This document shows, piece after piece, positions 1 through 64,000 of a stretch of DNA of 64,000 nt. The notes beneath the pieces were generated by a model. That model saw only the letters and a list, made by a program, of their open reading frames with translations. It ran no database searches and was not told the DNA's origin. The position numbers were made by a program, and so were the translations under genes. This DNA comes from Spirochaetia bacterium (GTDB lineage Bacteria > Spirochaetota > Spirochaetia > UBA9216), in NCBI GenBank assembly GCA_963677925.2, contig CAXXYH010000004.1, positions 416,001 through 480,000 of the forward strand, given 5' to 3'. Every line of letters begins with the position of its first letter. Positions within the stretch are counted from its first letter, which is position 1.

Positions 1-2
1 TT

Positions 3-350
3 GAATCTCAGTATACAGGTATTTTAATTGGAAGAAAGGGAAAAAACCTTGATTCAATACAGCTTTTGCTGAATGTATATGCCGGAAGACTCGGCAGTGA
101 ATGCAGAATCATCCTTGATGCCGAGAATTACAGAGAACGCCGTGAAGAAAACCTTGTTAAACTTGCTAAGAAAAGTGCTGAACAGGTTAGAAGAACCAGA
201 GGTTCCAGATTACTTGAACCAATGAATCCTTTTGAAAGAAGACTTGTTCATACAACACTTAATGAACTGACAGATATTGATACTATCAGCGAAGGTGAAG
301 GACTGTATAAACAGATAAGAGTACTTTACCGTGGTGATGTTAGAAACTGA
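3..350 (+). CDS. jag: Jag/EloR (KhpB) RNA-binding protein, 3' part (5' end outside window)
   Basis: Frame open from base 3: KH motif ILIGRKGKNLDSIQ followed by R3H motif PMNPFERRLVH...SEGEG. Confidence 0.9.
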   Translation, partial: ESQYTGILIGRKGKNLDSIQLLLNVYAGRLGSECRIILDAENYRERREENLVKLAKKSAEQVRRTRGSRLLEPMNPFERRLVHTTLNELTDIDTISEGEGLYKQIRVLYRGDVRN

Positions 351-372
351 TTAATTACTGCTAATTGCTTCC

Positions 373-402
373 AGCCCCGCTTTTCCCGAAGCGGGGTTTT
401 TT
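373..402 (+). terminator. Intrinsic terminator after jag
   Basis: CCCCGCTT(375-382)/AAGCGGGG(389-396) stem followed by T6. Confidence 0.85.
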
Positions 403-420
403 AATTAATAAAGAAAAGAA

Positions 421-1479
421 TTAACTGTTTGGTGTGTGTTTCTTTGCAAGAAGGAAGAAAAAGCCTACTACCATAATCCATAGAACAATTGTGAGATTAA
501 TAATCCAGCCTGCGCCGCATAGAGTCCAGGAAAAAACAGTTGCTGAAAGTATTATGCTTATGATGTATAAAACAGAAAGAATCTGCTTTACGCTTAGATT
601 TTTGTCCATCAGCTTATGATGTATATGTTCTCTGTCCGGAAAAAACATTGACTGACCTCTCATCTTTCTTCTAAGCATTGATGTAAGAGTATCCAGAACC
701 GGGATAAAAATTAGACTGATAGCAATAATCAGAGACATATCAGTAATGCGGTTCATTTCAATAAGAGGCATTGTGGCAATAGCAAAGCCTATGAACAGGC
801 TGCCAGAGTCACCCATAAAAATTTTTGCCGGCGGAAAATTAAATACCAGAAAACCCAGAATGGAACCGAAGAGTGCAAAGGCTACTATGGCTGTGGCGGT
901 ACTTCCGATTGAAATAGAAATAAGAGCAGTAAAAAGTGCGGCAATAGCACTTAACCCACCGCTAAGACCATCCATTCCATCTATAAGATTAACCGCATTA
1001 CATACGCCAATAATCCAGACTCCGGTTAGTATATAGCCCAGAAAACCAATATCAAGGGTTACATTGATAAAAGGAATTCGTATCATTTCGAATGTGCGTC
1101 CCGGAATCATTATTATCAGGGTTGCGGCAATCTGGATAACAAACTTAATATATGGATTCAGACTCTTAAAATCATCAATGAGTCCGATTATATGTATCAT
1201 TAAATAGGCTATAAAAAAGATAAGTATACGCTGAGGAGGAATATTAAGTCCGATTGCACCGGATTTAATTGAAATAAGCATTCCAACAAGCAAACCTGCA
1301 GACATCGATATAAATATCCCTATGCCGGCCAGCCTTGGCACATTTCCTGTATGAATCTTCCGGTGATCAATATCATCATACCATTCATTTTTATGACTCA
1401 GATGAATGAGAATTGGTATTATTATTACACAAAAACCAAATGAAAGAAGTCCAGCGAGTATTAAAGGAAGACCATACAT
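421..1479 (-). CDS. WecA/TagO-like undecaprenyl-phosphate GlcNAc-1-phosphate transferase (MraY family)
   Basis: Polytopic membrane protein; motifs GLIDD, NAVNLIDGMDGL, FNFPPAKIFMGDSGS, DREHIHH; ATG at 1479 preferred to TTG at 1488, which overlaps the predicted -10. Confidence 0.88.
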   Translation of the reverse strand: MYGLPLILAGLLSFGFCVIIIPILIHLSHKNEWYDDIDHRKIHTGNVPRLAGIGIFISMSAGLLVGMLISIKSGAIGLNIPPQRILIFFIAYLMIHIIGLIDDFKSLNPYIKFVIQIAATLIIMIPGRTFEMIRIPFINVTLDIGFLGYILTGVWIIGVCNAVNLIDGMDGLSGGLSAIAALFTALISISIGSTATAIVAFALFGSILGFLVFNFPPAKIFMGDSGSLFIGFAIATMPLIEMNRITDMSLIIAISLIFIPVLDTLTSMLRRKMRGQSMFFPDREHIHHKLMDKNLSVKQILSVLYIISIILSATVFSWTLCGAGWIINLTIVLWIMVVGFFFLLAKKHTPNS

Positions 1480-1487
1480 ATAGACCA

Positions 1488-1516
1488 ATATTAGTTCAGG
1501 TAATCCGCAGTGTCAA
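1488..1516 (-). promoter_or_regulatory. sigma70-type promoter of wecA-like gene (near-leaderless)
   Basis: TTGACA-17 nt-TAATAT on minus strand, 8 nt before ATG, no SD. Confidence 0.65.
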
Positions 1517-1581
1517 TCATATATCTGTCCTTGTTTTTTTCATTATAGATCCTTATATTTAAAGATACGGAGATATCTATC

Positions 1582-3012
1582 GTGGAATACAAAGTAAAAG
1601 ACATAAATCTGGCCGATTGGGGCCGGAAAGAAATTGAGATCGCAGAACATGAAATGCCGGGCCTTATGGCGATCAGGGCAAAATATTCTAAGGAAAAACC
1701 GCTAAAAGGGCTTAGAATAACCGGTTCACTTCACATGACAATTCAGACAGCAGTGCTAATTGAGACTCTCGTTGAACTTGGAGCCGATGTAAGATGGGCA
1801 AGCTGTAATATTTTTTCAACCCAGGATCATGCTGCTGCAGCTATTGCTGTAGGACGGCCTGAGAACGGCGGAACAGTTGATAATCCTAAGGGTGTTCCTG
1901 TATTTGCCTGGAAGGGTGAAACACTCGAAGAATACTGGGAGTGTACCCTTGATGCGCTTAGCTTTCCGGGAGGAAAGGGACCAAACCAGATTGTTGATGA
2001 CGGAGGCGATGCAACCCTGCTTATCCACAAGGGTGTTGAACTTGAAGGCGGAGACGGATGGGCTAAGACTGCTTCAGCAAAGCACGAAGAAAAGGTAATC
2101 AAAGACCTCCTTCTTAAAGTTAACAGTGAGAACGCATCATTTTTCACGGATATGGCAAAGGAAATACGCGGATGTTCCGAGGAAACAACAACAGGAGTTC
2201 ACCGTCTTTACCATATGATGGAAGAGGGAAGCCTGCTATTTCCCGCTATTAATGTTAATGACAGTGTAACAAAGAGCAAGTTCGATAACCTCTACGGCTG
2301 CCGGGAGTCACTTGCTGACGGTTTGAAGCGGGCAACTGATGTAATGATTGCCGGTAAGGTAGCTGTTGTGTGCGGCTACGGCGACGTAGGCAAGGGCTGT
2401 GCGCAGTCAATGCGCGGATTCGGTGCCAGAGTCGTTGTTACTGAAATAGACCCAATATGCGCCCTTCAGGCCTCAATGGAAGGATTTGAAGTAAGTACTG
2501 TTGAAGACACACTTGGAACCGGAGACATCTATGTTACAACAACCGGTAATAAGGATGTTATAACCGCTGATCACATGAGTAAAATGAAAGATCAGGCAAT
2601 AGTCTGCAATATCGGTCACTTCGATAATGAGATTCAGGTTGATGAGCTGAATGCATGGAAGGGCATAGAAAAGATTAATGTTAAACCTCAGGTTGATAAA
2701 TATGTCTATGCAGACGGTCATGAAATTTTTCTTCTTGCCGAAGGCAGGCTTGTGAACCTGGGATGTGCTACCGGGCACCCCTCATTTGTCATGTCCAACT
2801 CTTTTTCAAACCAGACGCTTGCTCAGATAGATTTAGCTGAAAATGACTACAAACCTGGAGTATACCGTCTTTCAAAGAAGCTTGATGAAGAGGTAGCAAG
2901 GCTGCACCTTGAAAAGATAGGTGTAAAGCTTACTAAACTTTCAAAAGATCAGGCCGATTATATCGGAGTAGATGTAGAGGGTCCCTATAAACCTGAACAC
3001 TACAGATACTGA
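1582..3012 (+). CDS. ahcY: Adenosylhomocysteinase (SAH hydrolase)
   Basis: [52 protein letters not shown]-terminal YRY; GTG start with GGAG SD. Confidence 0.97.
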
Positions 3013-3035
3013 TTCGTTTTATAACTTTTCATATT

Positions 3036-3262
3036 AAGCTTTTCCGGTCCTTTGCTTACTTGAACCGGAAGGGCTTTTAAATAAACATCTTGAAAAAGAT
3101 GATCATTTTGTACCGGTTCCCATAACCGGGGCAATCTAAGGAGTAATAGAAAATAACATTCAGCTTTTTCAAAGCTTCTGTTATTTTTTATTTAAGAGAA
3201 ATCAAATTACATTTGATTTTTCCCTCCTCCTGATTCCGCATCCATGCGGAAAAAATAAGGAG
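3036..3262 (+). promoter_or_regulatory. Highly structured ahcY-metK intergenic region; candidate cis-regulatory RNA
   Basis: Six consecutive hairpins; anti-SD CTCCT present twice; upstream AATCTAAGGAG can compete for it (see findings). Confidence 0.5.
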
Positions 3263-3268
3263 AATAAA

Positions 3269-4432
3269 ATGGAAAATAGAAACTATCTTTTCACTTCCGA
3301 ATCGGTAAGTGAAGGTCATCCCGACAAATTATGTGATCAGATCTCTGATGCAGTTCTTGATGCATGTCTGGCAGATGATCCACAGTCCAGAGTAGCCTGT
3401 GAAACGTTTACAACAACCGGAATGGTACTTGTAGGCGGAGAAATCACAACCAACACCTATGTGGATGTGCAGGAAATAGCAAGAGGAGTAGCCAAAAAAA
3501 TCGGCTATGTAAAACCCGAATACGGACTGGACTGCGAATCCATGGCGGTACTCAATACAATTCACAGCCAGTCGCCCGATATCTCCCAGGGAGTTACCGA
3601 CGGTGCAGGACTGTATAAGGAACAGGGAGCCGGAGATCAGGGAATGATGTTCGGCTTTGCCTGTAAGGAAACACCTGAACTTATGCCTGCACCTGTAATG
3701 TTTTCACATCAGATACTGCTGAAAGCAGCTGATATGAGAAAATCAGGAAAACTAATGTGGCTCAGGCCGGATTCAAAGAGCCAGGTAACAATTGAATATG
3801 AAGGATTTACACCAAAAAGAATCGATACTGTTGTAGTAAGCCACCAGCACGATGATGATGTATCATATGAAGAGATAAAAGAAAGTATAATAAAGAAGAT
3901 AATCAAACCGGTACTTGAGCCAACCGGATTACTTGCAGATGATACGAAGTTTTTCATCAACCCGACCGGACGTTTTGTAATAGGCGGTCCACATGGAGAC
4001 TCAGGACTTACCGGACGTAAAATCATAGTAGATACCTACGGCGGAATGGGCCGGCATGGAGGCGGAGCATTCAGCGGTAAGGATCCGTCCAAGGTCGACC
4101 GATCGGCAGCATACATGGCACGATACGTAGCCAAGAACATAGTAGCGGCAGATCTCTGTGAAAGATGTGAGGTAGAGCTTGCCTATGCGATAGGTGTGCC
4201 CTTTCCTGTATCAGTAATGGTGGATACTTTTGGTACATCAAAGGTCCCTGAGGCAGTAATAGAGGCGGCAGCAGAAAAGGTTTTTGATCTGACACCGGCA
4301 GGAATAATAAAAACTCTTGATCTTAAAAAACCGATCTTCCAGGAAACCGCTGCCTACGGACATTTTGGCCGGGATATCTTTTCCTGGGAAAAAACTGATA
4401 AAGTTAAAGAATTATTGAAAGAAATATCTTAG
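3269..4432 (+). CDS. metK: S-adenosylmethionine synthetase
   Basis: [47 protein letters not shown]. Confidence 0.98.
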
Positions 4433-4438
4433 TTTTAA

Positions 4439-4489
4439 TAAAAAAATCCCCATTCTGCTTGATTTTTGGACAGAATGGGGTTATTTTTT
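4439..4489 (+). terminator. Intrinsic terminator after metK
   Basis: CCCCATTCTG(4448-4457)/CAGAATGGGG(4471-4480) flanked by A-run and T-run. Confidence 0.8.
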
Positions 4490-4578
4490 ACAGATTATCG
4501 GTCATTGACCGATATATTTACGGTTTTTTCTGTTTTAGAAGAATAAGTTTTAGAACGATGTTAAAAACTTATATTTTC

Positions 4579-4607
4579 TTGACAGCTAAAAATGGGGTTG
4601 GTATAAT
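4579..4607 (+). promoter_or_regulatory. Consensus sigma70 promoter of outer membrane protein gene
   Basis: Perfect TTGACA-17 nt-TATAAT with extended -10 TG. Confidence 0.85.
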
Positions 4608-4685
4608 TACCCCTAAATAGTATGAAAAATGGGATACAAACGGGCCGTTGGCTTGATCCCAAAATTTTGGAGGAAGTGAAATAGT

Positions 4686-5912
4686 ATGAAAAAAATAGCA
4701 CTTGTCCTTGCACTTCTGATGGTAATCGGAATGGGCGCATTTGCTCAGGTTGAAGCCTTTGTTTATGCAGAAATGGATACATCAGTAAGTATCGATCTTG
4801 AAACAGAAGAGCTCGCTCTTACAAACGCTCCGTTTGCAATGCTCCAGTTCAAATTCGGTGAGAATGTAGCAACTGAAGCTGGTGATGGTGTTTACGGTTC
4901 AATTTCTGTAAACAATCTTGAAGGTAACTACAGAGCATACGCACTTAGCGGCGACTGGTCAGATCTTACCTACGAAATGCACAGTGCAAAAGACCACTGG
5001 TCAGAAATGATCACTTGGGATGCAAGAATCGTTATGGGTCCTGCATACTTTAAAATTGATGGCGATGAGTCAATCAAAGCTAATGATGCAAGTCTTTCAA
5101 ACGTTGTTGATGACTACTCTCTCATCGGTCTTGATGTAGACGGCGCTCTCGTTTCTTTTGCAAAAGACGGTTCAGTTGAAGCTGGATACTCTGTTGAAAA
5201 CGTAATGGACATCGCTGTAGAATTCGGCGTTGTTAACGGAACTTTCGACACAGCAGGATATGCTCTTGATGCAGCAGTTTCTGTAACAGCAGTTCCCGGC
5301 CTCAGCCTTGATGCTAACTTCGTAACTGGTTTTGGTTCATACAGTGGATCAGATTCTGGTGTAGCAGTTGCAGTTGGATACGATGTAGCAGTTGGTGACA
5401 TGACACTTACTCCTTACGTTGGATTTGACGGAATTCTCGGAACTGAGTTTGCTTTCCAGATTGGTGGTGGTGCATCACTTACTTGGGACAGCGAAATGGG
5501 CGGAAAAGTTGGCGGAAGCGGATCTGATCCTCTTTCAAGATTCTTTGATGCTTCTGATAACTGGGTAGACGCAGGTCTTACAGTTGCTGCTGATTTCGAT
5601 TCAGTTACTGAAGATGTAAACGTAAAAGTTTCACATGCTTATGCTCCTGTTGAGAACCTTACAACTGTAGCTCTCGTTGAAGCTGGAACAGTTATTAACA
5701 ATGCTGTTTTCGGAATGGGTGCTTATGTTGACTACACAATGGGCGACATTAAACCACATTGCGGTTTCAAATACACAGAAGCTGCTACAGCTCTTGATCT
5801 TGGCGTAGCTTACACAGCTATCCCACAGACAAAGATTTATGCTAACTACATCTCTGATGACTTAGCAAACGACAGTGGCGCAATTACACTTGGTGCTGTT
5901 ATCAGCAACTAG
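4686..5912 (+). CDS. Abundant beta-barrel outer membrane protein, Msp/major outer sheath-like
   Basis: Signal peptide MKKIALVLALL...AFA; alternating amphipathic beta strands; strongly biased codons; GGAGG SD; monocistronic with perfect promoter. Confidence 0.7.
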   Translation: MKKIALVLALLMVIGMGAFAQVEAFVYAEMDTSVSIDLETEELALTNAPFAMLQFKFGENVATEAGDGVYGSISVNNLEGNYRAYALSGDWSDLTYEMHSAKDHWSEMITWDARIVMGPAYFKIDGDESIKANDASLSNVVDDYSLIGLDVDGALVSFAKDGSVEAGYSVENVMDIAVEFGVVNGTFDTAGYALDAAVSVTAVPGLSLDANFVTGFGSYSGSDSGVAVAVGYDVAVGDMTLTPYVGFDGILGTEFAFQIGGGASLTWDSEMGGKVGGSGSDPLSRFFDASDNWVDAGLTVAADFDSVTEDVNVKVSHAYAPVENLTTVALVEAGTVINNAVFGMGAYVDYTMGDIKPHCGFKYTEAATALDLGVAYTAIPQTKIYANYISDDLANDSGAITLGAVISN

Positions 5913-5930
5913 TCTTAATTAGTTACTTAC

Positions 5931-5959
5931 AAGCCGCTTCTTTTGAAGCGGCTTTTTTT
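5931..5959 (+). terminator. Intrinsic terminator
   Basis: AAGCCGCTTC-TTTT-GAAGCGGCTT then T-run. Confidence 0.9.
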
Positions 5960-6047
5960 ATGCTTTGAACTAAGTATTGGTAAGGTACAGGAAGATTTTT
6001 AAAAGTTTAATTATTATAGAATTGAGTTTATATGTAGTTAATAAACT

Positions 6048-6092
6048 AAATATCAAAACTCAGAAAGTTTAACTTTTTAAGTTTTGATATTT
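6048..6092. repeat. 45-bp AT-rich near-perfect palindrome
   Basis: 22-nt arms around T6070, 20/22 Watson-Crick pairs. Confidence 0.8.
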
Positions 6093-6152
6093 GTTATTGC
6101 TTAGAAATTTCACGTTTAAATAAAATAAAAGGTGTTTTGCAAGAAGGGATAT

Positions 6153-6965
6153 TTATAAGTTTCTCTCTTTCTTTATCTGATCCCAGGCATTCTGTATTTC
6201 AATAAACTTTGTTTTTGCAAGTTTCTGAAACTCTTCCGGAAGTCCTTTTGATGAAACCTTGTCAGGATGATACTCTGATACCAGTTTACGGTAAGCTTTT
6301 TTAACTTTATCATTGCTGTCCGATGGGGTGCAGCCTAATACAGAGTAGGCTGATGACCCTGCTGAATAGGAGTTATAGCTGTTGGAAGACGAGTAAGAAG
6401 TATAAGGTGCCTTCATCTGTGCAAATTGTTCGTCACTTATATGAAATATATGAACAGCATCTCTAATGAGTGTCTCTTCATCTGCGCTTATACCGTTGTC
6501 TTCGTGAGCTACTCTAAGCATGATATCGATCATCAGGGTAAGAATCTGAGGCTGGAATCTGAATTCACGGTAAAACTGATTTGCAAACTGGTAAAAAGTT
6601 TCTGAAGCATTGATTGCTGTATTAAAGATTCGGATTGCACTGTTTTTTGTAGCAGCATCCATCTTTAAATCCACATCCATGAATTCTTCTACTTTTCTTC
6701 TTTCTTTATCTGAAACATTTCCATCTATTGCGGCCAGTTTAGCCAGCATAGAGAAGGCTCCGACAAAGAACGTCATCTGGTTATGCTGCGTACGGTTCAT
6801 CCTTGTTCCGTACATATTCGAATATTTATCGGAAAACTCTCCCTCAGTAAATTTGGAAGCAGATCCGGAAATAAAAGAACCGAATGCGGCACCGGCTATA
6901 GCTCCGATAGGACCTCCGAAGAATAAACCTATAGTTCCGCCTATTAAAGTTCCTAGACAACTCAA
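6153..6965 (-). CDS. djlA: Co-chaperone DjlA (N-terminal TM, TerB-like domain, C-terminal J domain)
   Basis: Gly-rich TM GGPIGAIAG, AKLAAIDGNVS, J-domain YRKLVSEYHPDK; TTG start with GAGG SD. Confidence 0.9.
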   Translation of the reverse strand: MSCLGTLIGGTIGLFFGGPIGAIAGAAFGSFISGSASKFTEGEFSDKYSNMYGTRMNRTQHNQMTFFVGAFSMLAKLAAIDGNVSDKERRKVEEFMDVDLKMDAATKNSAIRIFNTAINASETFYQFANQFYREFRFQPQILTLMIDIMLRVAHEDNGISADEETLIRDAVHIFHISDEQFAQMKAPYTSYSSSNSYNSYSAGSSAYSVLGCTPSDSNDKVKKAYRKLVSEYHPDKVSSKGLPEEFQKLAKTKFIEIQNAWDQIKKERNL

Positions 6966-6978
6966 TTTATTACCTCAC

Positions 6979-7004
6979 AAAAAAGGCGGACTAAATGTCC
7001 GCCT
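6979..7004 (-). terminator. Terminator between the glycosidase gene and djlA
   Basis: AGGCGGAC/GTCCGCCT stem, U6 tail on minus strand. Confidence 0.75.
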
Positions 7005-7008
7005 GAGT

Positions 7009-8433
7009 TTATAATTTATCTATAAGCATCGAACATTTACCCGAAGGAATAGGCAATGTTTTTTTCTTCTGCTCATCAAGAATATTTATTGTAAAATAGT
7101 ATAGTTTTTCAGATTCAAGTCTTATTTCCCAGCCTCTACCGCTCTTATTACTTAAAATGGTAATAAGATTTCTCTTTAAGGAAAGATTTTCTATTCCCAT
7201 AATTTCAAGTGTCGGCATTATCCAGTCAACGGTTTTTCGAGGCAGGCTTATATACAAACCGAGTATATTTTCGACCATAAGAGTAACTGTTGATAAGGCT
7301 GTATATGCAAGAAGAACAGGTCTTGGAAAACCGGCCTTATCACTCCATTTTGCAGGACCGTCTTTAGCAGGAAGATACGCTTCAAAGATATTGCCCTTCT
7401 CCTTGCCTTCAGGATGTAGTGTATCAAGCATGAAATAAAGATGTCTGATAGAACATTCTCTTGCCAGTTCATATCTTGCGTACTTTTCCAGTCCTTTTAC
7501 AACCATAAAGGTGAAAGGAGGTACAACTGAACCTCTATAACCTTCTCCATCTTCACTGTATGCCGGTTCAGATACCGCAAGTGTCGGAAAAGGATTATCT
7601 GTTCCAAAGCTGTCGGGATTTTTAAGATGTTCTATAAGAGCATTGGCTCTGTCTTCATTTGGTATCTCTGCAAGAAGCGGCCAGAATGAGGCAATGGTTT
7701 TAACCTTGACCTGGGATTCATTTTTATCCAGATCATAATAAATACCTTCTTCATCATTCCACATAAGAGATGAAATACGGGTTTTTAATGAAAAATATTT
7801 CCGTTTATATTTAAAACTCAGTTCCTTATCATTCAGGATATCCCCGATTTCAGACATATATAGAGCATTTACTGCCTGCTGAGCATTAAAGTCGACCGGA
7901 TAGTACATACCATCGCGAGGTGAGTTTTCCATCAGGGTGGCTGCAAGAGGTACTGAGTACAGACCGTTGCTCTGTTTGAATGTCTTTTCCAGCCAGGAGA
8001 AATATTTCTCGAGATATACTATTATATCTTTAAGCCTCTTTTTATTCCCTTCTTTATGGTACAGATTATATTCTGCCCAGGAAAACAGAGGCGGATGCAC
8101 GCATTCAGGATTATCATCAGTAAATACTGCCTTTCCGGTTTCTTCGCGGTAAATACCTCTTATTGCGCCGCTTTCTTCCTGTTTGGCATAAAACAGATCC
8201 AGGGACGGGATCGCTGGAAACTGATTATTACTGTATACCAGGAAAAATGTTGAAAGACATGATTCAAACTGATTTATTGTTTCACTTTCTGGATAATTGA
8301 AATAGGTTTTCGGAAGTCCGTTTTTTGAATTTCCTTTCTTCCATGAGTCCTGAAGCCAGGCCCATGTTTTTTCATAAAGGTCTACAAAATCTTGATCGTA
8401 GAAATGAACAGCAGGGAAACCTTTCTTTACCAA
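7009..8433 (-). CDS. MGH1/GH63-trehalase-like (alpha/alpha)6 glycoside hydrolase family protein
   Basis: HPPLFSW, MENSPR, MWNDEEGIYYD, SFWPLLA, YRGSV, IFEAY. Confidence 0.75.
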   Translation of the reverse strand: MVKKGFPAVHFYDQDFVDLYEKTWAWLQDSWKKGNSKNGLPKTYFNYPESETINQFESCLSTFFLVYSNNQFPAIPSLDLFYAKQEESGAIRGIYREETGKAVFTDDNPECVHPPLFSWAEYNLYHKEGNKKRLKDIIVYLEKYFSWLEKTFKQSNGLYSVPLAATLMENSPRDGMYYPVDFNAQQAVNALYMSEIGDILNDKELSFKYKRKYFSLKTRISSLMWNDEEGIYYDLDKNESQVKVKTIASFWPLLAEIPNEDRANALIEHLKNPDSFGTDNPFPTLAVSEPAYSEDGEGYRGSVVPPFTFMVVKGLEKYARYELARECSIRHLYFMLDTLHPEGKEKGNIFEAYLPAKDGPAKWSDKAGFPRPVLLAYTALSTVTLMVENILGLYISLPRKTVDWIMPTLEIMGIENLSLKRNLITILSNKSGRGWEIRLESEKLYYFTINILDEQKKKTLPIPSGKCSMLIDKL

Positions 8434-8606
8434 TTATTAAACCTCATTCTTAAAGTGTAGTCATATATAACTTATTATTTTATCATGAATAAATGTAGAA
8501 TTGACCGTCATGACTATTATAAGATAATATTAAAGATATCTCAAGTCAAATTGGAAAAAAGAGGAAAATCTGAAAATTACGTTTATTTTATGGGAAATTA
8601 AATTTG

Positions 8607-10463
8607 ATGTCAATTACCGGCGATGATGAGATAAAAAATTTTTTACCAGTTAATAAAAAAGATTTAAATATTTTAGGATGGAAAGAGTGTGATTTTATTA
8701 TAGTCAGCGGTGATGCCTATGTAGATCATCCTTCTTTTGGTTCTGCAATCATTTCCAGGATGCTTGAAAAAGAAGGCTTTAGAGTTGGTATTATAAGTCA
8801 GCCTGATTGGACAAATCCTGATTCAGTGAAAATACTCGGACGGCCAAGGCTAGCCTTTCTGCTTACTTCCGGAAATATGGACTCAATGGTGAGCAATTAT
8901 TCCTCTTCTCTCAGAAAAAGAAAAAATGACTCATATTCTCCCGGAGGTGCTGCAGGAAGACGCCCGGATCGTGCATTGATTGTGTATACATCTCTGGTTA
9001 AAGCTGCTTTTAAAGGGATTCCGGTTGTTATCGGCGGAATAGAAGCGTCACTTAGAAGATTAGGTCATTATGATTACTGGAGTGATAAGGTAAGAAGATC
9101 AGTATTAATTGATACCAAGGCGGATTTACTTGTATATGGTATGGCTGAGAGACAGATTACAGAACTTGGAAAGAGACTTTCTACCGGTATCAAGATTGAA
9201 GAAATTAAAGATATTCCGGGAACCGTAATAAAACTGAGTGAGAAAGATTTTAATTATTATGCAGATACCACTGATAATCTTCTTCGGCTCCCTGAATATC
9301 AGGATATTTTAAAAGATAAGAATAAGTTTGCAGAGAGTTTCAGGATTCAGTATGAGAATACAAATCCCTTTTCCGCATCTATTCTCGCAGAAAAAACTGA
9401 TGCCCAATGGGTTATTCAGAATCCTCCCCAAAGACCTCTTTCGGCTGAAGAGCTTGATGCGGTTTATGCTCTCCCTTTTACCAGGAAATATCATCCTATG
9501 TATGAAAAGGAAGGGGGTATTCCTGCTTTAAAGGAAGTAGAGTTCAGTCTTGCTGTTAACAGGGGTTGTTTTGGTGCATGCAGTTTCTGTGCTCTGGCCT
9601 TTCACCAGGGCAGGATTGTTCAGGCAAGATCGATTGAGTCTGTTATTAGTGAAGCAGAATGTATGGTGCAAAATCCTGAATTTAAGGGAATTATACATGA
9701 TGCAGGCGGTCCCACTGCGAATTTTTTTCATGCTTCCTGCAAAAAGCAGGAGAAACACGGGTCATGTCCCGATAGGGAATGCCTGTTTCCTGAGCCTTGT
9801 CCGAATCTGGATACAGATCATACTGAATATCTAAAACTTCTCCGAAGGCTGAGGAAACTGCCTGAAATTAAAAGAGTATTTATTCGTTCCGGAATAAGAT
9901 TCGATTATCTGATGGAAGCGGTAAAGCGGGAGAATAAATCAAATAAAACATCTGGTAAGGATTTTTTCAGCGATCTGTGTAAATATCATGTCAGCGGCCA
10001 GCTGAAAACGGCACCTGAACATATCTCTCCAGGGGTTCTGAAACTTATGAGGAAACCTGGAAACCGGGTTTACAGAGAGTTTGAAGATAAGTTCAGAGAA
10101 ATAAATAAGATTGAAGGAAAAAAACAGTATATTATTCCCTATCTTATATCTGGTCATCCCGGTTCCGGGCTTAAGGAAGCTATTGAACTGGCTGTTTATC
10201 TTAAAAAGCAGAAATTTATTCCTGATCAGGTTCAGGATTTCTACCCTACACCATCAACCATATCCACATGCATGTATTATTCAGGAATTGATCCTCTTAA
10301 CGGGAAAAAGGTATATACTGCAAAAACACCGCAGGAAAAAGCCATGCAGCGTGCTCTTCTACACTTTCATAAGCCGGAAAACCGAAAACTTGTAATAAAG
10401 GCATTGAAAGAAGCAGGCAGAACTGATCTAATAGGCAGCGGAAAAAACTGTCTTATCAGGTGA
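8607..10463 (+). CDS. YgiQ-family radical SAM protein
   Basis: GDAYVDHPSFG, GGIEASLRR, RGCFGACSFC, SGIRFD, QVQDFYPTP. Confidence 0.92.
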   Translation: MSITGDDEIKNFLPVNKKDLNILGWKECDFIIVSGDAYVDHPSFGSAIISRMLEKEGFRVGIISQPDWTNPDSVKILGRPRLAFLLTSGNMDSMVSNYSSSLRKRKNDSYSPGGAAGRRPDRALIVYTSLVKAAFKGIPVVIGGIEASLRRLGHYDYWSDKVRRSVLIDTKADLLVYGMAERQITELGKRLSTGIKIEEIKDIPGTVIKLSEKDFNYYADTTDNLLRLPEYQDILKDKNKFAESFRIQYENTNPFSASILAEKTDAQWVIQNPPQRPLSAEELDAVYALPFTRKYHPMYEKEGGIPALKEVEFSLAVNRGCFGACSFCALAFHQGRIVQARSIESVISEAECMVQNPEFKGIIHDAGGPTANFFHASCKKQEKHGSCPDRECLFPEPCPNLDTDHTEYLKLLRRLRKLPEIKRVFIRSGIRFDYLMEAVKRENKSNKTSGKDFFSDLCKYHVSGQLKTAPEHISPGVLKLMRKPGNRVYREFEDKFREINKIEGKKQYIIPYLISGHPGSGLKEAIELAVYLKKQKFIPDQVQDFYPTPSTISTCMYYSGIDPLNGKKVYTAKTPQEKAMQRALLHFHKPENRKLVIKALKEAGRTDLIGSGKNCLIR

Positions 10464-10466
10464 TAA

Positions 10467-11816
10467 ATGAAAAAATTAATTAAAGACCCTGTTTATCCGG
10501 AATTACTGAAAATTGCAGGACCGATTGCTCTACATAATCTGGTCATAAATTCTCTCAGCTTTATTGATACTTTTATGATTGGAAGGCTGGGAGAAACCGA
10601 GATTGCAGCTGTAGGAATTGGCAACCAGCTGTTTTTTCTCTATTCTCTTGTTCTTTTCGGGATAGGAAGCGGTTGTGGAGTTTTTGTTTCACAGTATTGG
10701 GGAAAAAAGGATTTTAACGGAATAAGAAGATCTGCCGGTCTTGGCGTAGTATTCGGTTTAACAGCGGCATTGCCCTTTCTATTTCTATCGCTATTAATCC
10801 CAGTTCAGATTACTTCGATATTTTCCACAGATATAAGTGTTATTACACCGGGAGCGGAATATCTTAAGATTGTTTCGTTAAGTTATATTTTTTCTTCCGT
10901 AAGCATTATTTTTGCACAGGTTCAGCGAAGTATTGAAAAGCCTGCTGTTCCTCTGCTTGTTTCATTATGTGCCCTGGGAATCAATACAATTCTTAACTAT
11001 CTTTTTATTTTCGGAAAGGCCGGGTTTCCAGAATGGGGAGTTAAGGGTGTTGCAATTGCAACAGTAATTTCAAGATTTATTGAATGCGTTCTCATGATTT
11101 CGATTGTATTTTTAAACAGGAAAAATCCGCTCAACGGAAAGCTGAAGGATTTTATTAGTTTTCCGGAAGGTTTTTTCCCCAGATTTTTGAGGACGACTGC
11201 GCCTGTAATAATTAATGAATTATTCTGGTCGCTTGGCATGACTGTGTATAAGGCCGTTTATGGACGTCTGGGTACAGATTCTCTGGCCTCAGTCAATATT
11301 ACCGAAGCTATAATGAATCTGATGTTTGTTGCGCTAATAGGCTCTGGTTTCGGAACAGCGGTAATAACCGGTAAAAAAATCGGTGAACAGAAATATGATG
11401 AGGCAAGAATTAACGGTACAAAATTTGTAAAACTTGCCTTTATTGAGGGTCTTATAATGGCTGGAGTGACTCTGCTGCTATGCAGGAAACTGCCTTCAGC
11501 TTTTAATGTTTCTCAGCATGTAAAAGACAACGCTTCAATTTTAATTATTATTTATGCAGCCCTGCTTCCCTTTAAATCATTCAATATTCATACAATAGTA
11601 GGTGTTTTCAGGGGCGGAGGAGATACCCTGTTTGCAGCAGGCGCTGAAATATCAGGTGTATGGGCTGTAGGTGTGGTTCTGGCCTTAATTACAGGTCTGT
11701 GGCTTCGTATGCCTGTATATTTCGTCTTTGCTTTTGTGAATTGTGAAGAATTATATAAATTCCTGGTTGGGGCCTGGAGAATGGCTTCGGGGAAATGGCT
11801 TCATGATGTAACATGA
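10467..11816 (+). CDS. MATE family efflux transporter
   Basis: DTFMIGRLG, SQYWG, GVKGVAIATVISR, FRGGGDT; about 12 TM segments. Confidence 0.9.
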   Translation: MKKLIKDPVYPELLKIAGPIALHNLVINSLSFIDTFMIGRLGETEIAAVGIGNQLFFLYSLVLFGIGSGCGVFVSQYWGKKDFNGIRRSAGLGVVFGLTAALPFLFLSLLIPVQITSIFSTDISVITPGAEYLKIVSLSYIFSSVSIIFAQVQRSIEKPAVPLLVSLCALGINTILNYLFIFGKAGFPEWGVKGVAIATVISRFIECVLMISIVFLNRKNPLNGKLKDFISFPEGFFPRFLRTTAPVIINELFWSLGMTVYKAVYGRLGTDSLASVNITEAIMNLMFVALIGSGFGTAVITGKKIGEQKYDEARINGTKFVKLAFIEGLIMAGVTLLLCRKLPSAFNVSQHVKDNASILIIIYAALLPFKSFNIHTIVGVFRGGGDTLFAAGAEISGVWAVGVVLALITGLWLRMPVYFVFAFVNCEELYKFLVGAWRMASGKWLHDVT

Positions 11817-11868
11817 TCTTGTGTTACAAGCTATAAAAGCATTAAGATACTTCTGATAAGGAGAAATT

Positions 11869-12582
11869 ATGTTAGTGCCGATCCTCAATACTGATGAATC
11901 TTATGATTTAAATCCGCCGAAAATAGTAGCGCTGGGACTTAATTATGATGAGCACATCAAAGAAAGCCTGTCTTTAAAAGCAAAGGGTCTCACTCCTGAA
12001 AGACCTTCAGAACCTGTGATTTTTCCCAAAGCAACCTCTGCTATTATCGGGAATGGTGAAAATATTGTAATTCCCTCTTTTCTTAACAGTTACAGCTTTG
12101 AATCAGAAACCAGGACTGATTATGAAGCAGAATTAGCCTTTATTATAAAAAAAGACTGCCGGAATGTCCGAAGAGAGGATGCTGCAGATTATATTTACGG
12201 GTTTACCTGTCTTAATGATATTAGTCAGCGTAATCTTCAGACCGGGGATAAATCCGGCTGGTTCAGGGGAAAATCACTTGATACTTTCTGCCCTGTGGGC
12301 CCTGTAATTGTTCGCCCGGAAGATCTTTCTAATCCGCAGAATCTGAATATTGAATGCCGCCTTAATGGGAAGACTGTGCAGAAAGGCAATACTTCTATGA
12401 TGATTTTCGGTATCTATGAGATAATTGAGATTCTATCTTCCTGGTTTACCCTGAAAAAGGGAGATCTTATATCAACAGGAACACCTTCAGGTATTGGTCC
12501 TCTTTCTGCTGGCGATATAGTTGAGGTGGAAATAGAAGGAATAGGCATTCTTAAAAATTACGTAATCGAAGAAGATAAATAA
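11869..12582 (+). CDS. Fumarylacetoacetate hydrolase family protein
   Basis: ALGLNY, DYEAEL, NDISQR, GKSLDTFCPVGP, GDLISTGTP. Confidence 0.92.
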   Translation: MLVPILNTDESYDLNPPKIVALGLNYDEHIKESLSLKAKGLTPERPSEPVIFPKATSAIIGNGENIVIPSFLNSYSFESETRTDYEAELAFIIKKDCRNVRREDAADYIYGFTCLNDISQRNLQTGDKSGWFRGKSLDTFCPVGPVIVRPEDLSNPQNLNIECRLNGKTVQKGNTSMMIFGIYEIIEILSSWFTLKKGDLISTGTPSGIGPLSAGDIVEVEIEGIGILKNYVIEEDK

Positions 12583-12600
12583 GTACAGGAGTCAATCAGC

Positions 12601-13854
12601 ATGAGTTTTTCAAAATTTGGTGAAAGATTTATTTCTGGTACCGGAATAAAAGATTTAATAGATGACCTAGGAAAATATGCCGGTCTGGAGGGATCCTGCA
12701 TGCTTGGCGGCGGAAATCCAGCTATTATTCCGGAAGTCAGCAGTATCTGGAGAGATCGCATAAAGGAAATTACCGCGGAACCTGAAAATCTGGACAGGAT
12801 GCTGGGACTGTATGATACTTCTATTGGTAAAATTGTATTCTTTGAGAAACTGGCTGAAATGCTTAATGCCGAATACGGCTGGCCGGTTACGGCTGAAAAT
12901 ATTGCTGTGGTTAACGGCAGTCAGACCTCATGCTTTCTTCTTTTTAATATGATTGCCGGTAAAAATTCAGCAGGCGGAAAAAACCGACTTCTTCTTCCTC
13001 TAATGCCGGAATATATAGGTTATGCTGATCAGTGTATCGATCCGGATTCCTTTGTTTCATGCAGACCTGAGATAAACAAGACCGCTGACCGGGAATTTAA
13101 ATATTCGGTGAACTTTGACTGTCTTGATTACAGTGATGTGAATGCCGTTGTAGCATCAAGACCGACTAACCCGACAGGTAATGTACTTACAGATTCAGAG
13201 GTACAGAGACTGAGTGATATTGCACAGGAAATGGAAATACCTCTGATTCTGGATAATGCTTACGGACTACCCTTTCCCGGAATAATTTTTGAAGACGTAA
13301 GACCCTTCTGGAACAGTAACGTGATTTTAAGCATGAGTCTATCCAAGATAGGTCTTCCCGCAACTAGAACCGGCATTATAATTGCAGACCGAAAATATAT
13401 AGAAGCTATTTCCGCTATGAGCGCTGTAGCAAGCCTTGCTCCGGGCGGAATTGGTCAGGAGATCGTACTGCCGATGCTTGAAGACCGGTCAATTCTTAAA
13501 ATCAGCCGCGAGATTGTTATGCCCTTCTACCGGAAAAAATCTGAAAAAACTATCAGCCTTATCAAGGAAATATTTGGTACACGGTTTGATTTTTCTATTC
13601 ATAAGAGTGAGGGTGCTATCTTTCTGTGGATATGGTTCAGAGAACTTAAAGGTTCATCAGTGGAACTGTATAACCGTCTTAAAGAACGCGGAGTAATTAT
13701 TGTCCCGGGAGAGTATTTTTTCTTCGGGCTTCCGGATGAAGATGCCGGATGGGCACACCGCAGACAGTGTATCAGGATAAATTATTCTCAGAATGAGAGT
13801 GAAGTTAAACGGGGGCTGGAGATAATAGCTGAAGAGGCTGAAAAACTCTGCTGA
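12601..13854 (+). CDS. avtA: Valine--pyruvate transaminase
   Basis: MLGGGNPA, NGSQ, PEYIGYAD, SRPTNPTGNV, DNAYG, SLSKIGLP, EGAIFLW. Confidence 0.88.
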   Translation: MSFSKFGERFISGTGIKDLIDDLGKYAGLEGSCMLGGGNPAIIPEVSSIWRDRIKEITAEPENLDRMLGLYDTSIGKIVFFEKLAEMLNAEYGWPVTAENIAVVNGSQTSCFLLFNMIAGKNSAGGKNRLLLPLMPEYIGYADQCIDPDSFVSCRPEINKTADREFKYSVNFDCLDYSDVNAVVASRPTNPTGNVLTDSEVQRLSDIAQEMEIPLILDNAYGLPFPGIIFEDVRPFWNSNVILSMSLSKIGLPATRTGIIIADRKYIEAISAMSAVASLAPGGIGQEIVLPMLEDRSILKISREIVMPFYRKKSEKTISLIKEIFGTRFDFSIHKSEGAIFLWIWFRELKGSSVELYNRLKERGVIIVPGEYFFFGLPDEDAGWAHRRQCIRINYSQNESEVKRGLEIIAEEAEKLC

Positions 13855-13874
13855 TTATCTGACGAGGAGATAAT

Positions 13875-16148
13875 ATGAAAAAATTCGGTACATTTAAAGG
13901 TGTTTTTGTTCCTTCAACCGAAGCAATTCTTGGAACAGTGCTTTTTCTACTGATGCCGATGCTGACTGCAGATGTCGGACTTTTTTTGATGCTCGCAATA
14001 GTTATTATTGCGCATACGGTAACTCTGGCAACATCCTCTTCTTTATCGGATTGTGCAACAAACCTTAATAAAATATCCGGCGGAGGTATGTATGCTCTTT
14101 CAAAGCAGTCTCTGGGAAACGCTATGGGCGGTTCTATCGGGGTCATGCTTTATCTGGCTCAGGCTGCATCAATTGGGTTCTACTGTATAGGTTTTTCTGA
14201 ACCTCTGCAGCCGATTCTTGCTCCTCTGCTTGCAAAAGTGATTCCGATATTTTCGCAGATTGATCCGGCATCGATTCTTATTCAAAAACAGATTCTTGCC
14301 ACAGTATTTATGCTTATCTTCTTTGTTATCGTTATGATTGGAGCAGATTTTACCCTGAAACTTCAGATTCTTATACTCTTTGTTCTTTTTATCAGTGTTT
14401 TAACAATTTTTGCCGGTCCTCTTTTGAATATTGAATACAGCAGTACAGAAATTTTTACTTCGGGTTTGAATTTAAGAGGAAACCGTACTATTACGATGGC
14501 GGTTTTTTTCTTTACCTTTACCCAGTTTTTTCCGGCTGTCACCGGAATAAGTACCGGAATTGGAATGAGCGGAGATCTGAAAGATCCCCGAAAAAGTATA
14601 GTAAGAGGGACATTCAGTTCTATATTCATCACAATGGCGGTATATCTGGGAGCAGTATTTATTTATTCTGCCATAGATAAGAATATTCTTCTGACCGGGT
14701 ATCAGGAAGGCAGTCCGGTCGGTGTCATTCTTACAGAACTCTTCGGTCTGGGTAAGGAATTTCCTTCCAATCTTCCGGGATTAATGATTTTGATGGGTAT
14801 TCTGTTTGCAACATGCTCATCAGCTCTGAGTGTATTCATGACCGGCCCGCGCACACTGCAGTTTCTGGCCAAAGATGGAATTCTGCCTGAAAAACTTATG
14901 TTTCTTAAAAATGATTTTAAGAAGAGCGGTACGGAACCCAGATATGCAATAATCGTTTCTTTCTTTATAGGTTTTGCAATAATCTGGATGGGAAGTATAA
15001 ATTTTGCCTCGCTGGTTGTCGGTATTCTTTTTCTAGTTGTTTACGGCTGGGTTAACGGGGCAGCCTTTCTTGAAAGGGTGAGCAAAAACCCGGCGTTCAG
15101 ACCCACTTTTAAAGGACACTGGCTTATTTCTCTCTACGGTTTTGCAGCATGTATTACGGCAATCTGTCTTTTTAACTGGAAGGTCGGTCTGATTATCTTT
15201 GTGAGTCAGTACATCATGTTCCGTCTGATTCTTAAATATAAATCGAACGGACAGCTTGAAGGCGTCTGGTGGGGCTTTGTTTTTTCAATGATAACCCGTA
15301 ACCTCTCAAGACTTCAGAAGATTGTACAGGGTACGATGAACTGGAGACCGGTACTTACTGCATTTGCCTTTCCTGAATATCCGGAAGACTGCAGTGCTGT
15401 TGTACAGCTTTCCGAACAGATTGCGGCATATCAGGGCCTGGTTTCCTGTAATCTTCTTGCTCTGAACAGTAAGGATAACAGCGAGGGCAGCGGATTCTGC
15501 ATCGATACTAATGTGCCTCTTGCGAATATCAGATCAGCCAATATGACTGAATCGATAATCACAATGCTTCAGGGCAGTAATGTTACAGGTATAAACAATA
15601 ATACCGTACTGCTTGCCTACAATAACAGGATTAATAATGTAAGCATTATCAAGGCAGTTCTTGATGCCGGTCAGAATATGCTGCTTTACAAAAGCGGGCA
15701 GAAGCAGGCCGGTACGCAGCGGCTGGATATATGGTGGCGTGGAGAACGCAATGGGAACCTGATGGTTCTTCTTGCTTTTATTGTAAACAGGCATCTGAAA
15801 GATAACCGGCTTGCCCCCTACTCTATCAGAATTATCAGACGGCTTGAGAAGGCTCAGCTTGAAGCTGAGGCTAGGGATGAGATTGATAACCTGCTGACTC
15901 TTTCAAGGCTTGAGGGGGATACGGTAATCCTGCCGTGGTCTGACAGGAATTTCATGGATATTCTTACGGAAACTTCACGGGGCGCGTCTCTTGTAATGCT
16001 TGGACTTCCGGGTAATTATGAAAGCAGGCGAAGCAGCGTTTTCAGACTGAATGAGCTGTTTTTCGACAGGGAAATCAACAGCTATAAGGATATGCCGCCG
16101 ATTCTTTTCGTTAAGAGCCACCATGCTATGAATTTAATAGAATCTTAA
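13875..16148 (+). CDS. Prokaryotic cation-chloride cotransporter (SLC12/CCC)-like APC transporter
   Basis: KFGTFKGVFVP, GGGMYAL...GGSIG, FFPAVTG...MSGDLKDP, NWRP, DIWW...NGNLM C-terminal domain. Confidence 0.85.
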   Translation: MKKFGTFKGVFVPSTEAILGTVLFLLMPMLTADVGLFLMLAIVIIAHTVTLATSSSLSDCATNLNKISGGGMYALSKQSLGNAMGGSIGVMLYLAQAASIGFYCIGFSEPLQPILAPLLAKVIPIFSQIDPASILIQKQILATVFMLIFFVIVMIGADFTLKLQILILFVLFISVLTIFAGPLLNIEYSSTEIFTSGLNLRGNRTITMAVFFFTFTQFFPAVTGISTGIGMSGDLKDPRKSIVRGTFSSIFITMAVYLGAVFIYSAIDKNILLTGYQEGSPVGVILTELFGLGKEFPSNLPGLMILMGILFATCSSALSVFMTGPRTLQFLAKDGILPEKLMFLKNDFKKSGTEPRYAIIVSFFIGFAIIWMGSINFASLVVGILFLVVYGWVNGAAFLERVSKNPAFRPTFKGHWLISLYGFAACITAICLFNWKVGLIIFVSQYIMFRLILKYKSNGQLEGVWWGFVFSMITRNLSRLQKIVQGTMNWRPVLTAFAFPEYPEDCSAVVQLSEQIAAYQGLVSCNLLALNSKDNSEGSGFCIDTNVPLANIRSANMTESIITMLQGSNVTGINNNTVLLAYNNRINNVSIIKAVLDAGQNMLLYKSGQKQAGTQRLDIWWRGERNGNLMVLLAFIVNRHLKDNRLAPYSIRIIRRLEKAQLEAEARDEIDNLLTLSRLEGDTVILPWSDRNFMDILTETSRGASLVMLGLPGNYESRRSSVFRLNELFFDREINSYKDMPPILFVKSHHAMNLIES

Positions 16149-16151
16149 TGA

Positions 16152-17162
16152 TTATCTGCTCTGGAAATATTCTTCCAGACAGAGTCCGTTTTCAAATATT
16201 TCGGTTGCAATGGTTTTGCCGATAAAGCGGAGATGCCAGGGTTCATAGGTATAACCTGTTATCTCTTGCTTGTCCTCTGGGTAGCGTATTATAAAACCGA
16301 AGCTGTGGGCGTTTTCACGAACCCAGATACCCGGATCAGTCTTTCCAAAACTTTGCTCCAGCTGGTAATTCATTTCAGGGCAGCTGATATCCATTGCCAG
16401 CCCGCTCTGATGTTCGCTTGTTCCTGGTTTTGCGCTTATCGTATCGGCGTATTCCTTACCATATTTCCGGACATTGGCCTCATACAGGCCTACCTGAGTG
16501 CGGTAGGCCCTGTAGCCTGAGCGGGCATACAAGTCATAACCGCTGAGTTTTGCAGCATCAAAAAGATCTGCCAGAGCCTCGGCGGCCTCTTTTCTGAGGT
16601 GATTAACTTCTTCAAAGCTCAGTATTGTGGGTACGGAGATCTTTACCAGATCGGCCGGAACATAATCGCCGGGCAGCCTTCTGTTTTTATTAACCAGAGT
16701 ATCGAGTGCCTCTGCATCAGTTACTATGCCTTCATTGTTTATATAGCTATCAGGGTCTTTTTTGATATAGAAAAATGCGGAAGCCTGATATTCACCGGCT
16801 GTAACGGTAAGCTCTGCAGTACTTCCTGACATTACGGTGTCTGCCGCTTCGATTTCTATTCTAAATTCTGATTGTTCAGAAACGGCTTCATAATTTTTGA
16901 TAGTCAGTAAATTCCCTGCTGAAAATGATTGATGATCTACAACCTCGGAATTAACTTGAAAACTAAGACTAAGTTCTTTAAGTGTTGTAAAATCTGAGCT
17001 TCTTTCTCCGTTTTTTACCGGATAAAGGACAAGTTCTGAAGTTTCTCCTGGACTCAGCGTAATATTATCTTTAGAAAACTCCAGGGAATCAGGAGTCTGA
17101 GCACTGCATGAAAAAATTATTAAAACTGTGAATGCAAAAACTAATAATCTGTTAAGTCCCAT
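16152..17162 (-). CDS. M15B/VanY D-Ala-D-Ala carboxypeptidase, probable lipoprotein with N-terminal beta domain
   Basis: Lipobox-like IFSC; LVNK, SGYR, SEHQSGLAMD, EPWH. Confidence 0.88.
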   Translation of the reverse strand: MGLNRLLVFAFTVLIIFSCSAQTPDSLEFSKDNITLSPGETSELVLYPVKNGERSSDFTTLKELSLSFQVNSEVVDHQSFSAGNLLTIKNYEAVSEQSEFRIEIEAADTVMSGSTAELTVTAGEYQASAFFYIKKDPDSYINNEGIVTDAEALDTLVNKNRRLPGDYVPADLVKISVPTILSFEEVNHLRKEAAEALADLFDAAKLSGYDLYARSGYRAYRTQVGLYEANVRKYGKEYADTISAKPGTSEHQSGLAMDISCPEMNYQLEQSFGKTDPGIWVRENAHSFGFIIRYPEDKQEITGYTYEPWHLRFIGKTIATEIFENGLCLEEYFQSR

Positions 17163-17202
17163 ACCTAGGACTTAACAGGAATTATCAAAAAAATCAAGGG
17201 AA

Positions 17203-18495
17203 CTACAGCATCAGAAACAGTCTTGATAGGATTAATGCCGCTGCAAGAACAACGAGAACCGGTTTTATCAGACCTGAAAGTGATTTTGCAAGGCCGGTTT
17301 TAAAGTATTCATTAGAGACGATAAGACAGACATGGACCGGAGACATCAGCTGTCCGGCATGTCCAAAAGTATATGCGAGTACTGTTGTAGATGCCACAAG
17401 TGCAAAATCCGGGTTTGTTCCGATTAGACTCATAACAATCGGGAATGCAGCTCCGACTGTTCCTATTGCGATACCGGTGGAAACTCCGCATAGAAATGGA
17501 ATTAGCATAATAAGGATAAATGATGATATTCCCGCATGTGAGAGCTCATCACTCATTACAGACATAAGGAGTCTGCCGTCGGGAAGGTTTCCCTCTATAA
17601 AGGCTCCGTAGATTCTTATCAGCGCTACCAGAACTACCATGGTAATTACACTTTTTGACAGCAGAATCTTTTTCCAAACCACCGGGGCTATAGGCTTTTT
17701 TATCTGCAGATATACTATAGCAGCAAGGATTCCGAGGCTTATCGGCAGATAGCGGGAAATATCTGTCATTCCCGGAAAAATGATGCTCAACCCTGCATAG
17801 AAGATAACGATTATGATAATGGGCATCAGCAGCATGATAATGCTTTCTTTTTTTGTATGTATTACTGAGTTAGTTTTATCTGCCTGCGAGGGTCGTCTGC
17901 GCATCAGGAAAAACCATGCACCGCTTACCGAGAAAAGAGTAATTGGAAACATAATCAGCATGAACTGCCAGACTTCAAGGCCAGAGATATCAATTGCCAG
18001 AAGAACTCCCGGATACAGCGGCCACCAGTACTCCCAGACGTGCCTGAACCAGTAATTAATTCTGGTTTTCTGAAACCCCTTGTAATCACTGTTCGTGTCA
18101 CAGCTGTCCACAAGCGGTGCTGAGAAAACGGCTCCGCCTGGCATCGGCAGAAGTCCTATCACGGCCGGCAGAATAGCCATTGAAGCTTCCCTTGAGAACC
18201 GGGCTGAGATTCCGGAAGAGAGGTCCGCCATTGCGCCAGATTCTTTCATCTGTGATGACAGAACCAAAATAATTATTACTACAAAAAGCAGAAACAGGTT
18301 GTTTATATCGGTAAATCGTTCTGCAGAAATCCTGAGTGCCGTGAACAGGCTGTGACCGCAGAGAATTGCCAGAATTACTGTTCCGGCCAGAACTGCGGGA
18401 ATCTGACGTGATAACAGTCTGTTGATAACTATTATTGCTATCAGAGATATAAGGATTTTTATTAAAACAGGAATGGACAACAAAAACTGATACAC
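17203..18495 (-). CDS. DUF401 family membrane protein (ion transporter superfamily)
   Basis: GLLPMPGGAVFSAP, NYWFRHVWE, SPVHVC. Confidence 0.85.
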   Translation of the reverse strand: MYQFLLSIPVLIKILISLIAIIVINRLLSRQIPAVLAGTVILAILCGHSLFTALRISAERFTDINNLFLLFVVIIILVLSSQMKESGAMADLSSGISARFSREASMAILPAVIGLLPMPGGAVFSAPLVDSCDTNSDYKGFQKTRINYWFRHVWEYWWPLYPGVLLAIDISGLEVWQFMLIMFPITLFSVSGAWFFLMRRRPSQADKTNSVIHTKKESIIMLLMPIIIIVIFYAGLSIIFPGMTDISRYLPISLGILAAIVYLQIKKPIAPVVWKKILLSKSVITMVVLVALIRIYGAFIEGNLPDGRLLMSVMSDELSHAGISSFILIMLIPFLCGVSTGIAIGTVGAAFPIVMSLIGTNPDFALVASTTVLAYTFGHAGQLMSPVHVCLIVSNEYFKTGLAKSLSGLIKPVLVVLAAALILSRLFLML

Positions 18496-18565
18496 AAATT
18501 TCTCCCGGATATTTTAATTTAAATCATATTATCAGCAGGCGCAGTTTTCATCAATTATCGCTGTT

Positions 18566-18601
18566 GTTAGTGTTGACTAATATACTTACTATTGGTATTT
18601 T
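18566..18601 (+). promoter_or_regulatory. feoAB promoter with overlapping DtxR-like box
   Basis: TTAG-N6-CTAA (18567-18580) over -35 TTGACT; TG-n-TATTTT 17 nt downstream. Confidence 0.5.
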
Positions 18602-18633
18602 TGAACTGAACCAGACAAAATAGAAGGAATGAA

Positions 18634-18888
18634 ATGACGCCTGAAGATATGGATGTGAATACTGCAATTCCTCTTGATAAACTTAAACCGGGAAAGTCCG
18701 CGTTGGTTGAACGCATTACAGGCGGCAGACATCTGAGACAGAAGCTGGTGAATCTTGGAATGCTCCCCGGCTCTGAAGTCAGTATTGTACGTTCCAACAG
18801 ACTTGGTCCGATGGTTCTGAATGTGCAGGGTTCACAGATCATGCTTGGTGCAGGGATGGCATCAAAGATATATGTCCGGGAAAACTGA
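18634..18888 (+). CDS. feoA: Ferrous iron transport protein A
   Basis: RQKLVNLGMLPG...GP SH3-like signature; directly upstream of feoB. Confidence 0.92.
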   Translation: MTPEDMDVNTAIPLDKLKPGKSALVERITGGRHLRQKLVNLGMLPGSEVSIVRSNRLGPMVLNVQGSQIMLGAGMASKIYVREN

Positions 18889-21028
18889 ATATACAATAGC
18901 CTTTGTAGGAAACCCAAACAGCGGAAAAAGTACTCTTTTTAATGCTCTTACCGGAGCACGTCAGCAGATTGGAAACTGGCCCGGTGTAACCGTTGAAAGA
19001 GTGGAAGGCAGTTACCTTTTCAACAATATAAAATACAGCCTGATTGACCTCCCTGGTATTTATTCTCTTACTCCGAATACCGAGGACGAAAGAGTTTCTA
19101 GAGACTATATTCTTGAACATGATGCGGATCTGGTCGTAAATGTTGTAGATTCTTCGAATCTTGCAAGAAATCTATATCTTACTGCTCAGCTTATAGAAAT
19201 GAAGGTTCCGGTCATTGTTGTTCTTAACATGATGGATCTTGCCAGAGCCAATGGGTACAGTATCGATGTTGAGCACTTAAGTGCCCACCTGAAATGTCCG
19301 GTTTTTGCAATGAGCGCAGTTGAACAGGCTGATGTCAGAAAGCTGCGGGAAAATCTGCTTCTTTACATTGAGAATAAAACTGTTTCTGATGCTGTTATCA
19401 AATATCCGAATGAAATTGAAGAGCAGATAAAAACCTGGTCGGAAAAAATTGATGGCTCCGGTGTAAAATTCAGGCTTGATTTAAGATGGATGCTTCTCAG
19501 AGTAATAGAAGAGGATCCCTGGATTACTGGAAAAATTACGAAAACCGAAGTACTTGAAAAAGAAGAAATTATTTCAGGAATAGAAAAGATAAAAACAATT
19601 CTTAATGAAGCACCTGATATGGTTATAGCAGATTATGTCTACGGAGCAGTAAACGGTGTTTGCCGTGAAGTTCTTCAAAAGGTTAAGACTGCAAAACCGG
19701 TTAGCGATAGAATTGATTCTGTGGTTATGCACCCGCTTCTGGGGGTACCCGTTTTTCTTCTTGTAATGCTGCTGGTCTTTTTTGTTACTATTGAAATAGG
19801 GAATATCTTTGTTGACTGGTTTGATCAGCTTGCAGGTATTGTTTTTGTAGATGGTTTCGGATCTTTAATTTCGATGACCGGTGCTCCTGACTGGGTTAGA
19901 TATCTGCTTGCAGACGGTGTAGGCTCGGGAATTCAGACAGTTATTTCCTTTATACCCTTCGTGTTTTTTATGTTTCTTATGCTGTCATTGCTTGAAGATT
20001 CGGGTTACATGGCCCGGGCTGCTTTTGTTATGGATAAGTTCATGGGCAAACTCGGACTGCCGGGAAAGGCCTTTGTGCCGATGATTGTAGGTTTCGGCTG
20101 TACCGTACCGGCAATACTGGCAACACGGACACTTGATAATAAAAGAGACCGTATGATTACGGTTTTTATGGTACCGATGATGTCCTGCGGGGCAAAACTG
20201 CCGGTATATGCACTTTTTGCTGCTGCTTTTTTTCCGCACAGTACGGGTTTTATCGTTTTCTCTCTTTATCTGGCCGGTATTCTTGTTGCGATTCTTTCCG
20301 GTCTTCTGATTAAATTTACACTGTTCAGCGGAGAGCCGTCACATCTGATTATGGAACTTCCTCGTTACCATGTACCGAGAGCCAGACATATACTCCTTCA
20401 TACCTGGACCAGGGTGAAGGATTTTATAAAGAGGGCAGGCAAGGTTATTATCGTTGCTGTATTCCTTCTTTCAGTACTTTCCTCAATCACTATCAATGGA
20501 AAATTTGAGCCGCACAACACCGGAGATTCAGTTCTTTCGTCTGTTGGCAAAGTTCTGACCCCGGTATTTACTCCGATGGGGGTATCAGAAGATAACTGGC
20601 CGGCAACTGTCGGTCTGTTTACCGGAATCCTTGCAAAGGAATCAATAGTCGGGACGCTGAGTGCTCTCTACAGTCAGACAGAAGCTGCCGAAGCACATGA
20701 AAGCGGGTTTGCTGTATTAAGAAGCCGCTTTTCCCCGGCTGCGGCTTACTCATATCTTCTATTTGTCCTGCTATACATGCCCTGCATTGCAGCTGTAAGT
20801 GCTGCTATGAAGGAAATAAGTGTAAAGTTCGGGCTTCTACAGGCTTTTTATCTGACGATAGTCGCCTGGATTTTTTCAACTCTTTTCTTTCAGATTGCAG
20901 AAGGGCATAATCCGGTATTTCTAATCATTCCTCTTTTAACTGTCGTTCTCATTACAGCTGCTTTTAAAACTGTGGGAAACTATTTCCGCAGGCAGGACCG
21001 TCTGTATAAGGATCCTGTTGACGGTTGA
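18872..21028 (+). CDS. feoB: Ferrous iron transport protein B
   Basis: GNPNSGKS, GNWPGVTVE, DLPG, NMMD, LEDSGYMAR, GFGC, MELP; start at ATG 18872. Confidence 0.96.
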   Translation: MSGKTEYTIAFVGNPNSGKSTLFNALTGARQQIGNWPGVTVERVEGSYLFNNIKYSLIDLPGIYSLTPNTEDERVSRDYILEHDADLVVNVVDSSNLARNLYLTAQLIEMKVPVIVVLNMMDLARANGYSIDVEHLSAHLKCPVFAMSAVEQADVRKLRENLLLYIENKTVSDAVIKYPNEIEEQIKTWSEKIDGSGVKFRLDLRWMLLRVIEEDPWITGKITKTEVLEKEEIISGIEKIKTILNEAPDMVIADYVYGAVNGVCREVLQKVKTAKPVSDRIDSVVMHPLLGVPVFLLVMLLVFFVTIEIGNIFVDWFDQLAGIVFVDGFGSLISMTGAPDWVRYLLADGVGSGIQTVISFIPFVFFMFLMLSLLEDSGYMARAAFVMDKFMGKLGLPGKAFVPMIVGFGCTVPAILATRTLDNKRDRMITVFMVPMMSCGAKLPVYALFAAAFFPHSTGFIVFSLYLAGILVAILSGLLIKFTLFSGEPSHLIMELPRYHVPRARHILLHTWTRVKDFIKRAGKVIIVAVFLLSVLSSITINGKFEPHNTGDSVLSSVGKVLTPVFTPMGVSEDNWPATVGLFTGILAKESIVGTLSALYSQTEAAEAHESGFAVLRSRFSPAAAYSYLLFVLLYMPCIAAVSAAMKEISVKFGLLQAFYLTIVAWIFSTLFFQIAEGHNPVFLIIPLLTVVLITAAFKTVGNYFRRQDRLYKDPVDG

Positions 21029-21097
21029 CAAAGCACCACTGCAGGCAGACAATTTAATAATACAGGTATATAATATTCCTACCACAGGGAGGACAAT

Positions 21098-21808
21098 ATG
21101 AGTTTACACATTGGTGCGGATAAGGGCGTTATTGCTGACACCGTTTTAATGCCGGGAGATCCGCTGCGCGCAAAATATGCAGCAGAAAAATTTCTTGAAA
21201 ATCCGGTTTGTCATAATAATGTTCGCGGAATGCTTGGATACACCGGAACCTACAAAGGCAAGAAAATATCTATTCAGGGCAGCGGAATGGGGCAGCCCTC
21301 AATCGGTATTTATGCCTATGAGCTAATCAATGATTATGATGTTAAGACCATCATGAGAATAGGCTCCTGCGGATCTGTACAGCCTGAGATTGAATTAAGA
21401 GAAGTAATCATTGCAATGACAGCTTCAACAAATTCAGCAATCAACAAGGGTGTTTTTAAGGGAATGGATTTTTGTCCCTGCGCAGATCCCGATCTTTTTA
21501 TCAATGCTGTTAATAAGGGAAAAGAATTAGGATTTAAGACTAGGGCAGGTAATATTCTTTCCTCTGATGTATTTTACGATGATGATCCTGAAATCTGGAA
21601 ACTATGGGCACGATACGGAATTCTTGGAATTGAAATGGAAGCTTCCGCATTGTATTCACTTGCTGCAAAATTCGGAATAAAAGCACTGGCAATTTGTACC
21701 GTCAGCGACAGCATTGTAAATCAGACTCTTTTGAGCAGTGAAGAGCGTGAAAAAACCTTCGACGACATGATTATTCTTGCTCTCGAAACTGCTCTTGTAA
21801 CGGAGTAA
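21098..21808 (+). CDS. deoD: Purine-nucleoside phosphorylase
   Basis: PGDPLRA, GMGQPS, RIGSCG, EMEA, TVSD. Confidence 0.95.
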   Translation: MSLHIGADKGVIADTVLMPGDPLRAKYAAEKFLENPVCHNNVRGMLGYTGTYKGKKISIQGSGMGQPSIGIYAYELINDYDVKTIMRIGSCGSVQPEIELREVIIAMTASTNSAINKGVFKGMDFCPCADPDLFINAVNKGKELGFKTRAGNILSSDVFYDDDPEIWKLWARYGILGIEMEASALYSLAAKFGIKALAICTVSDSIVNQTLLSSEEREKTFDDMIILALETALVTE

Positions 21809-21810
21809 TT

Positions 21811-22293
21811 TTGAAACTCGAAAGTGAACTGGAAAATGCCAGGAAAAGATACAAGGAAACCAAGGCTGTAATTGAAAAGCTGAAAAAATTCAAGAGAAAG
21901 GATCTGGATGAACTTTTTTTCAGGATTCATGATCAGGTTTTCGAAGATATTGACTGCAGGGAATGCGGAAACTGCTGTAAGACGCTGGGGCCCAGGGTTA
22001 CCAACAGGGACATACAGAAAATCAGCAAGTATATAAATATGAGGGCAGGGAAGGTAGTAAAGTTTTACCTTGATGTTGATGAAGACAACGATTTTGTTTT
22101 TAACCAGATGCCCTGTCCTTTCCTGGAGGATGGGAATTTCTGTAAAATTTACGATGCCCGTCCGCGTGCCTGTGAAGAATTTCCGCATACGGATCTGCCC
22201 AATATGCAGAAAAAACTTCATATTACACTGAAAAACAGTCTGGTCTGTCCGGCTGTCTTCAGAATGATTGAATTAATAAAAGAAGAGATCTGA
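21811..22293 (+). CDS. YkgJ family cysteine-cluster protein
   Basis: CRECGNCC, CPFL, CKIYDARPRACEEFP. Confidence 0.88.
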   Translation: MKLESELENARKRYKETKAVIEKLKKFKRKDLDELFFRIHDQVFEDIDCRECGNCCKTLGPRVTNRDIQKISKYINMRAGKVVKFYLDVDEDNDFVFNQMPCPFLEDGNFCKIYDARPRACEEFPHTDLPNMQKKLHITLKNSLVCPAVFRMIELIKEEI

Positions 22294-23216
22294 TGGATAA
22301 ACACAGAACTGCCAGGATAAAACAGGCTTCGGTAGCCGGGATCGCCGGAAACGGCTTCCTTGCAGTTCTGAAAATCACTTTCGGTACGATCGGCGGCAGT
22401 GCTGCCCTTGTTGGTGCAGGCATAGATACTGCTACTGATATTATCTCTTCTCTGATATCCCTTTTTACTGCAAATATAATTTCAAAACCGCCCGATCGGG
22501 AACATCCATATGGACACGGCAGGGCGGAAACCATCGCTGCAAAAATACTTTCATTCATTATAATCTTTGCGGGGGCACAGCTGCTGCTCTCTTCAATCAC
22601 TGCACTTTTCAGTCATGAAGAAAAAGCTATACCGCAAAATTTTGTTATCTATATTTCAATAATCTCGATAGCAGGGAAAGTAATCCTTTTTCTGTACAAG
22701 ATGAAAATTGGAAAGGAAATCAGCAGTCAGATGGTTATTGCCGATGCGAAGAATATGAGAGCGGATATTGTGCTTTCATCGTCTGTGCTTGCGGGACTCT
22801 TTCTGGTGGAGATTACCAGGCTTCCATTAATTGATTCGATTATGGCCATTGCAGTGGCTTTGTGGATTCTTAAAAGCGGCCTTTCAATTTTTATGGAAAC
22901 AAATGATGAGCTGATGGAGGGTTCGGGTGATACTGAAATCTACAAGCAGGTTTTTGATATTCTCAGAGAGATTGAGGGGATTTCGAATCCCCATCGAGTC
23001 AGAATTAGAAAAATAAATACGATGATTGTTATAGATCTGGATATAGAAGTTGACGGTACCATCAGCGTAAACCGTGGACATGCGCTGGCTGTTAAGGCTG
23101 AAAAGTCAATTATGAAAAAAATAGAGAATGTGTATGACATTATTGTACATGTTGAACCGGACGGTAATTTTGAGAATCAGGAACGCTACGGTTTGACAGA
23201 GCAAAGTCTGGATTAG
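22293..23216 (+). CDS. Cation diffusion facilitator (FieF-like)
   Basis: PPDREHPYGHGRAE, TM helices, C-terminal VHVEP. Confidence 0.9.
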   Translation: MDKHRTARIKQASVAGIAGNGFLAVLKITFGTIGGSAALVGAGIDTATDIISSLISLFTANIISKPPDREHPYGHGRAETIAAKILSFIIIFAGAQLLLSSITALFSHEEKAIPQNFVIYISIISIAGKVILFLYKMKIGKEISSQMVIADAKNMRADIVLSSSVLAGLFLVEITRLPLIDSIMAIAVALWILKSGLSIFMETNDELMEGSGDTEIYKQVFDILREIEGISNPHRVRIRKINTMIVIDLDIEVDGTISVNRGHALAVKAEKSIMKKIENVYDIIVHVEPDGNFENQERYGLTEQSLD

Positions 23217-23256
23217 TATAATTAATAGACATAGAATTTCAGGAGTTAAATAATTT

Positions 23257-24912
23257 ATGGTTGAACCCTTAAAAAAGAATAAGAATATGCAGAAGCGCAG
23301 GGGCCCGGTGGTTCTTGTTATTATGGATGGTGTCGGATACGGCAAATATGAAGAGGGAGACGGCTTCAAGGCCGCAATGACACAGAATCTTGATTCGCTT
23401 ATGAGTGAATGGCCGACTGTAAAGATGAAGGCTCATGGAAAGGCTGTCGGGCTTCCTTCAGATGATGATATGGGAAACAGTGAGGTCGGCCACAATGCAA
23501 TAGGCTGCGGCCGTGTTTTTGCTCAGGGTGCCCAGCTGGTCTCTGATTCAATTGCATCTGGTAATATGTTTACAGGAGATACCTGGAATAAACTGACCGG
23601 CAATTGTAAAACAGCAGGTTCGACAATGCATTTTATCGGCCTGCTGTCTGACGGTAATGTCCATTCCCATATCAGCCATCTGAAAAAGATGATTGAAAAG
23701 GCAAAAGAGGATGGTGTAAAAACCGTAAGAGTTCATGCCCTTTTAGATGGAAGGGATGTTGGAGAAACTTCGGCCCTTGATTATTTCGATCCCTTTGAAG
23801 AGTTCTGCAGTGAACTGAGTACTGACGGATTTTCCGCACGAATTGCCAGCGGCGGCGGTAGAATGGTAATCACGATGGATCGCTATGGAGCAAACTGGGA
23901 TATGGTCCGAAAAGGATGGGAAACACACATTCTCGGAGAGGGCAGAATGTTTGCCAGCCCTCATGAAGCAATCGAAACCCTCAGAGAAGAAACCGGTGCT
24001 ATAGACCAGGATCTTCCTGCCTTTGTTATTGCTGAAAATGATAAGCCTGTCGGTACTATTGAAGACGGAGACTCGGTTGTTTTCTTCAACTTCAGAGGTG
24101 ACCGTGCTCTTGAAATAACAAAGGCCTTTGAGGCAGGTGATGATTTCTCCGAGTTTGACAGAAAAAGAAAACCGAAGGTTGAATATGCCGGTATGATGGA
24201 ATATGACGGTGATCTTCATATTCCCGCACAGTACCTGGTTTCTCCTCCAGCTATCGACAGAACAATGGGTGAATACCTTGCTGCAAGCGGCGTTAAAAGT
24301 TTTGCAATCAGTGAAACCCAGAAATACGGACATGTAACCTACTTTTTCAACGGCAACAAACTGGGTAAGTTCAGTGAAAGCCTTGAAACCTACGAAGAAA
24401 TTCTTTCGGATGTTGTTCCCTTTGAACAGAGACCCTGGATGAAGTGCGCAGAGATAACCGATCGTGTTCTGGACGTAATTGCAGGTGGAGAATATGATTT
24501 TATCCGAATGAATTTTCCAAACGGAGATATGGTGGGACATACCGGTGTTTTTGAAGCAGTTGTCTGCTCAATGGAGGCCCTGGATCTCTGCATCGGCCGT
24601 ATTAAGAAGGCTGTTGAAAAAGCAGGCGGTGTAATGATAGTTTCGGCAGACCATGGAAATTCCGATGATATGTATGAACATGACAAGAAAACCGGAGATG
24701 TAAAGAGAAATACCAACGGTTCTCCGAAGGCAAAGACCGCGCATTCGCTCAATCCGGTTCCCTGTATTATTTATGATCCGGAAGGACAGGGTGAATACAG
24801 TAAAGAACTTAAGCAAGGTCTTGGAATCAGTTCGCTTGCTGCCACAAGCATGGAGTTTCTCGGGTTTGAGGCTCCTGAGGACTACGACAGTTCAGTTTTA
24901 GATTACAAATAA
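23257..24912 (+). CDS. gpmI: 2,3-BPG-independent phosphoglycerate mutase
   Basis: MDG, MGNSEVGH, DGRD, NFRGDR, NGDMVGH, ADHGN. Confidence 0.96.
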   Translation: MVEPLKKNKNMQKRRGPVVLVIMDGVGYGKYEEGDGFKAAMTQNLDSLMSEWPTVKMKAHGKAVGLPSDDDMGNSEVGHNAIGCGRVFAQGAQLVSDSIASGNMFTGDTWNKLTGNCKTAGSTMHFIGLLSDGNVHSHISHLKKMIEKAKEDGVKTVRVHALLDGRDVGETSALDYFDPFEEFCSELSTDGFSARIASGGGRMVITMDRYGANWDMVRKGWETHILGEGRMFASPHEAIETLREETGAIDQDLPAFVIAENDKPVGTIEDGDSVVFFNFRGDRALEITKAFEAGDDFSEFDRKRKPKVEYAGMMEYDGDLHIPAQYLVSPPAIDRTMGEYLAASGVKSFAISETQKYGHVTYFFNGNKLGKFSESLETYEEILSDVVPFEQRPWMKCAEITDRVLDVIAGGEYDFIRMNFPNGDMVGHTGVFEAVVCSMEALDLCIGRIKKAVEKAGGVMIVSADHGNSDDMYEHDKKTGDVKRNTNGSPKAKTAHSLNPVPCIIYDPEGQGEYSKELKQGLGISSLAATSMEFLGFEAPEDYDSSVLDYK

Positions 24913-24926
24913 AAAGTGAGGAAGTA

Positions 24927-26381
24927 ATGAGCATAACAGAAGGTCTGAAGCCGGAAGCATTCTGGAAACATTTCTATAATATTACCAGAATTCCCCGGGA
25001 ATCAGGAAATGAGACAGCTGTAAGAGAATATGTAAAAGCTTTTGCCGAAGAAAGGGGCTTGGAATATCATATAGACTCGATAAAAAATATTCTGGTTCGC
25101 CGGCCTGCATCACCGGGATGTGAAAATAAAAAAGCTGTTGTCCTTCAGGGCCATCTTGATATGGTTTGCGAAAAGAACAGGGATAAAGTACATGACTTTG
25201 ACAAAGACCCGATACCTGTTGTTATAGAAGGAGACTGGCTTAAGGCCGATGGTACAACACTGGGGGCTGACAACGGAGTTGCAATCGCCGCCGGTCTGGC
25301 TGTTCTTGAATATGATGGTCCTCTGGGCATGGTTGAGGTTCTGCTTACCGTAGATGAAGAAACAGGCCTTACCGGTGCCATGAATCTCGATCCTTCGATT
25401 GTAAAATCAAGAATAATGATTAATCTCGATTCAGAAGAGGATGGTTATATCTATATCGGCTGTGCCGGAGGTAAGAATACTGAAGGATGGATTCCTGTTG
25501 GTTTTGAAGATATTGATACTTCTGATTATTCCGCCTTCCATATTGAATTAAAAGGTTTAAAAGGCGGTCATTCAGGCTGTGAAATTCATATGGGGCTTGC
25601 AAATTCCCTTCAGCTTGGAGGACGCTTTCTCTGGAATGCCGGAGAACGCTTTGATACAAGACTTACTGCTGTTGAAGGCGGCGGAAAACATAATGCGATA
25701 CCGCGTGAGTTTTTTGCTGATATTCTTGTTAAAAACTCCGACATGGATGCCTTTATTGAATATGCTGTCATCTACAGGTATATAATTACTACTGAATTCA
25801 AATACATCGAGCAGGATCTTCAGTTTACAGTTGAACAAGTTTCTACGGATGTAAAATCCGTTTATAAAAAAGCAGATGAGAAAAAGATATTGAATTTGGT
25901 ATATACAATGCCGAACGGTGTTATTTCAATGAGTCCGGTTATTGACGGTCTGGTTGAAACTTCAACAAATCTTGCCAGGATTGAACTTAAAGAAAATGGA
26001 GAATTTTATGTTCTTACCTGTCAGCGTTCATCAAGTGACACCGAATGCGATGATATTGCCGATCGTATAAAGGCCTGTATTCTGCAGGCCGGAGGGAGAG
26101 CTGCCTTCAGTCATGAGTATCCCGGATGGGAACCCGACCGTAATTCTGCAATACTCAAAACTTCCGAAAAGGTTTTTAAAGATCTTTACAGCAGGGAGCC
26201 CGTTATTACTGCCATTCATGCGGGACTTGAGTGCGGTGTTATCGGTAAAAAGTTTGAGAAATTGGATATGATCTCTATCGGTCCGGAACTTGCAGATGTG
26301 CATACGCCCGGAGAGAAGATGAAAATATCAACAGTATCAAAACTATGGGATTTTCTAATCAGAATACTCGAAAACGTATAG
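24927..26381 (+). CDS. pepD: Aminoacyl-histidine dipeptidase (M20C)
   Basis: QGHLDMV, TTLGADNG, DEETG, NLDSEE, GGHSG, IHAGLECG. Confidence 0.93.
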   Translation: MSITEGLKPEAFWKHFYNITRIPRESGNETAVREYVKAFAEERGLEYHIDSIKNILVRRPASPGCENKKAVVLQGHLDMVCEKNRDKVHDFDKDPIPVVIEGDWLKADGTTLGADNGVAIAAGLAVLEYDGPLGMVEVLLTVDEETGLTGAMNLDPSIVKSRIMINLDSEEDGYIYIGCAGGKNTEGWIPVGFEDIDTSDYSAFHIELKGLKGGHSGCEIHMGLANSLQLGGRFLWNAGERFDTRLTAVEGGGKHNAIPREFFADILVKNSDMDAFIEYAVIYRYIITTEFKYIEQDLQFTVEQVSTDVKSVYKKADEKKILNLVYTMPNGVISMSPVIDGLVETSTNLARIELKENGEFYVLTCQRSSSDTECDDIADRIKACILQAGGRAAFSHEYPGWEPDRNSAILKTSEKVFKDLYSREPVITAIHAGLECGVIGKKFEKLDMISIGPELADVHTPGEKMKISTVSKLWDFLIRILENV

Positions 26382-26396
26382 AAAGGGAGTCTTAAA

Positions 26397-26729
26397 GTGG
26401 CGATGAAGAAATCGGGAGTTTTAAAAGTTATATACGATACATCGTTTCCGGTTAATAAACTGGTAATACATCCGAATACAGGCTTTGAACTTAATTTTAT
26501 GCAGATAAAATACAACGCAAAAGCCTTCATCAATACGAATGTGGAATCATTTGTAAGCGGTGACGCTGAAGCCTTCTGTGATGTTGAAATTTTTCTTCTG
26601 AATGAATGTAAACAGGAGACAATTGAGATCGGGCATAAAATGTGGCAGCAGCTGAATGAGCCTGATAAGATTCTTCTTGTTTATGATGAAGATAAAAACC
26701 GTATTATGCTTGCGGGCGGAAAAAACTAA
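26397..26729 (+). CDS. Hypothetical protein (110 aa)
   Basis: GGGAG SD 7 nt before GTG; follows pepD; ends at terminator; no family recognised. Confidence 0.7.
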   Translation: MAMKKSGVLKVIYDTSFPVNKLVIHPNTGFELNFMQIKYNAKAFINTNVESFVSGDAEAFCDVEIFLLNECKQETIEIGHKMWQQLNEPDKILLVYDEDKNRIMLAGGKN

Positions 26730-26774
26730 AAAAAGCCGCTTTGATATTCCTTTTACGGATAATCAAAGCGGCTT
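26728..26774. terminator. Terminator between convergent genes
   Basis: 13-bp stem AAGCCGCTTTGAT/ATCAAAGCGGCTT; U-run on minus strand. Confidence 0.8.
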
Positions 26775-26806
26775 ACTTCTAAAACCTTAAGTATTAAAGA
26801 ATCATA

Positions 26807-28021
26807 TTACATTGCTTTAATCTCGGATGCCATCTGTTTTACGCTTGCAACAGCCTTCTTTATGTCCTCTTCGGTTGGAGCGCCCTGCCATTCAGAAGGT
26901 TCCATACATTCCCAGTTCAGACTCTCTGTAAGCTCTTTAAACTGTTTTTGTGCACCACCGGACCAGCCGAATGAACCGAATCGGAATACCTTTCTTTTTT
27001 TAACATGGCTTCTATCAAGAATATCAATTACATGTGCCATAGGGGGGAACATTCTGTATTCATAGGTCGGCATTCCGAAAATCAAACCGGCGGATTTCCA
27101 TGCGTCGGCAAGAACCCAGGAAGAATGTTCCTGTGGAACTCTATGAACGTGAATAGGCAGCCCTTCGGCTAGAACTGCGTCAATTATGGGCTGTACGAGT
27201 CTTTCTGTATTTCCATACATACTTGACCAGATAAGGGTAATTTCTTTTTCAGCATTTCCATCATGATATGAGGCGAGTTTTCGATAATATTCGATTATTT
27301 CGGATGGATTTTTACGGTAAATTATTCCATGAGATGGGGCAATTACCTTTACCGGAAGCTTCTCGACTTTATCAATTGCTTTTAGAACAAAGCTGGAAAA
27401 AGTTGAGACTATGTTGGAATAGTATCGAAGTGTTTCACCTTCAAAAAAGATTTTTTCTTCAGGTGTGAGCTGATCATCAAACATGTGTTCGCCGACCCGT
27501 CCGAACATTCCGAATGCATCACAGGAAAAAAGTACCCCGGTTGAACTGTCGAATGTGACCATTGTTTCAGGCCAGTGAACATTCGGCGCATCCTCAAAGG
27601 CCAGAACCTTTCCCCCGCCCAAATCAAGACTGTCTCCACTGCCTACAATATTGACTTTGTCATCAAATTTATAAAAGGCTTTAATAAGCGGAGCTGCTTT
27701 TTTTGAACAGTAGATTTCAAGATTCGGGTTCTTTTTTTTCATCTCGGCAAGACTGCCGGTATGATCTGGTTCCATATGATTTATTATCAGATAATCGAGA
27801 TCTTTGAGGGAGGTTCCGGCATCAGCCAGCTGTTCACTGATCTGTCCGACCGCTCCATCCCAGTCCTTGACCAGATCGATCAGGGCTGTTTTTTCACCTT
27901 TAACAAGATAGGAGTTCAGGGAGACTCCGTGCGGTATCGGCCAGATTCCTTCAAAAAGGTCCTTATTGCCGATGTTGGCACTGATTCTGTAAACTCCATC
28001 TGCTATTGTCACCGCTTTCAT
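26807..28021 (-). CDS. fprA: FprA family A-type flavodiiron protein
   Basis: NHMEPDH, HWPE, SCDAFG, PSHG, flavodoxin SMYGNT, GSFGWSGG. Confidence 0.93.
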   Translation of the reverse strand: MKAVTIADGVYRISANIGNKDLFEGIWPIPHGVSLNSYLVKGEKTALIDLVKDWDGAVGQISEQLADAGTSLKDLDYLIINHMEPDHTGSLAEMKKKNPNLEIYCSKKAAPLIKAFYKFDDKVNIVGSGDSLDLGGGKVLAFEDAPNVHWPETMVTFDSSTGVLFSCDAFGMFGRVGEHMFDDQLTPEEKIFFEGETLRYYSNIVSTFSSFVLKAIDKVEKLPVKVIAPSHGIIYRKNPSEIIEYYRKLASYHDGNAEKEITLIWSSMYGNTERLVQPIIDAVLAEGLPIHVHRVPQEHSSWVLADAWKSAGLIFGMPTYEYRMFPPMAHVIDILDRSHVKKRKVFRFGSFGWSGGAQKQFKELTESLNWECMEPSEWQGAPTEEDIKKAVASVKQMASEIKAM

Positions 28022-28101
28022 GAAAAACTCCGTATTTATCGCTATTTGATTAAAATAATAATACTTAAATTAACGAAATACAAGAAGCGCCGGACAATTG
28101 T

Positions 28102-28851
28102 TCAATTCAGGGTTTTTATATATTCAACACCATTTCGTATTATATCAAGACCATAGGCTCTTTCTATTTTTTCCCTTTTCCACATCGGATGGTTTTCAGG
28201 ACTGATAAAAGCTTCCGGATGAGGCATCAAACCAAGTATTCTTCCTGTAGGGTCGCTGATGCCGGCAATACTTTCAACAGAACCGTTAGGGTTGTCTCTG
28301 TAGCGAAGTACATCAAGGCGCTGTTCCTTAATTTTACCAAGCAGCTCATCAGAAGCCGGAATAAAACGGCCTTCTCCGTGCCTGATTGGGAGATCGATTG
28401 CTGAAATATCCTTAAGCCATACGCAATTATTGTTTTCAAGGCTTTCCAGAGTCACCCAGTCATCAATGAAGGTTCCGCATTCGTTATGTACAAGGGTCAC
28501 CTCCGGTGTCCACTCACCAGAAAGATTGGGCAGTACTCCCATCTTTACAAGAACCTGAAAGCCGTTGCAGATACCGATAATGAGGTTCCCGTCAGCTATG
28601 AATTTCTCCAGTTTTTCCTTCAGGTTTTTCCTGAACATGTGGGCAAATACAAGTCCTGAACCCAGATGGTCTCCGAAGGAGAAGCCGCCCGGGAACCCGA
28701 GGATTCGGTAGTCATCAAGAATAGATGGATCGGAGATTAAATCGTTAATATGAACCAGATCTGCAGAGGCTCCGGCCAGCCTGAAGGCTTCAGCCAGATC
28801 CCTGTCAGAGTTTATTCCAAATCCTGTTATGATACATGTCTTTACAGTCAT
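28102..28851 (-). CDS. purQ: FGAM synthase glutaminase subunit
   Basis: PGGFSFGD, GICNGFQ, HGEG, MPHPE. Confidence 0.93.
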   Translation of the reverse strand: MTVKTCIITGFGINSDRDLAEAFRLAGASADLVHINDLISDPSILDDYRILGFPGGFSFGDHLGSGLVFAHMFRKNLKEKLEKFIADGNLIIGICNGFQVLVKMGVLPNLSGEWTPEVTLVHNECGTFIDDWVTLESLENNNCVWLKDISAIDLPIRHGEGRFIPASDELLGKIKEQRLDVLRYRDNPNGSVESIAGISDPTGRILGLMPHPEAFISPENHPMWKREKIERAYGLDIIRNGVEYIKTLN

Positions 28852-28868
28852 AGTTTCTCCATTGTGTG

Positions 28869-31853
28869 TCAGCTGAAGCTTTTCCAGGACTTTTCGATAT
28901 CGGCAAGTCCGGCTTTCAGACAGCAGCTGTCATTCATGCTGATTACAAGTTCAGATCCGTCATTAACACTGCCGATTTCAGCGAAGGCTGTTCCGCTCAT
29001 TTCTTCTTCAAAAGCTGGCACATCCGTCTCAGCGACTGTCACAACGAACCTTGAAGGGGTTTCACTGAACATCAGAACCGATGAGGAATATCCAGCCGAA
29101 TCAGCCGGAATTTTGTCGAGGCTGATTTCAGCACCGAGTCTTCCGCCAAGGGCGCATTCAGCAACGGCGCATGCAAGGCCTCCGTCTGAAAGGTCATGGC
29201 ATGATGTGACAAGAGTTTTCTGCATTGCAGAGTGGATCTTTCTGTATAGCGCTATTGCTTCATCAGTTTTTACAGCAGGGCAGGCACCAAGTTCAGAGCC
29301 TTCAAGCTTTTCAAAAAAGCTGCCGCCGAGTTCTCCGCGGGTTTCGCCGAGTATGTAGATTTTATCTCCGGCTTTTTTGAAGTCGGATGTCATTGCTTTC
29401 TTAGAATCCTCAATAATTCCCATCTGGGATATTAGCAGAGTAGGCCGTACCGGAATCTTCTTTCCTCCAAGCTTGGATTCGTTTTTCATTGAGTCCTTAC
29501 CCGAAATCAGGGGCATTCCATAGGCTGTACATGCGTCTCTGAGGCCTTTACAGGCGCGTACAAGCTGTGCCATCCGGTATTTACCTTCGGGGTTTTCAGT
29601 ACTTTCCACCGGGTCAGGCCAGCAGAAGTTGTCCAGTGCTGATGTTTTTTCCGGATTTCCTCCTAGGGCTATATGAGCACGGTAGGCTTCATCAACACCG
29701 CACATGGCCATGTCATAGGCATCGGCGTCACCGTATCGGGGACAGACACCATGAGTTACTGTTACACCTCGGTCGGTTCCGGGAACCGGTTTGAGTACTG
29801 CGCCGTCAGACGGAGCATCCGCTTCTTTTCCGATAAAGGGTTTGATTACAGACTGGGCAAGAACCTCATGATCGTACTGTCTAATCAGTCCTTCCTTGGA
29901 GGCAATATTCGGTTCTGCCAGCAGTTTAAGCAGCATTTCAGAATTTCCGCTGCAGTCATAGCTGCCCGCTGGTGCTTTTTTAACGAGTTCTCTTTCTGGA
30001 ACCCATTCAGCATTTAGAACCATCACAGGGAGGCCCTTGTGGAGGAATTCCATTTCAAGCATTCCTACGGTTTTTCCGCTGTATTTCAGATCGATATAAC
30101 CGCTGTCGGTAAATGTACCGATTGCAGTTGCTTCGACTCCGCGGGATTCAGCGAGGCTGATAAACTCTTCAAGTGTATCCTCTGAAATTGCAAGACTCAT
30201 CCTCTCCTGGCTTTCGGACACCAGGATTTCCCAGGGCGCCAGGCCTTCATATTTAAGCGGACAGTCATCAAGATTGATGATGATTCCGTTGCTGTATTCC
30301 GCCATTTCACCAAGTGAGGAAGAAAGGCCGCCGGCTCCGTTATCGGTAAGTCCCTTGTACAGACCCTTGTCTCTGGCCTCAATCAGGAAGTCGCTCATTT
30401 TTTTCTGGGTAATCGGGTCTCCGATCTGTACCGCAGAAGTGGGTGATTCTTCATCAAGGGCGAGTGATGAGAATGTCGCACCGTGGATGCCGTCTTTTCC
30501 GATTCTTCCCCCGAGCATCACTGCTGTATCGCCCGGGTTAATATGCTTAATCCATGAGCCTTCGCCGTCAATTTCTGCGGGAAGAATTCCGCCGGTACCG
30601 CAGAATACAAGGGGCTTTCCGGTGTAGCTGTCGTCGAAGAGAAATCCGCCGCCGACTACAGGAATACCTGACTGGTTTCCGCCGTCAACAATTCCCCTAT
30701 GAACACCTTCCATTATCTGGCGAGGGTGAAGCAGGCCTTTGGGAATCTCGCTTTCAGGAGCATTTACTTCTCCAAAGCAGAGGTAGTTGGTATTAAATAT
30801 CGGTCTCGCGCCCTTACCTGTTCCCAGAATATCACGGTTAACACCTACAATTCCGGTTATTGCTCCGCCGTAGGGATCGAGGGCTGAGGGTGAGTTATGT
30901 GTTTCAACCTTGAAACAAATCAGGTTGTCGTCATCGAATACTATAACGCCTGAGTTGTCATGAAAAACGGATCGCAGGTAGTCTTTAACTTCTGAAACCT
31001 CGTCGGTTGTTTTTTTAACATATTCCTTAAAAAGTGAGCTGATTCTCTCATTTTTACCGGTTGTCTTATCGTAGTACTCAACATCGGCATTAAGAATTTT
31101 ATGTTTACAGTGTTCAGACCAGGTCTGTGCAATCATCTCAATTTCTACATCGGTCGGTCCTGCCGGAAGACCTTCCGTTTCCCTGATTGCCCGGATGTCT
31201 GCACGGTTATAATAACCCTTAACAGCATTCATCTCATCTGCGGTAAGAGCAAGCAGTCTTTCCTTTGAAAAGGCAATAAGCTGTTCATCGGTCATTTCAG
31301 AAAGATCGAAATCCAGAATTTCAACAGGACTTGGAGAAATAGAGGCAGGATAAACTGCTGGAAAGCGCTTTCCGCTTTTCCACTCTTCTGATGAGATCAT
31401 TACAGCCTGTTCAATAAGGGGGTTATAAAGATGCTTCTTGAGGTTTTCAAGCTGATCTTCGGAAAGACTCCCGCTCTTAATAATCAGCTGCCTGGCTGTC
31501 TGTATCACTGCTTCAAGTGAGATCTTTACTCCCAGTTCTGCAGAAAGGGCGCTTCTTGCTGTTATTGCGGTGGGGTTTGTGACTCCTGTTTTATAGGAAA
31601 TCTCGATTATGTAATCCCATTCATCAGCTTTGAGCGTCCCTGCATAGGGGCTTCCTGTATAAACTGTCTGTGCAACCGGATCTGAAAAGACGGAAGCGGC
31701 CGCCTCTTCAGTCAGCGTATCCAGTTCGGCAATATAGATATCCGCGATTGTTATTTTATCGATTGATGCGGAAACAGATTTTCTGAGACTCCCGGCAAGC
31801 CTTAATGCTCGTCCGTCCAGTCCCGGGTCTTTAAACACTACTTCTGTTCTCAT
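28869..31853 (-). CDS. purL: FGAM synthase synthetase subunit with fused PurS-like N-terminus
   Basis: WSEHCKH, KVETHNSPS, DGIHGA, SESQERM, ISGKDS, HDLSDGG; 994 aa with no glutaminase domain. Confidence 0.93.
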   Translation of the reverse strand: MRTEVVFKDPGLDGRALRLAGSLRKSVSASIDKITIADIYIAELDTLTEEAAASVFSDPVAQTVYTGSPYAGTLKADEWDYIIEISYKTGVTNPTAITARSALSAELGVKISLEAVIQTARQLIIKSGSLSEDQLENLKKHLYNPLIEQAVMISSEEWKSGKRFPAVYPASISPSPVEILDFDLSEMTDEQLIAFSKERLLALTADEMNAVKGYYNRADIRAIRETEGLPAGPTDVEIEMIAQTWSEHCKHKILNADVEYYDKTTGKNERISSLFKEYVKKTTDEVSEVKDYLRSVFHDNSGVIVFDDDNLICFKVETHNSPSALDPYGGAITGIVGVNRDILGTGKGARPIFNTNYLCFGEVNAPESEIPKGLLHPRQIMEGVHRGIVDGGNQSGIPVVGGGFLFDDSYTGKPLVFCGTGGILPAEIDGEGSWIKHINPGDTAVMLGGRIGKDGIHGATFSSLALDEESPTSAVQIGDPITQKKMSDFLIEARDKGLYKGLTDNGAGGLSSSLGEMAEYSNGIIINLDDCPLKYEGLAPWEILVSESQERMSLAISEDTLEEFISLAESRGVEATAIGTFTDSGYIDLKYSGKTVGMLEMEFLHKGLPVMVLNAEWVPERELVKKAPAGSYDCSGNSEMLLKLLAEPNIASKEGLIRQYDHEVLAQSVIKPFIGKEADAPSDGAVLKPVPGTDRGVTVTHGVCPRYGDADAYDMAMCGVDEAYRAHIALGGNPEKTSALDNFCWPDPVESTENPEGKYRMAQLVRACKGLRDACTAYGMPLISGKDSMKNESKLGGKKIPVRPTLLISQMGIIEDSKKAMTSDFKKAGDKIYILGETRGELGGSFFEKLEGSELGACPAVKTDEAIALYRKIHSAMQKTLVTSCHDLSDGGLACAVAECALGGRLGAEISLDKIPADSAGYSSSVLMFSETPSRFVVTVAETDVPAFEEEMSGTAFAEIGSVNDGSELVISMNDSCCLKAGLADIEKSWKSFS

Positions 31854-32009
31854 AATTTATGCAAATCGTACAGTAAAATATGCATATTTTCAATGCAGGA
31901 ACTTTGTTTACAGCATTTAAAGATTGGAATAATCTTGAGTAAAATCCCTGTTTAACGGCTTGTCTAACGAAGGCTTTTTGAGTAATGTTGATCGAGTGGT
32001 GAATAAGTG

Positions 32010-32474
32010 ATGCCTTTGTTTAATGATGGTTCCGTCGTATGTGATCTCTCAAGTACGGAAAAATATGCAGCTATCCATGAATTGATTACCCGCGCTGACG
32101 TTTTCAAAAAAATAGTTAACCCGTCACAGTTTGAAGAAATCGTAGTTAAACGGGAGAAAAAGCTGTCTACAGGACTTGGACACGGAGTTGCCTTCGCGCA
32201 TGGTAAAACAGAGACAGTTGACGGGCTCTATGTTGCGCTTGGAATCTCAAAAGATGGAATCGAGTATCAATCCTTTGATGGAAAGCCTGTTCATCTGCTT
32301 TTTGTTGTAGCAAATCCGCCTGACGGCCATGCAGAATACCTGAAATTAATATCCGCTCTCAGCAAACTGATCAGAGATGATGCATTCAAGGAAAAGGTTC
32401 TCGCAATTAGAAATAACGTGATGCTTGAAAAACTATTTAAAACATCACTGGAACAGTTACAGATGAAATGCTGA
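32010..32474 (+). CDS. PTS EIIA (Fru/Ntr-type) domain protein
   Basis: REKKLSTGLGHGVAFAHG phospho-His motif, DGKPVHLLF. Confidence 0.88.
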   Translation: MPLFNDGSVVCDLSSTEKYAAIHELITRADVFKKIVNPSQFEEIVVKREKKLSTGLGHGVAFAHGKTETVDGLYVALGISKDGIEYQSFDGKPVHLLFVVANPPDGHAEYLKLISALSKLIRDDAFKEKVLAIRNNVMLEKLFKTSLEQLQMKC

Positions 32475-32488
32475 GTATAAAAGAAAAC

Positions 32489-32584
32489 AGCCCGGATGGG
32501 GCTTTTTTTTTACCCTGATTCTTTTAACACTTAAGAAATAAATTTACAGGCAAAAAAAAACCCTGAAAATCGAAGATTTCAGGG
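32489..32584. terminator. Two back-to-back terminators (EIIA on +, lysA on -)
   Basis: AGCCC/GGGCT plus T-run (32489-32511); A9 plus CCCTGAAA/TTTCAGGG (32552-32584). Confidence 0.75.
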
Positions 32585-32624
32585 ATTATGACAATTGCAA
32601 AACTAACAGGGTTTTGCAGAAAGC

Positions 32625-33878
32625 TTAGAGTCCTGGATAGTCCAGAGTGGAAAAATAATCATCGACTGTTTCAGCTCTCCTGATTTTCTGTACTGAACCG
32701 TCTTCCTTAAGCAGAAGTTCCGCACTTCTAAGTTTTCCGTTGTAATTAAAGCCCATTGCATAGCCGTGAGCGCCTGTATCATGAATAACCACAATGTCAC
32801 CCGGCTCCATAACCGGTAATTCACGGTCAATGGCAAACTTATCGTTGTTTTCACAGAGCGAACCTGTCACATCAACAACTTCTTTGCTGGAGGACGTTTC
32901 CTTTCCGACTACAGTGATGTGATGATATGCTCCGTAAAGGGCCGGCCTCATCAGGTTGGCCATAGAGGCATCAAGTCCGATGAATTTCTTGTAGGTTTCC
33001 TTACGGTGAAGGACCTTTGTTACAAGATAGCCGTAGGGGCCTGTGATCATTCTTCCCGATTCCATTACGATTTTAAGTCCGCTGTGTCCGTTTTTAACAA
33101 TCTTTTCCTCATAGAGTGCTTTGATTCCGTCTGAAACCTTCTGCATATCAACAGCATCCTGTTCTGGTCTGTAAGGAATACCGAAACCTCCGCCAAGGTT
33201 TACAAAATCAAATTTGATTCCCAGTTCTGCGGACAGTTCAATAATCAGATCGAAGAGGATGTCGGCGGTTTCAACAAAGTATTCCCAGTTAAGTTCATTT
33301 GAAGCAACCATGGTATGAAGGCCGAAGTTTTTAACACCCTTGTCCTTCATTCTTTTGTATCCCTCAAAAAGCTGTTCACGTGTAAATCCGTACTTGGCTT
33401 CCTCCGGCTTTCCAATGATTACATTTCCTTCCTTTAGCGGACCCGGATTATATCTGAAACAGATGCCCTCGGGGATCCCTGCAGTTTTTTCAAGATAATC
33501 GATGTGGCTGATATCATCCAGATTGATTATTGCATCAAGGTTTTTTGCTTCAATGTATTCATTTGCCGGAGTATCGTTTGATGTAAACATAATTTCATTA
33601 CCGGTCATGCCGACAGCCTTTGAAAGCATAAGCTCGGGTAAGGATGAACAGTCAGCCCCCATTCCCTCATCTTTAAGTATGTCCATCAGGTAGGGGTTCG
33701 GGGCGGCTTTTACGGCGTAGTAATTCTTGAATCCGCCGGGAACCCACTCGAAAGCCTTGTACAGGGCTTTGGCATTTGCCCTTATAGCTTTTTCATCGTA
33801 GATATGAAAGGGTGTTGGATATTCTTTTGTAATTTCTTCAAGCCGTTCTTTTGAAAACGGCAGTGTTTTGTCACTCAT
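32625..33878 (-). CDS. lysA: Diaminopimelate decarboxylase
   Basis: YAVKA, KYG, NLGGG, ESGR, GSLCENND, GAHG...YN. Confidence 0.92.
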   Translation of the reverse strand: MSDKTLPFSKERLEEITKEYPTPFHIYDEKAIRANAKALYKAFEWVPGGFKNYYAVKAAPNPYLMDILKDEGMGADCSSLPELMLSKAVGMTGNEIMFTSNDTPANEYIEAKNLDAIINLDDISHIDYLEKTAGIPEGICFRYNPGPLKEGNVIIGKPEEAKYGFTREQLFEGYKRMKDKGVKNFGLHTMVASNELNWEYFVETADILFDLIIELSAELGIKFDFVNLGGGFGIPYRPEQDAVDMQKVSDGIKALYEEKIVKNGHSGLKIVMESGRMITGPYGYLVTKVLHRKETYKKFIGLDASMANLMRPALYGAYHHITVVGKETSSSKEVVDVTGSLCENNDKFAIDRELPVMEPGDIVVIHDTGAHGYAMGFNYNGKLRSAELLLKEDGSVQKIRRAETVDDYFSTLDYPGL

Positions 33879-33894
33879 TCTGACTCCTTGTTAT

Positions 33895-34818
33895 TCAGCA
33901 GCTGCAGCAAAGATCAACTGCAGCAATATTTTTTTTAAGTGCAAGTCTGCCCAGGTCGCCTCCGGCGTCCTTTGCAACAATTTCGCATTTTATCCTGAAA
34001 AGAAAATATGTCAATGGCAGCACTTCACCGAACAGGGTTTCGTAGTTGCCCTGGCCCTTGCTTATAACCAGATCTGCATTATCAAGTGCTGATTTAAACT
34101 CTGCGGATGTTTTTGCAAGTACGGTTCCTGCCGCAGCACATCCGGAATTTATCACCCTGCAGAGTTCTGTTATGCCGCTTGTTTCGGCATCCTCTTCAAG
34201 CACATCGTTTAATGCCGGGCCGCCTCTAACAACAAAGGTTATCTTCTTCTCCGGAAACTCCTTCAGTATTTCTTCGATAAACAAACGGTCAAATACTATT
34301 TCGCCGGCATTATCACCAAGATACACAAGGTTTTCTGCTTCTTTCAATGAAGAATAAAAAGAATTGAACTGAAATATTTCATCATCACTGATCGTTCCGT
34401 TTTCCAGGTTTTTTAATACCGGTTTGGAAAGTATTTCATCCAGAGCATCCTTTATATTAAGGTTGGCGTTTACTCCAAAATCGATCAGATTACCTGCAAT
34501 AGCAAGGCTGAGCGCTTCCTGAAGCGGATGTTCTGATTCAGAAATTCTTTTCTTTAAATCGGGAACAAGGCCTAATGCCGCCATATTACTTTTTCGCTTT
34601 ATCTCCATATAAGGATCGCGGATTCCGGAATAGCTGTGAATAATTGAAGTCATTCTTGCGGCCATCTCTACCGGTGTGATCGGCTTGATTGCATCAGGGA
34701 TTTCTCTAATCAGCTGGTAAAAACCTTTTTCAAGAACATCCTCTTCCAGCCCGCTTAGACGGGAAATTTTAAGATACTGGGATAGAAGACATACAGTACA
34801 GTCTGGTTTTGCTTTCAT
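33895..34818 (-). CDS. DUF89/ARMT1-like damage-control metal-dependent phosphatase
   Basis: N-terminal CxxC, DPY, GNLIDFG, DNAGEIVFD, KGQGNYE. Confidence 0.9.
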   Translation of the reverse strand: MKAKPDCTVCLLSQYLKISRLSGLEEDVLEKGFYQLIREIPDAIKPITPVEMAARMTSIIHSYSGIRDPYMEIKRKSNMAALGLVPDLKKRISESEHPLQEALSLAIAGNLIDFGVNANLNIKDALDEILSKPVLKNLENGTISDDEIFQFNSFYSSLKEAENLVYLGDNAGEIVFDRLFIEEILKEFPEKKITFVVRGGPALNDVLEEDAETSGITELCRVINSGCAAAGTVLAKTSAEFKSALDNADLVISKGQGNYETLFGEVLPLTYFLFRIKCEIVAKDAGGDLGRLALKKNIAAVDLCCSC

Positions 34819-34828
34819 AATAAAAGTG

Positions 34829-34857
34829 ATGTTAGCCTATCCTAACCAAAATTTCAA
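34829..34857 (-). promoter_or_regulatory. Promoter of DUF89-lysA with DtxR-like operator
   Basis: TTGAAA-17-TAACAT; GTTAGGATAGGCTAAC (34831-34846) overlaps spacer and -10. Confidence 0.55.
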
Positions 34858-34882
34858 GAAGGCCTGTACTTATGCGCTAATC

Positions 34883-34911
34883 TTGCGTTGTTTTTCTTTA
34901 TAGGTTAATCT
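34883..34911 (+). promoter_or_regulatory. Leaderless promoter of hisA operon
   Basis: TTGCGT-17-TAATCT, 6 nt before ATG, no SD. Confidence 0.55.
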
Positions 34912-34917
34912 TGATAT

Positions 34918-35664
34918 ATGATAATAATTCCCGCAATAGATTTAATAGACGGCAAATGTGTAAGACTTTATAAAGGAAATTATGACAGCTCAACTGTCTA
35001 TAATGAGGATCCTGTAGAAACCGCCAAAGAATTTGAACAGGCCGGAGCAGTCAGGATTCATATAGTCGATTTGGACGCGGCCAGAGGCGGTTCCAACAAT
35101 AGAGATATAATAAAAAGAATAAAGAAGGAAGTTTCCTGCACGGTTGAAACCGGCGGCGGAATAAGAACTGAAGATGATATCAAAGAACTGATTGACTGCG
35201 GTATAGACAGGATGATAGCCGGAACGGTTTTCGCTAAAACTCCGGAAGTTGTTGCCGGATGGATTGAAACCTACGGAAAGAAGTTCATAGCTGGTATTGA
35301 TGCTCTTGACGGTGAAGTCCGTGTTTCCGGCTGGGAAAAAGGTTCAGGAGTTTCAGACTCTGAACTGTCCAGAAAAGCCGCCGAAATAGGAATTATCAGT
35401 ATTATCTACACAAACATCGCGAAGGACGGAACCCTCAGTGGACCGGATCTTGAAAACACTATAAGAATAACAAAAGAATCCGGACTGCCTTCAATTCTTT
35501 CCGGGGGAATAAGCAGCATTGATGATCTGAAGGCAGTAGCAGAGAACTCTGAAGCTTCCGGAATCCGCGGAATTATTACAGGAAAAGCGCTTTATGAAGG
35601 GCGTCTTGATCTGGTACAGGCTATAAAAGAATACCAGGATGAGGACTCAGATACAGGATGGTAG
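34918..35664 (+). CDS. hisA: ProFAR isomerase
   Basis: IPAIDLIDGKCVRL, HIVDLD, GGGIR, DGTLSG, SGG, GKALYEG. Confidence 0.95.
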   Translation: MIIIPAIDLIDGKCVRLYKGNYDSSTVYNEDPVETAKEFEQAGAVRIHIVDLDAARGGSNNRDIIKRIKKEVSCTVETGGGIRTEDDIKELIDCGIDRMIAGTVFAKTPEVVAGWIETYGKKFIAGIDALDGEVRVSGWEKGSGVSDSELSRKAAEIGIISIIYTNIAKDGTLSGPDLENTIRITKESGLPSILSGGISSIDDLKAVAENSEASGIRGIITGKALYEGRLDLVQAIKEYQDEDSDTGW

Positions 35665-35670
35665 GAATTA

Positions 35671-36219
35671 ATGGAAGATAAGGTAAAACCATATATTATT
35701 TTAAAAAATGGCGGCGGACTGCTGACAGTCCTGCAGACAAATGAAAAGGGTTATAAAAAAAGCATAGAAAATAATCAAATCTGGGCGGTTAACCCCGAAA
35801 CAGAAAGGCTTCTGCCTGAAGATCTGGGCGGCAATCCCACGGGATTCCGGGAAAGGACCGGCTGGTATGAAGCCGACTACAGTATTGCTGCGGCCGGAGA
35901 TGCTGCTGATGCAGCTTCAGGCGGTGAGGACGGTCCTGTTGCTGCTGATGATTATTCATTTCTTGCAAGGCTTTTTACCCTGATAAGTAAGAGAAAGCAG
36001 GAACTTCCTGAAGGTTCATATACAACCCATCTCTTCACATCCGGTGAAGAAAAAATCAGAAAAAAAACCGGTGAAGAGGCAGTTGAGCTTCTTCTGGCAC
36101 GCAGCCGGGAAGAGATAATCTATGAATCAGCAGATCTCGTATACCACATGATGGTTTTTCTTGCAGAAAAAGGAATTGGTTTTAATGAAATTGTTTCCGA
36201 GCTTCAGAGCCGGGAATAG
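35671..36219 (+). CDS. hisE: Phosphoribosyl-ATP pyrophosphatase with degenerate HisI-like N-terminus
   Basis: SYTTHLF, KKTGEEAVE, ESADLVYH. Confidence 0.9.
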   Translation: MEDKVKPYIILKNGGGLLTVLQTNEKGYKKSIENNQIWAVNPETERLLPEDLGGNPTGFRERTGWYEADYSIAAAGDAADAASGGEDGPVAADDYSFLARLFTLISKRKQELPEGSYTTHLFTSGEEKIRKKTGEEAVELLLARSREEIIYESADLVYHMMVFLAEKGIGFNEIVSELQSRE

Positions 36220-36228
36220 GGAGGAAGG

Positions 36229-37119
36229 ATGAAATTAGGGTCGATGGAATGGGATTATAAGAACAATCCGCTCCTGGCTGACGGCGCCTGGGGTACTGAA
36301 CTTATAAAAAGAGGTCTTGAACAGGGCAACTGTCCGGAAGAATGGAATGTAATAAGGCCTGATGATGTGAAAGCGATAGCGGAAGCATATGCGAAAGCCG
36401 GCAGCAATATCGTACTGACCAATACTTTCGGCGGTAACCGCATAAAGCTGGAGCATTACGGATTTGCAGATCGTGTCCGTGAATTCAATATTGCCGGTGC
36501 GGAACTCTCAAAGGCCGGAGCAGGCGAGGGCGTCCTGATTGCCGGAGATATCAGTTCAACAGGAAAGATGCTGGTAATGGGAGAGGTTACTTCCGAGCAG
36601 CTTTATCAGGTTTATGCCGAGCAGACCCTTGCTCTTAAAGAAGGCGGAGTAGATTTGATACTCGTTGAAACGATGACTGATATGGATGAAATGGCAATTG
36701 CTGTAAAGGCCGCGGCAACCGAGACCGGACTTCCGGTAATCTCTTCAATGACTTATGAAAAAATGAAGGACGGTACATACCGTACAATTATGGGAAATAC
36801 AGCGGAAGCCTGTGTAAGGGCAGCGGCTGAAGCGGGTGCCGTTATTGCCGGAGCCAATTGCGGCAGCGGAATAAATGAGTATGTGGAACTGGCAAAGACC
36901 CTCTGCGAACTCAACATTCTTCCTGTCTGGATCAAGGCAAACGCCGGTCTGCCTGAGATGACTGAAAACGGTGTTGTTTACCGGATGAATACTGCAGATT
37001 TTGCCTCCTATATACCGGAACTATTGGATGCCGGTGTTGCGGTTGTCGGCGGATGCTGCGGAACCACTCCGGAGTTCATCAAAGAGGTTAAATCGGTACT
37101 GGAGAAACATGCAAAGTAA
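36229..37119 (+). CDS. Stand-alone homocysteine S-methyltransferase domain (split MetH)
   Basis: DGAWGT, TNTFGG, ETM, GANC, NAGLP, GGCCGT zinc motif. Confidence 0.9.
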   Translation: MKLGSMEWDYKNNPLLADGAWGTELIKRGLEQGNCPEEWNVIRPDDVKAIAEAYAKAGSNIVLTNTFGGNRIKLEHYGFADRVREFNIAGAELSKAGAGEGVLIAGDISSTGKMLVMGEVTSEQLYQVYAEQTLALKEGGVDLILVETMTDMDEMAIAVKAAATETGLPVISSMTYEKMKDGTYRTIMGNTAEACVRAAAEAGAVIAGANCGSGINEYVELAKTLCELNILPVWIKANAGLPEMTENGVVYRMNTADFASYIPELLDAGVAVVGGCCGTTPEFIKEVKSVLEKHAK

Positions 37120-38986
37120 ATATCTGGAACGGCTTAAAAACGGAATGGTTCTCTTTGACAGCGCCATGGGGACCGCTCTTTATGAAAAAGGAGTTTTCAT
37201 TAACCGCTGTTTTGAAGAAATAAATGTAACAAACCCGGAAAAGGTTCTGGAAATACATCTGAATAACCTTGAAGCCGGAGCACAGCTTCTTACTGTTAAT
37301 TCCTTCGGTGCAAACTCTGTAAAACTCGGCGGCTATAACATGGCTGAAAGAACCGAGGAGTTTAACAGGGCCGCAGTCAGTATAGCAAAAGAGGCTATTG
37401 CTAAAAGCGGGATGGAGGATATCCTTATCGCCGGTTCTGTCGGCCCTCTGGGAAAGAGGATTGAACCCTTCGGAAAGATGAAGAGGGAAGACGCTTCAAA
37501 GGTTTTTATGGAGCAGATTTCTTATCTCTGCGATGCCGGAGTTGATCTTGTCCTGCTTGAAACCTTCAGGGATATGGAAGAGCTGCTGCTGGCCGCAGCT
37601 GCTGCCCGTGCTGTTTCCATGGATGTTGCTGTCGAAGCACATTACAGCATGGGCCCTCCGTCAGGACATACCTCCGGAGGTGTCCTCGAAGACTATTCAA
37701 CTGTCTATCTTAAAAAGGCGCTGGAAAAGGCGATAAGACTTGATAACTGTCCGGATGTTGATGTAATAGGAACAAACTGCGGAGTAGGTCCCGCTGATAT
37801 GCTTGAGATTCTCAATGCTGTCCGGACTCATGTCAAAAAGCCCTTTGTTGTCATGCCCAATGCAGGCTTTCCCCGTGATGTTGACGGACGGCAGATTTAC
37901 CTGGCCGACCCGGACTACTTCTCTGAATATGCGCTTAAATTCCTTGATGCCGGAGCTGCGGCTGTAGGCGGATGCTGCGGAACAACTCATGAACATATCA
38001 GAAAGATGGGAAAGGCTGTCCTGAATCTGTCCTCAGGACGAAAGGCCTTTGCTTTCCAGCAGGTTGAAGAATCTGATCATGCAGAAGAACCCACGCCCCT
38101 GGGCGAGCGTTCCAAACTTGGTGCAAAGCTTGCAGCTGGTGAATGGGTTACAACAATTGAACTGATTCCGCCTATGGGAACTGATCTTACACGGATTATT
38201 GACAGAACAAAGTCGCTGGCATTGCCTGAGGTAACCTGCGTTAACCTCCCAGACGGACCACGCGCATCATCAAGAATTTCTTCAATAATTACAGCTTTGG
38301 AAATTCTCAGGAATACAGGAGTTGAACCGATTCTTCATTACTGCTGCCGTGACAAGAACCTGATTGCAATGCAGGCGGATCTGCTTGGCTGTGAATCTGT
38401 CGGTATAAAGAATCTGCTTATTGTTACCGGAGATCCGCCAAAGGTTGGAAATTATCCTGATGTAACAGGGGTATTTGATGTTGATGCCATCGGGCTTCTG
38501 AGTCTTGCCTCACGGCTGAACACCGGAATCGATCTTGGAGGAACCCCTCTTGGCGGCAAGACTTCATTTGTGAAGGGCGCGGGAGTAAACCCTGCTGCAG
38601 TCGCTCTGGATGTTGAGATTGAACGTGCTTACAGGAAGGCTGAAGCGGGTGCGGAGTATTTTATTACCCAGCCGGTGTTTGAAACTGATCTGATTCTGAA
38701 TTTTATTGACTCGGTTAAGGATACAGGGGTTCCGGTAATTGTCGGAGTATGGCCGCTTGCGTCGTATAGAAATGCCCTTTTCCTCAATAACGAGGTCCCG
38801 GGAGTAAGTATCCCCGAATCAATTATGAAACGAATGGAAGAACGTCCTGATAAGGAAACGGCAAGAGCCGAAGGTGTTAAGATTGCAAGAGAAATTGTCG
38901 ATGCAGTCAGGGCCTCCTCAGCCGGAATTCAGGTAAGTCCTCCCTTTGGAAATATACAAACTGCTCTTGATGTAATCAGAGATTAA
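37109..38986 (+). CDS. Bifunctional homocysteine S-methyltransferase / methylenetetrahydrofolate reductase (YitJ-like)
   Basis: GTNC, PNAG, GGCCG, then MTHFR motifs HYCCRD, TGDPP, ITQPVF; GGAG SD before ATG 37109. Confidence 0.92.
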   Translation: MQSKYLERLKNGMVLFDSAMGTALYEKGVFINRCFEEINVTNPEKVLEIHLNNLEAGAQLLTVNSFGANSVKLGGYNMAERTEEFNRAAVSIAKEAIAKSGMEDILIAGSVGPLGKRIEPFGKMKREDASKVFMEQISYLCDAGVDLVLLETFRDMEELLLAAAAARAVSMDVAVEAHYSMGPPSGHTSGGVLEDYSTVYLKKALEKAIRLDNCPDVDVIGTNCGVGPADMLEILNAVRTHVKKPFVVMPNAGFPRDVDGRQIYLADPDYFSEYALKFLDAGAAAVGGCCGTTHEHIRKMGKAVLNLSSGRKAFAFQQVEESDHAEEPTPLGERSKLGAKLAAGEWVTTIELIPPMGTDLTRIIDRTKSLALPEVTCVNLPDGPRASSRISSIITALEILRNTGVEPILHYCCRDKNLIAMQADLLGCESVGIKNLLIVTGDPPKVGNYPDVTGVFDVDAIGLLSLASRLNTGIDLGGTPLGGKTSFVKGAGVNPAAVALDVEIERAYRKAEAGAEYFITQPVFETDLILNFIDSVKDTGVPVIVGVWPLASYRNALFLNNEVPGVSIPESIMKRMEERPDKETARAEGVKIAREIVDAVRASSAGIQVSPPFGNIQTALDVIRD

Positions 38987-39002
38987 ATAATAGGAGTTGT
39001 GT

Positions 39003-39455
39003 ATGAAAACTAAGCAGAATATCAGCCTGCAGGAAATCACGGAAGATACTTTATCAGATATTCTATCACTTGAAGTAAATGAAGCTCAGCAGCATCTGAT
39101 CACAAGTAATGCTAAATCAATCGCTCAGGCTCACTTTTCCAGGTACTCATGGATGCGAGCCGTCTATGCCGGTGAAGTAGCGGTCGGCTTTATCCTGCTT
39201 TACCTTGAGCCGAATAAACCCAGATATGAAATCTGGAGGTTTATGATAGACAAGGACTATCAGGGCCTTGGTTACGGACGGATAGCAATGGAGCTGGTAA
39301 TTGAGTTTGTGAAGGATTTACCGGGCAGTACTGAAATCAATCTCTGCTATGTTCCTGAAAAGGGCAACTCCTCCGGCTTTTTCAAGAAGCTCGGTTTTGT
39401 TGATTCCGGAGAATTTCACGGAAATGAAAAAGAGATGAAGCTGGAACTTCTTTGA
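39003..39455 (+). CDS. GNAT N-acetyltransferase (spermidine acetyltransferase BltD-like)
   Basis: SNAKSIAQA, RFMIDKDYQGLGYG, FFKKLGF; AGGAG SD. Confidence 0.85.
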   Translation: MKTKQNISLQEITEDTLSDILSLEVNEAQQHLITSNAKSIAQAHFSRYSWMRAVYAGEVAVGFILLYLEPNKPRYEIWRFMIDKDYQGLGYGRIAMELVIEFVKDLPGSTEINLCYVPEKGNSSGFFKKLGFVDSGEFHGNEKEMKLELL

Positions 39456-39934
39456 AAAAGCTTACACTCATCCGTCATGCCTCCGCTGTAGATTACAGCA
39501 ATGACGGTGATTTCGGACGGGTTCTTAAAAAAAAGGGAATAAGGCAGGCTGAAAAGCTTGCCCTGTACTTTTCGGAAAATAATATATGCTGTGACCTGTT
39601 TGTTTCCAGTAATGCAGCCAGAGCCAGGGAAACAGCAGAAATAGTTTATAATTCAATAGCCCCGGGCTGCGGGCTGCAGACTCTGCTTCTTTCAGAAGAG
39701 CTTTACCTGCCTTCCGCCGGTCAGCTTTTTGATTTTTTCAATGAACTGGACGGAAATCCTGACAGTATTTTTCTTTGTTCACATAATAACGGAATAAGTG
39801 ATTTTGCACAGATAACCTGCTCAAAGGGCGGCATTATGATGCCGACAGGATCTGCTGTAATAATAGAATGTGATATTGAAAACTGGCAGGAGCTTGAACC
39901 GGGAAAGGGCCGGCTGCTGGAATTCCTATCCTGA
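39452..39934 (+). CDS. SixA-like histidine phosphatase
   Basis: IRHA, SS..RARETA, SHN, MPT. Confidence 0.82.
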   Translation: MKKLTLIRHASAVDYSNDGDFGRVLKKKGIRQAEKLALYFSENNICCDLFVSSNAARARETAEIVYNSIAPGCGLQTLLLSEELYLPSAGQLFDFFNELDGNPDSIFLCSHNNGISDFAQITCSKGGIMMPTGSAVIIECDIENWQELEPGKGRLLEFLS

Positions 39935-40006
39935 ATCCGGCAGACTCAGCTATGCATTGTGTTAGCAATGTAAAAATATAGCTTTAAAAAGAGCCTATTA
40001 CGCAGT

Positions 40007-40915
40007 TTAAAGCTCTATTACATTACCTTCCCGGGCCAGATCAATTTCCATGCTGTAGTTCTGATATTTCTTCCTGTATAAATCAAGCAGACTTTCAAGG
40101 TTTTCATCATCCCTTTCCATAGCATGATGGAACAGGAATAGTTTTTTTACGTTATTATCACCGGCATTTTTAATTGTCCATTCAAAAGAGGAATGTCCCC
40201 AGCCTTTAAAATTCTTTATCAGTTCTTCCTGGGTGTACTGGCTGTCATGCACAAGAACGTCTGATCCGGCATAGAAGTCGCATAGTTCCTGGTTTGCCTC
40301 ATCTGCAGCCAGCCGTCCCTCTTCCGCAGCCATCTCATCATAAGAGGGGTCTTCCGGGTCTTCCGGAAAAAGATTGAAAAAGGGCTCGGTGTCATATGCT
40401 GTGGTAAAGGATTTTCCTTCATACTCAAAGCGGTAGCCGAGAGTAAGTATCGGGTGGTTGAGGTAATGAGTTTTTAAAACCAGCCCGTCGCCGAGATCCA
40501 TAACCCCCTGCTGCAGATGGTGATATTTGATTGTCGCACTCAGCTCGGAGTGCTTAACCGGAAAGTACCTGTATGAGAACTGATCAGAAATAATCTTCTC
40601 AAGACCTTCCTCTTCATAGGTAACAGGTCCGTAAATATCAATATTTATGCCTTTAATATAAATCGGAGTAAAATAGGGCAGGCCCATTATATGATCCGAA
40701 TGTGTATGTGTAAGGAAAATACGTATGTTCTTTGGACAACCGTTTTTCATAAGCTGATTTCCAAGAAGTCGAATTCCGGAGCCTGCATCGATGATTATCA
40801 GTTCATCCCTGTCTCCGTATCTGAACTCAATACAGGCGGTGTTTCCGCCGATTCTAACTGTCCCGGGGCCCGGACAGGGTGTGGAGCCTCTGACTCCCCA
40901 GAAACGGATTTTCAT
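40007..40915 (-). CDS. MBL-fold metallo-hydrolase (phosphodiesterase-like)
   Basis: FWGVRGS, GGNTAC, DAGSG, THTHSDH, DTE, DSQY, GWGHS, FHH. Confidence 0.88.
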   Translation of the reverse strand: MKIRFWGVRGSTPCPGPGTVRIGGNTACIEFRYGDRDELIIIDAGSGIRLLGNQLMKNGCPKNIRIFLTHTHSDHIMGLPYFTPIYIKGINIDIYGPVTYEEEGLEKIISDQFSYRYFPVKHSELSATIKYHHLQQGVMDLGDGLVLKTHYLNHPILTLGYRFEYEGKSFTTAYDTEPFFNLFPEDPEDPSYDEMAAEEGRLAADEANQELCDFYAGSDVLVHDSQYTQEELIKNFKGWGHSSFEWTIKNAGDNNVKKLFLFHHAMERDDENLESLLDLYRKKYQNYSMEIDLAREGNVIEL

Positions 40916-40929
40916 CTAAAACCTCCGGA

Positions 40930-41784
40930 TTATTGGGAGAGCTTAAGGAAAACTCTCGCCTTATCAATTTCCGCCTTTATTTCATCCTGAAGCGGTTCAA
41001 TCTCATCAAACTGTATCCCCAGCTGATTATATACTTCGGGTGCCGGTTCTACAGGGTGCCGGTTGCCGGCGAATCCTCGTTCGAAATACAGAGAGGCAAA
41101 ATCGGCGATAGATACAGCATATACAACCTTTTTATATTCACCTTCATATTCACCGGAATTGTGATGGTATCGGGTTGCGTCAGCAATTCCGCCCTCAATT
41201 TTCCATGCTGATGATATCATTTCACCTGTTTCCTGATGGTCAAAGCCGAAAAGACTCATCTCAATCAGATGAAGCGGTGTTTTTTCCATGTCCGATTTTG
41301 AAATGGCCGCGAGGTATTCATTAGGAAAACATCGGGTGATTGGAATCTTTCCAATATCATGCAGGAGTCCGGCAATAAAGTATTCTTCGAGGGTTTTCGG
41401 ATCTGCTTTAATCTTTTTTGCTATCAACTTGGAAATAACACCGGTACAGAGTGAATGCTCCCAAAAACCGTCCATATCAATAGGACCCTGAGGCCCTTTT
41501 GAAGACATGTTTGCAAGTATTGCCGTACTCAATGCAAGATTTTTAACCGTGTTAAGGCCCAGAAGTATAATTGCTCTTACAAGGGAGTTGATCTTGTTCG
41601 GCCGGCTGTAATAGGCTGAATTAATCAGCTGCATTACTTTGCCCATAAGAACCGGATCCATGCTGATTATTTTATTCAGATCTGCAGGTGATGCTTTGGG
41701 ATCATTGCAGACTTCCATTACCCTGGTTACTGTTGCCGGGAGGCTCGGCATTTTATTTATATAATTGGTAATTTTATTCTTCAT
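40930..41784 (-). CDS. HDOD domain protein
   Basis: MPSLP, DPVL...NSAYY, FWEHS, GLLHDIGK, DHQETG...W, YHH; start at 41784 inferred from GGAG SD. Confidence 0.9.
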   Translation of the reverse strand: MKNKITNYINKMPSLPATVTRVMEVCNDPKASPADLNKIISMDPVLMGKVMQLINSAYYSRPNKINSLVRAIILLGLNTVKNLALSTAILANMSSKGPQGPIDMDGFWEHSLCTGVISKLIAKKIKADPKTLEEYFIAGLLHDIGKIPITRCFPNEYLAAISKSDMEKTPLHLIEMSLFGFDHQETGEMISSAWKIEGGIADATRYHHNSGEYEGEYKKVVYAVSIADFASLYFERGFAGNRHPVEPAPEVYNQLGIQFDEIEPLQDEIKAEIDKARVFLKLSQ

Positions 41785-44179
41785 CTTCATCTCCCTTTGC
41801 AGGTCCATTGAGTCTGCTGAGGATTGATTTCAACTTTTCACTTAATGCTGTGGCTATATTAGCATTAGGAAGCGAATTTGTTAAGTTATTTATGAAGCTG
41901 AATGTTTCACCAACCTTTTTCTTTGAAAGCGGAGGAGTATATTTTACGGGGAAGGGTCCTTCTGTCTCTTCAAGCTGCGTTTCGGTCTCTTTTTCAGAGT
42001 CTTCTGTGTTCAGTTTTTTCAGCAGACCCGGATCTCCGTGAAGTTTGGATTTAAGTGCTGCAAGTTTCAGCCGTTCCTCGCTGTACACGTATTCTTTCTG
42101 TTTATCTTTAGGAAGAAAGGAGGTAAGGCGATCCAGATAGCCGAATATATTTTCTTCCGGTTCCTCATCCTCTTCTTCTTCCTCGTCCTCAATAGGAACA
42201 AAATCTTCTGAATCGAAATTTTCATCCTCAGATTCTGGTTCTTCAGAGACGGCTGCTTCGGTTTCATTATCTGCTTCCGGTTCGGGGTCTTCTTCAGGTT
42301 CGGGGTCCGGAGGCTGCTGTTTTATAATAATAGGGGAAGTTTCCAGTTTGATTGTAAAGGGGTTGCCGAGGCCGGGAAATCCGCCAGGTTCTCTTTTTAT
42401 CTCTTCTTTGGTCTCAATCTCTTTTTTCTCCGGAATTTCATCCTCTTCCTCGGGTTCCGGGATGAACTCATCTTCATCGGTAATTGTCAGTGTTTCTGTG
42501 TCTTCATCGAAAAGGATAACCGGATCAATTCCGCCGATATCCAGAATCGGAACATATTCATTGCCTATATCTTTCAGTCCGTCAAAAAGAAAGCTTTTTT
42601 CCTCATGCCCGATTGGGTTATCATCATAGCTGCTGAAAAGCGCTTCAAGGTTTTTTTCCCACTCACGGCTGTATTTTCTTGCGTATTCGGAAGCCATTTC
42701 TTCATAGAGCTGAAGATCAAGATTCAATTTATTTAAATCCAGGTTGTCTGTATTTTCATTTCTTAGTGTCGCCAGCTTTTCAGCGGTCTTAAGTGCTGTT
42801 TCAGTGTCCCCCGTCTCTCTCGCTGTTGCTGCCGTCTGTTCAAGGATTTCAATGTTTTCGGGATCATGTTCAAGGATACCAAGGAGAACAGAGAGGGCTT
42901 TGTCATAATCTTCTTTTTCAAGATAAAGCCGGGAAAGCAGTTTCGCAGTTTCCGCATCACCCGGCTTTTTCTGATATACCTTTTCGCATTCTTCTATAGC
43001 GGCGTCCAGTTTGTTTTCGGACTTTAAAAGAAGGGCAAGCTGCATCCGGTTTTCATGCGATTCCGGGTCTATCAGAAGACCTTTCCGGTATGTATTGATT
43101 GCTTTGCTTTTTTTTCCGCTGCGGTTCATCTGCCTGGCAAGAGAAAACCATGCGCGGCTTTCCTCACTGTTACGGTCAAGAACATAACGGATATGCTGAA
43201 AGGCTTCGTTGTATTTTCCGGTATCTATAAGAATATTGCCCAGCAGCAGGCGGAGGTTCAGATTGTTTTCCTCATTTTCCAGATATGTCCGAAGCAGGTT
43301 TTCTGCCTTTTTATAATCTCTCCGCTTGAAATAAATTTCAGCAAGACTGGCCGCAGCGGGTGCATAATCAGGATGTCTGGTAATCAGATGATAGAGTTTA
43401 AGCTCCGCCTCTTTTTCGTCTCCCTTTTTTAACAGGAGTTCGGCGGAGCGGCATTCCGCCTCCCGGTTTTCCGGATCAAGTTCCAGCACCCTGCTGTAAA
43501 CTCTGTCTGCTTCTCCGGGATTCTTGTCTCTAAGTATATCACCGAGAGCTAAAAGGCATTCCTCCCACCCCGGATTTGCTTTTAAGGCATGACGATATTC
43601 CGCTTCTGCCTTTCCGGGATTTCCGGTTTTCCGGTATAGATTTCCAAGGTTAAAATGGAGTGCCGGATTGTTGGGATCTGCTGCAAGCCCGTCTTTAAGT
43701 AAGCTTTCTGCTTCCTTTCCCCGCCCTTTTTCAAGAAGCATAATAGCAAAATTATTGTACGACTGTGTAAAGCTGCTGTCCTTCTGAATTGAAAGCCGGT
43801 AAATTTGTTCTGCTTTTTCTGTATCGCCGAGGTTTCTGTGTATATTTGCAATATTGAATATTATGTCGGCGCGATCTTTTGCCAGCTGGTAGGCCTTCTG
43901 GGCTGCGTCGAGGGCTGATCGGTATTCACGGCGCTTCTGGTGAAGCAGTGCAATATTTATCCATGGTTCCGGATTTTTTGGTTCAAGTGCTATTATCCGG
44001 TCAAATGATTCGAATGCATTTGAATACCGGTTCTGTCTTGCATAGACATTACCCAGCATAAGCAGACTGCTAACATCTTCAGGATCCTCCCTGACTGCCC
44101 TTCTGCAAAGTTTTTCCGCCCGGATTAAATCTCCGGTCATGACTGCATTTCTTGCTCTTGTAAGTAACTGGCTGCTCAT
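41774..44179 (-). CDS. Large TPR protein with acidic low-complexity C-terminal region
   Basis: Many consecutive TPR-like repeats; E/D/P-rich tract; no signal peptide. Confidence 0.88.
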   Translation of the reverse strand: MSSQLLTRARNAVMTGDLIRAEKLCRRAVREDPEDVSSLLMLGNVYARQNRYSNAFESFDRIIALEPKNPEPWINIALLHQKRREYRSALDAAQKAYQLAKDRADIIFNIANIHRNLGDTEKAEQIYRLSIQKDSSFTQSYNNFAIMLLEKGRGKEAESLLKDGLAADPNNPALHFNLGNLYRKTGNPGKAEAEYRHALKANPGWEECLLALGDILRDKNPGEADRVYSRVLELDPENREAECRSAELLLKKGDEKEAELKLYHLITRHPDYAPAAASLAEIYFKRRDYKKAENLLRTYLENEENNLNLRLLLGNILIDTGKYNEAFQHIRYVLDRNSEESRAWFSLARQMNRSGKKSKAINTYRKGLLIDPESHENRMQLALLLKSENKLDAAIEECEKVYQKKPGDAETAKLLSRLYLEKEDYDKALSVLLGILEHDPENIEILEQTAATARETGDTETALKTAEKLATLRNENTDNLDLNKLNLDLQLYEEMASEYARKYSREWEKNLEALFSSYDDNPIGHEEKSFLFDGLKDIGNEYVPILDIGGIDPVILFDEDTETLTITDEDEFIPEPEEEDEIPEKKEIETKEEIKREPGGFPGLGNPFTIKLETSPIIIKQQPPDPEPEEDPEPEADNETEAAVSEEPESEDENFDSEDFVPIEDEEEEEDEEPEENIFGYLDRLTSFLPKDKQKEYVYSEERLKLAALKSKLHGDPGLLKKLNTEDSEKETETQLEETEGPFPVKYTPPLSKKKVGETFSFINNLTNSLPNANIATALSEKLKSILSRLNGPAKGDEDEE

Positions 44180-45678
44180 TGATTGGTCCTGAGTAAGGCG
44201 GATGGTCTGGCACTGATTTCTTTTGAAAAGCGGCTTTCCTGAGAATTTTCAGAGGAATCGTAGGATGTCACCGCAAAGTAGTATATCTGGCCGTTTTTAA
44301 GTCCGGTGAGAGTTATTTCTGTGTTATCGCCTGTGTCTACAGGAGAAGGTCCCTGAACGGAAACTGAACTGAAATAGTATCCGGGCTTCTCGCCGTAGTA
44401 GACTTTATATCCGCTGATATCGGAGTCATTTACCCGGTTCCAGCTTAACCTCACACTTCCGTTTCCGCTTTCCGCAGTTATTTGTTCGGGCGGCAGCGGC
44501 GGAAGGTTCCGTTCATACTGCAGTCTGATTTCTGAGAGCACAGGAGAATTTTTTCCTGTACCATCGGGGTAAAGATCCGCCTTAATCTGCACAAAACGTC
44601 CCCTGACAGACGGCGGAAGCAGCTGGTCGGGTTTAAACTGAACCCATGAAGGTTTGGATGAGGAGGAACTGAAGTAATCCTCCGAAATACGGTAGTAATA
44701 GAAAATATCGGTTTTACCGGGTTTTCTTGCAACAGTAGATATTCTCAGCAGTCTGCAGCCGCTGTTCTGCAGATCAAATACAGAAGTTGAGGCTGAGCCT
44801 CCGGAAGTTCCAAATATGGATATATCAGGTTCAGAAAAGGCTCTGGTTAATCTAAGTTCATCAAGATACCCGGAATAACTTTTACCCAGGATTATATTTG
44901 CCGGTTTCTGATTTCCTATAACCGCGGCGAACATTTCTCCGGTTTCACGCCCACTCGAGTTTGCGTATGTAATAACTTCAGGGATTCCATCAATCAGGTA
45001 TTCTATCAGCCCTGTTTCACTGTTATACCGGATAAGGTGATGGTGCCAGATCCCCGGGATCATAACACCGGTAGATGTAAGTTCAATCATGGTTTCTGAA
45101 AAGTCTGCCGGCAGGAAGAAATTTTCAAAAACCCAGTTCAGCCGGCGCCCGGATATAACACAAAGTATGGTCTGCTGAAGTGTCATCTCTCCGGATTTTA
45201 TGGCTCCGCTCCACTGGAATATCTTCTCACCTTCAGACAGCCGGATTGGGTACAGCCAGAACTCAATAGAGAAATCATTGATTTTCCCGTTTCCCGCGGC
45301 CAGAAGGGCGGCTCTTCCAGGCGAAAGTTCAATAAAGGCGTTATCACCGGGAAAGGCTCCGGCCTGCTCTCCTAGTTTTCTTTCCTTATCAGTCGTGAGA
45401 ATTCCCTGATTCCTGACCACATTATAATTTCCGCTTCGGTCCATTATATTTCCATTGAAGTGGATGAGCAAATCAGTGTCATCAGTAACCTGGTATTCGT
45501 TGTTCTTCAGCTGAATGTTTGACATTCCCTGAGCTGATTCCGAGTAGGTAATATTATCTCTTATACTAATCTGATCCCAGCTGCCGTTTCCGACAATAAT
45601 TTCCTGTGAGAATACGGCTGTTGCTGATACCAGAAAGATTAAAAAGACTGTTATCAGTATTTTCGGTGTTTTAAACAT
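44176..45678 (-). CDS. Exported LamG-like jelly-roll + fibronectin type III protein
   Basis: Signal peptide; FSIEFW, WHHH, YSGYLDELR (LamG); LSW..GYKVYY..LTGLKNG..YYFAVTSY (FN3). Confidence 0.85.
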   Translation of the reverse strand: MFKTPKILITVFLIFLVSATAVFSQEIIVGNGSWDQISIRDNITYSESAQGMSNIQLKNNEYQVTDDTDLLIHFNGNIMDRSGNYNVVRNQGILTTDKERKLGEQAGAFPGDNAFIELSPGRAALLAAGNGKINDFSIEFWLYPIRLSEGEKIFQWSGAIKSGEMTLQQTILCVISGRRLNWVFENFFLPADFSETMIELTSTGVMIPGIWHHHLIRYNSETGLIEYLIDGIPEVITYANSSGRETGEMFAAVIGNQKPANIILGKSYSGYLDELRLTRAFSEPDISIFGTSGGSASTSVFDLQNSGCRLLRISTVARKPGKTDIFYYYRISEDYFSSSSSKPSWVQFKPDQLLPPSVRGRFVQIKADLYPDGTGKNSPVLSEIRLQYERNLPPLPPEQITAESGNGSVRLSWNRVNDSDISGYKVYYGEKPGYYFSSVSVQGPSPVDTGDNTEITLTGLKNGQIYYFAVTSYDSSENSQESRFSKEISARPSALLRTNQ

Positions 45679-45739
45679 ATCTTCTCTTTAATAATCGGAA
45701 ATAATTTTCTATTTCTGTATTACGTATTATTATAATTAT

Positions 45740-47530
45740 ATGGATAAGCTTAAAGCTGTGGCTGCAGAATTTCCAGGACTTCCCGGTGTTTATATAATGA
45801 AAAACATTTCAGGGAAAGTAATTTATGTCGGAAAGGCTATAAATCTGAAAAAAAGGGTCAGCTCCTATTTTCTGGGAAAGAAGGATCCTAAAACCAGTGT
45901 TCTTGTAAAAAAAATCTCAACAATTGAACACATCGTCACTGATTCCGAGTATGAAGCTCTTCTCCTGGAAAACATACTGATAAAAAAATACAACCCGAGA
46001 TACAATATCCGCCTTAAAGACGGAAAGACCTATCCTGTAATCAGAATTACCAATGAAGAATTTCCACAGGTTTTCAAAACGCGCAGGATTATCCGTGACG
46101 GTTCCAAATATTTCGGACCCTTCGCTTCGGCGGGGCTGCTTAATGTTTACATAGACACAATAGAAAAGATCTTTCCGCTCAGGCGCTGCCGTGGAGCCCT
46201 GAAAAAAAGGCAGAATCCCTGTCTCTACTACCATATAGGCCGCTGTTCGGCACCCTGTGCCGGGAAAATCTCAGCCGAAGACTACGGCAGTATTATTGCC
46301 CAGGTTGAGGAACTAATATCCGGTGACAGTGAAGATCTGAAAAACTGGCTGAATGATAGGATGCAGGAAGCTTCTGAAAAGCTGGAATTTGAAAAGGCTG
46401 CCGGATTCAGGGATGCGATTATAGCTGCGGAATCAATTGAAAATGAGGCTGGTCAGAATATAATCGATTTTAATGAAATTACCCGTGATTATATTGCCTG
46501 TGACTCCTGGAATGATAAATACACATTTACTGTTCTTCAGATGAGGGGCGGAAAACTTACCGGACGTGAGTTGTTCAGGAATGATTTTCCCGGTGGAGAT
46601 GAAGAAGCCTTCGAGCAGTTTGTTGTACAGTTCTATTCAGACGGGAATGAGATTCCCCGGCAGCTTTATTTTTCAAAGCTTTTCGATACCGTGAATCTGA
46701 AGAATTTTTTCATCTCGGAACTGGAACATGACATTGAAATGTTTTTTCCGGACAAGGGCAGACATTTTTCGGTTGTAAAGATGGCTGAAGAGAATGCCCG
46801 GCAGGATATCCTCAAAAGGAAGAAGGATGCCGGTGATGTCGAAGGACTTGAAAGACTTAAGGAGACGCTGGGACTTAAGAAGGTTCCGGCAAGGATTGAG
46901 GGCTTTGATATAGCCCAGCTGTCGGGAAAATATCCGGTTGCTTCTCTGATATCATTTGTAAACGGCATCCCTGATAAAACAGGATATAGACATTTTAATC
47001 TGAAGACTCTTGATGGAAAAATTGATGACTTTGCCTCTGTTCGAGAGGCCGTAACAAGACGGTATACAAGGGTTTTAAACGAGAATCTGCCGCAGCCCGA
47101 TCTGGTTCTGATCGACGGCGGACCCGGTCAGGTAAGTGCGGCAAGAGGTGTTTTGAACGCGCTGGGTCTGGAGGATATTCCGGTTATCGGACTTGCCAAG
47201 AAAAATGAAGAAATATATCTGGATAGATTCAGCAAACCGCTGAACCTGCCGGAGGGCGATCCTGCTTTGAAAATTCTTCAGTACGTAAGGGATGAAACTC
47301 ACCGTTTTGCTACCGGTTTGAACAAGAAGCACAGGGAGAGGGATTCGAGGTTTTCATTGCTTGAAGATGTTTCAGGAATCGGTCCAGCCAAGAGCAGGAA
47401 ACTGATGGAAACTTACGGTTCACTCAAGGGTATCGCAGCAGCAGGGAGGGAAGAGGTGGCTAAAACGGCCGGGATTTCAGAGGCCGCGGCAGAGGCCCTT
47501 TTTGAAAAAATAAATAATGAAAAAATTTGA
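45740..47530 (+). CDS. uvrC: Excinuclease ABC subunit C
   Basis: PGVY..YVGKA GIY-YIG, CLYYHIGRC, EGFDI, DGG, RDETHRFA, HhH. Confidence 0.97.
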   Translation: MDKLKAVAAEFPGLPGVYIMKNISGKVIYVGKAINLKKRVSSYFLGKKDPKTSVLVKKISTIEHIVTDSEYEALLLENILIKKYNPRYNIRLKDGKTYPVIRITNEEFPQVFKTRRIIRDGSKYFGPFASAGLLNVYIDTIEKIFPLRRCRGALKKRQNPCLYYHIGRCSAPCAGKISAEDYGSIIAQVEELISGDSEDLKNWLNDRMQEASEKLEFEKAAGFRDAIIAAESIENEAGQNIIDFNEITRDYIACDSWNDKYTFTVLQMRGGKLTGRELFRNDFPGGDEEAFEQFVVQFYSDGNEIPRQLYFSKLFDTVNLKNFFISELEHDIEMFFPDKGRHFSVVKMAEENARQDILKRKKDAGDVEGLERLKETLGLKKVPARIEGFDIAQLSGKYPVASLISFVNGIPDKTGYRHFNLKTLDGKIDDFASVREAVTRRYTRVLNENLPQPDLVLIDGGPGQVSAARGVLNALGLEDIPVIGLAKKNEEIYLDRFSKPLNLPEGDPALKILQYVRDETHRFATGLNKKHRERDSRFSLLEDVSGIGPAKSRKLMETYGSLKGIAAAGREEVAKTAGISEAAAEALFEKINNEKI

Positions 47531-47555
47531 CTTTTAGATCCAATTGGGCTAAATT
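47527..47555 (+). promoter_or_regulatory. sigma70 promoter of orphan RNA
   Basis: TTGACT-17-TAAATT overlapping the uvrC stop. Confidence 0.6.
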
Positions 47556-47561
47556 TATATT

Positions 47562-47762
47562 GTAAGAGGTAATCAAGCCGAAAGGCTCTAAAATGCAGCA
47601 AGGAGGAGAAAATGACTCCACCTAAATGGAACCGCCGGCAATGAGCCGGCTCACAGCAGATGTTATAGAGAGGTCATAGACCTATAAAAGAGTGAGAATT
47701 CAGCAGTCGCATAGAGACGCCTCTGAATTTTCTAAAGCCGGTAATCAGTCCGGCTTTTTTTT
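47562..47762 (+). ncRNA. Candidate ~200-nt structured RNA (6S-like rod or novel sRNA / micro-ORF mRNA)
   Basis: Own promoter and terminator; GC-richer than flanks; extensive pairing; no ORF of 60 aa or more in the ORF track on this strand. Confidence 0.6.
47734..47762 (+). terminator. Intrinsic terminator
   Basis: AAAGCCGG/CCGGCTTT with T8. Confidence 0.88.
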
Positions 47763-47823
47763 GTCCTGTTATTTCTACCGCTCTATTCAAAATCCGTCCT
47801 TTGTTAACAATTCTAAAATTTCT

Positions 47824-47852
47824 TTGATATTTTCTTTCATTCCATATATAGT
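47824..47852 (+). promoter_or_regulatory. sigma70 promoter of EEP gene
   Basis: TTGATA-17-TATAGT. Confidence 0.6.
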
Positions 47853-47872
47853 TTGAATATAAAGAGCTGAAA

Positions 47873-48901
47873 ATGAAAAAAAATCTGAATATTCTAATTA
47901 TTCTTTTAATTATGTCTGCTTCTGTTTTTGCGGAAGATATCAGCGTGCTTACGGTAAATGCCTGGCCCGGCCTTGATTACCGTGGGCTGATCTTTTCAGG
48001 TGAATACGAAACCGATGAAGTGCGGAACTTCAGAACTGAAATTCTTGAGAAAGAGTTTAGAGATCTCAATCCTGATATTGCAGTAATTACAGGTGCCAAT
48101 CCAGTTTCCGATTTCGCCGAACTTCTCTCGGAACCCCTTGGGATGTCTGCAGGCTACCGTATCTCGCGGAGCGGTTTCAGGATCGGCCCTGTCGGACTTC
48201 CGCTTAACCTTAAAGAAGGCGGTATAATTCTGGTTGATAATGAATATCCCAGTGAGGATATAGACTATAAAAACCTGAATCGTGGACTTTCATTTAAGAA
48301 CTTTTCTGCTTTCTCAAAGAATATGCATCAGATTTACTGCCGAAAGGCTGTCATTGATAATACAACCGTTTTTATATTTGCTGTAGAATGGAGAGAATCT
48401 ATCTTTGCAGATCGTGAAACACTTTCAATGCTGATGAATAACTACCTGTCAGGAGAACTTGAAGCCGAAGCTTATGCTGACCGTATCGATGACGCAGTTA
48501 AAGGCTCTGAAACAAGACTTAAGCAGGCGGAAGAAAGCCTGGCATTTATTAATAATATTGCAGGGGAGAATCCTGTAATCCTTATGGGCAGCCTTAACGG
48601 CCTTCCAGGAAGTCCTGAAATAAATCTGCTGAAAGACGCCGGGTTTACAGATGTCTTTGAATCTGTCGGCCGGGGAAAAGGCAATACTCTGGACAGTGAA
48701 CGAAACCCGAATATTGAAAAAGCCGGGGAAGATGCTGTACAGGGGGCATACAGAACCGACTATATCATGATCAGGGGAGACCGGCTCAAGGCGGTTTCTG
48801 CAAAGCTTGTATTTAACGAGGCTGTTTACGGTGTTTTTCCTTCGAACCGTTTTGGTGTGCAGGCAACCGTCAGATTGACAGCCGCCCCTTCTTCTCGATG
48901 A
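47873..48901 (+). CDS. Exported endonuclease/exonuclease/phosphatase-fold protein, catalytic residues degenerate
   Basis: Signal peptide VFA|E; LTVN, PDI, ILMGSLN, GFTD, RTDYI, PSNRFGV. Confidence 0.78.
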   Translation: MKKNLNILIILLIMSASVFAEDISVLTVNAWPGLDYRGLIFSGEYETDEVRNFRTEILEKEFRDLNPDIAVITGANPVSDFAELLSEPLGMSAGYRISRSGFRIGPVGLPLNLKEGGIILVDNEYPSEDIDYKNLNRGLSFKNFSAFSKNMHQIYCRKAVIDNTTVFIFAVEWRESIFADRETLSMLMNNYLSGELEAEAYADRIDDAVKGSETRLKQAEESLAFINNIAGENPVILMGSLNGLPGSPEINLLKDAGFTDVFESVGRGKGNTLDSERNPNIEKAGEDAVQGAYRTDYIMIRGDRLKAVSAKLVFNEAVYGVFPSNRFGVQATVRLTAAPSSR

Positions 48902-49847
48902 GACAGTAGATATACATCTGGGCGGTAATTTCTTTCTGTTCCTGCCGTGTCGTCCTGAGTTTAATATCGTATTCGGCAGTCAGTGAAATTATTCTTTCAA
49001 TATCGCTTCTTTTATAGTGTTTCAGGGCTTCCGAGTAGGTTGCCTGGGCTTTCTTTCCTTTTATACCTGATTTAAAGCATGCGCTCTGAAAGCTTTCACC
49101 CATTTCCATTTCACGGGCCAGTCTGAGAAGGTTTCTCAGCTGCCAGAGAAGGCCGCTGAGCAGCTGTACCGTATTGCTGTCGCTGCCAAGCATGATCTTC
49201 TGCAGAATGTCCACAGAGCCGGGAAAATCGGCAGCTGCAATCCTGTTAAAGAGTGAGAAAACATTTTCCTCTTTTCCGTGGTAGAAGAAGGTCTCAATCT
49301 CATCCCTGCTTATAAATGCGCCTTCACCGAAAAACAATGCAAGTTTCTCACATTCTCTTTTCATATCAGCAGTGTTGTTTTCAATGAGATTCAGAAGCAG
49401 TTCTACTGCATCAGTATCTATGGAAATTCTGCGGTTCTTAAAAAAGCCTGAAAGCCAGCCTTTTTTCTGGTTGTCAAAAAGTTCCCAGAATATCTTTGAG
49501 TTCTTTTTCGGGATGTGTTTTCCCAGACCGTTTTTAAGCGATGTTTCATCGGTCAGAAAGACTATTACCGTATCAGGAGCGGGTTTTTTAAGATAAGCTC
49601 CAAACTCATCAGCTTCTGTTTTTTTCAGCAGTTCAGCCTGCCCGATTATGAAAATTCTGGCGGCGGCAAATAGAGATCCATTCTTTATCTGCGAAAGAAT
49701 CTCCTGTACTGATGTTTCAAATGGATAGAAACGGTGTGTTTCAGGGGCTTCTCCGTTTTTATCGGCAAGTCCGGTCTTTATCTGATTGAGAAATATCTGC
49801 TTTTCTCCTTCTTCGGGCCCGGCCAGGAGCCAGCAGTGATCAGTCAT
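48870..49847 (-). CDS. holA: DNA polymerase III delta subunit
   Basis: LLAGPEEGEK, SLF, ECEKL, NVFSL; follows lexA; start ATG 49847 or TTG 49859. Confidence 0.88.
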   Translation of the reverse strand: MTDHCWLLAGPEEGEKQIFLNQIKTGLADKNGEAPETHRFYPFETSVQEILSQIKNGSLFAAARIFIIGQAELLKKTEADEFGAYLKKPAPDTVIVFLTDETSLKNGLGKHIPKKNSKIFWELFDNQKKGWLSGFFKNRRISIDTDAVELLLNLIENNTADMKRECEKLALFFGEGAFISRDEIETFFYHGKEENVFSLFNRIAAADFPGSVDILQKIMLGSDSNTVQLLSGLLWQLRNLLRLAREMEMGESFQSACFKSGIKGKKAQATYSEALKHYKRSDIERIISLTAEYDIKLRTTRQEQKEITAQMYIYCLIEKKGRLSI

Positions 49848-50448
49848 AGTCCCTGACAATGCATTTTAGTTTTCCAAGAACTTTTACGTTCTGAGTATAT
49901 ATTGGAGGATAAACCGGGTTTTCGGCCTTCAGCTTGACCCTGTTTTTTTCCTTGAAGAATCTTTTTAGTGTATAGGCTTCGTCATTAACCATGGCTACGA
50001 CAATATCTCCATTTTCAGCGGTCTGTCTGTGCGTAAAGATAGCAATATCCCCGTCAAGGATACCGGCCTCCTGCATACTGTCTCCGCTGACGTGAAGTGC
50101 GAAAAATTTACCGCCTGAAAATCTTGCTGCCGGCATATTAAGCATGCCTTCATAGTTTTCCTCTGCAAAAAGAGGCAGACCCGCAGCAACCTTTCCAAGT
50201 ATTGGAATGTTTACTGTTTCAGGCTTGTTTTCATTTTCGTTATCGATAATCTCAATTGTTCTTGAGCGGTTTCCGTCACATCGAATCCGGCCCTTTTTCT
50301 CCAGAGCCTTTATATGATCGTACGCGCCTTTTACTGATATATTAAATGAGGCCGCCATCTCGCGAATAGTCGGCGGATAGCTGTGCTTATCTATATAGTA
50401 TTTGATAAAATTGAGTGTCTCTTCCTGTCTTTTTGTCAGTCCCTTCAT
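49840..50448 (-). CDS. lexA: LexA repressor
   Basis: LTKRQ, YPPTIRE, VAAG cleavage site, GDSM Ser, TLKR Lys. Confidence 0.95.
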   Translation of the reverse strand: MKGLTKRQEETLNFIKYYIDKHSYPPTIREMAASFNISVKGAYDHIKALEKKGRIRCDGNRSRTIEIIDNENENKPETVNIPILGKVAAGLPLFAEENYEGMLNMPAARFSGGKFFALHVSGDSMQEAGILDGDIAIFTHRQTAENGDIVVAMVNDEAYTLKRFFKEKNRVKLKAENPVYPPIYTQNVKVLGKLKCIVRDYD

Positions 50449-51821
50449 TTTAATATCTCAATTCCGAATTTCTTGATTTTACCATGCAGGTTGCTTGGAT
50501 ATATTCCCAGTTTCTGAGCAGTCTTTGCTACATTATAATCATTTTCTTCAAGTTTTTGAAGTATGAACATCCGCTCAAACTCATCTCTTGCCTCGGAAAG
50601 TTTCATCATTCCGAACTTTTCCATCACAGGATTAGATTCTTTCTTCTCTTCGGCTCCGGGATACAGAAATTCCTTCGCAGATTTCTCAGAAATTACAGCT
50701 TCTCCTGTCATGATTGTAACACGCTCTACGAAGTTCTTCAGTTCGCGTACATTCCCGGGCCAGGAATAATCCATAATAATTTCCATTGCTTCATTTGAAA
50801 ACAAGCGTGGAGCGGTATTCTGAATTCCAGCCTGAAGTTTTACAAAATGTTCCACAAGAAGCGGAATATCTTCTTTTCGATCTTTAAGTGCCGGAACAAA
50901 TATCGGCACAACATTGAGCCGGAAAAAAAGGTCTTCTCTGAAATTACCTGAAGCAATCTCTTCGCGGATATCCTTGTTGGTAGCTGCTATTATCCGTACA
51001 TCAACTGTAATGGTTTTTTCACTGCCGACACGTTCAAAGCGCATTTCCTGAATGGCTCGCAGAACCTTCGCCTGTGCGTTCAGCGACATATCAGCTACCT
51101 CGTCCAGAAACAGAGTTCCGCCGTCAGCCATTTCAAATTTTCCCTTACGGTTCTCAACGGCACCCGTGAATGAGCCTTTCTCATGTCCGAAAAGTTCACT
51201 TTCGATAAGAGTATCGGGTATGGCTGCGCAGTTTACCTCAATAAAAGGCTGTTCATTTCTCATCGACCCCTGATGTATTCCGTGAGCGACCAGTTCCTTT
51301 CCGGTTCCGTTGTCTCCGGTAATCAGGACCTTTGCGTCTGATTTAGCACTCTGTTCGATGGTTTTTCGTATGGCCTGGACTGCAGGGCTTTCTCCGATAA
51401 TTTCACTCAAATTATCGGATGGTGTTTTTGCCTTGAGTTTCTTATTTTCGGTTTTAAGCGAGTTCATAGCGACCGCATTTCTGGCCAGGGTTATCAGTTT
51501 GTCGAGTGAAAGAGGCTTTTCAAGAAAATCAAAGGCGCCCAGTTTGACTGCCTTGACCGCAAGATCAATATTGGCATGTCCGGATATGATTATAACCTCA
51601 ATCTCGGGATATTCTGTTTTGATTTTCTTAAGAACATCTATACCGCCCATGTTAGGCAGCCAGACGTCAAGGATAACAAGATGGATAGGCTGGCTTGATA
51701 ATATATTCAGGCCCTCAATACCGTCACCTGCATCATATACAGTGTACTTTTCATCTTCAAAAATATCCCGGAGAACCGTCCTGATTCCATTTTCATCATC
51801 GATGACAAGAATATTTGCCAA
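50445..51821 (-). CDS. sigma54-dependent response regulator (NtrX/NtrC-like)
   Basis: Receiver domain, [37 protein letters not shown], Fis HTH. Confidence 0.93.
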
Positions 51822-51825
51822 AATT

Positions 51826-53589
51826 TTACTCCACTGGAAGGTCTATAAAAAATGTAGTGCCATGACCCTTTTCTGTTTCAAACCAGATTTGTCCACGGTG
51901 ATCGAAGATAATACGTTCAACAATAGGCAGACCAAGCCCGGATCCTTCTCTTTTGGTTGTGAAGTAAGGATTAAAAACCTGTGAATAATCCTCAACATCA
52001 ATGCCGGAGCCTGAATCCTGAACCCTGATTCTACAGTAACTTGAATCACCCTTTCTGACAAGGTCGGTTTGGACATTAATTCGGCCTTCATTCCCCTCAA
52101 TTGCCTCACAGGCATTTTTAATCAGGTTGAGAAAAACACTTTTTAGAAGATCCGCATCAGCCGGAAGGTTTATGGAATCATCAATTCCCTCAATATTGAA
52201 AATTATGCCCGGGTAGGAGCTTTTATACAATTCTGCGGATTCCTTTATAACAGCCGCTATCTGAATAGTCTGGAACACAGGAGCGGGAAGCCTTGAAAAA
52301 TCTCTGAACTCCTTCAAAAGATTATCAAGGTAGTTAACCTCTGTGATTATTGCGACTATGGAAGGTTCAATTACATTGATCAGGTTATCCGGATCAGTAT
52401 GATATTTTTTAAGAATCCGTTCGGCACTCAGTTTTATCGGAGTAAGCGGATTTCTCAGTTCATGTGCAAGCTGTCTGGCGATATCCTGCCAGGCTGTGAT
52501 TTTTTCAGTCTGAAGAATTTTCTTTCTTGAGTTTTCAAGCTCTCCGATCATCATATTAAATGAACGGATTAGATTTGATAGCTCGTCGCCGCTTCTTGTA
52601 AGAATACGGAAGGAGTAATCTCCCTCTGTGACTTTTCGTGTTGCGCCTTCAAGGCTGACTATAGGACGGATAACTTCTTCACTCAGCAGAAATGAAATCA
52701 GAAGGGAAATCAGTATAAGCGGGATTGTAAAAAAGATATAAAAAATCATCAGCAGCAGTGAGAAGTCCTGCTGATTTTTCTGGTAATTTAGAAACACCTC
52801 GCGTGCGTCTGTTAGAGCCCTGGCTGTTTCATCCAGGCTTTCTGGCAGGGCAATACTGATGATCACGGCAAACTGCCTGCCGGCACTGATAAACTGCTGC
52901 TGGTAGCGTATAAGGCTCAGGTTTTCAAGATCTTCACGGGGCAGCATACCGCTGAAACCGGCAGGTCTTGTTTCAGCGTCTATCAGTGCTGCTTCGAGTC
53001 CTCCGCTGAAAACTTCATCACCATTCTCATCAAAAATCTGTACCGCATCTATACCCGGATTAGCATTGTTAATATTATACCAGGTACGTTTCGGTGAACG
53101 AACGAAATCCGAAAGCATATCATTGAGGATTGGACTCTCCGCAAAATTCTCAAGATTTTCAAGCTGATCATTATAGTATGTAAGAGCAAGGTTAAGGCCG
53201 CCGCTTATGGCTTTCCCTATTTCCGGTGAAAACCAGGTGTTAATAGATGTGTTTACAAATTTCATCGATACGATACTCTGCGGAATTGAAGACATAAGTA
53301 CGATCAGCGAGAAAAACAGCATCAAATGGGTTTTAAGTTTTGAACCCGGAACGTTTTTCTTTCGGTCAAGAAGGAGCCTTCTGGTATTATAGATTACTGC
53401 AGCCAGCAGAAAACCGGGAAGGATTACGGCTGCAGGTATTATGATCAGGTTTGATACACCCCGGTCAGACGGCATATCAAGAAGGATCTGGCCAATGAGA
53501 ATGATTATAAGTACTATGAGTGTTAGATAAATGAGTACTACCGCGGCCAGGCCGGTGCCTGATGGGCTTCGTCTTTTTTCATTCAGCAT
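51826..53589 (-). CDS. NtrY-like sensor histidine kinase
   Basis: TM segments, HAMP, AWQDIARQLAHELRNPLTP, NLIKNA, DSGSG, PYFTTK, GLGL. Confidence 0.92.
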   Translation of the reverse strand: MLNEKRRSPSGTGLAAVVLIYLTLIVLIIILIGQILLDMPSDRGVSNLIIIPAAVILPGFLLAAVIYNTRRLLLDRKKNVPGSKLKTHLMLFFSLIVLMSSIPQSIVSMKFVNTSINTWFSPEIGKAISGGLNLALTYYNDQLENLENFAESPILNDMLSDFVRSPKRTWYNINNANPGIDAVQIFDENGDEVFSGGLEAALIDAETRPAGFSGMLPREDLENLSLIRYQQQFISAGRQFAVIISIALPESLDETARALTDAREVFLNYQKNQQDFSLLLMIFYIFFTIPLILISLLISFLLSEEVIRPIVSLEGATRKVTEGDYSFRILTRSGDELSNLIRSFNMMIGELENSRKKILQTEKITAWQDIARQLAHELRNPLTPIKLSAERILKKYHTDPDNLINVIEPSIVAIITEVNYLDNLLKEFRDFSRLPAPVFQTIQIAAVIKESAELYKSSYPGIIFNIEGIDDSINLPADADLLKSVFLNLIKNACEAIEGNEGRINVQTDLVRKGDSSYCRIRVQDSGSGIDVEDYSQVFNPYFTTKREGSGLGLPIVERIIFDHRGQIWFETEKGHGTTFFIDLPVE

Positions 53590-54109
53590 TTACGGAAACC
53601 CAGTCGGTTCGTGATTTTTCTGAAAACAGAAAGGGATCAAGCATTGCGAGCGGCGAGGGCCGTTTAAGAACATCAACAGCAGCCATGCATTCCACCTTAA
53701 TCTGGTTTTCATCACCGCATGATAAGGGGAGAGCAACTCTGCATGAGAAAAATTTCTGTATAAATTCAGACGTTGTACTGCAGAAACTGATATCTCCGTC
53801 TCTATTAATCATATAATTACCTGAAAGCGGATCGAGCCGTCCATGGACGGTGGTTCTTATTTGTTCAGACTTATTGAAAAGAGACGAGAGAAAACTCATG
53901 TTTTCCTGATGATACCGAACTGAATAAATAATTTCTGCTCTGAAACCTTCGTTAATATTTTTTAAAATCACTTTTTCTTCTGTTGTCTGCAGGCTGATAT
54001 CGACGTAACAGCCTGTATTCATTTTAATTAAACTGCTGTTTATACTATCACAGTAAATAAAACCTGCGGATAATATAAATAATACGGCAGGAAGGAGTTT
54101 TCGGTGCGT
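53579..54109 (-). CDS. Exported hypothetical protein (DUF4390-like position upstream of ntrY); probable ACG start
   Basis: Frame open 29 codons upstream of ATG 54022, encoding a signal peptide; GAGGAGGAG SD 5 nt before ACG. Confidence 0.62.
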   Translation of the reverse strand, partial: THRKLLPAVLFILSAGFIYCDSINSSLIKMNTGCYVDISLQTTEEKVILKNINEGFRAEIIYSVRYHQENMSFLSSLFNKSEQIRTTVHGRLDPLSGNYMINRDGDISFCSTTSEFIQKFFSCRVALPLSCGDENQIKVECMAAVDVLKRPSPLAMLDPFLFSEKSRTDWVSVNAE

Positions 54110-54111
54110 TC

Positions 54112-54378
54112 TTACTCCTCCTCAAACCTGTTTTCAAAAAGTTTTACTATGGCGTCAAGCGCTTCCTGCTCATCAGAGCCTTCCGTTATAACCTTGATGA
54201 CCGAATTATATCCGGCTCCCAGTGTGATAATTCCCATAATAGATTTGGCATTTATATTGTTATTTTCCTTCTCGAGAAATATCTGACTGTCAAATTCATT
54301 TGCTTTCTGTACTATCAGAGCAGCCGGTCTGGCATGAATTCCCGCCCTGTTTTTGATTGTGACTTCCTGTGTAAGCAT
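54112..54378 (-). CDS. ptsH: Phosphocarrier protein HPr
   Basis: GIHARPA (His15), NAKSIMG (Ser46). Confidence 0.95.
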   Translation of the reverse strand: MLTQEVTIKNRAGIHARPAALIVQKANEFDSQIFLEKENNNINAKSIMGIITLGAGYNSVIKVITEGSDEQEALDAIVKLFENRFEEE

Positions 54379-54398
54379 TCTTAACCTCTGTGTTTATT

Positions 54399-55388
54399 TT
54401 AAAGAAGATCGTTCCTGTCGTAGTATGCTGCTCTTGCGTTCTGGCCTTCAAGTCTTTTAAGAACATTCTGGTTGAACTCTTTTGCTGAATAATAGCCCAG
54501 TTTTTTAAGCCTTTCATTCATGGCAGCAGTTTCTATAATAATAGGTATATTTCTACCCGGTCTGACCGGAACCGTAATAACCGGAATCCCTACCCCAAGG
54601 TATTCGATTTCGGTTGTATTTGCACCTAAACGGTCATAAACTTTATTTGAATCCCATTCTTCAAGTTCAACTACAAGCTGTACCTGTTTGCTGTCTCTTA
54701 TAGCACCGACTCCGAAAAGATGGCTGATATTTAAAATACCGAGCCCTCTGATTTCCATGTGATGACCGGCGATATCGTTTACACCTTTGCCGAGGATAAA
54801 ATTGCCGTTTACGCAGCTCAGCTCTACGGCGTCATCGGCAATAAGCCGGTGTCCGCGCTCTATAAGCTCTAGCGCTATCTCACTTTTACCAATTCCGCTT
54901 TCACCCTTTATAAGTACTCCGATTCCGAAAACTTCAACAAGTGTTGCATGAATAACCTGCTTTTCTGCAAAAACAGACATCAGGATTCTGAGCAGCCGCC
55001 TGGTAAAATCTGAAGATGTCAGATCTGTAATCAGAATTGGAATTCCAGCCTCATCAGCTATATCAAGAAAGGCTTTTTCAGGTGAAAGGCTGTGAGTAAA
55101 GATGCAGCAGGGAATCTTGTAGTTGAAGAACTTCCTGATGTTTTCAAGATCCCCTTCACTGACCATCTTTCTGACATAGGCCGTTTCACCGTTACCGAAT
55201 ATCTGTATTCTGTTGTATTGAAAACCGTCGAAAAATCCTGAAAGGGTCAGTCCCGGACGGTTGATGTCCTGCTCTCTGATGGGAGAGGCCAGACCGGGAC
55301 GGCCGCAAAGGCATTTCAGGTCGAGATCGCTGTGTTCTTTGAGATCCAGATCCAGAAGATCCAGAACGGTGAAAACGTTTGACGGCAT
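54399..55388 (-). CDS. hprK: HPr kinase/phosphorylase
   Basis: RPGL, GESGIGKSE, RGHRLIADD, EIRGLG, PGRN. Confidence 0.96.
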   Translation of the reverse strand: MPSNVFTVLDLLDLDLKEHSDLDLKCLCGRPGLASPIREQDINRPGLTLSGFFDGFQYNRIQIFGNGETAYVRKMVSEGDLENIRKFFNYKIPCCIFTHSLSPEKAFLDIADEAGIPILITDLTSSDFTRRLLRILMSVFAEKQVIHATLVEVFGIGVLIKGESGIGKSEIALELIERGHRLIADDAVELSCVNGNFILGKGVNDIAGHHMEIRGLGILNISHLFGVGAIRDSKQVQLVVELEEWDSNKVYDRLGANTTEIEYLGVGIPVITVPVRPGRNIPIIIETAAMNERLKKLGYYSAKEFNQNVLKRLEGQNARAAYYDRNDLL

Positions 55389-55391
55389 ATT

Positions 55392-55682
55392 TTAATGATC
55401 CTGTACTCTTTCCTTTTCTTTCGAAACTTTATTATCAAGCTTATTAAAAAGATTGTCTATACCCTTAAAAAGTTCGAAGGTGTTAACCTTCATATGCACC
55501 GAAGTGCCCCATTTAAAATTGACAGTGGCTTCAATATCATACCCATTCTTATCATGGGTCAGAGTGAGCAGAAGATCTATAATGTTTTCTTCAGCATATT
55601 CAAGTCTTTTTAATTTCTTTTCGATGTGCTCCCTTGTGTTATCACTGATATCGTAATGTACACCCTTAATATCTACGTTCAT
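55392..55682 (-). CDS. raiA: Ribosome hibernation factor HPF/RaiA (short form)
   Basis: IKGVHYDIS..HIEKKL, C-terminal KEKER; downstream of rpoN. Confidence 0.88.
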   Translation of the reverse strand: MNVDIKGVHYDISDNTREHIEKKLKRLEYAEENIIDLLLTLTHDKNGYDIEATVNFKWGTSVHMKVNTFELFKGIDNLFNKLDNKVSKEKERVQDH

Positions 55683-55740
55683 AGAAGCCTCCTAAAAAAT
55701 ATTAAAACGGAATTGATTTAAAAAAATTTCAAAACCGCTG

Positions 55741-57120
55741 TTACCTTGTGTATGATGAATCGATCTTCAATTCATTTCTGTATTTTGCTACCGTCCTCCT
55801 TGCTATATTGATTCCCTTCTTCTGAAGCATATCTGAAATCTTCTGATCCGAGAGTTTTTTATCTCCTGTGTAGTTATCAATTATTTCCTTGATTATTTCT
55901 TTTACACCGCCCTTCGAGAACTGTGAGCCCTGTGAGCCGGAGCCTGAAATAGAATTGGAAAAAAAGTATTTCAATGGAAAGATTCCCCATTCTGTCTGAA
56001 TGTATTTAGCATTTGAAATCCTGGAGACGGTAGTTTCGTGAACGGAAACGGTTTCTGCAATATCCCTGAGTGTAAGCGGTGCCAGAAATTTCGGACCTTT
56101 AAGAAAGAAGTTCCGCTGGAAATCAATAATTGCATTAGCAATCTTTACAAGGGTCCGGCTTCGCTGGTTAACACTGCGGATAAACCATTGAGCCTCTGAT
56201 ATATTGGAATTTACAAACTGCTTAACATCCTTGTCGCTTTCATTTTTTTCCTTCATCATCTTTTTGAAAAATGAATTCACGCCGAGGACAGGAATTTCTT
56301 CATCATTGAGTACAATTACAAATTCTCCCTCAACCTGTTTTACCAGCAGGTCGGGGATAACATAACGGACTGTTGTTGTTGAATATGCCCTTCCGGGAAA
56401 GGGGTTAAAGCGTTTAAGAAAGGTTAACAGTTCATTGACCTCATCTTCACTTATGCCCATTGATTTGCTTATTTCTTTGATTTTTCCCTTTTCAAGCAGT
56501 TCAAGATGTTCAGAGATAAGGGGTTTCAGTTCTTCAGGTGCTTCAGGATCCAGATCTATCTGAACCAGGAGAGATTCCCTGTACCCTGATGTACATGTTC
56601 CGGGAGGATCAAAGCTTCTTATTATTTCAAGTACATGTTCAAGACTGCGGTGCTCATCTGCTGATACAAGCTTGAGGGGATCTTCAACATTAAATCCATT
56701 TTCATCAAGGTTCTGTATTAGAAGCTCGCCTATTTCACGTTCTCTTTCAGACAGTCTCTGTACTCTGAGCTGCCACAGCAGATTATCTGACAGTGATTCA
56801 GGTCTGGTCAGAGTTCCTTCAATAAACTTCTGCTTTGCGTCGGAGGCTTCATTATCCAGATTGCCGGATCTGGTTGAAAATCCGGGATCTGAGGAGTTTT
56901 CAAAATATTCATAAGTTTCAGCGTTCCGGCTTTCGGTATCTTCGAGAGAGACGGTCTGTTTTTCTGAGATAACTTCAAGAGCAGGGTTTTTTTCAAGTTC
57001 TTCCTGAATGCGGGCATTCAGTTCCTGTATCGGCATGGCCATCAGCTGTATCGACTGGTACATCTGAGGGCTTAATTTTAAGCGCTGTTCCTGAATTATT
57101 ACAGGTTTCTGATATTGCAA
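55741..57120 (-). CDS. rpoN: RNA polymerase sigma-54 factor
   Basis: Q-rich N-terminus, NPAL, HETTVSR, RpoN box ARRTVAKYR; TTG start with GGAGG. Confidence 0.97.
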   Translation of the reverse strand: MQYQKPVIIQEQRLKLSPQMYQSIQLMAMPIQELNARIQEELEKNPALEVISEKQTVSLEDTESRNAETYEYFENSSDPGFSTRSGNLDNEASDAKQKFIEGTLTRPESLSDNLLWQLRVQRLSEREREIGELLIQNLDENGFNVEDPLKLVSADEHRSLEHVLEIIRSFDPPGTCTSGYRESLLVQIDLDPEAPEELKPLISEHLELLEKGKIKEISKSMGISEDEVNELLTFLKRFNPFPGRAYSTTTVRYVIPDLLVKQVEGEFVIVLNDEEIPVLGVNSFFKKMMKEKNESDKDVKQFVNSNISEAQWFIRSVNQRSRTLVKIANAIIDFQRNFFLKGPKFLAPLTLRDIAETVSVHETTVSRISNAKYIQTEWGIFPLKYFFSNSISGSGSQGSQFSKGGVKEIIKEIIDNYTGDKKLSDQKISDMLQKKGINIARRTVAKYRNELKIDSSYTR

Positions 57121-57162
57121 CCTGACCTCCGGTGTTTTAAAAGCAAAAGTAAACCTAATATA

Positions 57163-57191
57163 AATATGGTTTAGCGGGACTGATTTGTCAA
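57163..57191 (-). promoter_or_regulatory. Internal promoter for rpoN
   Basis: TTGACA-17-CATATT. Confidence 0.6.
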
Positions 57192-57221
57192 GAAACTAAT
57201 GAAGCAACCTAATGCAGTTTC

Positions 57222-57980
57222 CTACATCCTGAAATCTTCACCGAGATAGATTTTCCGGGCTGTTTCATCTGCAAGGAGCTTGTCTCTGGAGCCGGAAACC
57301 ATTATCTCACCAAGATTTATGATATATGCACGGTCTGTGATCTCAAGAGTATCACGGACATTATGATCTGTAATTAGGATGCCAATTCCCATTTCCGAGA
57401 GGTTTTCGATTATCCGCTTTATCTCATAAACTGCGATTGGGTCGATGCCGGCAAAGGGTTCATCAAGCAGCAGAAAACGTGGCTCAATTGCAAGGGCTCT
57501 GGCAATTTCTGTACGTCGTCGTTCGCCTCCGGAGAGTGTAAAGGCTTTCTGCTTCCGTATATGAGTAATTCCCAGCTGTTCAATCAGGTAATCAAGGTGT
57601 TCTTTTTTCTGTACCTTTGAAAGGTCTTTCCTGGTCTCAAGTATGGCCCAGATATTCTGTTCAACAGAGAGTTTCCTGAAAACAGAAGCCTCCTGCGGAA
57701 GATATGAAATGCCGGCTCTGGCCCTCTTATACATCGGAGCGTGGGTGATGTCATGCTGATCAAGCTGAATCTTTCCGGCTGTAGCCCGTATAAAACCTAC
57801 TATCATATAAAACACAGTGGTTTTTCCGGCACCGTTGGGTCCGAGAAGTCCGACTATCTCTCCGTCTTTCATTGAAAAACTTACATCGAGTACCGCAGTC
57901 TTTTTTCCAAAGGTCTTTTTAAGGCCTTCGACTTCAAGAGTAGATTTATTCTTTTTCAGAGGTGATTGATCCGCTGACAT
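57222..57980 (-). CDS. lptB: LPS export ABC ATPase
   Basis: [40 protein letters not shown]. Confidence 0.95.
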
Positions 57981-58620
57981 TTCCTTCCAGTTTTATTTCA
58001 TCGGTATCGAGATCAATTACAATCCTTGTTGCAATGTAGGTATCTCCCTTCCAGTATACACGCGGATTTCCGGTAAGTTCAAGGATGTTGGCATCCCTGT
58101 CGTAACCGGCATATTCAGAACGGCAGGTCATTTCCTGATTATCTGCTATTTTCAGTATCCGGACTCCAATCTGCAGGGTTGTGAATTTCTCTTTGCTTTT
58201 TTCTTCTATATAACCGCTTTTGGCAATAAGTTCGTTTTTCCGGTCTTCCATTTCGGAATATCCGCGAACAACAATAACCTCAGTCGTTCTGTTGAATTTG
58301 AGGCTGCTGCAGGTGAGGGTTGTGTCATTTTCCATATCAATTACAACGACATTTCCTGAACATTCAGCAATTTCAAAGTCCTGACCATAAATCTCAATCA
58401 GATCGGCATGAATTTCCTTGCTGTTTGTAATTATTACAGCATTACCGGTCAATGTTGTATGTTCTCTGCCGCTTGCAAGAACAGCTTCAGTATTGTCAGC
58501 CGAGAATGAAAACGTGTCCTTTTCAGTTTCTGCCTCTGTTTCATCTGCGGGATTGTCTTCAGCAAAAGCCGGAGAGAGTATTAAAAATACGGTTAGAAGG
58601 AGTACCCATCTTTTATTCAC
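57946..58620 (-). CDS. lptA: LptA/OstA family protein
   Basis: Signal peptide; repeated LTGNA/CSGNV/LTGNP beta-jellyroll motifs; between lptC and lptB. Confidence 0.82.
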
Positions 58621-59170
58621 CGTTTACCCACCTTCCGGAGACACCGCTCTCGAATTTAATGGTTCTTGTATTGCTGTCGGCATAAAATCCGGCACCTTCA
58701 ATAGCGCTGCTGTCGTCTTTTACGATCTTTACACTCTCGTCGTTTTTTCCGGTTAGTACCGACTTTTCGTTGTCCCAGAAGAGATAATCTCCCTCAAGGG
58801 TTGCGCTTTCTTCTTTTGAGTAGAAATAGAGCCCTCCCCATATTTCGACATTTTCGGTTTCGGTGAACATCAGGGCGTTTTCGGCTTTTCCATCGGTAAT
58901 TATGTCGCCGTCTTTGTCGTATTCCTGAAAGTGTATGTTTTTGAAGTGGGTTTCCTTTTTCTTGCCGAATGACCAGGACTCGGATGCTTCTATTAAAAAG
59001 GCCGGTGCTGAATCTTTTACCATTACCTGTGTGAATTCTTTCAGGATCGTATCCGGAATATCCTCTTCAATCTCTTCAGCAATCATTGTTTCATCATAAT
59101 TGAAGCGGCATCCGGTAAAGACCAGGAGGCCGTAGAGTAGAAGGAGTGTTATACCTGTCTTTTTCACCAT
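58613..59170 (-). CDS. lptC: LPS export periplasmic protein LptC
   Basis: N-terminal anchor; L.W...V.I...G.GF pattern; synteny. Confidence 0.82.
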   Translation of the reverse strand: MVKKTGITLLLLYGLLVFTGCRFNYDETMIAEEIEEDIPDTILKEFTQVMVKDSAPAFLIEASESWSFGKKKETHFKNIHFQEYDKDGDIITDGKAENALMFTETENVEIWGGLYFYSKEESATLEGDYLFWDNEKSVLTGKNDESVKIVKDDSSAIEGAGFYADSNTRTIKFESGVSGRWVNGE

Positions 59171-59262
59171 TTCTGATGATTATCGAAGAATTAGACAAAA
59201 AGATCAATGATATGGTATTTCTAAAAACTGCAGTTTTTGGAAGTTCGTAATAATTATTTAAG

Positions 59263-59291
59263 TTGACATTGCATTCTTTGATGACTAAACT
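59263..59291 (+). promoter_or_regulatory. sigma70 promoter of cheRB
   Basis: TTGACA-17-TAAACT. Confidence 0.7.
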
Positions 59292-59320
59292 TTAATTATC
59301 GCTTTATAACAGGTGTATGA

Positions 59321-60136
59321 ATGAACCGCTTTCTAAGTGAAAAAGATTTTAATGATTTTAAGACAATGATTTATGATGCCAGCGGCATCTACTTCTCTGA
59401 TTCGAATGCTACTATTCTTGAAAGCCGGCTGAAGGATCGTCTCAGGAAGATGAATCTGGAAACTCCCGGTGAGTATTATCAGTATATAAAGAAGAATGAG
59501 GGAGAACTTAAGGTACTTCTAGATTCAGTTACCACAAATCTTACCAGATTTTTCCGGAATACAGCACATTTTCAGACCTTTGAAAACTATGTAATTCCCG
59601 AACTGGTAGAACATAAAAAAAAATCAGGCTCGAATACAATAAAGCTCTGGAGTGCAGGCTGTTCTACAGGTGAGGAGCCTTATTCTCTCGCAATGGCCTT
59701 CCGGGAAAATCTTCCCCCCGGATTCAAAGCGGAAATAACAGCCTCAGATTTAAGCCTTCAGTCTCTGATGACTGCGAAAGAGGGTTTCTATTCTGATAAT
59801 AAAATGAATGGTGTTCCGGAGAAATACCTTAATAAGTATTTTGAACGTAAAGACGGCGGTTACAAGGTAATTGATGATATTCGAAACAATATTAAATTTG
59901 ATTACCATAACCTGAAATTTGACAGCGGACAGAATGATCTGGATCTCATCTTCTGTAGAAATGTTATTATTTATTTTGATGAAGCAGCCCAGCAGGCAGT
60001 TATTGATAAGTTTTGGAATTCAATGAACAGACATTCCTACCTTTTTATCGGACACTCCGAGTCTCTGTTCGGGATGAAAACAGAATTTGAATTTTTAAAA
60101 ACTGACTGGGCTTGTATTTACAGAAAGTTTAAATAG
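59321..60136 (+). CDS. cheR: Chemotaxis methyltransferase
   Basis: TTNLTRFFR, WSAGCSTGEEPYS, FCRNVIIYF, GHSE. Confidence 0.96.
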   Translation: MNRFLSEKDFNDFKTMIYDASGIYFSDSNATILESRLKDRLRKMNLETPGEYYQYIKKNEGELKVLLDSVTTNLTRFFRNTAHFQTFENYVIPELVEHKKKSGSNTIKLWSAGCSTGEEPYSLAMAFRENLPPGFKAEITASDLSLQSLMTAKEGFYSDNKMNGVPEKYLNKYFERKDGGYKVIDDIRNNIKFDYHNLKFDSGQNDLDLIFCRNVIIYFDEAAQQAVIDKFWNSMNRHSYLFIGHSESLFGMKTEFEFLKTDWACIYRKFK

Positions 60137-60150
60137 GAAGCATCAAAGAT

Positions 60151-61299
60151 ATGTTGAACTCTGATGATATATCCGTGCTGATCTGTGATGATTCAGCACT
60201 CATGCGTAATCTAATCAGCAGAATGATAGAAAATACTGAAGGCCTTACTGTTGCCGGAAAGGCTTTTAACGGCAAATTCGCCCTTGATAAGATTCCCAAG
60301 CTGAATCCTGATATTATTGTTCTTGATCTTGAAATGCCGGAAATGAACGGTATTGAATTCCTGAAAGAAAGAAAACGCCTGAATATTGAGATTCCTGTAG
60401 TGATTCTTTCTTCGGTTGCGAAGAAGGGAGCTGAGGTGACGATGCAGGCGCTTTCTCTGGGTGCTTCAGATTTTATAATGAAGCCGACAGATACAAATAA
60501 TCAGGATCTTCATCAGATTGCCGGTCATATTGTCGATACTCTTATTGCCTACGGATCCCGGTATAAAAAAACAAAGAAAACACCATCCGCAGGCAGTTCT
60601 GTATCCATAAGTACGGGCAGTCCCATGAGATCTTCAACTATCCAGCCTCTGCCAATTAGAACGACTTCTCCTTCAGCTGTAAAAGCCCCGGTTCCACCTG
60701 CTGCAAGGAAAGTGACAGATAAGATTGAGCTTGTTGTAATCGGTATTTCTACCGGCGGACCGAATGCTCTTCGTGAAGTTTTTAAAGAGATCGATCCGAA
60801 ACTTCCGGTTCCGATTCTTGTTGTTCAGCATATGCCTGCCGGTTTTACTGAAGAATTCGCACGCAGTCTTGATAAAATATGTCCGCTTACCGTAAAGGAA
60901 GCCGCGGAAGGAGATGTTATAAGTCCGGGCCGTGTCCTTATAGCTCCTGGATCTGCCCATCTCAAGGTGGACAGGAAGCGTCTGGCCTCTGTTGCTGTTC
61001 TTGAAGATTCTGAACCTGTAAACGGACACCGTCCTTCAGCTGATATTCTTTTTGCTTCGGCAGCGGAAGCATACGGAGGGAATGTTCTTGGTGTTATTAT
61101 GACCGGAATGGGAAAGGACGGTGCAAAAGAACTTGGCACCCTTTACAATAAGGGTGCTGTAACGATTGGTCAGGATGAAGAGTCTTCTATTGTCTACGGA
61201 ATGCCCAGAGTAGCTTTTGAATCTGGATTTGTTGACTATCAGCTGCCACTTGATAAGATTGCCGGGAAGATTTCTGAAATCGTAAACGAAAAACGTTAA
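60151..61299 (+). CDS. cheB: Chemotaxis methylesterase
   Basis: Receiver domain + GISTGG, QHMP, RPSAD, TGMGKDG. Confidence 0.96.
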   Translation: MLNSDDISVLICDDSALMRNLISRMIENTEGLTVAGKAFNGKFALDKIPKLNPDIIVLDLEMPEMNGIEFLKERKRLNIEIPVVILSSVAKKGAEVTMQALSLGASDFIMKPTDTNNQDLHQIAGHIVDTLIAYGSRYKKTKKTPSAGSSVSISTGSPMRSSTIQPLPIRTTSPSAVKAPVPPAARKVTDKIELVVIGISTGGPNALREVFKEIDPKLPVPILVVQHMPAGFTEEFARSLDKICPLTVKEAAEGDVISPGRVLIAPGSAHLKVDRKRLASVAVLEDSEPVNGHRPSADILFASAAEAYGGNVLGVIMTGMGKDGAKELGTLYNKGAVTIGQDEESSIVYGMPRVAFESGFVDYQLPLDKIAGKISEIVNEKR

Positions 61300-61703
61300 T
61301 CAAGTTTGCCGGTGATTACCGGCATAGCCTTCTTTCCTGATAATTTTCCAGTAATAAAAGTTATCCCGAATCCTGCGGCTATTCCTATCAGACCGAAGAG
61401 CACCTTAATACCTTCTGCCGGATTGCTGAATATCTTCCCTGAAAGGAAGAAAAACAGGAAAAACAGAAGAAGCGGAAAGATCATTACCATAAAGGCTGAG
61501 CCTATTGTTTTACCGGTAGGCAGTTCAACTTCTACACGAGAGCCTGGTTCAAGTTCAAAATTATTGCTGTTATGAGCTTCAAATGTCTTTTGTCCAGCAG
61601 TGCATAAACCGCTTGCTGCACATGACTTACAGCCCTCGGTATCGCTGCATGCCAGCGTAATGATGTCATTTTTTATATTAATTACTGTCGCTTTCTCCAG
61701 CAT
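61296..61703 (-). CDS. RseC/MucC (SoxR reducing system) family protein
   Basis: CKSC...C cluster plus two C-terminal TMs; GGAGG SD before ATG 61703. Confidence 0.82.
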   Translation of the reverse strand: MLEKATVINIKNDIITLACSDTEGCKSCAASGLCTAGQKTFEAHNSNNFELEPGSRVEVELPTGKTIGSAFMVMIFPLLLFFLFFFLSGKIFSNPAEGIKVLFGLIGIAAGFGITFITGKLSGKKAMPVITGKLD

Positions 61704-62499
61704 CCGGGACCTCCGCACATTCTTTTCTGATGCTTTTAATCGAAACAGCTTTATGGCTGTCATCAAACTCAATAATTACACCCTGAAGTTCAGGTTTTTT
61801 CCATGCATCTCTCGATCTTTCCGGAACCTGAGTCAGAAACTTCTGAAGTTCAATTTCCTGATCGAGGCCTCCGACAGATTCAAGGCTTCCGGTTCTTCCC
61901 GTGTCGCATATTATCGCAGTTCCGCCGGGAAGGATCTGCTCGTCCGCACTAAGTGCCTTGGTATGCGTTCCTGTTATTGCAGATATTTTGCCGTCCATGT
62001 GATGAAACATGGTGTATTTTTCAGCAGTAGTAGCTGCATGAAAGTCCATAATGACAATGTCAGCATCCTCTTTAAGCCTTGCCGCCAGATCAGGAGCATA
62101 ACTGAAGGGGTTGCTCAGGTGAATCCGGTTGAAACCTGACTGTCCAAGCATTGAAATTACACCGATTCTGGTTTCGCCGGCGGTGTAAATTCTCCATCCG
62201 CGGCCGGGATTTCCCGGTGGATAGTTTGCCGGGCGAAGGATGTATGGGGCTTTTATGATATGCTCAACCATATCCTTTTTGTAATAACCCTTCTCTCCCA
62301 GTGTCTGGCAGTCGATTCCCAGTTTCCGCATATATACAGAGTGATTTTTTCCAAGTCCGAAACCGCCGGTAACACCTTCGGTATTTGCAATAACGAAATC
62401 TATTTTTTCATCTTCCCTGATAACGGGAAGCAGTTTTTTGATGCAGAAGACACCGGCTTTTCCGACGACTTCACCAATGCACAGAACGCGAGTACTCAT
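61678..62499 (-). CDS. YmdB/TIGR00282 metallophosphoesterase family protein (altered metal site)
   Basis: LRPANYP, DFHA.T.AEK, GTHT, ADEQILPGGTA. Confidence 0.88.
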   Translation of the reverse strand: MSTRVLCIGEVVGKAGVFCIKKLLPVIREDEKIDFVIANTEGVTGGFGLGKNHSVYMRKLGIDCQTLGEKGYYKKDMVEHIIKAPYILRPANYPPGNPGRGWRIYTAGETRIGVISMLGQSGFNRIHLSNPFSYAPDLAARLKEDADIVIMDFHAATTAEKYTMFHHMDGKISAITGTHTKALSADEQILPGGTAIICDTGRTGSLESVGGLDQEIELQKFLTQVPERSRDAWKKPELQGVIIEFDDSHKAVSIKSIRKECAEVPDAGESDSN

Positions 62500-62544
62500 A
62501 CCTTTAAGATACAGAAAACCGGGATAAAAGGAAAGAGCGCGGAA

Positions 62545-64000
62545 CTAATCCGCGCAACCTTCTGAACCTGTAACGAATTCGCTGAATTTATCGTTCAGAT
62601 CATTAATTATTGAATCAAGGTCCACTGTTATATTCTGAAGTTCTTCCATTGCCTCAACCACACCTGAAGCCTGTTTGAATATATTATTCATTCCGCCTTC
62701 AACCTCGGTTGAGTTGTCTTTTATCAAAAGAAGCGCCTTGTTCGATGTTTCAATACCGCGATGCATATCGGCAGAGCTTGTGCTGACCTCTCCGGTAACG
62801 TCGTTGATTTGTTCGGTTGACTCCATTATCTGAGTTCCGCCGATAGTCAGTTCAGAGACGGCACTTTCAATTTCCAGGAAGGCATTGACTGTTGATTCCA
62901 CTTCATTTGAGATAGAGTCGAATGTTTTAAGGGTATGACTCATGTTCTCAGAAGTATTTCTAATGCCGCTTGTTATCTCTTTTATAAGTGAACTGATTGA
63001 ACTTGACGACGCTCCTGCTGTTTCGGCCAGTTTTCTGATTTCTTCAGCTACTACTGCGAAACCTCTTCCTGACTCACCGGCATGTGCAGCCTCAATTGCC
63101 GCATTCATTGAAAGCAGGTTAGTCTGGGATGCTATGTTGTTGATGGTCTCGGTCATTTCCTGAATATTTGAGATTTTTTCAACAACAGCAGAGAAGACTG
63201 ATGATGTGTTGTCGATCTGAAGCTTACCTTCTTCTGCAATTTTTTTAAGCGAGCCGGTTGAATCTTTCTTAACACGGGTAATGTTTCCGACGTTATTCAG
63301 TGACGCGATCATCTGGGTTATTGCTGCCGATGATTCTTCCACCAGAGAGCTCTGGTTTGAAATTACCTTGTCAAATGATTCGGTATTTGTTGTAATCTGG
63401 GTCATTGCAGATGCGTTATCATTGATTCTTGTGTTCATCTCGGTAAGCCTGAACTCTACATTACGTATACTTTCATTTATATTCTGAATTGATGCTGCCG
63501 CAGATTCTGTTCGGGTGATGATCTTGTCTTTTATAACATCAGTCTGGGCTACAGCGTTCTGGATTTCAGAAACAAGTTCACACTGTTTTTCCATGAATAT
63601 ATTGAAGTTACGTGCAACATCTCCAACCTCATCCTTACTGTTAATATCAAGCCGTTTTGTAAGATCAGCTTTACCCTCTGCAATGTTTTTTAATGATATA
63701 TTTACTTTCCGCAGAGGTGATATGATTCTGTTTATCAGAAGCGCTGTAATGGTCAGCAGGATAATAAGGGCAATAACTGAAGTAACAATAAACGACGTAA
63801 GAATAGGTTGAAGCCGGTTTTTATACACAGAGGTTGGAACCGCCGCCACCAGGAGCCCTGCCGCTGTTTTTCGAAAAGAAGTGAATATTTCATTTTCCTT
63901 CCATATATAAGTAAAGCTTCCTTCTCCCATCTCAAAGATCTTCATTGCAAAATCAAGGGTGGTCATGTCGTAGCCAATCAGATCTGTATTTACATGGTGT
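62545..64000 (-). CDS. Methyl-accepting chemotaxis protein, 3' part (5' end outside window)
   Basis: Cache-like segment, [40 protein letters not shown]; frame open to window end. Confidence 0.95.

Follow-up and report, generated by a model that had tools for sequence, protein, structure and literature searches.

A conserved metK leader RNA in a class of spirochaetes, a candidate SAM-II/SAM-V-like riboswitch

What is a strongly folded spacer doing between ahcY and metK? The question is raised by a 64,000-nt stretch of spirochaete DNA (the window), in which the two genes are separated by 256 nt. Adjacency of ahcY and metK is common in the class (a crude C-terminal motif test finds it at 13 or more of 20 loci), the spacer being short and plain as a rule, and the structured one is therefore best regarded as an add-on. 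Its folding is well beyond what composition would give, since the stretch 3013-3290 (278 nt) reaches -84.1 kcal/mol against -50.3 +/- 4.4 in 200 dinucleotide shuffles, none of which is equally good (z = -7.68). A repeat or mobile element was considered and set aside, the spacer having one match within its own genome and terminal inverted repeats not being seen.

An earlier note, made from the letters alone, had tiled the spacer with six hairpins (H1 to H6) and proposed a SAM-type translational switch between two folds, in which a CUCCU run pairs either with the metK SD (OFF) or with an SD-like block farther upstream (ON). The hairpins are where that note put them, and MFE folds agree with all six, H4 (3150-3187) lying inside a longer stem at 3145-3192 (Table 1). 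The two folds are also nearly isoenergetic in the window: with CTCCT copies at 3224-3228 and 3227-3231 and AGGAG at 3258-3262, forcing CUCCU onto AGGAG 3258-3262 gives -77.5 kcal/mol and forcing AGGAG 3139-3143 onto CUCCU 3227-3231 gives -75.5, next to -78.0 for the unconstrained fold. Conservation in relatives extends to only a part of this spacer.

Table 1. Positions in the window of the two genes and of the elements of the spacer between them
Feature	Position	Strand	Basis and remarks
ahcY (S-adenosylhomocysteine hydrolase)	1582..3012	+	Pfam AdoHcyase, E 1.3e-145; gene upstream of spacer
P1 (H1)	3036..3076	+	MFE folds; stem 3036-3047 with 3065-3076, 12-13 bp, 2 G-U; 17-nt loop 3048-3064
Conserved P1 loop UCCUUUGCUUACUUGAA	3048..3064	+	UUU-[G/A]CUU-N-CUUGA identical in 16 of 17 members
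UUU, candidate third strand	3051-3053	+	Within P1 loop
Loop G7..A16 (GCUUNCUUGA), candidate 5' pseudoknot strand	3054-3063	+	Within P1 loop; U-U-G step 3060-3062
H2, lineage-specific linker hairpin, 6 bp	3086..3101	+	Insertion in alignments; only in the window's genus (G000, G001)
P2 (H3), optional linker hairpin, 6 bp	3113..3129	+	MFE folds; double changes in 3 of 6 pairs
Conserved tail AA-UCUAAGGAG-U (the 'SD mimic' of the earlier note; AATCTAAGGAG at 3133-3143)	3133..3144	+	Invariant in 17 of 17 members, always at least 2 A before
Bulged U 3137 and A-A 3138-3139 in tail, candidate 3' pseudoknot strand	3133..3144	+	Proposed register
H4, A-tract/U-tract hairpin, 14+6 bp, then AUUU; terminator-like	3145..3192	+	MFE fold; long forms only
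H5, 12-bp hairpin	3196..3222	+	MFE folds; long forms only
Pyrimidine run CUCCUCCU, anti-SD of second SD	3224..3231	+	Pairs 3258-3262 in unconstrained fold and three-sequence consensus
H6, 7-bp hairpin, loop UCCA	3234..3251	+	MFE folds; conserved in G001 and G007
Second SD AAGGAG	3257..3262	+	Sequence; the SD actually placed before the window's metK ATG (3269)
metK (SAM synthetase), regulated gene	3269..4432	+	Pfam S-AdoMet_synt N, M and C domains; ATG at 3269

The spacer carries a real, conserved and hitherto undescribed metK leader motif, of which there are 17 members in a single spirochaete class, spread over four or more GTDB families, with one copy per genome, always just 5' of metK. Searches with MetK, which are independent of the motif, place it at six of the eight metK loci in the window's family, at six of seven in a second family and, among the 20 metK loci from other families that rank next, at one (G163). 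The leader element is dispensable, being missing from the other 19 of these 20 loci and from G160, with its 14-nt spacer. Covariance-model and pattern scans added G143, G023, G123, G102, one contig binned with G287 and two metagenome contigs. Most of what the pattern scans yielded was chance, namely one of six matches in genome contigs, 42 of 44 in metagenome contigs and 27 of the 35 genomes matched in the class scan, the last rate being similar to that of a reversed-pattern control. Outside families f1 and f9, the patterns by which most members were detected included the conserved blocks themselves, so that invariance is there partly by construction. The G287 match is a short contig whose metK, a second and frameshifted one, shares 78-81% identity with that of the window, against 61-64% for the genus's own metK, and the contig is counted as a member of uncertain taxon.

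What the 17 leaders share is a compact core made of P1 with its near-invariant loop, an optional P2, and the invariant UCUAAGGAG with a stretch rich in A before it. The P1 loop, overlooked in the earlier note, is the most informative feature of all: UUU stands immediately before loop position 7 in 17 of 17 members, including G163, whose loop lacks one nucleotide (UUUGCUUUUUGA). In the alignments the P1 stem, the linker and P2 vary freely around unchanging loop and tail blocks, P2 being present in all eight members of family f1 and missing from the nine others. The stems covary, so that the proposal of an RNA element 5' of metK withstands the first refuting outcome named in the earlier note, a lack of conservation or covariation in relatives. 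In P1, five to six of the eight pairs change on both sides (10 and 13 sequences), and eight of 14 pairs do so overall (10 sequences, with a similar result for 13). The covariation score of 10 sequences is 0.386, compared with 0.162 +/- 0.031 when shuffled (0 of 500 shuffles reach 0.386) and at most 0.202 with slid partners. By eye, a candidate UUUUG:CAAAA/AAAAUG helix can also be drawn around P2.

The tail block deserves particular attention. It had been taken for a decoy, an SD mimic that would serve the ON fold, and this proved mistaken, as 14 of 17 members use it as their metK SD, 7-11 nt 5' of the start codon. In the window it is followed by TAATAG and has no start codon. There are three members of this kind (hereafter the long forms), all of which keep CAAUCUAAGGAG unchanged although it lacks a start codon after it, and such constancy where the block is not an SD argues for a role besides ribosome binding.

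Could such a leader be no sensor at all, but part of the structural housekeeping of a bicistronic ahcY-metK transcript, with H1 as an ahcY terminator, attenuator or 3' stabiliser, H4 as a second terminator and the other hairpins serving processing or stability? P1 is followed by UUUU in the window and H4 by a U-run, and both the usual plainness of ahcY-metK spacers in the class and the ability of G160 to do without the element sit well with this idea, which we nonetheless consider quite improbable. Terminators do not hold a 13-17-nt loop invariant across families while the stem changes, a simple terminator scan calls neither H1 nor H4, and the GC-rich stem with a U-tract directly after it that marks an intrinsic terminator is not a conserved trait of P1 among the members. 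Although 15 of 17 members have ahcY directly 5' of the motif, where its C-terminal codons can be read, P1 is not simply the ahcY terminator, because (i) in G163 ahcY is farther upstream and separated from the motif by its own canonical, GC-rich terminator 5' of P1, (ii) on the G287 contig the upstream gene is divergent, so that the motif is there without a co-directional upstream gene, and (iii) genus g13 is without a U-tract after P1.

The conserved blocks might alternatively act as DNA, either as a promoter using the TTGAAC at the end of the loop as -35 or as an operator of a methionine/SAM-responsive transcription factor. TAnnAT-like hexamers are indeed visible by eye 5' of P2 in several members of f1, but a sigma-70-like pair (at least 9/12, spacer 16-18) between loop and SD is found in just one of the 16 members scanned and not in the window, and a promoter in the spacer was rejected. 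The distance from the loop to the candidate -10 varies with stem length, and a DNA site needs no covarying flanking inverted repeat, which makes this reading hardly credible.

If the element is an RNA, is it one of those already known? The earlier note had been unable to match it to any SAM riboswitch, and this stands, since no Rfam family matches the element, an Rfam match having been named there as an outcome that would take away the novelty. Rfam 15 scans with the SAM-family models (E<=10), RF01727 included, return nothing at window positions 2700-3600, at the loci of four relatives or in an 89-nt minimal form, and the whole window is without a gathering-level SAM-family match. RF00521 and RF01826 (E<=10) find nothing at the metK spacer in genomes G004, G010, G143, G123 and G054, and SAM-I (RF00162) has no match in G000, G001, G004, G007 and G143, its controls being detected. 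Searches of these five genomes with SAH (RF01057) and SAM/SAH (RF01727) were empty, as were their controls, and are thus uninformative. Two matches to other families were treated as chance, Plastid-psbA-4 on H4 (25.6 bits vs a gathering score of 56.8) and Fibro-purF on G143 (13.2 bits, E 0.64). In the literature outside subscription journals, PMC5737381 included, no description of a spirochaete metK motif was found.

The closest architectural parallel is with SAM-II and SAM-V, which bind SAM and reject SAH. In these riboswitches, P1 is followed by a U-rich third strand, a turn and a descending P2 strand that leads back into P1 (PMC6061858, PMC3303485). In SAM-V there follow an optional P3 and conserved adenines, after which U47 bulges out of the ascending strand ahead of A48 and A49, the SD being at the 3' end; U47 is the pairing partner of the adenine of SAM, which is stacked between G21 and A48, the triples are U20:A48.U9 and U19:A49.U10, and the weakly paired A50 is bonded to the amino-acid end of SAM (PMC6061858). 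C at SAM-V position 46 is deduced from the pairing stated there. The leader motif offers candidates for these parts, A50 apart. Pairing GCUUNCUUGA, the 3' part of its loop, with UCUAAGGAG(C/U) would create an H-type pseudoknot on one hairpin, as in SAM-II/SAM-V, in which the 3' loop part would be the descending strand ending in U-U-G beside P1, and the U-rich 5' part would correspond to the third strand (U8-U10 of SAM-V) and could form similar triples. The proposed register reproduces the pocket of SAM-II/SAM-V at the level of sequence: U-U-G faces C-(bulged U)-A-A, UUU would supply a third strand, the linker may contain a hairpin, and adenines come before the ascending strand with its single bulged U followed by A-A. 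In this register alone, UC-U-AAG stands opposite CUUGA (UUUGA in G163) in 17 of 17 members, which would correspond to the published site for the adenine and sulfonium of SAM (PMC6061858, PMC3303485). The linker hairpin has its counterpart in the P3 of SAM-V (SAM-II has none), and the SD lies at or in the 3' strand here as there.

The differences are no less clear. No covariance-model match was obtained at any threshold tried, the length of the pseudoknot differs, with only two pairs below the bulged U, and the SD (AAGGAG) would be wholly inside the pseudoknot strand, whereas it comes after the strand in SAM-II/SAM-V. Where SAM-V has A50, all 17 members have G, the first one of GGAG, which can pair with loop C12 (U in G163). 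The hosts are different as well, Spirochaetia for a motif found on metK only, Proteobacteria and Bacteroidetes for SAM-II/SAM-V. On balance, a SAM-II/V-like candidate riboswitch for metK is the best reading of this leader, with a probability that we would put at roughly 0.4.

How far does the pseudoknot itself bear scrutiny? The proposed register is compatible in 99% of cells. At its one variable end, loop position 7 and the base after GGAG read G-C in seven members, G-U in five, A-U in three and G-A in one, that is, 15 of 16 compatible pairs, which is close to the 13.7 or so of 16 expected from base composition (hand calculation). There is no covariation, seven of the eight pairs never varying, and covariation cannot test this pairing because both strands are invariant. 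The loop-tail duplex is weak, at -4.2 to -10.1 kcal/mol, and is matched by 3% to 61% of shuffled loops, so that complementarity was discarded as statistical evidence. An alternative register (UCCUU:AAGGA plus G:C and UUG:CAA) fits equally well, with 95% of cells compatible (13 sequences). It was set aside, as it leaves no loop-1 nucleotides beside P1, its terminal pair is broken in six of 13, and UCCUU becomes UCUUU, UUUUU or UGUUU in G023, the G287 contig, G054 and G018. The GCUUNCUUGA register is thus preferred on grounds of topology and for the loss of UCCUU in G054 and G018.

Control of metK by sequestration of its SD has a precedent in the S(MK) box, or SAM-III, which is specific for this gene and acts on translation. 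The leader motif would share both the target and the principle. It differs in plan, SAM-III being built on a three-way junction (PMC6061858) rather than on a hairpin-loop pseudoknot such as the candidate proposed here, and no SAM-III match was found with Rfam. SAM/SAH riboswitches come closer, being described as almost always on metK, with the SD hidden in a loop-tail pseudoknot, and as coming from Rhodobacterales (PMC7367207). Like them, the leader motif lies upstream of metK (17 of 17) and has a small hairpin with a highly conserved loop; where their loop pairs with the SD (GGAGC) in an H-type pseudoknot that turns translation OFF, here the SD is in the candidate strand in 14 of 17 members. 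The two also have in common a loop GCUU-N-CU and a tail GGAGC(A), the latter in seven of the 16 members tabulated. However, the published SAM/SAH loop AACGGCUUCCUGGC is absent from the leader motif, whose loop is longer, and the equivalent of C21, which in the account given for SAM/SAH joins G47 in a triple more than 97% conserved (PMC7367207), is G, A or U here.

The same leader RNA could be read by something other than a metabolite, such as a translational repressor protein or a trans-acting sRNA, or it could mask the SD constitutively or according to temperature and do no more than set the MetK:AhcY ratio. Such readings agree equally well with the constancy of loop and tail, the covariation of the stems and the restriction to metK, and also with a loop-tail duplex no stronger than chance, a pseudoknot devoid of covariation and the failure of all aptamer models to match. 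The linker of genus g13 (G018, G054) even contains a second copy of the loop-like UUU(G/A)CUUGCU, resembling the repeated sites of proteins or sRNAs. This explanation is somewhat unlikely in our opinion, since it would turn the match to the SAM-II/V pocket (a bulged U with C before it and AA after it, facing U-G, alongside a UUU strand) into a coincidence, it has no known protein or sRNA as a candidate, and ahcY-metK is, by the account of SAM/SAH riboswitches, a classic context for SAM-type riboswitches (PMC7367207).

A further layer is added in the long forms, that is, the window and two relatives (G000, G001 and G007), three of 17 members in which a module of about 105-125 nt, comprising H4-H6 and a second SD, stands between the conserved core and the metK start. 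The window has 125 nt between the old SD block and the start codon, and any link to translation would therefore be indirect. TAAGGAG is repeated on either side of the insert, which is expected anyway because two SDs are present. RNAalifold finds the base of H4 conserved in G001 and G007, and the three-sequence consensus shows the anti-SD, H6 and second SD conserved in all three, with compensatory changes in 0 of 24 pairs of the module. At the position of H5, G007 has a hairpin of similar length and unrelated sequence. The earlier note had raised the possibility that H5 is a DNA operator, which is not favoured because the sequence changed while the hairpin was kept, the opposite of what a protein operator would do. 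Pairing by eye of the tail GGAG with CUUCU, UUCC or CUCC inside H4 would give a possible antiterminator.

The long forms are also where the earlier model can be judged as it was written, namely six hairpins making one aptamer and its platform, with an upstream AAGGAG decoy that pairs with CUCCUGAUU (ON) vs CUCCU:SD (OFF). Part of its anatomy holds: occlusion of the SD is plausible, both folds exist in the window with a difference of some 2 kcal/mol, and the anti-SD, H6 and second SD are conserved in all long forms. But what relatives conserve is H1 and its loop together with H3 and the so-called mimic, not the tile of six hairpins, H2 being in two of 17 members and H4-H6 in three. Only G000 and G001 can form the 9-bp ON pairing (3133-3143 with 3227-3235); in G007 nothing more than GGAG:CUCC, 4 bp, was found by eye. 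With a decoy that is a true SD in most members and a module devoid of compensatory pairs, this model is very improbable.

The reading that we prefer, a SAM-II/V-like riboswitch, suggests the following mechanism. The spacer carries a conserved cis-acting leader RNA of metK, in which GCUUNCUUGA would pair with UCUAAGGAG(C/U) to form a pseudoknot that buries the SD, with the loop UUU lying in the major groove of its helix. SAM, the product of MetK, would stabilise this pseudoknot, and metK would thereby be turned down independently of the co-transcribed ahcY. In the long form, where the terminator-like H4, H5, the anti-SD, H6 and the second SD separate the putative sensor from the metK start, the signal may be relayed either by termination at H4 (terminators 3' of P2 are described for many SAM-II representatives, PMC1273637, and H4 would have a like position after the aptamer) or by the old SD block and the second SD competing for the CUCCU run. 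More tentatively, and on odds that we regard as less than even, this could amount to an undescribed SAM-sensing subclass in Spirochaetia, with a triplex pseudoknot pocket of SAM-II/V type and a different contact to the amino-acid end. Such a subclass would be dedicated to metK within the ahcY-metK operon, throttling SAM synthesis independently of SAH clearance, and would come on two platforms, a short one acting by direct SD occlusion and a long one acting through a terminator/anti-SD relay, in which the former SD is kept purely as an aptamer strand.

In conclusion, if SAM proves to be a ligand of this RNA, the SAM-II/SAM-V pseudoknot riboswitches would gain a spirochaete branch, in which the same pocket would have been rebuilt with the whole SD as one of its strands, and the switch would explain how metK is uncoupled from the co-transcribed ahcY in these bacteria, in which SAM-I is missing from the five genomes searched. 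The minimal forms of the element, at 75-100 nt, are of a size that suits direct standard binding assays, G143 measuring about 75 nt from P1 to the start codon and G004 about 100. Closely related genomes moreover provide a natural experiment, since the sensor is joined directly to the ribosome-binding site in some and lies about 105-125 nt away from it in others, and in the separated form the old SD has been retained unchanged without serving translation.

The 256-nt spacer between ahcY and metK, single-copy in its own genome, carries a metK leader RNA that is real, conserved and undescribed. The segment 3013-3290 folds far better than its dinucleotide shuffles (z = -7.68; 0/200 as good), and the six hairpins (H1-H6) on which an earlier note had built a candidate SAM riboswitch are borne out in sequence and folds at its coordinates, although H4 is longer than it gave. 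The Rfam search proposed there was run and produced no known family: none of Rfam 15 reached its gathering score across the whole window and none of the SAM-type families matched 2700-3600 at E<=10. For the 408-aa ORF just 3' of metK, Pfam gives no match at E<=0.001.

Features of the ahcY-metK region (window coordinates)
Feature	Position	Remark
ahcY	1582-3012	ORF; Pfam
P1 (H1)	3036-3076	
UUU in P1 loop	3051-3053	likened to SAM-V/SAM-II
U-U-G in P1 loop	3060-3062	likened to SAM-V/SAM-II
P2 (H3)	3113-3129	optional linker hairpin
Adenines	3133-3134	likened to SAM-V/SAM-II
C-U-A-A	3136-3139	likened to SAM-V/SAM-II
H4	3145-3192	
Mini-ORF	3245-3259	four codons
metK	3269-4432	ORF; Pfam
408-aa ORF	4686-5912 (+)	

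Searching the window's GTDB family (f1, which is its whole order, 11 genomes) for MetK proteins gave eight metK loci, no metK being found in three genomes. Six of these loci share a common core upstream of metK, the other two (in genomes G003 and G005) having other sequence. This core consists of (i) a hairpin with a stem that differs among genomes and an identical loop (UCCUUUGCUU[G/A]CUUGAA), (ii) an AU-rich linker, (iii) a second hairpin, its stem likewise differing, and (iv) the block CAAUCUAAGGAG. In short forms (genomes G004, G006 and G010 and two metagenome contigs), the block lies 7-8 nt 5' of the metK ATG and is therefore the ribosome-binding site, which means that the 'SD mimic' (3133-3143) previously taken for a decoy is instead the relatives' ordinary metK Shine-Dalgarno (SD). 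In G006 (locus L014), an insertion of ~190 nt with long inverted repeats separates the ahcY stop from P1, leaving the motif next to metK intact.

The motif extends beyond this order. A covariance model made from eight sequences matches 6/11 genomes of the order and, over 151 genomes of the class, one more from another family (G143, 38.6 bits). Two pattern scans covered 401 class genomes; one of them added G023, the other G123, G102 and a contig that is binned with G287 (five matches in this second scan, versus none for its reversed-pattern control). In G143's family, searched without bias through MetK, six of seven loci have the motif, and G079, G054 and G018 are new members; at the seventh (L115, in G160) just 14 nt (TCAAGGAGCTAGC) separate the ahcY stop from the metK start, so a genome may lack the structured spacer even where its genus otherwise has it. 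Of the 20 metK loci that come next in closeness, all from other families, one (L150, in G163) has a variant and the others have mostly short, plain ahcY-metK spacers. This brings the membership to 17, spread over at least four GTDB families, each member being single-copy and immediately upstream of metK, and P2 being missing outside f1. The most divergent is L150, with a loop one nucleotide shorter; its linker of ~105 nt holds several strong hairpins. The short G287 contig (C159; L108/L129-L130) bears a second metK, 78-81% identical to the window's (61-64% for the metK proper to that genus); this copy is frameshifted near residue 157 and interrupted by two in-frame stops. Mis-binning of the contig, or decay of a transferred copy, is the probable explanation.

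The conservation and covariation in relatives that the earlier note had wished to see are there. When 10 sequences are aligned under the model, P1 and P2 are paired in 89% of cells, both sides have changed in 8 of the 14 pairs, and the covariation score is 0.386, versus 0.162 +/- 0.031 for shuffles (0/500) and at most 0.202 for slid partners; a test with 13 sequences agrees. Since covariation exceeds both controls, P1 and P2 are real RNA helices. An operator acting as DNA would have no need of a covarying inverted repeat on its flanks. A DNA-level site is a barely credible account of the conserved blocks. The loop (UUU-[G/A]CUU-N-CUUGA) and tail (at least two A, then UCUAAGGAG) are identical in 16/17 members, G163 differing by loop length, an invariance that is partly by construction because several members were retrieved with these very blocks (the samples of f1 and f9, the second family, found via MetK, are exempt). 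Loci L113 and L114 (G054 and G018) have a second loop-like copy, UUU(G/A)CUUGCU, in the linker that leads from P1 to the SD block; in G018 this copy is nearer the family consensus than the genome's P1 loop itself.

In the window, UUUU follows P1. A conserved terminator was nevertheless rejected, as genus g13 has no U-tract, G163 has a separate canonical GC-rich terminator, with a long U-run, before P1, and the gene upstream in the G287 contig is divergent. A sigma-70-like promoter between loop and SD was seen in 1/16 members scanned, and none in the window. Structural housekeeping is an unlikely role for the spacer.

The P1 loop could pair with the SD block in two registers. Register A, a pairing of UCCUU with AAGGA that takes in adjoining bases, is compatible in 95% of cells; it was set aside because it is flush against P1 and is lost where the 5' part of the loop is UUUUU or UGUUU. 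Register X (GCUUNCUUGA with UCUAAGGAG and the next base, one U bulged), compatible in 99%, has a classical H-type topology: its loop 1 is U-rich and 6-8 nt long, and 1-3 nt are left between the helix and P1. The sole variable pair of this register (G-C 7, G-U 5, A-U 3, G-A 1) is only slightly above base-composition expectation and the remaining pairs show no variation among members, so covariation is neutral, neither for nor against. The loop-SD duplex is weak (-4.2 to -10.1 kcal/mol). Because all but one of its pairs are invariant and shuffled loops do equally well, we infer the pseudoknot rather than report it as a finding. The main rival, rather unlikely in our estimate, is that the same RNA serves a protein or sRNA, or is a constitutive mask. 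Ahead of P2, a conserved UUUUG has its complement in CAAAA (f1 short forms) or AAAAUG (window), which lies immediately 5' of the start codon or at it; the window's MFE fold pairs 3104-3111 with the start-codon region (3263-3271).

In the long forms (the window's genome, G001 of the same genus, and G007), the block-to-ATG distance is enlarged by 106-125 nt, a stretch comprising H4, H5, a pyrimidine run, H6 and a second AAGGAG. CAAUCUAAGGAG is unaltered in all three despite no start codon following it (TAATAG in the window), which is the best internal argument that the block has a role beyond ribosome binding. All three have the A-tract/U-tract hairpin H4, H6 and a second SD paired with the upstream pyrimidine run; H5 too is a hairpin in each, with unrelated sequence in G007, and no compensatory changes occur in long-form pairs (three sequences, only two lineages). 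The six hairpins are not conserved as one unit, H2 being an insertion found only in the window's genome and G001, and the H4-H6 module only in long forms, which makes the original six-hairpin model highly unlikely. Its bistability holds for the window's sequence, since only ~2 kcal/mol separate the fold in which CUCCU pairs with the old SD block from the one in which it pairs with the second SD, but G007 lacks the 9-bp ON helix. The mini-ORF (AUG CGG ARA AWW UAA) begins within the H6 loop and ends with a stop that overlaps the second SD (UAAGGAG); it has no preceding SD, and its frame and length are identical in G007 (L012). From sensor to metK, the signal could pass through (i) termination at H4, such terminators being described in many SAM-II members (PMC1273637), or (ii) an anti-SD relay.

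Models of SAM-I, SAH, SAM/SAH, SAM-II and SAM-V do not match the metK locus; in whole-genome SAH and SAM/SAH searches the controls were silent, so these carry no weight. By published descriptions, register X is nonetheless close to SAM-V and SAM-II. SAM-V is described as running from P1 through a third strand, a 3-nt turn and a descending P2 directly back into P1, after which an optional P3 hairpin and conserved, stacked adenines lead to the ascending P2 and the SD; bulged U47 is the partner of the SAM adenine, which is stacked between G21 and A48, and the sulfonium sits within the U20:A48.U9 triple, adjacent to U19:A49.U10 (PMC6061858). SAM-II matches this with its U21-G22 step, an unpaired U44, and A45/A46 together with U10-U12 of L1 (PMC3303485). 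These elements recur in the motif (see table), with U3137 unpaired in register X and P2 as the optional linker hairpin. It differs in that its A50 equivalent is a G, its helix below the bulge has two pairs and its SD lies inside the strand, not after it. With SAM/SAH, as characterised in PMC7367207, it shares the metK location, the plan of a loop-SD pseudoknot (putative here) and GCUU-N-CU plus GGAGC, but it is missing the conserved loop sequence given there for that class. The best reading of this leader, to which we give a probability of about 0.4, is that it would be a SAM-II/V-like pseudoknot riboswitch, acting as an OFF switch for metK.

Follow-up and report, generated by a model that had tools for sequence, protein, structure and literature searches.

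A candidate stand-alone RNA gene with a putative Pro-Pro mini-ORF downstream of uvrC in Spirochaetia

Immediately downstream of uvrC in the genome of a Spirochaetia bacterium lies a stretch of DNA with a promoter and a terminator of its own, and the question it raises is what kind of RNA it encodes. A preliminary description of this locus proposed either a divergent 6S RNA or an undescribed small RNA. We present here a computational analysis of positions 47527-47762 (plus strand) of the window, that is, of the whole 64,000-nt stretch of DNA that was analyzed (GTDB UBA9216; assembly GCA_963677925.2, contig CAXXYH010000004.1, positions 416,001-480,000, forward). From its sequence and that of its relatives, the locus is very probably an RNA gene of about 200 nt that stands alone, occurs once in the genome, belongs to an undescribed family and is not a 6S RNA.

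Transcription signals and distribution

The promoter, the strong terminator and the separate promoter of the next gene, all claimed in the preliminary description, were recovered by program scans (Table 1). An A-tract precedes the promoter of the RNA gene, and the uvrC stop codon TGA (47528-30) falls within its −35 hexamer. The sequence TTGAC-N17-TAAATT recurs 5′ of the element in relatives, and the promoter motif and the terminator are kept at uvrC-linked and uvrC-unlinked loci alike, in agreement with the earlier claim of a stand-alone transcript. The promoter is a conserved one, predicted to be of the sigma-70 type. The terminator stem GCCGG/CCGGC is kept across the class Spirochaetia, with a loop conserved in the core clade only. 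The loop UAAUCA was rejected as a conserved binding site; its invariance was an artefact of the search pattern, and model-based matches vary outside the core clade. The A-tract/T-tract symmetry suggests that the terminator may be bidirectional, and many loci that carry the element have a convergent gene downstream. The terminator motif and the ORF module each occur once in the genome, which rules out a multi-copy or repeat element.

Table 1. Features of the RNA gene and its surroundings (positions in the window)
Feature	Position	Strand	Details
Promoter	47527..47555	+	−35 TTGACT (47527-32), 17-nt spacer, −10 TAAATT (47550-55); program scan
Predicted RNA, ~200 nt	47562..47762	+	5′ end inferred from −10 hexamer; 3′ end at T-run
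SD-like GAGGU and HP1	47566..47587	+	HP1 AGCC-GAAA-GGCU (47576-87); GAGGU invariant in 8 family members
HP2	47601..47623	+	SD AGGAGGAG (47601-08) pairs with CUCCACCU (47616-23), AUG in loop; 96% paired
Putative mini-ORF MTPPKWNRRQ, 10 codons	47612..47644	+	ATG ACT CCA CCT AAA TGG AAC CGC CGG CAA TGA; Pro-Pro codons 47618-23, 10-nt spacer 47624-33, stop within HP3 loop
HP3	47634..47650	+	GCCGGC-AAUGA-GCCGGC; covariation across relatives
HP4	47671..47683	+	AGGUC-AUA-GACCU; sequence species-variable
HP5	47691..47733	+	Conserved base (A)GUGAGAAUUCAG ... CUGAAUUUUCU; covariation
Intrinsic terminator	47734..47762	+	AAAGCCGG-UAAUCAGU-CCGGCUUU and U-run; stem-loop 47734-47757, T-run to 47762; scan
Promoter of next gene	47824..47852		TTGATA-17-TATAGT; scan

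Conservation, the absence of which had been named beforehand as refuting the RNA gene, was found and exceeds chance: DNA-level matches were obtained in 14 of 41 relatives, with the family itself contributing 9 of its 10 other genomes, and the stretch is kept beyond the family. When the terminator pattern was searched, 30 of 42 matches carried Spirochaetota record titles. With a cut-off of E ≤ 0.01, a model of the 3′ module (R2) had matches in 40 of the 151 class genomes (families f1, 6/6; f3, 2/2; f15, 4/4; f30, 5/6), and a pattern for the 5′ module matched 167 of 401 class genomes (f8, 16/17; f9, 7/7; f24, 12/12; versus f26, 0/37, and f12, 1/38). Outside the class, matches were found in 6 of 135 genomes and by eye resemble chance. 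Sets picked by patterns or hairpin filters, here and below, are biased towards the features counted.

The element typically lies between uvrC and a convergent holA, which we take, from the sequences compared, to be the ancestral placement. Short variants of 90 to 140 nt occur in several lineages; these retain HP5 and the terminator but have neither the ORF nor HP3, so the ORF is dispensable for whatever the 3′ module does. The ORF module was not found elsewhere in the genome in five genomes with short variants. Neither the window nor 13 diverse relatives gave a match to any Rfam 15 family at the gathering score, and a permissive scan returned only junk with E > 1. No description of the element was found in the literature searched; the terms spirochaet-, spirochet-, Borrelia and proline are all absent from a 2025 review on dual-function RNAs (PMC12612679).

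Hairpins and the putative mini-ORF

Two alternative folds had been drawn for this RNA, a long rod (Fold A) and a chain of local hairpins (Fold B), and a letter-by-letter check located both: the Fold A helices AGAGGT/GCCTCT, CTCTA/TAGAG, TGC/GCA, ATGACT/GGTCAT and the apical GCCGGC-AATGA-GCCGGC are all present, as are all Fold B hairpins. In folding, the RNA strand outperforms every one of 200 dinucleotide shuffles (z = −3.4); both its MFE and its centroid structure are chains of local hairpins that resemble Fold B. The RNA is predicted to fold as a local-hairpin chain (HP1 to HP5 and the terminator), not as a 6S-like rod. Consistent long-range pairing was dropped as a candidate since the single-sequence MFE folds of 35 variants disagree on such pairs.

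In HP5, 14 of 14 pairs show compensatory changes, 95% of cells are paired (24 sequences, many families), and 0 of 500 shuffles paired as highly in this alignment, which was fitted to the model. HP3 has 95% of cells paired and compensatory change at 4 of 6 pairs among 38 relatives that were selected for a hairpin at this position. HP1 varies in length, with compensatory changes seen by eye and 75% of cells paired on a MAFFT alignment. At HP4, each family member has by eye a hairpin of different sequence; these are misaligned by MAFFT, on whose alignment 62% of cells are paired. HP2 is invariant within the family, and its pairing is largely inherent to GGAGG versus CCNCC. Outward extension of the HP2 helix averaged 1.32 bp, versus 1.39 for a cross-species null; inward extension was 1.38, versus 0.83, with 1 of 2,000 shuffles as high, an excess that relatedness inflates. 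A selected hairpin sequestering the Shine-Dalgarno (SD) sequence was not established by these values, and because HP2 does not extend past the GGAGG/CCNCC complementarity, SD sequestration may be a by-product.

The repeated motifs of the preliminary description fared unevenly. CAUAGA does stand at two apices, and GGUAAUCA and AAGCCG do recur at both ends; neither arrangement is conserved in relatives, so both are probably due to chance. AAUGA is present in two loops, which contain the AUG (47612) and the UGA (47642) that begin and end the mini-ORF.

HP2 contains a strong SD sequence together with the start codon of this mini-ORF, a feature absent from the preliminary description. In a set of 32 sites chosen without regard to the start codon, all 32 have an in-frame ATG, GTG or TTG at most 12 nt upstream of Pro-Pro, and the other two frames have 0 and 3. 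Across 38 unique variants, the start codon is ATG in 34, GTG in 3 and TTG in 1, and the stop codon is TAA in 17, TGA in 16 and TAG in 5. The distance from SD to start is 4 to 9 nt in 37 variants and 2 nt in one, and in 35 a spacer of 10 nt separates Pro-Pro from HP3, the hairpin with GCCGG. Pro-Pro itself is found in 38 of 38, as the selection pattern required. The first Pro codon is always CCA or CCG, yet CCT and CCC make up 54% of the Pro codons of the genome. Close relatives use TGA, TAA or TAG at one position and the synonymous ACT, ACG or ACA as codon 2. In complete genomes of family f5/g9, the frame encodes MTPPKREGR....

Conservation of the peptide is limited to M-x-PP and the xGC-CGG codons encoded by HP3. 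From 0 to 2 codons separate the start from Pro-Pro, so that this spacing varies among relatives; the residues that follow Pro-Pro include Y (12), V (10), K (6), E (4) and D (4); the stop lies in the HP3 loop in 16 variants and beyond HP3 in 21; and the C-terminal part is variable, for a total length of 9 to 28 residues. Judged by its reading frame, codons and spacing, the mini-ORF is probably translated. If it is, the RNA would have a dual function.

Candidate function and alternative readings

The best explanation as a whole, in which our confidence is evenly balanced, is a dual-function RNA whose Pro-Pro mini-ORF engages ribosomes. The ORF module would engage ribosomes and make them pause at its proline codons. 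Once loaded at the strong SD, a ribosome would hold Pro-Pro in its P and A sites with HP3 just outside the mRNA entry channel, and its dwell time, dependent on EF-P or prolyl-tRNA, would set the stability or conformation of the RNA. The RNA-level effector would be the 3′ module. This module (HP5, UUUCUAAA linker, terminator) is deeply conserved and persists alone in the short variants; it would more likely offer a platform for protein or ribosome binding than act as an antisense seed. This pause-sensor mechanism is put forward tentatively. Against the explanation as a whole stand the absence of the ORF and HP3 from the short variants of several lineages and the variable C-terminal part and stop position; the residues after Pro-Pro here are mostly not among the contexts known as the strongest EF-P-dependent stallers. 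More doubtful is a class-wide, stand-alone sensor of translation capacity, an abundant decoy mini-mRNA that would report EF-P, prolyl-tRNA or Mg2+ status. The ribosome would dwell between the strong SD and a hairpin exactly 10 nt past Pro-Pro, and the signal would be relayed in trans via the conserved HP5/terminator module, without a cis-regulated gene.

Several known systems share parts of this design. The mgtL and mgtP ORFs lie in 5′ leaders that control a downstream gene, with ribosome speed at proline codons as the signal. As in the element, they are very short ORFs with proline codons near the start, set among stem-loops; unlike them, the element stands alone, ends in a strong terminator, and often faces a convergent gene; its Pro codons, exactly two in succession, lie at a fixed distance of 10 nt from a hairpin. 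In the Salmonella mgtA and mgtCBR leaders, these proline-codon ORFs respond to EF-P, according to two reports (PMC5299641, PMC6460261). The Sinorhizobium trp attenuator RNA rnTrpL and its leader peptide peTrpL both have trans functions, according to two papers (PMC7968998, PMC7298713). Like the element, rnTrpL is a small terminated RNA with a short ORF (about 14 codons) and two consecutive regulatory codons; its source is an attenuator located 5′ of trpE(G), which releases it, whereas the element has no regulated downstream gene, carries Pro rather than Trp codons, and has a large extra 3′ domain (HP4, HP5). SgrS/SgrT and RNAIII/hld are likewise independent small transcripts that combine a structured RNA with a translated small ORF (translation being predicted for the element), although the ORF of the element is much shorter (9 to 28 codons), is conserved only at M-x-PP and comes with no evident base-pairing seed. 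In Bacillus, the cryIIIA STAB-SD and the leader of ermC are 5′ stabilizers that act via ribosome binding or stalling. The element also has an SD-like sequence near its 5′ end, and a ribosome held on its short ORF could protect the RNA; it differs in that its 5′ GAGGU may be partly paired.

The coding signatures (in-frame and alternative starts, three stops, SD spacing) would equally be expected of a gene for a tiny protein, in which the peptide of 9 to 28 residues (M-x0-2-P-P-[YVKED]-x3-R...) is the product and the hairpins are only mRNA stabilizers and a terminator; HP1 at the 5′ end and the stable hairpins after the ORF are placed as stabilizers would be. We consider it unlikely, given that so little of the peptide beyond M-x-PP and the xGC-CGG codons is conserved, with length, C-terminus and Met-to-Pro-Pro spacing all variable, that the sequence conservation and covariation of HP5 go far beyond what a stabilizer needs, and that the 3′ module persists in short variants that have no ORF at all.

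That same survival of the 3′ module alone would fit a purely noncoding riboregulator or RNA-protein scaffold, whose ORF-like features would be by-products of constraints on the RNA, GGAGG and CCNCC being complementary by nature. Constraints on the RNA alone hardly account for 32 of 32 in-frame starts, alternative starts, three stops and optimal SD spacing, and the first Pro codon is never CCU, though CCU would pair best. The loops, which are the usual antisense seeds, are not conserved. Neither Hfq (PF17209) nor ProQ (PF04352) was matched in this 99.6%-complete genome, and an Hfq- or ProQ-dependent small RNA was rejected for that reason. A noncoding RNA of this kind is accordingly rated improbable.

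An orphan ribosome-dependent attenuator of the trpL or mgtL type would switch between HP3 plus the terminator and an antiterminator formed by the HP3 3′ arm and the terminator 5′ arm. The position of a ribosome on the Pro codons would make that choice and thereby determine whether transcription runs on into the DNA beyond, through a sense gene or antisense to holA. The regulatory codons, the stop near the first hairpin and the terminator do resemble a trpL layout; HP3 and the terminator both have a palindromic CCGG core that would permit 2:3 pairing, though such a palindrome is indistinguishable from chance; and a co-directional 342-aa gene lies 3′ of the element at five loci of its own family. 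Gene order speaks against control of a neighbor. For roughly half of 47 loci, the closest ORF 3′ of the element is encoded on the other strand. A convergent holA follows in 26 of 59 loci (duplicates included), the remaining neighbors are unrelated housekeeping genes, and the next gene in the window has its own promoter. Moreover, regions 2 and 3 lie about 90 nt apart, with two stable hairpins in between, and the short variants have the same terminator without HP3. With no co-directional, functionally linked gene, a leader or attenuator of a downstream gene was rejected on synteny, and the orphan attenuator seems quite improbable.

The preliminary description had also likened the loop motifs to those of protein-sponge RNAs, and these repeats are not conserved in relatives. 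CsrA is encoded in the genome, and GGA occurs in the SD and at 47628-30. These GGA motifs lie in a stem or in nonconserved linkers rather than in hairpin loops. The motif at the 5′ end reads GAGGU here and contains no GGA, and neither the number nor the position of GGA is conserved. With no conserved GGA presented in hairpin loops, a CsrA sponge was rejected, and an RNA titrating CsrA or another protein is highly improbable.

A divergent 6S RNA, one of the two readings offered when the locus was first described, or a second 6S RNA has the least in its favor. The element resembles 6S RNA (RF00013) in that it measures about 200 nt, is present once and has a promoter and gene neighborhood of the housekeeping type, and its single sequence admits one possible rod fold. 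It is unlike 6S RNA in having an ORF, no model match and no conserved rod; we know of no 6S RNA with a translated ORF. A cmscan search with RF00013 and all of Rfam gave nothing at the gathering score in the window and no 6S at E ≤ 10 in 47400-47900, and RF00013 matched none of 13 diverse relatives. A bona fide 6S RNA is found elsewhere in the genome (RF00013, 66 bits versus a cut-off of 46.4; G000:C4:2351022-2351197, minus strand). The pairs specific to the Fold A rod have 70.6% of cells paired in 8 relatives; shuffles give 69.2%, and 102 of 500 of them score as high. The local hairpins covary instead, and in the short variants the entire 5′ half of the proposed rod is missing. On the absent match, the 6S slot filled elsewhere and the rod pairing at shuffle level, 6S identity was rejected and keeps a vanishingly small probability.

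Implications

To our knowledge, almost no small RNAs have been characterized in spirochaetes outside Borrelia and Leptospira. The element family spans many Spirochaetia families, matches nothing in Rfam 15 (window and 13 relatives) and is anchored between two DNA-maintenance genes. It brings together two features normally found apart: a structured RNA module of deep conservation, and a Pro-Pro mini-ORF that resembles a leader peptide although it leads no gene. Even if the ORF is not a pause device, the start codon, Pro-Pro, the 10-nt spacer and HP3 would make an easily mutated system for early-elongation pausing, and the element may also serve for studying dual-function RNAs, here in a genome without Hfq and ProQ. 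If the ORF is a pause device, ribosome-stalling sensors could act as free-standing RNAs.

Locus organization, distribution, and synteny

The promoter, the strong terminator, and the separate promoter of the next gene were located as the preliminary description had stated. The stop codon of uvrC (TGA) falls within the −35 hexamer TTGACT of the element (window 47528-47532), and uvrC transcripts probably run on through the element, since no terminator separates the two. A 342-aa ORF sits between the element and convergent holA, which it overlaps by 32 nt at the 3′ ends; its homologs occupy the same position in five loci, all of this genome's family.

Coordinates of features in the window (HP1 to HP5, local hairpins)
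Feature	Position	Strand	Remarks
500-aa protein gene	44176-45678	−	Domains: Laminin_G_3, fibronectin type III; oriented divergently to uvrC
uvrC	45740-47530		Directly before element; Pfam UvrC domains
Element	47527-47762	+
Promoter of element	47527-47555		TTGACT-17-TAAATT, sigma-70-type
HP1	47576-47587
HP2	47601-47623
Mini-ORF	47612-47644		ATG ACT CCA CCT AAA TGG AAC CGC CGG CAA TGA (MTPPKWNRRQ)
HP3	47634-47650
HP4	47671-47683
HP5	47691-47733
Intrinsic terminator	47734-47757		Strong; T-run to 47762
Promoter of 342-aa ORF			TTGATA-17-TATAGT
342-aa ORF	47873-48901	+	Signal-peptide-like N-terminus; no Pfam match
holA	48870-49859	−	DNA polymerase III delta subunit

BLAST of a 226-nt stretch gave matches in 14 of 41 relatives, among them 9 of the 10 other genomes of this genome's family. 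A terminator-pattern scan of one genome per species returned 42 stretches, 30 under Spirochaetota record titles. Twenty-nine of these are the element with TTGAY-N16-19-TAnnnT upstream, including L055 (sequence identical to L009), where the regex promoter match lies inside the element and the likely promoter was read by eye. The thirtieth (L038, Leptospirales, ~1433-1669) shares only the AAAGCCGGTAATCAGACCGGCTTTTTT hairpin, which there closes an operon of two tRNAs from another class. The 12 non-spirochete matches have the hairpin without such a promoter or the rest of the element.

R2, a covariance model covering HP5 and the terminator (24 sequences), matched at E <= 0.01 in 40 of the 151 genomes of the class that were searched, the weakest matches being uncertain, as terminator-only controls reached 22-34 bits with the first model. 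By numbered family of the class, R2 matched in f1 (6/6), f3 (2/2), f15 (4/4), f24 (4/6), and f30 (5/6). The element is single-copy in its own genome, with one R2 match; three others (G027, G104, and G112) have two or three each, and some lineages may carry paralogous 3′ modules (HP5, linker, and terminator). The 5′ module (Shine-Dalgarno [SD] sequence, Pro-Pro mini-ORF, and HP3), sought as GGAG followed by CCRCC and, after a gap of 11 nt, by SCCGG and CCGGS on either side of a loop, matched in 167 of 401 class genomes, a figure that overstates the true count because a reversed control pattern also matches in high-GC genomes. Matches were frequent in f1 (9/10), f8 (16/17), f9 (7/7), f15 (5/5), and f24 (12/12), in contrast to f26 (0/37) and f12 (1/38). 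In other classes of the phylum, a stricter pattern matched in 6 of 135 genomes, which by eye look like chance matches.

In a set of 59 loci that includes some duplicates between collections, 27 have uvrC immediately upstream in the same orientation and 26 have holA downstream in the opposite orientation, where it follows either the terminator itself or, as in the window, one inserted gene. The remaining neighbors are unrelated genes of housekeeping type: clpP, era, a GyrB-like gene, and genes for an arginyl-tRNA-protein transferase, a PhoU-domain protein, and hexokinase. A first pass over 47 loci placed the nearest downstream ORF on the antisense strand at roughly half, which suggests that the symmetric terminator (A-tract, stem, T-tract) works for both directions. 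With these opposite-strand ORFs and unrelated neighbors, the element cannot generally serve as the leader of a downstream gene. At L100 (G226:C10), a direct tandem repeat of ~45 nt lies just 3′ of the terminator.

Short variants of 90-140 nt, consisting of a 5′ hairpin, HP5, and terminator only, occur in several lineages, some 3′ of a PhoU-domain gene. Four of ~117 nt (L022, L023, L025, and L039) have this position and lack the mini-ORF; a hexokinase gene comes next after L022, and its homologs after L023 and L039. The ORF module was not found elsewhere in five short-variant genomes, where two pattern matches look like chance. Because these variants keep HP5 and the terminator without the ORF module, the 3′ module is predicted to have a separate role of its own.

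Folding and the 6S RNA reading

None of 200 dinucleotide shuffles folds as well as the element strand (z = −3.4), for which the MFE and the centroid structure each consist of local hairpins in a chain. All helices quoted in the preliminary description, for both a 6S-like rod (Fold A) and a chain of local hairpins (Fold B), are present where it had placed them. Among eight aligned family members, Fold B had 91.6% of cells paired (9/500 shuffles as high), the unpaired cells being confined to HP1 and HP4, both misaligned by MAFFT. The rod-specific pairs of Fold A reached 70.6%, versus 69.2% in shuffles (102/500 as high).

In an alignment that had been fitted to the covariance model, 14 of 14 pairs of HP5 show compensatory changes and 95.2% of cells are paired (0/500 shuffles as high), a share that fell to 35-59% when partner columns were slid. 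Pairing likewise reaches 95.2% of cells in HP3, where 4 of 6 pairs show compensatory changes across 38 sequences chosen for having a hairpin at that position. Read by eye, HP1 and HP4 are kept as hairpins while sequence and length vary. HP2 pairs the SD sequence AGGAGG to CUCCACCU, with AUG in the loop; its outward extension (1.32 bp, versus a null of 1.39) adds nothing beyond the inherent GGAGG/CCNCC pairing. At the base of HP5, the 5′ strand (RUGAGAUCUG) is conserved in sequence, as is the linker UUUCUAAA, and the terminator stem GCCGG/CCGGC is retained throughout. An invariant terminator loop, UAAUCA, was an artifact of a search pattern demanding it; model-based matches have other loops.

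A divergent 6S RNA, one of two identities first proposed, is rejected on the shuffle-level pairing of Fold A, the Rfam searches, and a true 6S locus elsewhere. The whole window gave zero cmscan matches to Rfam at gathering score, a permissive search of 47400-47900 gave only junk of E > 1 with 6S absent, and 13 diverse relatives matched only through two flanking tRNAs. The bona fide 6S RNA (RF00013) of the same genome lies outside the window at G000:C4:2351022-2351197 (−) (L016), with a score of 66 bits (cut-off 46.4). The other proposal, an undescribed sRNA, is supported by conservation of the family and by the databases: no Rfam 15 family matches the element in the window or the 13 relatives, the literature searched holds no mention of it, and the terms searched in a 2025 review on dual-function RNAs led to nothing on it. 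The element is very probably a real, new, and conserved RNA gene other than 6S.

Neither an Hfq nor a ProQ gene was found in the genome. A CsrA gene was found (C4:2339507-2339662, L089), ~11 kb from the 6S RNA gene; the GGA motifs of the element lie outside loops and are not conserved.

The mini-ORF and a proposed role

The AAUGA noted in two loops is present: the mini-ORF has its AUG in the HP2 loop and its stop codon in the HP3 loop, so these loops are its start and stop codons. The sponge-type reading given to the repeated loop motifs has no support, as the motifs are not conserved. At 32 of 32 unique sites, picked irrespective of start codon (SD-like motif, CCRCCN, 9-11 nt, hairpin, upstream promoter, and downstream terminator), ATG, GTG, or TTG occurs in frame <=12 nt upstream of Pro-Pro, versus 0 and 3 in the other frames.

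Properties of the mini-ORF in 38 unique variants
Property	Distribution
Start codon	ATG 34, GTG 3, TTG 1
SD-to-start spacing	4-9 nt in 37, 2 nt in one
Codons separating start from Pro-Pro	0 in 6, 1 in 20, 2 in 12
First Pro codon	CCA 19, CCG 19, CCT and CCC 0
Second Pro codon	CCT 26, CCA 10, CCG 2
Pro-Pro-to-HP3 spacer	10 nt (35 variants), 9 nt (2), 11 nt (1)
Stop codon	TAA 17, TGA 16, TAG 5
Stop position	HP3 loop 16, HP3 5′ arm 1, beyond HP3 21
Peptide length	9-28 residues

The first Pro uses neither CCT nor CCC, which jointly account for 54% of the Pro codons of the genome's long ORFs. Within one genus-level group of 5′-module matches, TGA, TAA, and TAG interchange at the same position, and codon 2 is ACT, ACG, or ACA. 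Together, the start, stop, codon, and spacing patterns read as signatures of a translated ORF, and translation of the mini-ORF is likely on these grounds. Selection appears to act on initiation, Pro-Pro, and the distance to HP3; a folded peptide does not appear to be its target.

From general ribosome dimensions, a ribosome whose P site held the second Pro codon would have HP3 beginning at ~+14, just beyond its mRNA entry channel, and the anti-SD could still reach the SD. A strong SD, a Pro-Pro early in the ORF with limited codon choice, and a GC hairpin directly adjoining would plausibly form a pause cassette. The closest analogs are mgtL and mgtP, leader ORFs with proline codons (PMC5299641, PMC6460261), and rnTrpL/peTrpL, a trp attenuator RNA with its peptide; unlike these, the element has no gene to lead. 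We tentatively propose a dual-function RNA in which ribosome occupancy of the mini-ORF might set the stability or conformation of the RNA, and the HP5/terminator module might be its effector part.
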